DNA from: Candidatus Omnitrophota bacterium
GTDB lineage: Bacteria > Omnitrophota > Gorgyraeia > Gygaellales > Profunditerraquicolaceae
Reading direction: 5' to 3'
Assembly: GCA_030691865.1 (NCBI GenBank)
Contig: JAUYDL010000017.1
Span: 8,312-32,311, forward strand
DNA length: 24,000 nucleotides
The position numbers and the translations under genes are program-made. The notes under the pieces were generated by a model. That model made no database searches, was not told the origin of the DNA, and was given only the letters and a program-made list of their open reading frames with translations. Shown here one piece after another: positions 1 to 24,000 of the stretch. The first letter of the stretch is position 1, and each line of letters opens with the position of its first letter.

Positions 1-35
1 AGGCCCTAAATATAAAAAATTATTAAAAAAAATTT

Positions 36-710
36 ATGAAGATATTAGGGATTGATACTACGACGGCGCGGCTTTGCCTGGGGTTGTATGTAGACGGTAA
101 ATTCTATGAATACAGCCTGCAGGTAGGCAGAAGTCTTTCAGCGTTATTAGTTCCGGCTATTCAGCGGGTGATTCGCGCCGTAGGATTAAAAATAGCGGAT
201 ATTGATTATTTTGCCTGTGGCTTGGGCCCGGGTTCCTTTACGGGAATGCGTATTGGCTTAGCTACGATAAAAGGATTAAGCGTCGTAAAAAATAAGCCGG
301 TGATTGGAATATCGACATTAGATATTCTGGCTAAGAATGCACAAGTAAAAGATCGCTTGATTGTTACTGCGTTGGATGCCAGAAGATCGCTTATTTACTG
401 CAGTTCTTATAAGTATGAACAGGGCAGCTTAAAACGTAAGAGCGCATATTCGCTTCTTAGCCTGGATGAATTAGTAAAAAAGTTTCCCGCCAAGGCGGTT
501 GTTTTAGGAGATGCCGTAGCTTTGTATGGCGATGCGCTACTAACTCGTATCAAGAACGCAACTGTCTTAGATAAAGATTATTGGAGCCCGCAAGCGCACA
601 ATCTTATGGAGCTGGCGCTTGCCAAGATTAAAGCTAAACAATTTTCTTCGGCTTTAACCATTAAACCTATTTATTTATACCCTAAAGAATGCCAAATAAA
701 AACGCGATAG
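36..710 (+). CDS. tsaB: tRNA N6-threonylcarbamoyladenosine biosynthesis protein TsaB (YeaZ family)
   Basis: 224 aa ORF. The N-terminus MKILGIDTTT... and the GPGSFTGMRIG motif are typical of TsaB/YeaZ ASKHA-fold proteins. It overlaps the next gene by 22 nt. Confidence 0.85.
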   Translation: MKILGIDTTTARLCLGLYVDGKFYEYSLQVGRSLSALLVPAIQRVIRAVGLKIADIDYFACGLGPGSFTGMRIGLATIKGLSVVKNKPVIGISTLDILAKNAQVKDRLIVTALDARRSLIYCSSYKYEQGSLKRKSAYSLLSLDELVKKFPAKAVVLGDAVALYGDALLTRIKNATVLDKDYWSPQAHNLMELALAKIKAKQFSSALTIKPIYLYPKECQIKTR

Positions 711-1810
711 GTTACCGGCCCACCTGGGCAGAGGTTAACCTGGATCATTTAGAACATAATTTTAAAGAGGTTAAATCTCTTCTGCGTCCGCAGACAAAAG
801 TTTTGGTTACGGTAAAAGCTGACGCCTACGGCCATGGCTTAGTTGCGGTAGCCAAAAGACTAGTTGCTTGCGGGGTAGATTATCTGGGGGTGGCTTCTAT
901 TGATGAGGGGATAGAATTAAGAAAAACAGGGATAAAAACTCCGATCTTGCTTTTGGGTTTAATTCTTAAAAAAGATATTGGGCCACTTTTTACCTACCAG
1001 CTTATTCCCACTGTTTGTGATAGAGCAATGGCGGTTGCACTTAATACTAGGGCTGCTGTATTAAAACAGAGGATACCTGTACATATTAAAGTCGACACCG
1101 GAATGGGCAGGATCGGAGTTTTACACACTGAGGCGTTGGAATTGGTAACCCATATTCATAAACTTAAAAATATTATAATCCAGGGTATTTTTACGCATTT
1201 TGCCTTGGCGGACTCCAACCGAAAATTTACTGTTTTGCAAATTAATTTATTTAACAAGTTAATTAGTGATTTAAAAAAGAGAGGCATCGTTATTCCCTTG
1301 GTACATGCTGCTAATAGTATCGGGTTAATCAATTACAAGGATAGCCATTTTACTATGGTCAGGCCGGGGTTAGTTATTTATGGTTTAGCTCCTAAGAAAA
1401 ACTTGGGCATAAATTTAAAGCCGGTGTTAACTCTTAAAACCCGCGTGGTTTTTATTAAGCAGGTGGGTCCGGGTTACGGCATAAGTTACGGGTTAACTTA
1501 TGTAACTAAGCGGACAACGCACATTGTTACTTTACCTGTAGGTTATGGTGATGGTTATCCGCGCAATCTTTCCAACTTAGCCTGGCTTTTAATTGGCGGC
1601 AGGCGATTTCGGATTAGCGGTAGAATTTGTATGGACCAGATTATGGTGGATGTGGGTAATTTTAAGCCAAAAATCGGTGATGAAGTCGTTTTGATTGGAA
1701 AGCAGGGTAAACAGGAAATTACTGCCGAAGAGCTTGCGGATCTATCTGGCACGATCTCTTATGAAATTGTTTGTGGTTTAGGCAGCCGGATTCCCAGAAT
1801 CTATAAATAG
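689..1810 (+). CDS. alr: alanine racemase
   Basis: 373 aa ORF with the PLP-lysine motif VKADAYGHG near the N-terminus and the C-terminal GYGDGYPR / ICMDQ blocks characteristic of Alr. Confidence 0.9.
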   Translation: MPNKNAIGYRPTWAEVNLDHLEHNFKEVKSLLRPQTKVLVTVKADAYGHGLVAVAKRLVACGVDYLGVASIDEGIELRKTGIKTPILLLGLILKKDIGPLFTYQLIPTVCDRAMAVALNTRAAVLKQRIPVHIKVDTGMGRIGVLHTEALELVTHIHKLKNIIIQGIFTHFALADSNRKFTVLQINLFNKLISDLKKRGIVIPLVHAANSIGLINYKDSHFTMVRPGLVIYGLAPKKNLGINLKPVLTLKTRVVFIKQVGPGYGISYGLTYVTKRTTHIVTLPVGYGDGYPRNLSNLAWLLIGGRRFRISGRICMDQIMVDVGNFKPKIGDEVVLIGKQGKQEITAEELADLSGTISYEIVCGLGSRIPRIYK

Positions 1811-1855
1811 GGGACGGTTCTCTTGTTCATAAAACCGCTTAAGAGAACCGTCCCC
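1810..1855. repeat. REP-like hairpin copy 1 (GGGGACGGTTCTCTT / AAGAGAACCGTCCCC, 16-nt loop); likely also the alr terminator
   Basis: Perfect 15-bp inverted repeat at 1810-1824 / 1841-1855, followed by a T-rich run (tagttttttcttttatttt). The same stem recurs at 2473-2518, and a shorter form at 10036-10089. Confidence 0.75.
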
Positions 1856-1926
1856 TAGTTTTTTCTTTTATTTTAGTTAGATTTTCCCTTCTTTTGCGTC
1901 AATTATAGTAAGAGGAGGGATTTTTT

Positions 1927-2523
1927 ATGCCTAGAGTTAAAAGGATAGTTCCAGACAATGCGGCTTTACATGTGATCAGTAGAGGCAACAATGGAAATAC
2001 TATATTTCATAGCGATAATGACAAATTGCGATACTATGCGCTATTATGGGAGCTAAAGAATGAGAATAAAATAGATATTTTTCATTATTGTTTGATGAAT
2101 ACCCATATTCATATTATTTTAAATCTTAATCCAGATAGTACTTTGTCAAAATTCATGAAACAGCTAAATTTGACGTACTTTCATTATTACCGAAAAAAGT
2201 ACGGTTATTTTGGCCATTTTTGGCAAGATAGATTTAAAAGTAATATTATTGATAAGGATTCGTATCTATTGCAATGCGGTAAATATATTGAACTTAATCC
2301 TGTCCGCGCAGGCATGGTAAATCGTCCGGAAGAGTATTTATTTTCAAGTTATAATTGTTATGCCAATAATAAACCGGATGAACTTATTATTTTAAGTCCA
2401 ACATATCTTGGATTATCAGATTCTGCGCAAATAAGGCAAGAGCAATATGTTAATTTCGTGGTTGAAAATCAAGGGGACGGTTCTCTTAAGCGGTTTTACG
2501 AAGAAGAGAACCGTCCCCTTTAG
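1927..2523 (+). CDS. IS200-like / REP-associated tyrosine transposase (RAYT, Y1 HUH family)
   Basis: 198 aa ORF with the HUH motif in HYCLMNTHIHIIL and the FWQDRF ... YIELNPVRAGMV block typical of Y1 transposase/RAYT proteins. A strong SD (gaggaggg) lies upstream. The gene is flanked by inverted REP-like hairpins. Confidence 0.8.
   Translation: MPRVKRIVPDNAALHVISRGNNGNTIFHSDNDKLRYYALLWELKNENKIDIFHYCLMNTHIHIILNLNPDSTLSKFMKQLNLTYFHYYRKKYGYFGHFWQDRFKSNIIDKDSYLLQCGKYIELNPVRAGMVNRPEEYLFSSYNCYANNKPDELIILSPTYLGLSDSAQIRQEQYVNFVVENQGDGSLKRFYEEENRPL
2473..2518. repeat. REP-like hairpin copy 2 (inverted relative to copy 1)
   Basis: Same 15-bp stem as copy 1. Its loop aagcggttttacgaag is the reverse complement of the copy 1 loop at 14 of 16 positions. 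It lies inside the last 17 codons of the RAYT ORF and between convergent genes. Confidence 0.75.
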
Positions 2524-3620
2524 GGTAATCTTGCGATAAGATAGAGACTGCTGGACAGAACGATGATATGGCTTAATGAGGCAGCCAGAACAGGCATGAT
2601 CAGCCCGGTTTTTCCTATCGCCAGGCAGACAGCATCCAGGACATAATATAGAAATCCTACAATAATCGAGACCCCGATAGACGACATCCCAGTGGCGCGT
2701 TTACGCATTAGAAGCGAAAAAGGAATTCCCAGGAGTATAATGATGATGCTGGTAAATGGCGCGGTAAAGCGTTGATAGAGGTCCACCTTTAAATTCCGGA
2801 TTACGGTAGTTGCCCCGCTTTTAGAAAGTATCCAGATATAATCCTGCATTTGGCGTATATTCATCTGCTCCGGCTTTTGTCTTAAGGAGACAAGGTCTTT
2901 AGGAGTTTCCGGGATACTCATAATCTCTTCTTCAAAATAACCTGGTTCATCGATTACCTGCCCGTTTTGGTCAAATTTATAAGTAATACTTTGAAAGAAT
3001 TTCCATAATCCATCCTGATAAATTCCTCTGGTGGCGATAATTTTTTTAGTCAGATTTTGATTTTCATCCTGTTCCAGAATAGTGATTCCTTCCATGGTTT
3101 TGGTAGCAGGCAAAAACTTACTGATAAAAAATAACCTGTTCCTTAAACCGTAGAGGGTAAGATTAATGATGGGCTCGTTTTTCTTAGGTTTACCTTTTGG
3201 CGAACCTTCTTCGATCTGGATTTTAATCTTTTGATTTTCTGTTAGAGAGACAGGCACGAATCTGTCATTTACCCAGAATACCGCTAAGCTAATTAGTAAA
3301 CCAAAGATTAGAGCATTGCGGGCAATTTCAAATATGCTTAAGCCGCTTGAACGCATGGCAATTATTTCATTATTGTGATTAAGTTTTCCGAAAGTGTAAA
3401 CCGTACTTAAGAGGCAGGCAAAAGGGGAGACCTGCACAAACATGATCGGCAGGTACGAGATGTAGTAACGTGCCAGGAGCGCTAAGGTGGCCTGGTGTCT
3501 TAATATCTCATCTAAATTAGAAAGCAGGTCAATGACGATATAGAGAAACAGAAATACAAAAATGCAGGAAAAGAATATATGAATAATCGATTTTAAGATG
3601 TAACGGTCTAAGATGCGCAT
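2520..3620 (-). CDS. lptG: LPS export ABC transporter permease LptG (YjgP/YjgQ family)
   Basis: 366 aa polytopic membrane protein. It has the MRILDRYI... N-terminus and the NNEIIAMRSSGLS motif of the LptF/LptG family. It is the second gene of an overlapping pair. Confidence 0.8.
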   Translation of the reverse strand: MRILDRYILKSIIHIFFSCIFVFLFLYIVIDLLSNLDEILRHQATLALLARYYISYLPIMFVQVSPFACLLSTVYTFGKLNHNNEIIAMRSSGLSIFEIARNALIFGLLISLAVFWVNDRFVPVSLTENQKIKIQIEEGSPKGKPKKNEPIINLTLYGLRNRLFFISKFLPATKTMEGITILEQDENQNLTKKIIATRGIYQDGLWKFFQSITYKFDQNGQVIDEPGYFEEEIMSIPETPKDLVSLRQKPEQMNIRQMQDYIWILSKSGATTVIRNLKVDLYQRFTAPFTSIIIILLGIPFSLLMRKRATGMSSIGVSIIVGFLYYVLDAVCLAIGKTGLIMPVLAASLSHIIVLSSSLYLIARLP

Positions 3621-4711
3621 AGTTTATAGGTTAAGTATCCTCCGATAGAGGCAAAGATGATATTGGGTAACCACAGAGCAAAGGCTGCCGGCAGGACTCC
3701 TTCCATGGCCAGTGCGGTTAAGCCGATATACAAAGGATAATAGCAGACAATGATTAATACGGCAATTCCAATGTTAATGGATTTTTCGCGCCGGCGTGTA
3801 ATAATTCCCAGAGAAGATCCCAGGAGCATGAAGACAAAACAGGAGAAGGCTAAAGCTAACTTTTCATGAATTTTGGTAATCAGCGGAGCCGGGTTGATGC
3901 CTTCGGATTTAAGTTTAGCCGCCTCTTTCTTTAGTTCATGAATAGTCATTTCTTTATATTTCTTTTCGACAACCTTATTCTGCATCTGGGCAATATCCAG
4001 ATTCATAAAGTAAGTACGGAAATTAAGCTTGTAGAAGTTGGTGGGGTTTTCCGGGTCAGGCTCATCAGAAGTCCCGTCGATAAGTTTTAATTTTATAGCA
4101 TTTTGGCCGGGAATAGTGATAAATTCTCCGGCTTTAGCCACAATCGTGCGCGTTGGCCGGTCTTCGCCCTGGGGTTCATAGATCCGGATGTTATTAAGCC
4201 GGTTTTTCTTCTGGTCAACATGGTAGATAAAGAGGATGTATTTTTTGAAGGAATCAATGAATACTCCCTCTTCAAAGGCGGCGGTAGGGTTCTTGATACC
4301 CATCTCATGTAAGGTCTTACGGTAAGCAAAATGCGAATATGAAGCTGCCTGGTCATTAAAAACTACCAGGGCTAAACTTAAGGCCAGGCCGATAGTTAAT
4401 AAAGGCAGCATTAATTTAAATAGGTTTATGCCGCTTGAGCGGATGGCGATTACTTCATTATCGCCGCTTAATCTGCCCAGGGCAAGCAATACTGCCACCA
4501 GTATTGATATCGGCAAGGTATAGGTGACAATATAAGGAGTAAGATAGATAAAAATCTTAATTACGCTAAATATATCCACTCCTTTATTGATGACTAAATC
4601 CGCAATGCGTTTTAAGTTGCCGATGAGCACCATGACAAAGGTTAATACTCCCAGGCATAATAATAGCGGCCCGAGGAACTCTCTTAAGATATAATTACGC
4701 AGGATCTTCAT
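3608..4711 (-). CDS. lptF: LPS export ABC transporter permease LptF (YjgP/YjgQ family)
   Basis: 367 aa ORF with the MKILRNYILREF... N-terminus, the DNEVIAIRSSGIN motif and a large periplasmic loop. It is the first gene of the lptFG pair. Confidence 0.8.
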   Translation of the reverse strand: MKILRNYILREFLGPLLLCLGVLTFVMVLIGNLKRIADLVINKGVDIFSVIKIFIYLTPYIVTYTLPISILVAVLLALGRLSGDNEVIAIRSSGINLFKLMLPLLTIGLALSLALVVFNDQAASYSHFAYRKTLHEMGIKNPTAAFEEGVFIDSFKKYILFIYHVDQKKNRLNNIRIYEPQGEDRPTRTIVAKAGEFITIPGQNAIKLKLIDGTSDEPDPENPTNFYKLNFRTYFMNLDIAQMQNKVVEKKYKEMTIHELKKEAAKLKSEGINPAPLITKIHEKLALAFSCFVFMLLGSSLGIITRRREKSINIGIAVLIIVCYYPLYIGLTALAMEGVLPAAFALWLPNIIFASIGGYLTYKLCAS

Positions 4712-4713
4712 GA

Positions 4714-5445
4714 TTAGCAGGCTAGAGTCAAAAGGAGCACTTTTCTAGCTCCGGCTTCTTTTAAGCATTTGGCTGCCTCGTTTGAGGTGGCCCCGGTAGT
4801 TAAGACATCATCGATAAGTAGTAAATTGGTATCTTTAATTAATTCCGGTTTGGTCACTGAGAAACTTTTCTCCACATTTTGGCAGCGTTGCCGGAAGGTT
4901 AGCTCCGTCTGAGTCTTGGTGGGCTTAACGCGGATGAGGGCATCGGTTAAGACCTTTTTGGCGAACTCTCGGGCGACCTCTTGACTTAAGATTTCAGCTT
5001 GGTTAAATTCTCTCTCCCGCTGCCGGCTCCTGTGCAGTGGTATCGGGACAACGAAATCAAGATGTTCGATGGGCAATTGGTAATCCCGGATAAATGTATA
5101 CATTAGCTTTCCCAAGGGTTTGCCCAGATAATCCTTACCGGAATATTTAAATTCATGGATCAGTTTCTTGACGGTTCCGGTATATATACAGGGGCTAAAG
5201 GCCCGGTCAAAATAAAAATTTGCTCCGCACTTTGAGCAACTTGGACAGGCGTTTTTTTCTATTGCTTGGGAGTCCAGGTGCCTGCCGCAGCTGGCGCAGA
5301 AGGGGGGTAGATTTTTCTCAACTTTATCCCAACAGCTAGCGCAGATTAATTGCTGTTGGTCAGCTGGCGGGATCCTATTTTTACAAACTAAACAGCAGTT
5401 TGGATAAATTAAATCCTTTAAGCCCTTAAACAGCCACCGCAACAT
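4714..5445 (-). CDS. comF: ComF family protein (double zinc-ribbon plus phosphoribosyltransferase domain)
   Basis: 243 aa ORF. The N-terminal CxxC clusters (CCLVCKN, CASCW, CASCG, CPSCSKCG) and the C-terminal PRTase motif LLLIDDVLTTGAT fit the ComFC family. Confidence 0.8.
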   Translation of the reverse strand: MLRWLFKGLKDLIYPNCCLVCKNRIPPADQQQLICASCWDKVEKNLPPFCASCGRHLDSQAIEKNACPSCSKCGANFYFDRAFSPCIYTGTVKKLIHEFKYSGKDYLGKPLGKLMYTFIRDYQLPIEHLDFVVPIPLHRSRQREREFNQAEILSQEVAREFAKKVLTDALIRVKPTKTQTELTFRQRCQNVEKSFSVTKPELIKDTNLLLIDDVLTTGATSNEAAKCLKEAGARKVLLLTLAC

Positions 5446-5485
5446 AAAGATATAATATCAATGAAAATTAGGTTTGTCAAAGTAA

Positions 5486-5514
5486 TTGACAGTCGGCCTT
5501 ATCGATAGTAGAAT
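5486..5514 (+). promoter_or_regulatory. sigma70-type promoter TTGACA-N17-TAGAAT for pyrE
   Basis: TTGACA at 5486-5491, a 17-nt spacer, and TAGAAT at 5509-5514. The pyrE ATG lies 7 nt after the -10 element and no SD is visible. Confidence 0.5.
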
Positions 5515-5521
5515 AAAAATC

Positions 5522-6082
5522 ATGGAAAAGCTAAATCCTGCGGAATTAAAAGTTAGATTATTCAATTTATTAAACCAAGAGGCCTTAAAAAGAGGTAAAT
5601 TCCTGCTTTCTTCCGGCAAAGAAAGTAATTATTATCTTGACGGCCGCGTAATTACTCTGAGCCCGCAAGGCGCCTATTTAGTTGCCAGTATAATTCTGGA
5701 TATGCTTAAAGGTGAAATTTTAGATGCAATCGGCGGACCAACCTTAGGGGCTGATCCCATTGTCGGAGCCCTGGCGGCATTAAGCTATATCAATAGGCAG
5801 CCGATTAAAACTTTCATTGTGCGTAAACAGGCCAAGGAGCATGGAACGCTGCAGCGAGTAGAGGGTCCGGCACTGAAAAATGGCGATCGGGTAATCCTGG
5901 TAGATGATGTAGCTACCAGCGGTAAGGCGATTCTGGAAGCCAAACAGGCTTTGGACAAAATCGGGGTAATCGCCGAAAAGGCAATTGTGATTGTGGACCG
6001 CAACCAGGGCGCTGCAGATAATTTAGCCAAAGTAGGTGTAAAGTTAGTATCAATTTTTAAGATCGCAGATTTCGGTCTTTAG
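5522..6082 (+). CDS. pyrE: orotate phosphoribosyltransferase
   Basis: GKFLLSSGKESNYYLDGR and the PRPP motif RVILVDDVATSGKA match PyrE. The start is placed at ATG 5522 (MEKLN...). The track start at 5486 is a TTG that coincides with the -35 hexamer. Confidence 0.85.
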   Translation: MEKLNPAELKVRLFNLLNQEALKRGKFLLSSGKESNYYLDGRVITLSPQGAYLVASIILDMLKGEILDAIGGPTLGADPIVGALAALSYINRQPIKTFIVRKQAKEHGTLQRVEGPALKNGDRVILVDDVATSGKAILEAKQALDKIGVIAEKAIVIVDRNQGAADNLAKVGVKLVSIFKIADFGL

Positions 6083-6090
6083 ATATCTTC

Positions 6091-7335
6091 GTGGAAAAAA
6101 TAAAAATTGTGGTAGTGGGCGGGGGGCCATCAGGTATGATGGCGGCAATCCGGGCGCAAGTTCTTGGCCAGGAGGTAATCCTGCTGGAAAAAAAGAGCAC
6201 TCTGGGTAACAAACTTCTCCTAAGCGGCAAAGGCCGCTGTAATCTTACCAATACAGAAGATCTTCCTAATTTTCTAAAACGTTTTTCTAAAAATGGCGAT
6301 TTCTTAAGGGATGCCTTTAAGAAATTCTTTAATCAAGAGTTGATCTCTTTTTTCGAGCAGCGGGGTTTAAAGCTGAAAATTGAACGTCAACTGCGTGTAT
6401 TTCCGCAGAGCGATCGATCGGCCGGTATTCTTAATTTATTAGAAAATGAGCTGGTTAAGGTTGGAGTGCAGGTTATTTGCCGGAGTAAGGTTGTGGATTT
6501 AATTGTTTCCGGTGGCCGGGCTAAAGGAGTGCGTTTGGAGAATGGACAAAATATTCTCTGCGACCGGGTTATTTTAGCTTCCGGAGGCGCAAGCTATAGC
6601 TTTACTGGCTCTGACGCTTCGGGGATAAATATTGCTAAAAGACTGGGGCATGTAATCGTATCTTTGCAGGCAGGTTTAATCCCGCTGGATGTGAAACAAA
6701 ATTATGTCAAAAAGTTAGAAGGGTTAACTTTACGTAATATTAAGCTTAAATTTTCTGACGCAAAACGGGAGATTATCTCTGAGATCGGCGAATTGATTTT
6801 TACCTCAAGCGGAATATCCGGGCCGCTGGTCATTACTTTAAGCGGTAAAGTCATAGATTTGTTGGCACCGAATAAAACCGTTTTTGTAGATATAGATTTA
6901 AAGCCCGCTCTATCGATTCAACAGTTGGACGCCCGTCTGCTTAGGGAGTTTAAATTAAATTCCAAAAAAAGCATTAAGAATATGCTTAAAGAGTTATTAC
7001 CTTTACGCTTAATTATGGTTTTTACCGATGCCGCCGGAATTGATCCGCTAAAAAAATGCAGCCAGATTACGCAAAAGGAAAGGGAAAAGATTATTTCTTT
7101 ACTTAAAGGTTTTCATTTGGAGATCTCCGGGCCCCGGCCGATTGAAGAGGGGATGGTTACCCGGGGCGGGGTAAGTTTAAAACAGATCGATCCGCGCACG
7201 ATGGAGTCGCGCCTGGTTAAAGGCCTATATTTTTGCGGGGAGATGATTGATGTGGATGCGGATACCGGAGGATTTAACCTTCAGGCAGCTTTCTCAACCG
7301 GGTATCTAGCCGGAGAAAGCGCGGCATTAAGTTAA
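6091..7335 (+). CDS. NAD(P)/FAD-dependent oxidoreductase, HI0933/YhiN (BaiN-like) flavoprotein family
   Basis: 414 aa ORF with a GTG start. The Rossmann motif VVVGGGPSGMMAA, the GKGRCNLTN block and the C-terminal GGFNLQAAFSTG are typical of the HI0933-like family. Confidence 0.8.
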   Translation: MEKIKIVVVGGGPSGMMAAIRAQVLGQEVILLEKKSTLGNKLLLSGKGRCNLTNTEDLPNFLKRFSKNGDFLRDAFKKFFNQELISFFEQRGLKLKIERQLRVFPQSDRSAGILNLLENELVKVGVQVICRSKVVDLIVSGGRAKGVRLENGQNILCDRVILASGGASYSFTGSDASGINIAKRLGHVIVSLQAGLIPLDVKQNYVKKLEGLTLRNIKLKFSDAKREIISEIGELIFTSSGISGPLVITLSGKVIDLLAPNKTVFVDIDLKPALSIQQLDARLLREFKLNSKKSIKNMLKELLPLRLIMVFTDAAGIDPLKKCSQITQKEREKIISLLKGFHLEISGPRPIEEGMVTRGGVSLKQIDPRTMESRLVKGLYFCGEMIDVDADTGGFNLQAAFSTGYLAGESAALS

Positions 7336-7441
7336 CGATACGGGTAATAAGTCTTGATTCGTGGATCCTGTCTTGGGTATTTTCTAGCGCTGACGCGCTT
7401 CGAAAACACCCAAGCCACCCACGAAATAGCTAAAAACCCTT

Positions 7442-8782
7442 ATGGAAAAAATTTACTTAGCCTCCAATTCTAAGGCCAGAAAAAAACTGTTAGAGAAATT
7501 TGGCTTGAAGTTTAAAATCCTGCCTTCTAAAGTTAAAGAGCAGGCCAGGCGCGGTAATTTATCATATTCTCAACTTGTACAGAATAATGCCCGGAATAAG
7601 GCTGAAAGAGCGGCCGCCAGGGTACCCGATGGAATTATTATTGCCGCAGATACTATTTGCGTGCAGGATGGTAAGATATTCGGCAAGCCGAAAAATATAC
7701 CAGATGCCCGTCGGATGCTTAGGCAGTTATCCAGTAAGCCGCAATGGCTTTATACCGGCCTGGCAGTAATAAAAAAAGCTAAGGGTAAACAGAGGCTAGC
7801 GCTGGATTATGAAAAAACAAAAGTGTATATGGATAAATTAAGCTTCGGCCAGATTAATAATTATTTTAAACAGGTTTCTCCTTTGGATAAGGCAGGGAGT
7901 TTTGATATTCAGGGTAAAGGGGCATTTTTTATTAAGAGAATTGACGGCTGTTTCTATAATGTGGTCGGCTTGCCTTTAAGAAAGCTTTATCGTATTTTTA
8001 GGAAGCTGGGGTTATTTCTTATGATCTGTGCTATTTTTGGCCTGGCGGGTTGTTCCACGGAATATAATTTGGCCACTAAACAGGAGGAAAAATATTATTA
8101 TAGTACAGATCAAGAGGTACAGATGGGCCAGTCAATTAACCAGAGGGTAGAAAAAGAATTGAAATTCTCCGCTGACCCTTTGCAGCAAAAACGCGTGGAA
8201 GATATCGGTAAAAAAATAGCCGCAGTCAGCGACAGAAAAGAGATTGATTACCATTTTCGGGTTTTAGATGATGATGAGATTAATGCCGTGTCTTTACCCG
8301 GAGGCTATGTCTATGTCAATAGCGGATTATTAGATAAAGTTGCTAATGATGATGAGTTGGCTTGTATTTTAGCGCACGAAGTAAGCCATATTGTTGCCCG
8401 GCATAGTATCAAGAAGCTTCAAGCGATGCAAAGCTACTCTATTTTAAGAGTATTAGTGGCTGTCGCTCCGGGCACCTCAGAAGTAAGTAATGCCGCGGAT
8501 GCTGCCTTTGCTCAATTTCTGCTTGGTTATGGCCGCCAAGATGAGTTATTGGCAGACCAACTGGGGACGCGTTACGCTAAGTTGGCGGGTTATGATCCGC
8601 ATGGTATGGTTACTTTTTTAATTAAGCTGCAGGATATAAACCGCAGGATGCCGCTTAGGGAGCGCTCATACTATAAGACTCACCCCTATGTTCCTGATCG
8701 GATCAGGGTGGTTAAACAGGAGCTGGGAGAGCAAATTGATTTCGGAGACTATATTAATATTGAACAAGAAACTCATGAATAA
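7442..8782 (+). CDS. Maf-like nucleoside triphosphate pyrophosphatase domain continuous in frame with an M48 (HExxH) metallopeptidase domain
   Basis: Residues 1-190 resemble Maf (ASNSKARKKLL, DKAGSFDIQG, YNVVGLP). Residues 190-204 form a hydrophobic segment with a lipobox-like LAGC. Residues 205-446 carry HEVSH (8375-8389) plus a downstream Glu region typical of M48/BepA-like peptidases. No stop codon separates the two parts. Confidence 0.7.
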   Translation: MEKIYLASNSKARKKLLEKFGLKFKILPSKVKEQARRGNLSYSQLVQNNARNKAERAAARVPDGIIIAADTICVQDGKIFGKPKNIPDARRMLRQLSSKPQWLYTGLAVIKKAKGKQRLALDYEKTKVYMDKLSFGQINNYFKQVSPLDKAGSFDIQGKGAFFIKRIDGCFYNVVGLPLRKLYRIFRKLGLFLMICAIFGLAGCSTEYNLATKQEEKYYYSTDQEVQMGQSINQRVEKELKFSADPLQQKRVEDIGKKIAAVSDRKEIDYHFRVLDDDEINAVSLPGGYVYVNSGLLDKVANDDELACILAHEVSHIVARHSIKKLQAMQSYSILRVLVAVAPGTSEVSNAADAAFAQFLLGYGRQDELLADQLGTRYAKLAGYDPHGMVTFLIKLQDINRRMPLRERSYYKTHPYVPDRIRVVKQELGEQIDFGDYINIEQETHE

Positions 8783-9893
8783 AATAATTTGTTTTCTAAC
8801 GGTAATTTTGTTAACCTTCTGCGGTCTGCAGGCAGAGGAGATTCTAGAAAAGGAGAATATGAAGAACAATGCGGCGGGTTTAGATAAGACAAATTTTGAT
8901 AATCCTTTTGGGGTTTTGGAATTTTTGCATTGGAATCATTCTTGGAATAATTATAAATATCCCGGTAATCGTGATTTGGAAAAGGCTATTTTCTTGATGC
9001 AGAGTGCGCAGGTTGGCTGGGTAAGATTAGATTTCCTGTGGGAAGATATCGAAGCGGCTGAGGGTAAATTTGACTTTGCTAAATATGACAATATCGTTGA
9101 GTTACTCAGGCATAAGGGAATCCATATCTTGGGTATTTTGCATTACAGTACAAATTGGGCTTCTTCCTGCGGAGAGTGGAATTGTCCTCCTAAAGATAAT
9201 AAAATATTTGTCAATTACGCAGGCAAAGTTATACAGCGCTATAAGGATCAGATTAAATACTGGGAGGTTTGGAATGAGCCGGATTCTGCTACCTACTGGA
9301 AACAGCAGGACAGCCTTAAGTCCTATTGCGTCCTATTAAAAGAAGTTTATCTGGCGGCTAAAAAAATTGATCCGGATTGTAAGATTTTAAATGGCGGTAT
9401 TGCCAATGGGCTGGCGAGCATCAATCATCTTTATGATAATGGAGCTAAAGATTATTTTGATATATTAAACCTGCATTTTTTCCAAAGCCCCTTATATGGC
9501 AAGAATGCCATCAAAGCTGTAGCCAGTTATCCTAAGCTCGCCTATAAAATAATGGTGCGTAATGGGGACGCCAACAAGAAAATCTGGATCACTGAAATTG
9601 GTTGTCCCGGGGTAAAGCTGGGATTAAAGGTGGATAATTGGTGGCTGGGCAAAAATCCTAATGAGCGCCAGCAAGCCCAATGGGTAAAAGACATATATAC
9701 TGAGCTATTAAAAAATCCCCAGGTGGAGAAAATTTTTTGGGCTTTTTTCCGCGATACCAAAGAACACTGGAATAATGGAATAGATTATTTTGGCTTGGTG
9801 CGTTGGGATTATTCGGCCAAATCTTCTTTTAAAGCCTACAAAGAGTGTTTCCAGGAGTGGAAAAAGAATAAAGCGGTAAAACTTAAGAAGTAA
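8775..9893 (+). CDS. secreted clan GH-A (TIM-barrel, GH5/GH39-like) glycoside hydrolase
   Basis: Signal peptide MNKIICFLTVILLTFCGLQA. The acid/base motif WEVWNEPD and the nucleophile motif WITEIG fit clan GH-A. The start is placed at ATG 8775, which overlaps the upstream stop as ATGAATAA. The longer track start at 8688 was rejected. Confidence 0.7.
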   Translation: MNKIICFLTVILLTFCGLQAEEILEKENMKNNAAGLDKTNFDNPFGVLEFLHWNHSWNNYKYPGNRDLEKAIFLMQSAQVGWVRLDFLWEDIEAAEGKFDFAKYDNIVELLRHKGIHILGILHYSTNWASSCGEWNCPPKDNKIFVNYAGKVIQRYKDQIKYWEVWNEPDSATYWKQQDSLKSYCVLLKEVYLAAKKIDPDCKILNGGIANGLASINHLYDNGAKDYFDILNLHFFQSPLYGKNAIKAVASYPKLAYKIMVRNGDANKKIWITEIGCPGVKLGLKVDNWWLGKNPNERQQAQWVKDIYTELLKNPQVEKIFWAFFRDTKEHWNNGIDYFGLVRWDYSAKSSFKAYKECFQEWKKNKAVKLKK

Positions 9894-9898
9894 ATAAG

Positions 9899-9979
9899 TG
9901 CGGGAGGAGGGAGTTGAACCCTCAAGGGTTACCCCACACGCTTCTGAGACGTGCGCGTCTGCCATTCCGCCACCCCCGC
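9899..9979 (-). tRNA. tRNA-Leu(CAG), type II with long variable arm
   Basis: The reverse complement folds as GCGGGGG-UG-GCG-GAAUGGCAGA-CGC-G-CACGU-CUCAGAA-GCGUG-UGGGGUAACCCUU-GAGGG-UUCAACU-CCCUC-CUCCCGC-A. The anticodon is CAG. No CCA is encoded. Confidence 0.9.
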
Positions 9980-9992
9980 AAAAATCATCCTA

Positions 9993-10021
9993 AGTATATC
10001 TTAGCCTCTCTATCATGTCAA
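9993..10021 (-). promoter_or_regulatory. sigma70-type promoter TTGACA-N17-TATACT for tRNA-Leu
   Basis: On the minus strand, TTGACA is at 10021-10016 and TATACT at 9998-9993, separated by a 17-nt spacer. The -10 element ends 13 nt upstream of the tRNA 5' end. Confidence 0.5.
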
Positions 10022-10035
10022 TTGGTTAAAAACAA

Positions 10036-10089
10036 GGGGACGGTTCTATTTTTTAAATTTAAAAAATAATAAAAAATAGAACCGTCCCC
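10036..10089. repeat. REP-like hairpin copy 3 (GGGGACGGTTCTA / TAGAACCGTCCCC, 28-nt A/T loop)
   Basis: 13-bp perfect inverted repeat sharing the GGGGACGGTTCT core with copies 1 and 2. It is intergenic, between tRNA-Leu and the AEC transporter gene. Confidence 0.65.
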
Positions 10090-10098
10090 ACGATTTTC

Positions 10099-10107
10099 TG
10101 TTATAAT
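10099..10107 (+). promoter_or_regulatory. extended -10 element TGTTATAAT upstream of the AEC transporter gene
   Basis: TGTTATAAT at 10099-10107, an AAGGAG SD at 10121-10126, and ATG at 10129. The identical 9-mer occurs upstream of the MBL gene at 22333. Confidence 0.4.
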
Positions 10108-10128
10108 AGCTATTCAAATTAAGGAGAA

Positions 10129-11088
10129 ATGATGTTTTTAGAGCAATTCAAAATTACCGGCCTGGCGATGGCCCAGATATTTCTTCTGGGTGGTTTGGGC
10201 TATATTCTAGTTAAGAGAAACATACTTTCTGGCGAAGGCCTGGATGCTTTAAGCCGCCTGGTTATTCAGATCATCTTTCCGGCTTTAATTTTCGCCCAGA
10301 TGCTCAAGAACTTCAGCTTTAATCTTTATCCTAGCTGGTGGATTTTTCCGTTACTTAGCCTGGCGATTACAGTTATGGGTTTAATCGTAGGATGGGGCCT
10401 GCTTAAATTGTCAGGACTAAAGACAAATAAGTTGCAGTTTTTAAGTTTAGTGGCTTTTCAGAATTCAGGGTATCTTCCTCTGGCTATGGCTGCGGCGATA
10501 TTTACGGGCCAGCAGGCTAATGATATTTTTATTTTTATTTTCTTGTTCCTGTTGGGGTTTGATCTGGTGGCCTGGTCATTAGGTATTTATATGCTTACTT
10601 ATGAAAAACAAATTAAATTTAAGCTGCAGAGTCTCTTTAGCACGCCGGTAATCGCAAATTTAACTAGCCTGGCGTTAATCGCGCTGGGTTTAAATAAGTT
10701 TATCCCCGATATTTTATTTAAACCTTTATCTATGATGGGTAACTGTACTTTACCTTTAGCGATGTTAGTAGTCGGAGGCAATGTTGCTTTAGTGCGCCTG
10801 AAAAATATCGACAGGAAAGTAACTTTTATATTTTTGTTAGGGAAATTAATTATTCTGCCGGTATTAGGTATAGTGATCGTGTTGAAACTTGCGCTGCCGC
10901 ATTTATTGGGATTTTTGATTGTGATGCAGCTGGCCATGCCTTCGGCAACTTCTTTATCCGTAATTATCCGCCGTTTTAACAGACAGGATGCTTTAATCAG
11001 CCAGGGGGTATTTTTTAGCCACATCATCGGCTTGTTTACCATACCCTTATTTTTAAGTTTATATTTATTCCTGGTTATGCTAAAATGA
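10129..11088 (+). CDS. AEC (auxin efflux carrier) family membrane transporter
   Basis: 319 aa ORF with about 10 predicted TM helices. The two-halves architecture and sequence character fit the Mem_trans/AEC family. Confidence 0.75.
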   Translation: MMFLEQFKITGLAMAQIFLLGGLGYILVKRNILSGEGLDALSRLVIQIIFPALIFAQMLKNFSFNLYPSWWIFPLLSLAITVMGLIVGWGLLKLSGLKTNKLQFLSLVAFQNSGYLPLAMAAAIFTGQQANDIFIFIFLFLLGFDLVAWSLGIYMLTYEKQIKFKLQSLFSTPVIANLTSLALIALGLNKFIPDILFKPLSMMGNCTLPLAMLVVGGNVALVRLKNIDRKVTFIFLLGKLIILPVLGIVIVLKLALPHLLGFLIVMQLAMPSATSLSVIIRRFNRQDALISQGVFFSHIIGLFTIPLFLSLYLFLVMLK

Positions 11089-11540
11089 GTAATATTATCG
11101 CCACTAATCGTAAGGCGCACAGGGATTATGAAGTCCTGGAGTCTTTAGAGTGCGGTATTGAATTAAAAGGCTCGGAAGTAAAATCTTTACGCGCCGCTAA
11201 GATTAATTTAAATGATAGTTTTGCCCGTTTTGAGGGTCCCGAGATCTTTTTATATAACGCGCATATCAGCCGTTACGCGCAAGCCAGTTATTTAAACGTT
11301 GATCCGGACAGGCATCGTAAGCTCCTTTTACATAAGAAGCAGATTGAAAGAATAAATGGTAAGCTTACCCAAAAAGGCCTAACCTTAATTCCGTTAAAGA
11401 TTTATTTTAATGACCGGGGTTTTGCAAAAATAGAGCTTGCGCTTTGTAAAGGTAAAAAACTTTACGATAAGCGGGAAAGTGTCAAGCGCAGGGAAACTGA
11501 TAAACAGCTGCGCCGGATAATAAAGAATAGAAGAGGGTAA
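11085..11540 (+). CDS. smpB: SsrA-binding protein SmpB
   Basis: 151 aa ORF with NRKAHRDYEVLE..., GIELKGSEVKSLR and a basic C-terminal tail. It lies directly upstream of tmRNA. Confidence 0.9.
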   Translation: MSNIIATNRKAHRDYEVLESLECGIELKGSEVKSLRAAKINLNDSFARFEGPEIFLYNAHISRYAQASYLNVDPDRHRKLLLHKKQIERINGKLTQKGLTLIPLKIYFNDRGFAKIELALCKGKKLYDKRESVKRRETDKQLRRIIKNRRG

Positions 11541-11572
11541 TTGTTTTTTAAAATATTGTTATTTGAAAATTT

Positions 11573-11978
11573 GGGGGTGAAAGGGTTCGACTTAAGATAT
11601 GTCGGATAAGAGCAGCATGCCGCGGATGTAAGGTTAGCCGCGTTAACAACCCTTACACAATTTAAACGCAAACACGCAAGTGTCACGTTTAGGAACATTA
11701 GTTGCGCCGTCTTTTGCGGCTAGACCAATGTTCGTACCAGCCTTCGGACTTAATTAAGTCCGAAGCCCCTAACTGTCCTGCCTACGGGATAGATTAGGGC
11801 ACTAGTAGGATAGTCCCGGCGGTTAACCTTCCAAACCGGGGCGAAATCGAAAAGGCTGCGCTTTGCAAATCCTGCCGGGTAGGAGTTGCAGGGCTAAGAA
11901 TAAATTACCAGGCTAAGCATGTAGCGGCTTTTATGCGATTACTTAAGGACTCCGGTCCAATTCCGGACACCTCCACCA
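11573..11978 (+). ncRNA. ssrA: tmRNA (SsrA)
   Basis: The 5' end GGGGGUGAAAGGGUUCGAC and the 3' end GGACUCCGGUCCAAUUCCGGACACCUCCACCA form a tRNA-Ala-like acceptor with a G3.U70 pair and an encoded CCA. The conserved GCAUGCCG block is present. The candidate tag ORF at 11668-11724 reads GCA AAC ACG ... GCG GCU UAG = ANTQVSRLGTLVAPSFAA. Confidence 0.9.
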
Positions 11979-11999
11979 ATCCTGTGCTGCGCACAGGAT
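11979..11999 (+). terminator. short hairpin after tmRNA (ATCCTGTGC-tgc-GCACAGGAT)
   Basis: A 9-bp stem immediately after the CCA end. The T-tract is weak (ttt), so function as an intrinsic terminator is uncertain. Confidence 0.4.
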
Positions 12000-12033
12000 T
12001 TGCTGGATAAAAGCTTATTGTGCTCAAATTTTT

Positions 12034-13122
12034 ATGAAGATTAATAAATATCTAAAAACATTTCTTGTTTGTATCAGCCTGGTTATTTTAATCTCCGGCT
12101 GCGCCACCATCCCCACCGGTGAGAATATCGCTGCTTATTCCATTGGCGGGGTAACTTATTATCCTTTGGTTACCCTATGTGATTTACGCGGGGTCCAGAT
12201 GCAGTATGATGCGCTCTTGCGTACTGCTTATTTAAGTAAAGATGCACAACACGTGAGTTTAAGGGTAGGGGATGTTTTGGTGCTGGTAAATGATAATGTC
12301 AGGCATTTAAATTTTCCGATCGATGTTTATCAAGGCACAATTGCGGTGCCCCGGCAATTCAAAGAACAGGTCTTTGATGTATTGTTTAGACAGGTCGTTT
12401 TAGTTGGCCGCCGAGCGGGTAAAATAAAATTACACAAGGTAGTTATTGATGCCGGCCATGGAGGCAATGATCCCGGAGCTATAGGCAGAAATGGCTTAAA
12501 GGAAAAGGATGTAAATTTAGATATTGCCAAAAGATTAAGCAGTTTTTTAAGGGTAGAAGGGGTGCAGGTTGTGCTTACCCGCTCAACGGATAAATTTGTT
12601 TCTCTTTCTACGCGGGTCAGTATCGCCAACCGCTCCGGAGCAGATTTATTTATCAGCATTCATTCTAATGCTAACCGTTCGCGTTCTTTATGCGGCTTTG
12701 AAGTCTATTATCTTGCTCCCAGCGTAAGTGATTCTAAACGCGCTGTTCTTACGGCCAGGAGCGCTTCTTTGAATTTAAAGGACACTGTTTTTTCCAGCGA
12801 TACTCAGGATTTAAAGGCGATTGTTTGGGATATGATTTATGCCAACAGCCGGGCAGAGTCAATCGAGCTATCGCGTTCTTTATGTAAAGTTATGGGCGCT
12901 AGCATTGACGCTAATATCCTGGGAGTTAAGAATGCCCGTTTTCAGGTGTTAAAGGGAATTACTATGCCGGGGATATTGACTGAAGTAGGTTTTGTTTCCA
13001 ATTTGAATGAGGAAAGGTTATTAAAGACCGCCAGCTACAGGGAAAAGTTAGCTGCCGGTATATTAGAAGGGATCAGGGATTATTCGCAGGATATGGCATT
13101 AGTAGAGGTAGCCTTAAGATGA
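12034..13122 (+). CDS. N-acetylmuramoyl-L-alanine amidase (Amidase_3, AmiC-like) lipoprotein
   Basis: Lipoprotein signal with LISGC. The Amidase_3 motifs VVIDAGHGGNDPGA, LFISIHSNA and the ILTEVGFVSN region are present. Confidence 0.85.
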   Translation: MKINKYLKTFLVCISLVILISGCATIPTGENIAAYSIGGVTYYPLVTLCDLRGVQMQYDALLRTAYLSKDAQHVSLRVGDVLVLVNDNVRHLNFPIDVYQGTIAVPRQFKEQVFDVLFRQVVLVGRRAGKIKLHKVVIDAGHGGNDPGAIGRNGLKEKDVNLDIAKRLSSFLRVEGVQVVLTRSTDKFVSLSTRVSIANRSGADLFISIHSNANRSRSLCGFEVYYLAPSVSDSKRAVLTARSASLNLKDTVFSSDTQDLKAIVWDMIYANSRAESIELSRSLCKVMGASIDANILGVKNARFQVLKGITMPGILTEVGFVSNLNEERLLKTASYREKLAAGILEGIRDYSQDMALVEVALR

Positions 13123-13910
13123 GCGCAATCGGTGTTTTTGATTCTGGCGTAGGCGGGCTTACGGTAGCTAGAGAGATAATTCGTCAACTACCTGATGAAA
13201 ACATAGTTTATTTCGGCGACACTGCCCGTGTCCCTTACGGGATTAAGTCGCCCCAGACCGTAATCCGTTTTTCTATTGAGAATATTCTGTTCTTATTAAA
13301 GCACGATGTTAAGCTGATCTGTGTGGCTTGTAACACCGCATCCAGTCTTGCCCTTCCGGTGATCAGGAATAATTTCCGCGTACCGATCATCGGTGTAATT
13401 ACTCCCGGGGCGAAAGAAGCAGTTTATGCCTCGCAGAATAAGCGTATCGGAGTAATCGGGACCAAGGGAACGATTAAAAGCCGGACATATGAAAGAGAAA
13501 TTAAGCAGCTTGATCCTAAGGTTAAGGTAACGGCTGCAGCCTGTCCTTTATTTGTTCCTTTTGTCGAAGAAGGGTGGCTTTCCGGAGAGGTTGTTTTAAG
13601 CGTAGCCAGGAAATATTTAAAACCGCTTCGCCAGGCCGGTGTAGATACGGTAATTTTAGGCTGCACGCATTATCCTCTGCTTAAACCGGTAATTCAGGAG
13701 GTTCTTGGTAAGGGAGTCATTTTAATTGATTCTGCCAAGCAGGTAGCTTTTGAAATAAAAAAGATCCTGGCTAGTGAAGATCTGCTTAACCGCGGTAAAG
13801 GCGGCAGACATAAGTTTTATGTCAGCGATAATCCTGAGTGGTTTAGTTCGCTGGCGCAAAGATTTATGGGTAAAAAATTAATGAATGTAAGGAAGGTAGA
13901 CAATGTATAG
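13119..13910 (+). CDS. murI: glutamate racemase
   Basis: IGVFDSGVGGLTV, the catalytic Cys contexts VACNTAS and LGCTHYP. Confidence 0.9.
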   Translation: MSAIGVFDSGVGGLTVAREIIRQLPDENIVYFGDTARVPYGIKSPQTVIRFSIENILFLLKHDVKLICVACNTASSLALPVIRNNFRVPIIGVITPGAKEAVYASQNKRIGVIGTKGTIKSRTYEREIKQLDPKVKVTAAACPLFVPFVEEGWLSGEVVLSVARKYLKPLRQAGVDTVILGCTHYPLLKPVIQEVLGKGVILIDSAKQVAFEIKKILASEDLLNRGKGGRHKFYVSDNPEWFSSLAQRFMGKKLMNVRKVDNV

Positions 13911-14289
13911 TTTAAAAGTGCAAGGCACTTTCAGCTCTGCGCATAATCTAAGAGGTTATAAAGGCAAATGTGAAGATCTACATGGCCATAATTGGTTGGT
14001 GGAAATACTGATTAAATCCGCACAACTCGATGATATCGGTATGGTTTTAGATTTTAAATACCTAAAGAAAAAATTAAACGCTACTTTAGAGCAGATGGAT
14101 CATAAATATCTTAATCGCATCCCGTATTTTTCCGCCGCAGGCGGATCTGCCTCCGGCGGGAAAAAAGTAAATCCCACCTCTGAGAATATCGCCAAATATA
14201 TCTATAAAAAACTTAAACCCCAGATTCCTTTGCTTAACTGTGTAACGGTTTGGGAAAACAGCACCAGCAGCGCTAATTATGAAGAGTAA
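13903..14289 (+). CDS. queD: 6-carboxy-5,6,7,8-tetrahydropterin synthase
   Basis: FSSAHNLRGYKGKCEDLHGHNW and NPTSENIAKYI are typical QueD/PTPS motifs. The gene carries an extra Gly/Ala/Ser-rich loop, described in the findings. Confidence 0.85.
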   Translation: MYSLKVQGTFSSAHNLRGYKGKCEDLHGHNWLVEILIKSAQLDDIGMVLDFKYLKKKLNATLEQMDHKYLNRIPYFSAAGGSASGGKKVNPTSENIAKYIYKKLKPQIPLLNCVTVWENSTSSANYEE

Positions 14290-14941
14290 AATTTCTAAGA
14301 CTGCGGTAGTGCTTTTATCCGGGGGACTGGATTCGGCTACAGTTTTGTATTTCGCTCAAGCTCTTGGGTTTAAATGCCAGGCTTTGATTTTCGACTATGG
14401 CCAGAGGCATAAGCAAGAGGTAGCTTGCGCTGTAAAGATTGCTAAGGCTAGCGGCTGTGCTTATAGAATTCTAAAAATAGATTTTCCCTGGAAAGGGTCT
14501 GCGCTCTTAGACAAAAAAATAAAAGTTCCTAAAGAAATTGCTCCAGGCGTTCCGGCTACTTACGTACCGGCGCGCAATATTATATTTTTAAGCTTTGCTT
14601 TGTCACTGGCAGAAGTAATTAAGGCCCAGGCGATTTTTATCGGGGCGCATGCTCAGGATTATTCGGGTTATCCTGATTGCCGCCCGGAGTTTTTTAAGGC
14701 CTTTGTTAAAATGGCCAAGGTTGGGATTGCCGCTAAACATAGAATCCAGATCCTGACTCCGTTATTAAATAAGAACAAATCGCAAATCATCAGCCTGGGC
14801 CGTGAGCTTGGTGTGTCTTTTAATTTAACCTGGTCATGTTATCGGTCAGGTAAACAGCCTTGCGGAAAATGCGATAGCTGCTATTATCGCGCTAAAGGTT
14901 TTAAAGAGGCGGGTCTGATTGATCCGTTAGTAAAAAGATGA
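14279..14941 (+). CDS. queC: 7-cyano-7-deazaguanine synthase
   Basis: The PP-loop VVLLSGGLDS and the C-terminal zinc cluster CGKCDSC match QueC. Confidence 0.9.
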   Translation: MKSKISKTAVVLLSGGLDSATVLYFAQALGFKCQALIFDYGQRHKQEVACAVKIAKASGCAYRILKIDFPWKGSALLDKKIKVPKEIAPGVPATYVPARNIIFLSFALSLAEVIKAQAIFIGAHAQDYSGYPDCRPEFFKAFVKMAKVGIAAKHRIQILTPLLNKNKSQIISLGRELGVSFNLTWSCYRSGKQPCGKCDSCYYRAKGFKEAGLIDPLVKR

Positions 14942-15609
14942 AGGCAAGAATTGCTGAAGTGTTTGCTAGCGTGCAGGGTGAAGGCCTTTATTTGGGGGAG
15001 AAGCAGATCTTTGTGCGTTTTTTTGACTGTAATTTAAGCTGCACTTACTGCGATACTAAACTTGACCGGTTTACGGAGTATGAACCTAAAGAGCTTTTTG
15101 AGGAGATCAAACTTTACCGCGATAAGTACCACTCGATTTCTTTTACCGGAGGAGAGCCGCTTTTATACACAAATTTTTTAAAAGAGATACTCAAACTTAC
15201 TTCCGGAGGAGGCTATAAGCATTATCTGGAAACAAATGGTACTTTATTTTCTGAGTTAAAGCAGCTTATTGACCGGATCGATATTATCGCTATGGATTTA
15301 AAGTTTCCCAGCTCAACCGGGATGGGAAATCTCTGGCAGCTGCATCGAAAGTTTTTAAAGATTGCCGCCAGAAAAGAAGTATTCCTTAAAGCAATTATCT
15401 GTCAGGCAACGTATGAGGATGATTTAAAGGAGGCGCTGGCGATTATTAAGGAAATAAGCCCCGCCAGTGTTTTAGTTTTACAGCCAAACAGCTATGAGAA
15501 TCAATCGGTTCTGCATGAAAAGTTATTAAATTTTAAGGAGATAGCTATTCAACAGGGGGTTACGACTTGTATTATCCCTCAGATTCACAAAATAATGGGG
15601 TTGAGATAG
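14938..15609 (+). CDS. queE: 7-carboxy-7-deazaguanine synthase (radical SAM)
   Basis: FASVQGEG and the radical SAM cluster CNLSCTYCD fit QueE. The gene sits between queC and queF. Confidence 0.85.
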   Translation: MKARIAEVFASVQGEGLYLGEKQIFVRFFDCNLSCTYCDTKLDRFTEYEPKELFEEIKLYRDKYHSISFTGGEPLLYTNFLKEILKLTSGGGYKHYLETNGTLFSELKQLIDRIDIIAMDLKFPSSTGMGNLWQLHRKFLKIAARKEVFLKAIICQATYEDDLKEALAIIKEISPASVLVLQPNSYENQSVLHEKLLNFKEIAIQQGVTTCIIPQIHKIMGLR

Positions 15610-16002
15610 ATGAAGAGATCTGATTATGAAGGTTTGCAGGAAAATGTCCGGAAATTAAAAACTCCGGAAATTGAGGTCTGGCAAAACCAATATGCCGATA
15701 AGATCTATTCAATTAATCTGGATATTCCGGAGTTTACCTGTATCTGCCCAAAGACCGGCTTGCCGGATTTTGCAATTATTCGTATAGAATATTCTCCGGC
15801 TAAGTTTTGCGTGGAATTAAAATCTTTTAAGATGTATACCATATCTTTTCGTAATGTGGGAATTTTTCATGAGCATTTAATCAATAAGATGCTGGAAGAT
15901 TTCCTGAGTTCAGTCAAGCCGCGCTGGGTAAAGATTAGCGGAATTTTTAATCCCCGCGGAGGCATTACTACTACTGTATCAGCGGAGTATAAAAGCAGAT
16001 GA
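15610..16002 (+). CDS. queF: NADPH-dependent 7-cyano-7-deazaguanine reductase (type I)
   Basis: The catalytic Cys context FTCICPKTGLPDF and the E(S/L)K(S/A)hK-like motif CVELKSFKMY are present. The length of 130 aa is typical of unimodular QueF. Confidence 0.85.
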   Translation: MKRSDYEGLQENVRKLKTPEIEVWQNQYADKIYSINLDIPEFTCICPKTGLPDFAIIRIEYSPAKFCVELKSFKMYTISFRNVGIFHEHLINKMLEDFLSSVKPRWVKISGIFNPRGGITTTVSAEYKSR

Positions 16003-16820
16003 GAGAGTTAAAAGCAGAAAAAATAACCCAGGCGGTTATGGAATTAGTAAAGCGCGCTAATTTTTCGCTTGGCCGGGATGTTTTGTTTGCTCTGCGTAAG
16101 GCTTATCGAACTGAAAAAAACAGGCGGGCAAAAACTATTCTTAAGGCGATACTGGATAATGCTGCTTATGCGCAAAAAGAAAATCTGGCTATCTGTCAGG
16201 ATACAGGCATGCCGGTAGTATTTGTGCAGGTAGGCCAGGATTTGAAAATAGCCGGAAATCTAAAAGCCGCGATCAATAAAGGCATAGAAGCCGGGTATAA
16301 AAAATATTCCTTAAGAAATTCTATTTGTGCGGATCCTTTGCTTAGAGGTAAATCCGGATTTTCTCCCTGTATCATGCATATGGATATCGTTTCAGGGGAT
16401 AAAATAGAATTAACCCTTCTGCCAAAAGGTTTTGGCTGTGAAAACAAATCACAACTGAAAATGTTTAAGCCGACTTCCGGCATAGAAGAGATTAAGCAGT
16501 TTATTATTGAAGTAGTAAAGAATGCCGGGCCTGATGCCTGTCCGCCGTATGTTATCGGAGTAGGTATCGGCGGAACAGCAGATTATGCAAGCATTATGGC
16601 CAAGAAAGCTTTGTTGACTAAGCTGTCAGCTAAACATTCAAGGCTAGAAGAAGATTTATTAAAGCAAATAAATAAAACCGGAATCGGCCCCATGGGCTTA
16701 GGCGGTAAAACTACGGCACTGGCCTTAAACATTCTAACCTATCCGACGCATATTGCCGGGCTGCCGGTTAGCGTAAATATCAGCTGTCATGCCTTAAGGA
16801 GCGCTGGAATAGTTTTATGA
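15999..16820 (+). CDS. class I (Fe-S) fumarate hydratase / L(+)-tartrate dehydratase family, alpha subunit
   Basis: AICQDTGMPVVFV, GFGCENKS and PPYVIGVGIGGTAD are typical of the Fe-S hydro-lyase alpha subunit. It overlaps the beta subunit gene. Confidence 0.8.
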   Translation: MRELKAEKITQAVMELVKRANFSLGRDVLFALRKAYRTEKNRRAKTILKAILDNAAYAQKENLAICQDTGMPVVFVQVGQDLKIAGNLKAAINKGIEAGYKKYSLRNSICADPLLRGKSGFSPCIMHMDIVSGDKIELTLLPKGFGCENKSQLKMFKPTSGIEEIKQFIIEVVKNAGPDACPPYVIGVGIGGTADYASIMAKKALLTKLSAKHSRLEEDLLKQINKTGIGPMGLGGKTTALALNILTYPTHIAGLPVSVNISCHALRSAGIVL

Positions 16821-17344
16821 AAAGAATAAACACTCCATTAGATTTAAATAAAATTAAATCCTTAAAAGCAGGCCAGGAGGTTCTTTTAAGCGGCTCGATC
16901 TATACTGCCCGGGATCAGGCGCATAAGAGGTTAGTCCGGGCGATTAAGTCGCGCAAAGCCTTGCCTTTTGAACTTAAGGATGCGGTTATTTATTATTGCG
17001 GCCCCACGCAAACTCCTAAGGGTAAAGTAATCGGCTCCTGCGGCCCTACTACCAGCTCGCGTATGGATGCATTCGCTGGCTTTATCCTGGCCAAAGGTTT
17101 AAGGGGGATGATTGGCAAGGGCAGCCGCGGGCTTGGAGTAAAGGAAGCAATTAAGAAATATAAAGGGATTTATTTTATTACTTATGCCGGATGCGGAGCC
17201 CTTTTAAGTAAATATGTCAAGAGCGCTAAAAAAGTTGCTTATGGCGATCTGGGCCCGGAGGCAATCTTGAAATTGGAAGTAGAAAATTTTCCTTTGATTG
17301 TAGCAATTGATGTTAATGGAGGGAGTGTTTATGGTCAGGATTGA
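16817..17344 (+). CDS. class I fumarate hydratase family, beta subunit
   Basis: The 175 aa ORF with [20 protein letters not shown] and GPTTSSRMD fits the Fe-S hydro-lyase beta subunit. Confidence 0.8.
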
Positions 17345-18047
17345 TGGACGCGGCAATGATAAAATCAGAAAAGTTACAATCACCAGGAATTATATTAAAT
17401 ACCCCGAAGGGTCCTGCCTGATTGAGTTAGGCAATACCAAGGTAATTTGCACTGCTTCGGTTGAAGAGACTGTCCCGCCGTTTTTAAGAAATTCAGGCAC
17501 AGGTTGGGTTACTGCTGAGTATGGCATGCTTCCCCGCTCATGCGGAACGCGTATTCCCAGAGGCAAGGATTCCGGGCGCACTTATGAGATTCAGCGCCTA
17601 ATCGGCAGGTCCCTTAGGTCAGTTATTGATATGAAGCAGATAGGTGAACGCACGATTTGGATGGATTGTGATGTTATTCAGGGCGACGGAGGCACGCGCA
17701 CAGCTGCAATCACCGGAAGTTTTGTGGCTCTGATTGATGCTTTGCAGAAGCTTAAAAAAGACGGCAAGATCAATAAGGTTCCCATTCAGGAGTATATCGC
17801 TGCTACCAGCGTAGGTATTTTGAATGATACGATGATTTTAGATTTGTGTTATGAGGAGGATTCTAAAGCCGAAGTTGATATGAATGTGATTATGACCGGA
17901 GCAGGGGAATTTATTGAGATTCAAGGTACGGCGGAGCGCAAACCTTTTACTAAAGATAAAATGGATACGATGCTGGATTTAGCCAAAAAAGGGATCCAAG
18001 AGCTTTTTGCTATCCAAAGAAAATTGGTCGGGGATATATTGTTATAA
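17331..18047 (+). CDS. rph: ribonuclease PH
   Basis: MVRIDGR..., [27 protein letters not shown] and [18 protein letters not shown] match RNase PH. The start is placed at ATG 17331 behind a GGAGGG SD. Confidence 0.9.
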
Positions 18048-18679
18048 TGAAGCAGCTGGTAGTGGCTACAAAAAATAAAAAAAAGTTATCCGAGATAAAA
18101 GATATTTTAAAAGGCATGAATTTAAAGCTGCTTTCGCTGGATGCCTATAAAGATGTTCCGCAGGTGCTTGAAAATGGCAAAACTTTTCAGGAAAATGCCA
18201 TAAAAAAAGCGGTAACGTTGGCGCGTTTTACCGGTGAGCTTTGCTTGGGTGAGGATTCAGGGCTATGCGTTGATGTTTTAAGTGGTGAGCCGGGGATTTA
18301 TTCGGCGCGTTTCTCAGGCAGGCCTGCCTGCCGGTCAAGCAGGAATAAGAGTGATATTAAGAATAATCTTAAGCTATTGAGATTATTAAAAGATGTGCCT
18401 GCGGCAGAAAGAAAGGCGTATTATGTTTGCGCCGTGGCTTTGGCTGATAAACGCGGGTTAATTGAAGTGGTGGAGGGGAATTGTTCCGGTTTGATTGCTT
18501 TTGAGCCTAAAGGCAGCGCAGGCTTTGGCTATGATCCGTTATTTTATATCCCTAAATATAAAAAGACCTTTGCTCAGCTTGGAGAAAAGATCAAGCATAA
18601 AATGAGCCACCGGTATCATGCTTTAAAAAAAGCCAAGCGGATTATCGAGAAATATATTGTTAAGAGTAAGTGCTGTTGA
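18047..18679 (+). CDS. rdgB: non-canonical purine NTP pyrophosphatase (RdgB/HAM1 family)
   Basis: VVATKNKKKLSEI, EDSGLCVDVLSGEPGIYSARF, GFGYDPLF and SHR match RdgB. The rph-rdgB adjacency is common. Confidence 0.85.
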   Translation: MKQLVVATKNKKKLSEIKDILKGMNLKLLSLDAYKDVPQVLENGKTFQENAIKKAVTLARFTGELCLGEDSGLCVDVLSGEPGIYSARFSGRPACRSSRNKSDIKNNLKLLRLLKDVPAAERKAYYVCAVALADKRGLIEVVEGNCSGLIAFEPKGSAGFGYDPLFYIPKYKKTFAQLGEKIKHKMSHRYHALKKAKRIIEKYIVKSKCC

Positions 18680-18710
18680 TATAATTAATATTTCGTTATA
18701 GATTACAAAA

Positions 18711-18801
18711 CGGGGCGTGGCTCAGCTTGGCTAGAGCGTCCGCCATTAAGGCGTTGGCGGACGCCCGCCAAAGTATTAGTGGCGGGCGCTTGCTTAGAAT
18801 T
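18711..18801 (+). pseudogene. tRNA-Pro 5'-half pseudo-copy carrying a 50-nt double-hairpin insertion
   Basis: CGGGGCGTGGCTCAGCTTGGCTAGAGCG (18711-18738) and GCTTGCTT (18788-18795) match positions 1-33 of the intact tRNA-Pro at 19048. Between them lie two tandem hairpins, GTCCGCC-N11-GGCGGAC and GCCCGCC-N11-GGCGGGC. There is no T arm and no 3' acceptor strand. Confidence 0.6.
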
Positions 18802-19044
18802 ATGTTTGTTTACGTATTAAGAAGCGAAAAAGATAAAAGTTTTTATATAGGTTCGACCAAGAACATAGAGCAGAGGCTTAATGACCATAATAGAGGTGAA
18901 AGCTTATCTACAAAGTCGAAAAGACCGTGGGTATTAGCTAGAGTTGAAGAATATGATAGTGGTTCTTTGGCGTTAAAACGTGAGAAGTTTCTGAAAAGTG
19001 CTAAAGGTAGGAGGATTTTAAGGAACCTGACCTCTTTTAAATAA
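18802..19044 (+). CDS. small GIY-YIG (URI domain, YhbQ-like) nuclease
   Basis: 80 aa from ATG 18802: MFVYVLRSEKDKSFYIGSTKNIEQRLNDHN... This contains the GIY-YIG signature (YVL ... YIG), a conserved Arg and a downstream Glu (LKREKFLK). The longer track ORF from 18727 reads through the tRNA fragment and was rejected. Confidence 0.8.
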   Translation: MFVYVLRSEKDKSFYIGSTKNIEQRLNDHNRGESLSTKSKRPWVLARVEEYDSGSLALKREKFLKSAKGRRILRNLTSFK

Positions 19045-19047
19045 TTG

Positions 19048-19122
19048 CGGGGAGTGGCTCAGTTTGGCTAGAGCGCTTGCTTTGGGAGCAAGAGGTCGTG
19101 AGTTCAAATCTCACCTCCCCGA
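19048..19122 (+). tRNA. tRNA-Pro(UGG)
   Basis: CGGGGAG-UG-GCUC-AGUUUGGCUA-GAGC-G-CUUGC-UUUGGGA-GCAAG-AGGUC-GUGAG-UUCAAAU-CUCAC-CUCCCCG-A. It has a full cloverleaf. No CCA is encoded. Confidence 0.9.
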
Positions 19123-19138
19123 CATTGAAAACTTATAT

Positions 19139-19316
19139 GCGCCTATAGCTCAAATTTAACGAGGCCACAACTTATGGAGCGATAGCGAACATAAGTTGTT
19201 GGCCGAGTTAATCCCGTCATCTGCAAGCGGTGCTTTGGCGTATCGCGCCAAAGTACCGCGAAGCGACTAGATGACGGGAGGATAGTTTAAGATAAGAGAT
19301 AACTTGACAATTTAAT
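19139..19316 (+). pseudogene. tRNA-Arg 5' fragment fused to a truncated copy of the group I intron 5' domain
   Basis: GCGCCTATAGCTCAAAT (19139-19155) matches tRNA-Arg positions 1-17. GAGGCCACAACTTA...TAAGTTGTTGGCCGAGTTAATCCCG (19161-19216) parallels 19357-19416 of the intact intron. A long hairpin follows (19213-19278). No catalytic core motifs are present. Confidence 0.5.
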
Positions 19317-19699
19317 GCGCCTGTAGCTCAAATGGATAGAGCACCTGCCTTTCAATGAGGCCACAACTTAGCGAGCGTAAGCGAGCTAAGTTGTCCGGCC
19401 GAATTGATCCCGAGCCTGCGCAGAAAATTTCGCAAGAAATTTTCAAGCGTTTAGGCAAGGGGCCAACATTGGGAGCCTTCATGGGGAAATTAACCTATGA
19501 AGTGCATGCTGCTAAATCGGTGGACGCCCTAAAGGGCAATACCGAGCTATCTGTAGAGTTTACAGAGAGTGTAGAGACTTTACACAGCAGGGCTGAAATG
19601 CCTAAGATAAAGTCCAGACCGCAACAAGTGTTTTTGGCCGGAGTAATCCGGTGCGGTAAGCTAAGCCGGTTGTTGGCCGTTCGATTCGGCCCAGGCGCA
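19317..19699 (+). tRNA. tRNA-Arg(UCU) interrupted by a group I intron between anticodon positions 34 and 35
   Basis: Exons 19317-19351 and 19661-19699 join to a 74-nt cloverleaf. The acceptor GCGCCUG/CAGGCGC has 7 of 7 pairs. The D arm is GCUC/GAGC and the T arm is GGCCG-UUCGAUU-CGGCC. The anticodon loop is CUUCUAA. The anticodon stem CCUGC/GCCGG has one U.C mismatch. Confidence 0.75.
19352..19660 (+). ncRNA. group I intron (IC3-like, tRNA-type), 309 nt, no recognisable endonuclease ORF
   Basis: The 5' exon ends in U, paired as U.G within a candidate P1 (GCCUU/GAGGC). The J3/4-P4-P5 region reads CUAAAUCGGUG...GCCC-UAAA-GGGC...ACCGAGC (19512-19547). The core motif GUGUAGAGACU (19569-19579), with downstream CCUAAG and AGUCC, is as I recall it in the Azoarcus tRNA-Ile and Anabaena tRNA-Leu introns. 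There is a GNRA-capped hairpin GAAAAUUUC-GCAA-GAAAUUUUC. The terminal nucleotide is G at 19660. Confidence 0.75.
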
Positions 19700-19735
19700 T
19701 TAAATTTATGAAAAAACTAGGCAAAATTTAATTTT

Positions 19736-20950
19736 ATGAAGGACTGGAAAAAATTATTTACTATAATTGCAACCGTAGTTATTATTTTTAGCCTGGTTTA
19801 CGTATTTCTTTTACTGGCAGTTAAAACTATAATTGCCAATAAAATTGAAAAGGCAACTGGGTTAAAAACAAGCATAAGCAAGCTCAGTATTCTGCCGCCG
19901 TTTAATATTGAAGCAAGGGGGTTTGAGATTGCCGGCTTGATAAAAGCAGATCGTGTTTATTTAGCGCCAAGCATCCGCAGCCTTTTATTCGGTAAGCTTG
20001 CTTTTAATAAAATAGTGATTGGTAGCCCGGAAGTTACTTATCAGCGTAATCCTCCGGTTGAGCCGGTTAAGGATAGCCGCGCTCCGGTTGTAGAAAGTCA
20101 AAGTGAACCGGTTGCTCCCATTACTACGCAGAATAAGAGCCTTCCTGTAATTATAAAAAGTTTAAAAGTTTATTCCGGCAGATTAAATTTTATCGATACA
20201 ACGGCAGCTAGCGGGAAAATAAGCGTTATAATTAAGGATATAGATTTCTATATTACCAATCTATCTACCTTCGGCACAAAAGGCGTAAGTAATTTTGATT
20301 TAAAGGGTAATTTATCCTGGAATACCGGCGAGCCTAATGGTAAAATCTTGCTGCAAGGTTGGGTGGATTTTTACAAAAAAGATATGCTGGCTACTTTGAA
20401 AATTGAAAATATTGACGCCATTCTCTTTTATCCTTATTATTCAACCTGGGTGAATCTTGAGAAGGCACGCATCCAGAAAGCTAATCTTAATTTTAATTGT
20501 GATATCAAAGGTGTAAATAACGATGTATCTGCGGATTGTCATTTAGAGTTAGCAAACATGGTGCGTAAAGTACGCTTGCTTGAAGAGCCGCAGCAGAAAG
20601 CAGAGAAGATTACCGATGCAGTGCTGGATATGCTTAAATCCATGGATCAGGGCAAGGTGGTTTTAGATTTTGTCTTGCATACAAAAATGGACCGGCCGGA
20701 ATTTGGTTTTGCCAATATCAAATCGGCATTTGAGGGTAAGCTGATGCAGGCCAGAACCAGTGCTGGGCTAAGGCCTCAAGATATGTTATTATGGCCGGGT
20801 AGAATGCTGCAGGGCGGAATTAAAAGCGGCACAGATCTGTCTAATGCCATAATTGACGGCATATTTGATTTAAGTAACGGTATAAAGAAGTTTTTTGAAG
20901 ACAGGATGAATAGTCCGGTTCCTACTCAGGAAAATCAGTCTTCTTTCTAA
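19736..20950 (+). CDS. membrane-anchored AsmA-like / DUF748-like protein
   Basis: 404 aa ORF with an N-terminal TM anchor (LFTIIATVVIIFSLVYVFLLLAV) followed by a repetitive beta-rich region resembling the AsmA/DUF748 family. No catalytic motifs are present. The assignment is tentative. Confidence 0.5.
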   Translation: MKDWKKLFTIIATVVIIFSLVYVFLLLAVKTIIANKIEKATGLKTSISKLSILPPFNIEARGFEIAGLIKADRVYLAPSIRSLLFGKLAFNKIVIGSPEVTYQRNPPVEPVKDSRAPVVESQSEPVAPITTQNKSLPVIIKSLKVYSGRLNFIDTTAASGKISVIIKDIDFYITNLSTFGTKGVSNFDLKGNLSWNTGEPNGKILLQGWVDFYKKDMLATLKIENIDAILFYPYYSTWVNLEKARIQKANLNFNCDIKGVNNDVSADCHLELANMVRKVRLLEEPQQKAEKITDAVLDMLKSMDQGKVVLDFVLHTKMDRPEFGFANIKSAFEGKLMQARTSAGLRPQDMLLWPGRMLQGGIKSGTDLSNAIIDGIFDLSNGIKKFFEDRMNSPVPTQENQSSF

Positions 20951-20956
20951 ATTTAT

Positions 20957-21014
20957 GGTGGCTGTAGCTCAATTGCCTACCTGTAAGACAGGGGGTAGAG
21001 CGTCAGATTGTGGA
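20957..21014 (+). pseudogene. tRNA-His 5'-half pseudo-copy with a hairpin insertion in the D loop
   Basis: GGTGGCTGTAGCTCAATTG[cctacctgtaagacagggg]GTAGAGCGTCAGATTGTGGA compares with the intact GGTGGCTATAGCTCAATTGGTTAGAGCTTCTGACTGTGGC. It retains G-1 and the GTG anticodon. It lacks the 3' anticodon strand, the T arm and the 3' acceptor strand. Confidence 0.6.
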
Positions 21015-21027
21015 CTAGTTCATCGTA

Positions 21028-21056
21028 TTGACATTTTTATCGTTCTTTGATATAAT
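21028..21056 (+). promoter_or_regulatory. perfect consensus sigma70 promoter TTGACA-N17-TATAAT driving the HNH ORF (and probably tRNA-His)
   Basis: TTGACA at 21028-21033, a 17-nt spacer, and TATAAT at 21051-21056. The ATG at 21063 is 6 nt after the -10 element and has no SD, which implies a leaderless transcript. Confidence 0.6.
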
Positions 21057-21062
21057 TTCACT

Positions 21063-21521
21063 ATGCCGAATCAAAAATGTAAAATTTGCGGTAGTGAATT
21101 TTATATAAAACCTTTTCACGCGAAAAAAGGTTGGGGTAAATATTGTTCTATAAAATGCCGCTCTAAAGCTCAGCGAAACGGGAAATGGGTAAAATGTGTT
21201 AATTGCGGTAAAAAGATTTATAGAACTCCACGTGATTATAGAAAATCAGGAAGCAAAAGATTCTTTTGTTCGGTAAGTTGTCATTGTTCTTGGGAAAATA
21301 AAAATGTTCGTTGTGGTGTTAATTCTCCGAATTGGATAGTAGGGGAAGCCGCTTATCGTGATTTAATGCGTAGACATAAAATACCGTTTAAATGTAATAA
21401 GTGCGGTATTTCTGATAAGCGGGTACTCATAGTCCATCATAAAAATGGAAATCGAAAGAGTAATAATATTGAAAATTTAGAACGGCTTTGTTGTAATTGC
21501 CATGCCATTGCGCATGTGTAA
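21063..21521 (+). CDS. HNH endonuclease with N-terminal zinc-ribbon repeats
   Basis: 152 aa ORF. The repeated CxxC...CxxC units (CKICG...CSIKC; CVNCG...CSVSC; CNKCG) and the C-terminal HNH motif VHHKNGNRKSNNIENLERLCCNCHAIAH are present. Confidence 0.8.
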   Translation: MPNQKCKICGSEFYIKPFHAKKGWGKYCSIKCRSKAQRNGKWVKCVNCGKKIYRTPRDYRKSGSKRFFCSVSCHCSWENKNVRCGVNSPNWIVGEAAYRDLMRRHKIPFKCNKCGISDKRVLIVHHKNGNRKSNNIENLERLCCNCHAIAHV

Positions 21522-21528
21522 TAGATAT

Positions 21529-21604
21529 GGTGGCTATAGCTCAATTGGTTAGAGCTTCTGACTGTGGCTCAGAAGGTTTGCGGGTTCGATCCCCGTTAGC
21601 CACC
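21529..21604 (+). tRNA. tRNA-His(GUG) with encoded G-1
   Basis: G-GUGGCUA-UA-GCUC-AAUUGGUUA-GAGC-U-UCUGA-CUGUGGC-UCAGA-AGGUU-UGCGG-GUUCGAU-CCCCG(U)-UAGCCAC-C. G-1 pairs with C73, as is characteristic of bacterial tRNA-His. Confidence 0.9.
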
Positions 21605-21631
21605 CTAAATTATTGCAGTGCAATGAGTTAC

Positions 21632-21671
21632 AACAAATCACCAATAGGTAAACCTACTGGTGATTTGTTTT
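21632..21671 (+). terminator. rho-independent terminator after tRNA-His
   Basis: 12-bp stem AACAAATCACCA / TGGTGATTTGTT (21632-21643 / 21658-21669) with an inner TAGGT/ACCTA extension, followed by TTTTG. Confidence 0.7.
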
Positions 21672-21821
21672 GCGTGGGAGGAGGAAGGGTTTTTATTTAC
21701 CTGTATGCAGAGAGTCCTTCGGCCGCGCCATTAGTGAATGGGCGAAAATTGAGAAGTTAGCCTCGGCCAAAGGCAAGGCCTACAAAAGCGCTAAAAGAGC
21801 CAAAAAGCATATTGAGGCATT

Positions 21822-22101
21822 ATGAAATTTGAATTTAAATCTTCTTTTGACCGGTCGGTGAAGAGTTTTCATGGAAGAGAAAAAGAAGAGATAAAGAAAA
21901 TTGCTCTCCAAGCGATAGATGTACTCTCTTTAGGACCGAATGCTCCATAAGGGGATTGGTCTGAAGCGTCTTAATGGTGATTTCTGGGAGATAAGACACG
22001 GCCTTAAGGCAAGAATTCTATTCCGTTGGGAAGGAAATTTAGTGGAATTTATTCTTGCCGGTGACCACAATGATATAAAACGTTTCCTAAAGAATATTTA
22101 A
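21822..22101 (+). pseudogene. RelE/ParE-superfamily toxin gene disrupted by a frameshift
   Basis: Frame 0 reads MKFEFKSSFDRSVKSFHGREKEEIKKIALQAIDVLSLGPNAP and stops at 21948-21950. Frame +1 continues KGIGLKRLNGDFWEIRHGLKARILFRWEGNLVEFILAGDHNDIKRFLKNI to the stop at 22099-22101. Together these give a typical RelE/ParE-like toxin of about 92 aa. Confidence 0.65.
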
Positions 22102-22143
22102 CTACTCCAGCAATATCTTTTTCTTGCATAACGAGAGAGTTTG

Positions 22144-22180
22144 AAGACTATTGATCGAATATGGTCAATAGTCTTTTTTT
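22144..22180 (+). terminator. rho-independent terminator after the toxin pseudogene
   Basis: 11-bp stem AAGACTATTGA / TCAATAGTCTT (22144-22154 / 22165-22175) running into a T7 tract. Confidence 0.7.
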
Positions 22181-22332
22181 GTTTACCCGTTTACAGAGAG
22201 GGCGTCCCCTTGTCGAATATTACTGCCCGGGTCTCAGGATGTTTAATATGTCTTACCCTGTAGGACGGATATAGTTTTTGTACCGTGCGTAACAAGACAG
22301 AACCGCGGTGTATATCTATAAGCCAGATATCG

Positions 22333-22341
22333 TGTTATAAT
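22333..22341 (+). promoter_or_regulatory. extended -10 element TGTTATAAT upstream of the MBL-helicase pair
   Basis: TGTTATAAT at 22333-22341, an AAGGA SD-like element at 22348-22352, and a GTG start at 22364. Confidence 0.4.
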
Positions 22342-22363
22342 ATATAAAAAGGATGAGAAGAAA

Positions 22364-23179
22364 GTGTCGTATTTAAAAGTATGTGTGCTTAGGAGCAGTA
22401 GCAGCGGTAATTGCACCGCTATCTGGACGGCGAAATCTGGTATTTTGATTGATTGCGCGGGCATTGGCTTGAAGGAGATAGAAAAAGACTTAAGAGGTAT
22501 TCAACTAGACCCCTCCCAGATCAATGGCATTGTCATAACACATGGGCATGAAGACCATATCTGTAAAAATACTTTCAAAATAGCGAGTCGCTACGGGATA
22601 CCGATCTATATACACCATGATACATATCAAGTTATTAAGGAACGATATTCTGTAAAAAATCATCAATTTAAAATAATGCATCACACGGGGAAGCCATTTA
22701 TAATAAATGATCTAAAAATTATGCCCTTTAAAACGTTCCATAGCGGCGGCTATGTAGGTAAACCGTTCGGTTTTTGTATAGAGTATAAACATAAGGGCTC
22801 CTGCCGCAAGGTGGGTCTTTTAACAGATACGAGCAAGGTAACCGATAGCATGGTCAGGATGCTGTATGATTGCAAGTGTTTGATAATTGAATGTAATCAT
22901 GATACAAAGTTAGCGTGGAAAAAATCTCCAAATCAGTCCACTTGGAAAGAACACCTTAACAATGAGGCTGCCACTGAAGCGCTGATAGAGATCAAAAATG
23001 GATCTACCGATAGCGTAGCTCTAAAGTATGTCTTTCTGGCGCATATTAGTAAAAGACATAATAAGTCCAGGACTCTTATCAGCCGGATATCAAATGGTAT
23101 TCGTAAAGAGAATATTAGGGGTTGCGATCTAATGCTAACCTACCGAGAAAAAAGGACCCGAGTTAAAGAAATACTATGA
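22364..23179 (+). CDS. MBL-fold metallo-hydrolase (YycJ-like, possible nuclease)
   Basis: 271 aa ORF with a GTG start. The N-terminal LRSSSSGNC glycine/serine loop, the HxHxDH motif ITHGHEDH, and later His/Asp ligand contexts (FHSGG, LLTDT, ECNHD, LAHIS) fit the MBL fold. Confidence 0.75.
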   Translation: MSYLKVCVLRSSSSGNCTAIWTAKSGILIDCAGIGLKEIEKDLRGIQLDPSQINGIVITHGHEDHICKNTFKIASRYGIPIYIHHDTYQVIKERYSVKNHQFKIMHHTGKPFIINDLKIMPFKTFHSGGYVGKPFGFCIEYKHKGSCRKVGLLTDTSKVTDSMVRMLYDCKCLIIECNHDTKLAWKKSPNQSTWKEHLNNEAATEALIEIKNGSTDSVALKYVFLAHISKRHNKSRTLISRISNGIRKENIRGCDLMLTYREKRTRVKEIL

Positions 23180-24000
23180 AACTCTATGCCGATCAAACAA
23201 TAACCAGAGACTATCTCCCGGCACATCTTGATATAAATGATGAATTCAAGTCAGCATTTGATCTTATGGAGTATACCAAGGAATGCTTTTTTATCACCGG
23301 TAAGGCGGGTACCGGTAAATCGACCCTGCTAAAATATTTTAAGGCCAATACGGGTAAAAAGATAATCGTGTTAGCCCCGACAGGTGTCGCGGCCATCAAT
23401 GTCGGCGGCCAGACTATACATTCTTTCTTTAGATTACCTCCAAAGATTATTCAAAAGGATGCCATAAAGCATCTTAGGGGTAAGAGCCTGATTGAGAATC
23501 TCGATATGGTAATAATAGACGAGGTGTCGATGGTCCGAGCGGACCTTATGGATGGCATCGACTATGCATTACGTCTCAACCGCAATAGAATGAAGACGCC
23601 GTTTGGCGGAGTCCAAATGGTATTTTTTGGAGATCTTTTCCAGCTATCTCCTGTGGTCGAGAATGAAGCAAGGGAGTTACTGGAAGAGCGATATTCAAGT
23701 CCTTATTTTTTTAGCGCTAAAGTGTTTAACGATTGCAATATCAGGTCCATCGAGTTGTCGACTATATATAGACAAAAAGATAGTTCGTTCATGGAGCTCT
23801 TAAACAGGGTCAGGAATAAAGAGCATACTAAAGAGGACCTGGATACATTAAATAAGAGGGTCCAAAAAGATACCGCGGTTTCTAAGAAAGACGAGACGGT
23901 GATCCTGACAACGACGAACAGCCTGGCAAGCAAAATAAATCAGTATCGCTTATCAAGGCTTCCCGGCAAAGAGATAACGTATAAGGCCATGGCTTCCGGG
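23176..24000 (+). CDS. Pif1/RecD-like SF1B DNA helicase, N-terminal 275 aa (truncated by window end)
   Basis: This ORF is not in the supplied track because it has no stop within the window. The ATG at 23176 overlaps the MBL stop as ATGA. Walker A is ITGKAGTGKST, Walker B is VIIDEVSM, and the Pif1-type block FGGVQMVFFGDLFQLSPV and YRQKD are present. The frame stays open to base 24000. Confidence 0.8.
   Translation, partial: MKLYADQTITRDYLPAHLDINDEFKSAFDLMEYTKECFFITGKAGTGKSTLLKYFKANTGKKIIVLAPTGVAAINVGGQTIHSFFRLPPKIIQKDAIKHLRGKSLIENLDMVIIDEVSMVRADLMDGIDYALRLNRNRMKTPFGGVQMVFFGDLFQLSPVVENEARELLEERYSSPYFFSAKVFNDCNIRSIELSTIYRQKDSSFMELLNRVRNKEHTKEDLDTLNKRVQKDTAVSKKDETVILTTTNSLASKINQYRLSRLPGKEITYKAMASG

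Follow-up and report, generated by a model that had tools for sequence, protein, structure and literature searches.

Partial tRNA copies beside different selfish elements at three neighbouring tRNA genes of an Omnitrophota locus, and their possible mobility by homing

Intron-less homing has a precedent (PMC3984707), and mobile ORFs of fungal mitochondria bring a replacement C-terminus while the native one is left behind as a fossil (PMC3630166).

The window (the whole stretch of DNA analysed, 24,000 nt) originated from an Omnitrophota MAG, and the gene order RdgB, tRNA-Pro(UGG), tRNA-Arg(UCU), DUF748 and tRNA-His(GUG) found in it was common to about 38 related Omnitrophota loci. Each of the three neighbouring tRNA genes (Pro, Arg and His) held a different selfish element, and the layout of half tRNA, cassette and whole tRNA described by a sequence-only reading of the window was found in all three places. 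Comparison with orthologous loci, the check proposed by that reading, yielded both empty and filled sites: compact, element-free syntenic loci (L014, L010, L002 and L024) had spacers of 7–35 nt, and the filled ones were 350–600 nt longer. Each tRNA fragment gave a far better score with the tRNA downstream of it than with the remaining tRNAs in the window; the similarity is specific and not due to chance. On balance, the locus is likely to be a hot spot for selfish elements dwelling in tRNA genes.

The features at tRNA-Pro were as follows.
18657–18685, + strand: promoter-like site where rdgB ends (TTGTTA-17-TATAAT with TG)
18711–18738, + strand: tRNA-Pro 5′ fragment, linear positions 1–28 (canonical 1–26), matching 19048–19075
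18739–18788, + strand: double hairpin of 50 nt (family B), interrupting the Pro fragment
18789–18795, + strand: CTTGCTT, equal to tRNA-Pro 29–35, the rest of the Pro fragment, stopping in the anticodon loop
18802–19044, + strand: gene for a minimal GIY-YIG nuclease of 80 aa (Pfam PF01541, 1e-17)
19048–19123, + strand: intact tRNA-Pro(UGG), called by ARAGORN (TGG) and Rfam (69 bits)

The same TTGATATAAT motif precedes tRNA-Pro in empty loci; the site at 18657–18685, which now also stands ahead of both the Pro fragment and the GIY-YIG gene, is probably the native promoter of the tRNA operon, and the GIY-YIG gene is read from the operon promoter. The fragment at 18711–18738 was identical to tRNA-Pro 1–28 at 26 of 28 positions (blastn-short within the window, E = 1.3e-6). 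As had been claimed, the Pro fragment reaches the anticodon loop, but it is not a contiguous copy, because the double hairpin splits 1–28 from 29–35; in L052, the CTTGCTT piece runs on to CTTGCTTTGG. Family B is built as TCCGCCA-loop-TGGCGGA, CG and CCCGCCA-loop-TGGCGGG, and in L049 its hairpin 2 is kept through compensatory changes (AGCGCC/GGCGCT) that disrupt an alternative single long hairpin. The GIY-YIG stop codon lies 3 nt 5′ of the intact tRNA-Pro, as previously noted. The best relatives of the protein with solved structures were UPF0213 and SLX1, and no DNA-binding domain was found in its 80 aa; sequence-specific homing by this protein alone is doubtful. Being a minimal UPF0213/SLX1-like domain, it differs from the I-TevI-type homing enzymes, an assignment that was considered and rejected.

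The same cassette build was present at tRNA-Pro(UGG) in seven loci (the window, L003, L012, L026, L048, L049 and L052), and related GIY-YIG genes were placed likewise at tRNA-Pro(CGG) in L061 and at tRNA-His in L005 and L063; the gene, with a dN/dS of about 0.1, was missing from close relatives such as L002. L026 had a tandem pair of cassettes with an N run inside. In L012 and L052, the 1–28 part was host-type, whereas the hairpins and the CTTGC fossil were cassette-type, the CTTGC anticodon stem differing from that of the host tRNA; this mixed pattern is expected from a crossover inside the 28-nt arm.

A different arrangement, without an ORF, was observed at tRNA-Arg.
19139–19155, + strand: tRNA-Arg 5′ fragment, positions 1–17, preceded by the native Pro-Arg spacer
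19156–19285, + strand: family A structured repeat, copy 1, starting with TTAACGAG and ending with GGGAGGATAG
19286–19316, + strand: duplicated leader or spacer (..AACTTGACAATTTAAT) preceding the intact tRNA-Arg and resembling the spacer found natively between Pro and Arg in empty loci
19317–19351, + strand: tRNA-Arg(UCU) exon 1, positions 1–34, ending ..CCTGCCTT, aligned with the intron-less L010 and L014
19352–19463, + strand: family A repeat, copy 2, with which the intron begins (~112 nt)
19464–19660, + strand: group I-like intron core, ORF-less, ending in G
19661–19699, + strand: tRNA-Arg(UCU) exon 2, aligned with intron-less orthologues

The fragment matched tRNA-Arg 1–17 at 16 of 17 positions, a match that did not occur in 100 shuffles, and had counterparts in L011, L013, L019 and L021. 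It breaks in the D loop (17/18), so that the statement that all discontinuities map to the anticodon loop held for the Pro and His fragments but not for this one; at tRNA-Arg, the anticodon loop is interrupted solely in the intact gene, by its intron. This group I-like intron (19352–19660, 309 nt) lies between positions 34 and 35, with junctions exact relative to intron-less alleles, a 5′ exon ending in U and an intron ending in G, and ARAGORN called tRNA-Arg(TCT) from the spliced exons. The core was 89–94% identical to the minimal introns (~200 nt) of L009, L015, L025 and L031, which lack family A copy 2; the L009 orthologue gave a weak match to Rfam RF00028 (19.8 bits, E = 0.007), and introns of relatives encoded a PD-(D/E)XK nuclease (PF11645, 5e-28).

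Family A is a separate structured repeat of ~130 nt with no ORF, and 10 of the 17 predicted pairs in its 5′ domain showed compensatory changes among 15 copies; the L026 intron also has a copy, likewise with compensatory changes. GAGGC of copy 2 is able to pair with the exon end GCCUU in a P1-like pairing. The stretches 19158–19216 and 19354–19412 shared 82% identity (E about 1e-8), which bears out the similarity reported between the sequence after the Arg fragment and the intron start; its identification as intron does not stand, since both are copies of family A, whose presence at the intron 5′ end explains what was seen. As family A copies in other loci also lie beside tRNA-Arg and tRNA-His genes that lack an intron, the interpretation of the Arg fragment as an intron scar was rejected. 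The fragment is part of an ORF-less variant ordered tRNA 1–17, family A, duplicated leader and tRNA. A mirror form, in which tRNA-Arg 61–76 is repeated downstream of the gene, beyond an element of ~70 nt, was found in 13 loci.

The cassette at tRNA-His comprised the following.
20957–21013, + strand: tRNA-His 5′ fragment, G-1 to G37, preceded by the native leader AAATTTAT
21028–21056, + strand: sigma-70 consensus promoter, TTGACA-17-TATAAT with TG (12/12 consensus)
21063–21521, + strand: gene for an HNH nuclease of 152 aa (Pfam HNH_3, 6e-5, slightly below the curated cut-off)
21529–21605, + strand: intact tRNA-His(GUG) with G-1, called by ARAGORN (GTG) and Rfam at 21530–21605

These coordinates agreed with the earlier description of a His copy running from G-1 into the anticodon loop, followed by a consensus promoter (here with a TG extension) and an HNH ORF whose stop lies 7 nt 5′ of G-1. 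The D loop of the fragment holds an extra 18-nt hairpin (20976–20993), upon removal of which 35 of 39 positions were identical to the intact tRNA-His, whose variable loop is of 5 nt (GGTTT). Because the ATG lies 7 nt past the -10 element, the HNH mRNA is probably leaderless; the promoter also drives the sole tRNA-His copy at the locus. The protein, with homologues in 98 clusters, possessed an HNH domain at its C-terminus together with two FCS/MYM-like zinc fingers, and the C-terminal part of its AF2 model (pLDDT 88) is similar to the Gme HNH nicking endonuclease.

All 13 of the loci inspected had this layout, and they represented five unrelated genomic neighbourhoods among others, such as those between GH94 and CorA (L041), downstream of FTHFS and a tRNA cluster (L042), downstream of PurA (L043) and upstream of glyoxalase/Fic (L046). 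The fragment ended after G37, ..TGTG(G/A), in 13/13 loci, and 11 of the 13 tabulated loci had 49–52 nt between this end and the HNH start codon, the exceptions being L028 (89 nt, only because the local alignment broke off early) and L046 (32 nt). The TTGACA-17-TATAAT promoter was found in 11 of 12 HNH loci checked, L046 being the sole miss. The HNH stop lay 5–11 nt from the intact tRNA-His in seven tabulated Omnitrophota loci, and in L006 and L059 the ORF runs up to or into the tRNA. In L017, the fragment was the same as tRNA-His in the related L020 and L021, whereas the intact gene was another, foreign allele; in L046, fragment and intact tRNA-His shared only 25 of 37 positions. The HNH proteins of L018, L040 and L006, all with a GGTTTTG variable loop, were 76–82% identical, compared with only 36–54% for DUF748; corresponding values were 82% and 42% for L018 versus L040, and 91% and 64% for the window versus L031. 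A 4-nt variable loop (GGTTG) occurred in ~16 of 26 HNH-free loci and in no HNH-bearing locus (Fisher p about 0.003, uncorrected for phylogeny); any escape of host tRNA-His from the predicted cutting is seen only as this correlation with loop length. The HNH gene was present in L001 but not in L002 or L003, and the fragments decayed lineage by lineage, with D-loop insertions and a 5′ truncation in L006. Both nucleases were under strong purifying selection over dS > 1, with dN/dS of 0.06–0.2, the range also found for the HNH gene itself.

We favour, with some confidence, the interpretation that these are homing cassettes, the repeated tRNA sequence providing portable homology arms and a replacement tRNA being supplied. 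Both free-standing cassettes, at tRNA-His and at tRNA-Pro, consist of a resident 5′ tRNA piece, the nuclease gene and a complete functional tRNA. The comparisons show this anatomy directly, along with its recurrence, the presence or absence of the elements, the constancy of the junctions and the purifying selection; from them we infer cleavage, repair route and direction of transfer: the nuclease would cut the same tRNA gene where it lacks a cassette, and repair would be templated by the cassette-bearing copy, with the 5′ piece as left arm and the complete tRNA as right arm; the 5′ part of the recipient would stay as a fossil, decay and gain small hairpin insertions. As both arms would be tRNA sequence, the cassette could invade the gene for that tRNA irrespective of genome and flanks; as the replacement tRNA would arrive whole or as a 5′ part, the essential gene would work without splicing. 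The layout probably lets the element enter an essential gene without killing it. Entry at the anticodon loop with a replacement 5′ half, one of two explanations offered by the sequence-only reading, is well supported at tRNA-His by empty and filled sites, the fragment with its native leader, the L017 alleles and the constant junctions; at tRNA-Pro, it is moderately supported, by the fossil CTTGC stem of L012 and L052. Rather than a 5′ half alone, the whole intact tRNA often travels with the nuclease, as in the GGTTTTG HNH clade. The other explanation, scars of imprecise repair, may account for the origin of the first cassette but not for the precise, conserved junctions.

Several observations run against homing. 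The cassette genome keeps an intact tRNA, which would have to escape cutting, and the intact tRNA-Pro of the window does not differ from the one in L002, where the cassette is absent. In L012, L048 and L052, host-type sequence was found in the fragment and equally in the 5′ portion of the complete tRNA-Pro. This is not the outcome expected of a single repair event with a foreign template; it calls for gene conversion at a later stage, for selection, or for transfer from one genome to a near-identical one. Indeed, both 28-nt copies were 100% identical and host-type in these loci as well as in L003 and L026, a pattern in favour of the tRNA repeat being an att-like site or of insertion duplicating its target, the nuclease only stimulating the event. 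Either a circle excised between tRNA repeats would integrate into another genome by a single crossover in the 5′ segment of the tRNA, or staggered cutting, with one cut at the tRNA 5′ end and the other at position 17–37, would produce a long target duplication. Such an origin, also suggested by the direct repeats flanking every element, by the inclusion of 10–15 nt of upstream leader in the Arg and His repeats (26 nt in L029; likewise L008, L011 and L002) and by the mirror form at tRNA-Arg, is nevertheless unlikely, as no integrase or transposase was found within or beside the cassettes and simple target duplication cannot give the distinct tRNA-His alleles of L017 and L046. Nor are HNH or GIY-YIG enzymes known to make target duplications of 26–40 nt.

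Mobility would be dispensable if an old tandem tRNA duplication had received a nuclease in its upstream copy and then descended vertically with many losses. Repeat recombination makes loss easy, and the similar dS between the window and L001 (HNH 0.29, DUF748 0.35) fits descent between close relatives; however, the junctions between HNH and half tRNA-His are identical in at least five unrelated neighbourhoods, nuclease identity is incongruent with host proteins as judged by identity comparisons (L018/L040 and window/L031), and the cassette-borne fossil stems are unlike the host tRNA, leaving this history a small chance. Equally improbable in our view is a domesticated arrangement in which tRNA-like leader, hairpins and nuclease are functional operon parts kept for host benefit, with the leader perhaps acting as a signal for processing or regulation and the nucleases perhaps serving repair or defence. 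The strong purifying selection could indeed reflect a host-useful function and so also weighs against homing, the hairpins are conserved through compensatory changes, and the HNH promoter serves the only tRNA-His of the locus; yet the elements are patchy among close relatives (GIY-YIG also being absent from L002), fragment decay differs by lineage, and compact loci function without any such parts. Chimeric joins through repeated tRNA sequence during MAG assembly or binning, for which the N run in L026 might speak, have a negligible probability, because the junctions are alike base for base in independent NCBI, JGI, ENA and Logan assemblies of different samples. If the elements are indeed homing cassettes, the replacement tRNA that they supply mirrors the replacement gene ends brought by the mobile ORFs of fungal mitochondria.

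Eighteen DUF748 orthologues were aligned, and the alignment was used to retrieve 40 loci from species-representative genomes (comparison loci, from related or other genomes and metagenome assemblies, are designated L001, L002 and so on). The DUF748 protein of the window had a match of 100% identity in an Omnitrophota metagenome-assembled genome, and its orthologues numbered hundreds, with identities grading from 89% to 35%; an exact look-up of the window's RdgB gave no match. ARAGORN and ORF mapping showed that the gene order RdgB / tRNA-Pro(UGG) / tRNA-Arg(UCU) / DUF748 / tRNA-His(GUG) was conserved. Spacers of ~20, 12, 7-27, and 10-30 nt were found in the compact loci (L014, L010, L002, and L024), and insertions of 100-2700 nt, seen in every one of the four spacers, in the non-compact loci; empty as well as filled sites are thus on hand, as sought in the sequence-only reading, which had proposed a comparison with orthologous loci.

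Features of the tRNA-Pro to tRNA-His region (window positions; a fragment is a truncated 5' copy of a tRNA upstream of the intact gene; families A and B are ORF-less repeats)
18711-18738: tRNA-Pro fragment, 26/28 matches to tRNA-Pro 1-28, E = 1.3e-6
18739-18788: double hairpin of 50 nt directly after the tRNA-Pro 1-28 piece, a family B copy
19048-19123: intact tRNA-Pro (ARAGORN, Rfam)
19139-19155: tRNA-Arg fragment, 16/17 matches to the tRNA-Arg start, with 0 such matches in 100 shuffles
19156-19285: family A, first copy
19317-19351: tRNA-Arg exon 1, ending CCTGCCTT, set by alignment with intron-less L010 and L014
19352-19463: family A, second copy
19661-19699: tRNA-Arg exon 2, starting CTAAGCCGG, set by the same alignment
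19736-20950: DUF748 gene
20957-21013: tRNA-His fragment, G-1 to G37, with an 18-nt hairpin interrupting the D loop
HNH ORF, 152 aa: starting 49 nt past the tRNA-His fragment, with 7 nt between its stop and G-1 of the intact tRNA-His
21530-21605: intact tRNA-His (ARAGORN, Rfam)

Every fragment scored much higher against its own tRNA than against other tRNAs, so that the likeness of fragment to cognate gene first noted by eye was upheld. The layout reported for tRNA-His (fragment, consensus promoter, HNH ORF ending 7 nt from the tRNA) was likewise borne out. For tRNA-Pro, the reported copy does reach the anticodon loop, with the stop of the GIY-YIG ORF 3 nt from the intact tRNA, but it is not contiguous, as the 50-nt hairpins lie inside it. 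The tRNA-Leu gene at 9898-9979 had ordinary surroundings, and thus the layout is not general for tRNA genes of this genome. A tmRNA gene (11573-11978; Rfam, 157.6 bits) was unrelated to the tRNA cassettes. After tRNA-His, a long hairpin followed by T's (21612-21672) is probably a terminator, and two small ORFs of 51 and ~90 aa (21670-22101), the latter possibly interrupted, resembled a toxin-antitoxin pair; the pieces of them tested against Pfam gave no match.

The HNH ORF was preceded by a perfect TTGACA-17-TATAAT promoter. Its start (21063) begins 7 nt past the -10 hexamer and a Shine-Dalgarno sequence is absent, which suggests a leaderless mRNA; a GTG start was observed at the same position in several orthologues. 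In all 8 syntenic HNH loci the order was the same, that is, DUF748 stop, native leader, fragment ending ..TGTG(G/A), break, ~20 nt, promoter, ORF, 5-11 nt, and intact tRNA-His. The family comprised 98 clusters (48-95% identity). The unit of HNH gene and half tRNA-His was also present in L041, L042, L043, and L046, where the neighbours were completely different, and in L059, downstream of a DUF748-domain gene with a PilZ-domain gene between the two. In these five loci the fragment ended at the identical nucleotide, and the start codon followed ~50 nt on in four and 32 nt on in L046. A Y1 (IS200/IS605-type) transposase gene was located directly 3' of the L059 unit (2157-2822).

Fragment and gene were unlike in some loci. 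The fragment of L017 was identical to the native tRNA-His of L020 and L021, and its intact tRNA-His was a different (foreign) allele; in L046, fragment and intact tRNA-His were alike at 25 of 37 positions. L018, L040, and L006, which make up one HNH clade, all carried a six-base variable region, GGTTTTG, that occurred in no HNH-free locus, and a 4-nt variable loop was found in ~16 of 26 HNH-free loci and in none of the HNH-bearing loci (p ~0.003, uncorrected). As separate observations, the tRNA-His following the 48%-identical HNH gene of L043 (3005-3080) had aberrant D and T arms and was not called by ARAGORN, and the upstream fragment appeared more canonical than the gene. In the tRNA-His of L001, L002, L003, L009, L015, L024, L028, L029, L031, and L039, a T loop ATCGTTC (GCGGGATCGTTCCCCGT) replaced TTCGATC; T54/A58 are apparently swapped to A54/T58, by which the reverse-Hoogsteen pair would stay.

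The 152-aa protein possessed the motif HHKNGN..N..NL..LC.NCH at residues 125-151 and matched Pfam HNH_3 slightly under the cut-off (6e-5, 23 bits versus 24.8), and PF13392 was found in most homologues. Its AF2 model (pLDDT 88) contained two modules of zinc-ribbon or finger type and, at the C-terminus, a beta-beta-alpha unit, the C-terminal part matching the Gme HNH nicking endonuclease 4h9d (probability 0.8-0.96); Foldseek gave domain-level matches and no significant match for the whole protein. By motif and modelled fold, the protein is an HNH (beta-beta-alpha-metal) nuclease, for which cleavage is predicted. Sequence matches in the PDB to TAL effectors were discounted, as no single stretch passed the threshold alone. 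Close relatives were not found in the phage and viral collections (best ~31% identity). In L057/L058 (1501-2000), a phage-like array of 12-13 tRNA genes contained a distantly related HNH, 46% identical across one third of the query, and a tRNA 3' fragment overlapped the end of the HNH ORF.

In the tRNA-Pro cassette, the double hairpin was followed by CTTGCTT (tRNA-Pro 29-35), six bases, and the ATG of an 80-aa GIY-YIG ORF. The succession tRNA-Pro 1-28 / double hairpin / CTTGCTT(TGG) / ORF / intact tRNA-Pro was common to the window, L003, L012, L026, L048, L049, and L052; a metagenome scan with a narrow GIY-YIG alignment gave 7 loci. The host anticodon stem in L012 and L052 was CAGCG or CCTGC, yet a CTTGC fossil was present past the hairpins, which indicates that hairpins, fossil, and ORF move together and that host DNA meets the cassette at position 28. 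In L049 the second hairpin was kept through paired changes; these break the single long hairpin given as an RNAalifold consensus for the 50-nt insert and keep the two-hairpin fold, so that the former was rejected. Related GIY-YIG genes (36-64% identity) were located before tRNA-Pro(CGG) in L061 and before tRNA-His in L005 and L063, each with a hairpin-interrupted 5' fragment of the cognate tRNA ahead of it. In L050/L051 (1103-1520), a 56%-identical GIY-YIG ORF lay between two full-length, almost identical copies of a tRNA-Gly(UCC)-like gene, which had an unusual T arm and was not called by ARAGORN. Inverted copies of the leader and first tRNA-Pro bases (..CCCCGTTGCA..) were observed upstream of the tRNA-Pro fragment in L048 (1050-1110), L049 (1000-1110), and L012 (3760-3800), and can pair with the real leader and tRNA 5' end into a long hairpin.

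The GIY-YIG domain was assigned well over the cut-off (PF01541, 1e-17, 64.6 bits versus 22.6). The protein is a bare catalytic domain, lacking the modular architecture of I-TevI or Seg-type enzymes (catalytic domain, linker, and DNA-binding domain, ~200-250 aa). Its best relatives of solved structure were UPF0213 (1ywl, 6e-5) and SLX1, and it scored 26.9 bits against TIGR01453 (cut-off 56).

The third gene, tRNA-Arg, was split by a 309-nt insert between positions 34 and 35, and the joined exons were called tRNA-Arg(TCT). The exons join as in L010 and L014, the 5' exon ends in U, a GAGGC six nt inside the insert is able to pair with GCCUU at the exon end, and the final base is G. Rfam scans of the region (gathering threshold and E <= 10) detected tRNAs only, with no group I intron, RF00028 giving no match in the window at E <= 10; hence the assignment rests on comparison with orthologues. 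A minimal intron of ~200 nt in L009, ~93% identical to 19464-19660, scored 19.8 bits against RF00028 (E = 0.007; gathering score 50). ORFs of 151-153 aa lay within the intron in L001, L006, L018, L022, L023, L027, and L028, and the one tested, that of L001, matched the PD-(D/E)XK endonuclease family PF11645 (5e-28), to which I-Ssp6803I, an enzyme of a tRNA-fMet intron, also belongs. We accept the insert, on sequence grounds, as a group I-type intron that is ORF-less here and falls outside the formal Rfam model. The intron mode of ARAGORN proposed a tRNA-SeC(TCA) with a 295-nt intron, spurious in view of the junction given by intron-less alleles. The anticodon stem CCTGC/GCCGG (19344-19348 with 19666-19670) had a U29-C41 mismatch, common to many orthologues including intron-less L010; the stem of L014 was perfect. 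A mirror-image layout, absent from the window, was observed 3' of tRNA-Arg in L010 (4394-4482), L004, L006, L007, L008, L011, L013, L019, L022, L023, and L029, where a ~70-nt element was followed by a duplicate of positions 61-76 (55-76 in L008).

The 60 nt past the tRNA-Arg fragment were 82% identical to the intron start. This similarity, formerly read as a copy of the intron's beginning, is real, but it belongs to a separate repeat, family A. The first 112 nt of the window intron were absent from the minimal introns of L009, L015, L025, and L031 and shared by L026 only. Origin of family A as an intron 5' part copied by imperfect homing was rejected, since minimal introns lack it and copies lie beside intron-less tRNA-Arg and tRNA-His genes. 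Family A (~110-135 nt) consisted of TTTAAYGAG, a stem, the hairpin AACTTAYGG..TAAGTT, a stem, GAATTAATCCCG, a variable hairpin, and CGGGAGGATAG; besides the window it was present in L005, L011, L012, L013, L019, L021, L022, L026, L027, and L029. Among 15 aligned copies, the common 5' domain had 17 pairs, 10 of them with compensatory changes, and family A is thus, by covariation, a structured element of its own standing. It followed a 17-18-nt tRNA-Arg fragment before intron-less tRNA-Arg (L011, L013, L019, and L021) or a 17-nt tRNA-His fragment before tRNA-His (L012, L029, and L019), or lay immediately 3' of the tRNA-Pro end (L005, L019, L021, L022, and L027). Within tRNA sequence it always came after a dead 5' fragment and before a duplicated leader and complete gene, an arrangement that is the half-tRNA layout without an ORF. 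Rfam gave no match for family A, which in the DNA examined was confined to tRNA spacers.

Family B consisted of GC-rich double hairpins (TCCGCC..GGCGGA, CCCGCC..GGCGGG) inside dead tRNA fragments at varying positions (Pro 28/29, His 12/13, and Arg 12/13). Copies other than that of the window were located at L005 5756-5797, L008 4030-4071, L002 4323-4385, and L001 379-420. As one copy in L001 lay ~3 kb upstream of the tRNA-Pro of that locus, family B may be REP-like and not restricted to tRNA fragments.

Taken as sequence evidence, these data fit a nuclease-driven recombinational spread (intron-less homing, PMC3984707) in which both homology arms would be supplied by the repeated tRNA sequence. 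Such homing would explain why the unit occurs in the same tRNA gene whatever the flanking genes, why the fragment's distal part is host-type and the sequence turns cassette-type at the first non-homologous base, why the intact tRNA allele often goes with the nuclease (co-conversion), and why abandoned fragments decay. Compact sites and units that lack an ORF (fragments with family A or B) would then be steps of degeneration and loss in the usual homing cycle. The HNH gene was present in 8 and a close GIY-YIG gene in 4 of ~34 syntenic loci, a presence/absence polymorphism at a fixed site with constant junctions, and unrelated neighbourhoods were also occupied.

The rivals of homing are an att-like or target-duplicating integration, a purely vertical history, domestication, and artefact. 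An integration of the first kind would have to be reconciled with units of 0.15-0.6 kb in which no tyrosine or serine recombinase ORF was found between the repeats, and a purely vertical history with nuclease identities that are incongruent with those of RdgB and DUF748 in pairwise comparison. The dN/dS of 0.06-0.21 for HNH and the purifying selection on the GIY-YIG protein would speak for domestication, the presence/absence polymorphism against it, and the constant junctions against an artefact. Homing has difficulties of its own. Self-immunity is one, as the window's tRNA-Pro does not differ from the tRNA-Pro of L002, which lacks the cassette; others are how an 80-aa nuclease would attain specificity, and the finding that in L012, L048, and L052 the 5' part of the intact tRNA-Pro is host-type.

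A more ambitious joint reading, which we consider unlikely, takes the HNH / tRNA-His unit as a natural cleave-and-rescue system, the GIY-YIG cassettes as acting alike via DNA structure, and family A as a non-coding partner. In the single essential tRNA-His gene, the HNH enzyme may cut the common allele with a short variable loop, and the cassette may supply a cut-resistant tRNA-His under its own promoter; with both, the unit would drive into naive genomes and be hard to lose. The minimal GIY-YIG protein may recognise structure (tRNA-gene hairpins) and not sequence, by analogy with SLX1-type enzymes, and family A could exploit the same route.

The literature searched contained no earlier account of bacterial units made up of a half tRNA, a nuclease gene, and a tRNA. 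Homing endonuclease genes are generally taken to depend on a self-splicing intron or intein, or on an intergenic site where insertion does no harm. In the present locus, nucleases of two unrelated families would reside inside essential single-copy bacterial tRNA genes by carrying a replacement copy and using the tRNA as portable homology. Organelles already provide examples of the principle itself, and integrase-borne islands of its mirror image. If confirmed, the cassettes would extend the fungal-mitochondrial principle of a mobile ORF with a replacement end to bacterial chromosomes and RNA genes, account for orphan tRNA 5' fragments ignored by annotation pipelines, make tRNA alleles horizontally movable as nuclease passengers, offer small nucleases (80 and 152 aa) whose targets are presumably highly conserved, and provide a natural counterpart to nuclease-plus-rescue gene drives.

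Among known systems, group I introns occupy tRNA anticodon loops of bacteria (cyanobacterial tRNA-Leu and tRNA-fMet, Azoarcus tRNA-Ile, and Agrobacterium tRNA-Arg), and I-Ssp6803I is a PD-(D/E)XK homing endonuclease. The tRNA-Arg intron resembles them in its anticodon-loop site (34/35), ~200-nt minimal form, and PF11645 PD-(D/E)XK ORF in relatives, whereas the window copy is ORF-less, begins with a family A module of 112 nt, and scores below the Rfam threshold. Synthetic cleave-and-rescue (ClvR) gene drives link a nuclease against an essential gene to a functional gene copy; the likeness in these two components is a conceptual analogy, resistance of the tRNA copy being putative. Islands and prophages integrated in tRNA genes likewise restore the tRNA with their own copy of the displaced part and are bounded by direct tRNA repeats, but they duplicate the 3' end, require a tyrosine integrase, and are kilobases long, whereas the cassettes duplicate the 5' end, lack an integrase, and measure 0.15-0.6 kb.

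Intron-less homing is known from T4-like phages, whose free-standing endonucleases include SegB of the T4 tRNA cluster (PMC2330249, PMC2988022, PMC3984707), and SegB drives tandem amplification of tRNA-Tyr and segB (PMC13096335). The cassettes share with them GIY-YIG or HNH genes adjoining tRNA genes, and it is proposed here by analogy that a break in the nuclease-free allele would be repaired by copying the nuclease gene with co-conversion of its flanks. The phage enzymes differ in their size (200-250 aa), DNA-binding domains, and dependence on homologous flanking genes, and the phage units have no half-tRNA repeat. Mobile endonuclease ORFs (mORFs) with a replacement gene end occur in mitochondrial atp6 of Allomyces macrogynus and in atp6, atp9, cox2, and nad3 of Glomus (PMC3630166). 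In these, a free-standing LAGLIDADG or GIY-YIG ORF moves with a partial copy of the host gene, insertion yields a working hybrid gene, and the displaced native part remains as an adjoining unexpressed fossil matching close relatives, the inserted part being foreign (PMC3630166). ORF, functional copy, and native fossil were likewise found together in L017 and L046, and the tRNA allele tracks the HNH clade. The fungal cases concern organellar protein-coding genes with the 3' (C-terminal) end replaced and the fossil downstream (PMC3630166), whereas the cassettes lie in bacterial chromosomal tRNA genes, supply the 5' part or the whole tRNA, and leave the fossil upstream, the HNH cassette bringing its own promoter along. 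As far as gene layout can tell, the resemblance to mORFs shows a likeness of design, not common descent.

Follow-up and report, generated by a model that had tools for sequence, protein, structure and literature searches.

Interrupted tRNA-Arg-TCT genes have been reported for Beggiatoa BOGUAY and Thiomargarita (Flood et al. 2016, PMC4853749), and the types of intron that make up the seed alignment of Williams 2020 (bioRxiv 10.1101/2020.01.27.920355) include one named Arg.3Ug. According to the same preprint, none of the seed sequences of RF00028 is bacterial, and Williams' model of bacterial tRNA introns recovered 20% more introns. Some of the described introns carry additional elements. The tRNA-fMet intron of Synechocystis PCC 6803 encodes the PD-(D/E)XK homing endonuclease I-Ssp6803I (Bonocora & Shub 2001, cited in PMC3984707), and the group I intron in the Thiomargarita dsrA gene carries a MITE (Flood et al. 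2016, PMC4853749).

Here we describe a related locus from an Omnitrophota genome. With a probability of roughly 0.85, a bacterial tRNA anticodon-loop group I intron (IC3-like, class Arg.3Ug) splits the tRNA-Arg(UCU) gene of this genome between U34 and C35. The intron is 309 nt long, occupies 19352..19660 of the window (the whole stretch of DNA that was analysed, 24,000 nt) and has no endonuclease ORF; like the exons, helices, insert and upstream relic mapped below, it lies on the + strand. The exon boundaries, the homology, the helices, and the identity and dispersal of a repeat inside the intron are established here.

The 5' exon (19317..19351) holds nucleotides 1-34 of the tRNA, with U34 as its last base, and the 3' exon (19661..19699) holds nucleotides 35-73, with C35 as its first. 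Joined, they form 74 nt that ARAGORN calls as tRNA-Arg(tct); in the unjoined DNA ARAGORN detects no tRNA at the split locus. Further, a related Omnitrophota genome (L007) has an uninterrupted tRNA-Arg(TCT) gene in this position that is identical to the joined exons at 74 of 74 nt. The canonical 74-nt tRNA-Arg(UCU) proposed by the first-pass annotation is thereby confirmed, and the identity to intron-less alleles fixes the junction, CCUGCCUU|CUAAGCCGG (U34|C35), without any intron model. The perfect acceptor stem GCGCCUG/CAGGCGC and the anticodon loop CUUCUAA, both described earlier, are seen again in the joined exons. So is a U29.C41 mismatch that had been flagged as a caveat: it is retained in all relatives' copies compared (7/7), which makes it a real trait of the lineage and neither a reconstruction error nor an artefact of joining. 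The 383-nt region 19317-19699 has a fold z-score of -9.6 against shuffles. AGA is the most frequent arginine codon in the ORFs of the window (79/344).

The window belongs to a metagenome-assembled genome of Candidatus Omnitrophota, and the DUF748 protein encoded next to the tRNA matches an Omnitrophota protein at NCBI with 100% identity. The loci of relatives come from contigs on which a homologue of this protein is encoded (identities from 83-87% down to 72%), and they have a common gene order: fumarase, RNase PH, Ham1, tRNA-Pro, tRNA-Arg, DUF748, tRNA-His. At 11 syntenic loci of related Omnitrophota an uninterrupted tRNA-Arg(TCT) lies between tRNA-Pro and the DUF748 gene. Two further loci, L001 and L011, have no detectable tRNA-Arg and carry, at exactly the same site, a different intron, an insert of 641-642 nt with a 151-aa PDDEXK_5 ORF. 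Among close relatives, some have an intron at the U34|C35 site and some do not. A single tRNA-Arg(UCU) is found at this locus in all syntenic relatives inspected (15/15). The DUF748 protein of the genome with the exon-identical allele (L007) is only 83% identical to that of the window. A tmRNA gene is also present in the window, as found by the Rfam search.

The affiliation of the intron was studied using two models. The first is a profile HMM of 24 of the 26 sequences in the Williams 2020 seed alignment (bacterial tRNA and tmRNA introns), re-aligned with MAFFT. With nhmmer, it gives one match in the 24-kb window, at 19467-19642 on the + strand (E=3.5e-10). The second is a covariance model, R1, made exclusively from 14 gammaproteobacterial tRNA-Arg(UCU) introns, L038 among them. 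It aligns to 19472-19660 along its entire length (model positions 1-203 of 203), with E=4.7e-35 and a score of 114.2 bits; the alignment stops exactly at G19660, and the next best match in the window has an E-value of 0.43.

The family was also surveyed using a pattern that combines the P7-3'/P9 sequence with the 3' exon, GTCCAGACC N20-50 GGTAAG|CTAAGCCGG. It is found in 61 species-representative genomes. Gammaproteobacteria account for 47 of these, among them the cultured Wenzhouxiangella limi C33. The intron can be delimited at U34|C35 of tRNA-Arg(UCU) in 52 of the 61 genomes, and there are 53 distinct introns when those of the window and L011 are included. The first-pass annotation did not count a UCU isoacceptor among the known hosts. 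Such hosts were in fact already reported (PMC4853749) and correspond to the Arg.3Ug class, in addition to the 61 genomes with the pattern. The record is corrected accordingly: as a host of anticodon-loop group I introns, tRNA-Arg(UCU) is well established and frequent, with at least 61 species-level genomes across the Gammaproteobacteria and the Omnitrophota. Like the members of class Arg.3Ug, the window intron sits behind the third anticodon-loop position (U34) of tRNA-Arg(UCU); its -1 base is U and its omega base is G. It has a small basic form, no P5abc or P2.1, and GNRA loops in P9b; with these features it is only consistent with subgroup IC3. The earlier proposal of a group I intron between U34 and C35, akin to the IC3-type bacterial tRNA introns, is supported by the exon identity, the profile and covariance-model matches and eight covarying helices.

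Covariation was analysed in an alignment (A2) of 24 homologues, six from Omnitrophota and 18 from Gammaproteobacteria. In helices P2-P9, 96.4% of the cells are paired, compared with 32-44% in controls whose partner columns are shifted by 1-3 positions. Changes on both sides are seen in 26 of the 45 pairs, eight helices are supported, and the observed covariation score is reached by none of 500 shuffles (0/500). P5 and P6a were kept out of this cross-phylum test, because their loops do not align between the phyla, and were read from the window sequence and its close relatives only.

P2 (19477-85 / 19494-502) has 8 of 9 pairs changed on both sides and 97.7% of its cells paired. P3 (19507-11 / 19585-89), with compensatory changes in 5 of 6 pairs, encloses P4, P5, P6, P6a and the 5' strand of P7. 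Another P3 register, CUGCU/AGCAG at 19509-13/19586-90, was considered first and dropped, because the register given here is homologous to the gammaproteobacterial P3 and leaves a P8 of four pairs. P4 (19517-22 / 19540-45) is 98.6% paired, and P5 (19526-29 / 19534-37) reads GCCC-UAAA-GGGC. P6 (19546-48 / 19568-70) is 100% paired with two compensatory pairs, and P6a (19550-55 / 19561-66) is found in the window and close relatives. The P7 pseudoknot, which holds the guanosine-binding site, is made of G19574 and 19576-80 paired with 19610-14 and C19615, with a bulged A19575; it is 100% paired (five invariant pairs, one compensatory), and its sequences agree with the R/S core in Williams' alignment. 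P7 encloses both P8 (19590-93 / 19600-03; 100% paired, three compensatory pairs) and J8/7, AAGAUA (19604-09). P9 (19618-23 / 19652-57) follows the family structure, and the P9b hairpin (19638-42 / 19647-51; GUAA loop at 19643-46) has compensatory changes in 4 of 5 pairs.

The 3' end of the intron is GGUAAG, as in several introns of Williams' alignment, and its terminal omega-G is G19660. This G is placed by the identity of the junction to intron-less alleles and by the end of the covariance-model match; since the relatives were picked by a pattern containing GGTAAG, they are no independent evidence for it. The J3/4-P4-P5 region, the GUAGAGACU / AAGAUAAAGUCC core (P7), the GNRA hairpin (GUAA 19643-46) and the terminal G19660, all pointed out before, fit the family structure. 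The "CCUAAG" that had been likened to Azoarcus has to be reassigned: here it is P8-3'/J8/7 and does not correspond to the Azoarcus CCUAAG.

The internal guide sequence, that is the 3' strand of P1, is GGAG at 19472..19475, where the covariance-model match starts. The P1 pairs are C19349-G19475, U19350-A19474 and the splice-site wobble U19351.G19473, and G19472 stands opposite the +1 pyrimidine. GGAGCC is found directly before P2 in 53 of the 53 family introns and is invariant in A2, and the +1 intron base is C or U in all 53, which together define P1 as CUU|Y paired with GGAG. This tally was made separately, outside the pair counting, because MAFFT split the 5' strand of P1 inconsistently in A2. 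The distance from the splice site to the guide sequence is 5-33 nt in 51 introns and 119-120 nt in the window and L037.

The additional length is an insert of 111 nt (19352..19462), one copy of a dispersed palindromic repeat, which is also present in L037. Four basic Omnitrophota introns (L076, L022, L043 and L075; 192-195 nt) have no counterpart of 19352-19462 and are 88-92% identical to 19463-19660. The insert folds into two hairpins. Hairpin 1 (19352-19407) has a closing stem UCAAU/AUUGA, a tandem GA/GA and a GGCC/GGCC stem, and is itself a long imperfect palindrome; hairpin 2 spans about 19409-19462. Both the closing stem (19352-56/19403-07) and the GGCC stem (19359-62/19397-400) covary among eight copies of the repeat. 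In the wider set of copies described below, some end in an inverted second hairpin-1 module. The first five bases of the intron pair inside the closing stem of the repeat hairpin, so that P1 is left with about three secure pairs plus the guide sequence. Splicing could be slowed or blocked by the sequestering of bases +1 to +5 or by a decoy in the repeat, GAGGC, which is able to pair with GCCUU.

We infer that the window intron self-splices and that it tolerates the insert. In the mechanism that we propose, the pre-tRNA would be transcribed, probably jointly with tRNA-Pro, and the intron would fold into P3-P9. The exon end CUU would pair with the guide GGAG (19472-75), which would put U19351.G19473 at the cleavage site. 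A free guanosine, held at the G19576-C19614 pair of P7 beside the bulged A19575, would then attack after U19351. Next, G19660 would fill the same pocket and the 5' exon would attack after G19660; ligation would give ...CCUGCCUU|CUAAGCCGG... and restore the UCU anticodon. As to its history, the window intron lacks the endonuclease and belongs to a family whose introns occupy this very site in some close relatives and not in others. In the lineage of the window, and in L037, a 111-nt copy of the repeat was inserted into the P1 loop, immediately behind the splice site, and stretched the loop from 5-33 nt to about 119 nt. Since the repeat would be excised together with the intron, the intron would be a harmless landing place for it.

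It should be considered whether the intron is dead and the gene a pseudogene, with the repeat at the 5' splice site disabling P1 and another tRNA-Arg(UCU) copy elsewhere supplying the function. We regard this as rather unlikely, even if several features of the locus speak for it: the P1 loop measures 119-120 nt in the window and L037 but stays within 5-33 nt in each of the remaining 51 introns, the first intron bases are sequestered in the closing stem of the repeat, the decoy GAGGC is present, and the view is confined to 24 kb, beyond which the genome may hold another intact tRNA-Arg(UCU) gene. However, exon identity to a functional allele without the intron is 100%, against only 83% for the DUF748 proteins of the two genomes, and all pairs of the catalytic core are intact. 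The two genomes that both have the insert provide a further comparison. When the window is compared with L037, identity is 92.5% in the ribozyme body and only 70.5% in the insert, and in the exons one D-loop base is different. A conserved body beside a drifted insert indicates that selection on the ribozyme body continued after the insertion. In addition, 15 of the 15 syntenic relatives inspected have a single tRNA-Arg(UCU) at the locus, and AGA is the commonest arginine codon. Together, these observations speak for selection that has been maintained on the exons and the catalytic core, and in this way for splicing. With so long a P1 loop and with the decoy pairing, there is nevertheless real room for impaired splicing.

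With a functional group I intron as the preferred reading, P1 could also be drawn as in the first-pass annotation, that is GCCUU/GAGGC (19347-51/19357-61), with a GUAA-capped P2 at 19363-19394 and the next hairpins as P2.1/P2.2. This architecture, which would result in the same splice site, has five pairs with U19351.G19357 at the splice site and is present in the minimum-free-energy fold. The pairing is possible on paper, but the GAGGC strand (19357-61) and the long GUAA-capped hairpin both lie inside the inserted repeat, a stretch that is absent from the four closest introns and present at unrelated intergenic sites. The covariation of the stems assigns both proposed elements to the insert. 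At the same position L037 has GAGCG, with which only three pairs are possible, and an invariant GGAGCC stands beside the conserved P2 at 19472-77. We therefore consider the architecture very unlikely, and take GGAG 19472-75 as the true guide and 19477-85/19494-502 as P2. The competition of P1 and P2 for GGC, which had been noted as a caveat, is settled by this, but in favour of neither helix: GGCC 19359-62 covaries with GGCC 19397-19400 as the base of the repeat hairpin.

The general model of group I introns is less informative for this family. RF00028 has a gathering threshold of 50 bits, and the window intron falls below it: there is no match in the window at this threshold, and none at E<=10 when 901 nt or 333 nt are searched. 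As a control, the same model was applied to nine homologous tRNA-Arg intron loci, of which one passes (1/9; L038, from Halothiobacillus, 59.1 bits) and seven are missed entirely (7/9); L001 scores 27.1 bits. Since RF00028 misses seven of nine clear homologues, its silence is a limit of the model and not evidence about the sequence, and the RF00028 search that had been suggested as a refutation test is uninformative. In the intron mode of ARAGORN a split gene is found at 19316-19700, but with a forced intron of the 37/38 type and as an implausible tRNA-SeC(tca), and this call was rejected. Weak Rfam matches to YrlA over stretches of tRNA plus exon in the relatives were likewise discarded as tRNA-like artefacts. 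As both ARAGORN and RF00028 fail on introns of this kind, genomes like that of the window seem to be without a tRNA for AGA. That the insertion is no group I intron at all, but a protein-spliced bulge-helix-bulge intron or an inert insert, agrees with the silence of RF00028 and is hardly credible, as it is contradicted by the covariance-model and HMM matches and by the covariation, one member of the family (L038) exceeds the RF00028 cut-off, the site is 34/35 and not the canonical 37/38, and the host is a bacterium with tmRNA for which the ARAGORN intron mode yields the nonsensical SeC(tca).

The repeat in the group I intron is not confined to this position. In the window itself, a relic upstream of the gene consists of a 17-nt pseudo-copy of the 5' end of tRNA-Arg (19139-19155, 16 of 17 identical) followed by a second copy of the palindromic repeat, which a repeat profile places at 19148-19289 (19156-19289 after the 17 nt). 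Further copies are found by the profile upstream of tRNA-Arg in L001, L023, L028 (two), L033 and L061, and the arrangement of a pseudo-tRNA-Arg 5' fragment and a repeat is also seen in L001, L023 and L033. In L061, and for one of the copies in L028, the repeat directly follows tRNA-Pro, and the other L028 copy is inside a pseudo-tRNA-Arg fragment. More generally, the hairpin-1 pattern is present in at least 120 metagenome contigs, some with two or three copies in tandem or inverted. For 73 of 84 repeat copies (80 loci listed) there is no tRNA gene within 500 nt, and many copies lie beside gene starts or terminators. The many copies in unrelated contexts identify 19352-19462 as a MITE-like or REP-like repeat, palindromic and dispersed. 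No clear target-site duplication is seen among the repeat copies; the TTTA that is conserved ahead of ATGAG belongs to the stem of the hairpin.

Two other explanations of the upstream similarity (19141-19290) were considered and dropped on this evidence. One is a tandem partial duplication of the 5' exon and the intron P1-P2, which does not hold for a segment that is a dispersed repeat in at least 120 unrelated contigs; the other is a remnant of a different type of intron that had entered the same site by reverse splicing. A bolder idea is that this is an undescribed repeat family, abundant in Omnitrophota-type sediment and groundwater metagenomes, that colonises tRNA loci, and that the insert in the intron is a possible switch or brake of splicing. 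We regard this as unlikely. At tRNA loci, copies lie behind tRNA-Pro, within 5' fragments of tRNA-Arg and, in the window intron, from its first base on. If it were true, the stem over +1 to +5 and the guide-mimicking GAGGC would gate the use of the 5' splice site and hence the supply of the AGA-reading tRNA.

No endonuclease gene is found in the window intron, and no ORF there has a Pfam domain. A 118-aa ORF at 19355-19711 was rejected as a real gene: it belongs to no Pfam family and is broken by 1-nt indels in L037, and is considered spurious. Other introns of the family, 631-694 nt long and from both Omnitrophota and Gammaproteobacteria, encode PDDEXK_5 proteins in the orientation of the intron (E=5e-28 to 2e-38). 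The protein of L001 matches PDB 2OST, which we take to be I-Ssp6803I, the endonuclease of the tRNA-fMet intron. A match of this kind in relatives at the same site implies endonuclease-driven homing for the family. To judge from sequence comparison, the endonuclease genes of the family and the empty sites in close relatives form a pattern well known from introns that home and then lose the endonuclease or are lost themselves, and the locus presents this cycle of gain and loss in compact form, with empty, endonuclease-bearing and endonuclease-less sites in close relatives.

What is new here is the Omnitrophota copy with a repeat in its P1 loop; the kind of intron is itself already known and widespread. 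The Arg.3Ug introns (Rba190.Arg.3Ug), as represented in Williams' alignment, interrupt the same tRNA at the same site, CUU|C...g|CUAA, and follow the same P1 logic, CUUC/GGAG. The core GUAGAGACU ... AAGnnAnAGUCCAG and the P9 GNRA hairpin are also common to them and the window intron. As differences, the window copy comes from Omnitrophota, is without an endonuclease gene and carries the 111-nt repeat in its P1 loop.

The classical IC3 introns, in cyanobacterial and plastid tRNA-Leu(UAA) and in Azoarcus tRNA-Ile(CAU), are likewise in the anticodon loop, for tRNA-Leu(UAA) also between 34 and 35. They resemble the window intron in their small basic form (about 195 nt), in the P3-P9 layout and in the conserved J3/4-P4, P7 and J8/7, and a profile that includes them detects it. 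However, the host tRNA is different, RF00028 does not reach the window intron, and its P5 is cut to four pairs with a UAAA loop. The comparison with the I-Ssp6803I intron concerns mobility: introns that are related to that of the window and share its place in tRNA-Arg carry a gene for a PDDEXK_5 protein matching 2OST, whereas the window intron lost or never had an endonuclease gene, and the target tRNA differs.

Finally, the Thiomargarita dsrA intron is similar in that an intron of the self-splicing type hosts a short repeat that is also dispersed between genes. It differs in where the repeat is found: the MITE occupies P9 of an IA2 intron whose host is a protein gene, while the repeat of the window is in the P1 loop of a tRNA intron and starts at its first base. 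The locus may be the second case, after the Thiomargarita dsrA MITE (PMC4853749), of a dispersed repeat that shelters in a self-splicing intron, and with the repeat right at the splice site it is a natural test of how much disruption P1 tolerates.

The cluster of tRNA-Pro and tRNA-Arg appears to be a hotspot of small insertions. In the related Omnitrophota loci, which share the gene order tRNA-Pro, tRNA-Arg, DUF748, tRNA-His, tRNA-Pro is present a second time, as a degenerate copy or a 3' fragment, in L007 (2277-2400), L009 (3800-3916) and L011 (3164-3250). A small element of two hairpins (TCCGCC...GGCGGA CCCGCC...GGCGGG) interrupts these extra copies or fragments, and the one in L009 adjoins a gene for a GIY-YIG domain protein.

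The window carries a GIY-YIG gene as well: an ORF of 105 aa (18727-19044, E=1.9e-17) that ends 3 nt before the start of tRNA-Pro. Among the relatives compared at the locus, the gene lies before tRNA-Pro in L007 and after it in L009, and it is absent in L002, L004 and L012. This variation in both presence and position suggests that it is a free-standing mobile nuclease gene.

The tRNA-Arg gene also has partial copies. In the window, a 17-nt pseudo-copy of its 5' end (GCGCCTATAGCTCAAAT, 19139-19155, 16/17 identical) precedes the real gene by about 160 nt and directly adjoins the second copy of the palindromic repeat. Comparable tRNA-Arg 5' fragments of 12-24 nt are found upstream of tRNA-Arg in L001, L002, L004, L015, L023, L028 and L033, each of them split by a hairpin-type repeat; these fragments are partial duplications.

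The palindromic repeat itself can occur in several copies. On metagenome contigs it forms tandems of two or three copies, or inverted pairs (L137 11194-11579, L096 482-780, L110 5377-5563), with a tandem spacing of about 160-235 nt. In many copies hairpin 2 is followed by another hairpin-1 module in inverted orientation, so that the composite element has long inverted ends.

Further downstream, between DUF748 and tRNA-His, the window has a 152-aa ORF (21063-21521) whose match to HNH_3 is weak (E=6e-5) and falls short of the Pfam cut-off. L001 and L003 have a called ORF of equal size here, but in L004, L007, L009 and L012 DUF748 is followed by tRNA-His within about 20 nt. On the 3' side of tRNA-His a serine recombinase gene is present in L004, L012, L013 and L014 (approximately 5600-7700), in these four beside a DUF2924 gene, and in L009 (7921-9203). 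This arrangement suggests an integrated element that uses tRNA-His as attachment site in several relatives; the window lacks it.

Among other RNA genes, the window contains a standard one-piece tmRNA (11573-11978; RF00023, 157.6 bits), and the Rfam control search of the relatives brought up an nhaA-I RNA motif in L001 (6197-6254; RF03057, 45.7 bits against a cut-off of 37).

Finally, the endonuclease-bearing introns at the tRNA-Arg site of L001 (3284-3925) and L011 (3286-3926) were compared with the window's intron (19477-19505 and 19600-19660). The P1-3'/P2 and P9 regions are near-identical, with a compensatory change in P9b (CCGGA/UCCGG to CCGAA/UUCGG), yet the P3-P8 core is quite unlike that of the window. 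The combination hints that intron lineages have recombined at the tRNA-Arg site.
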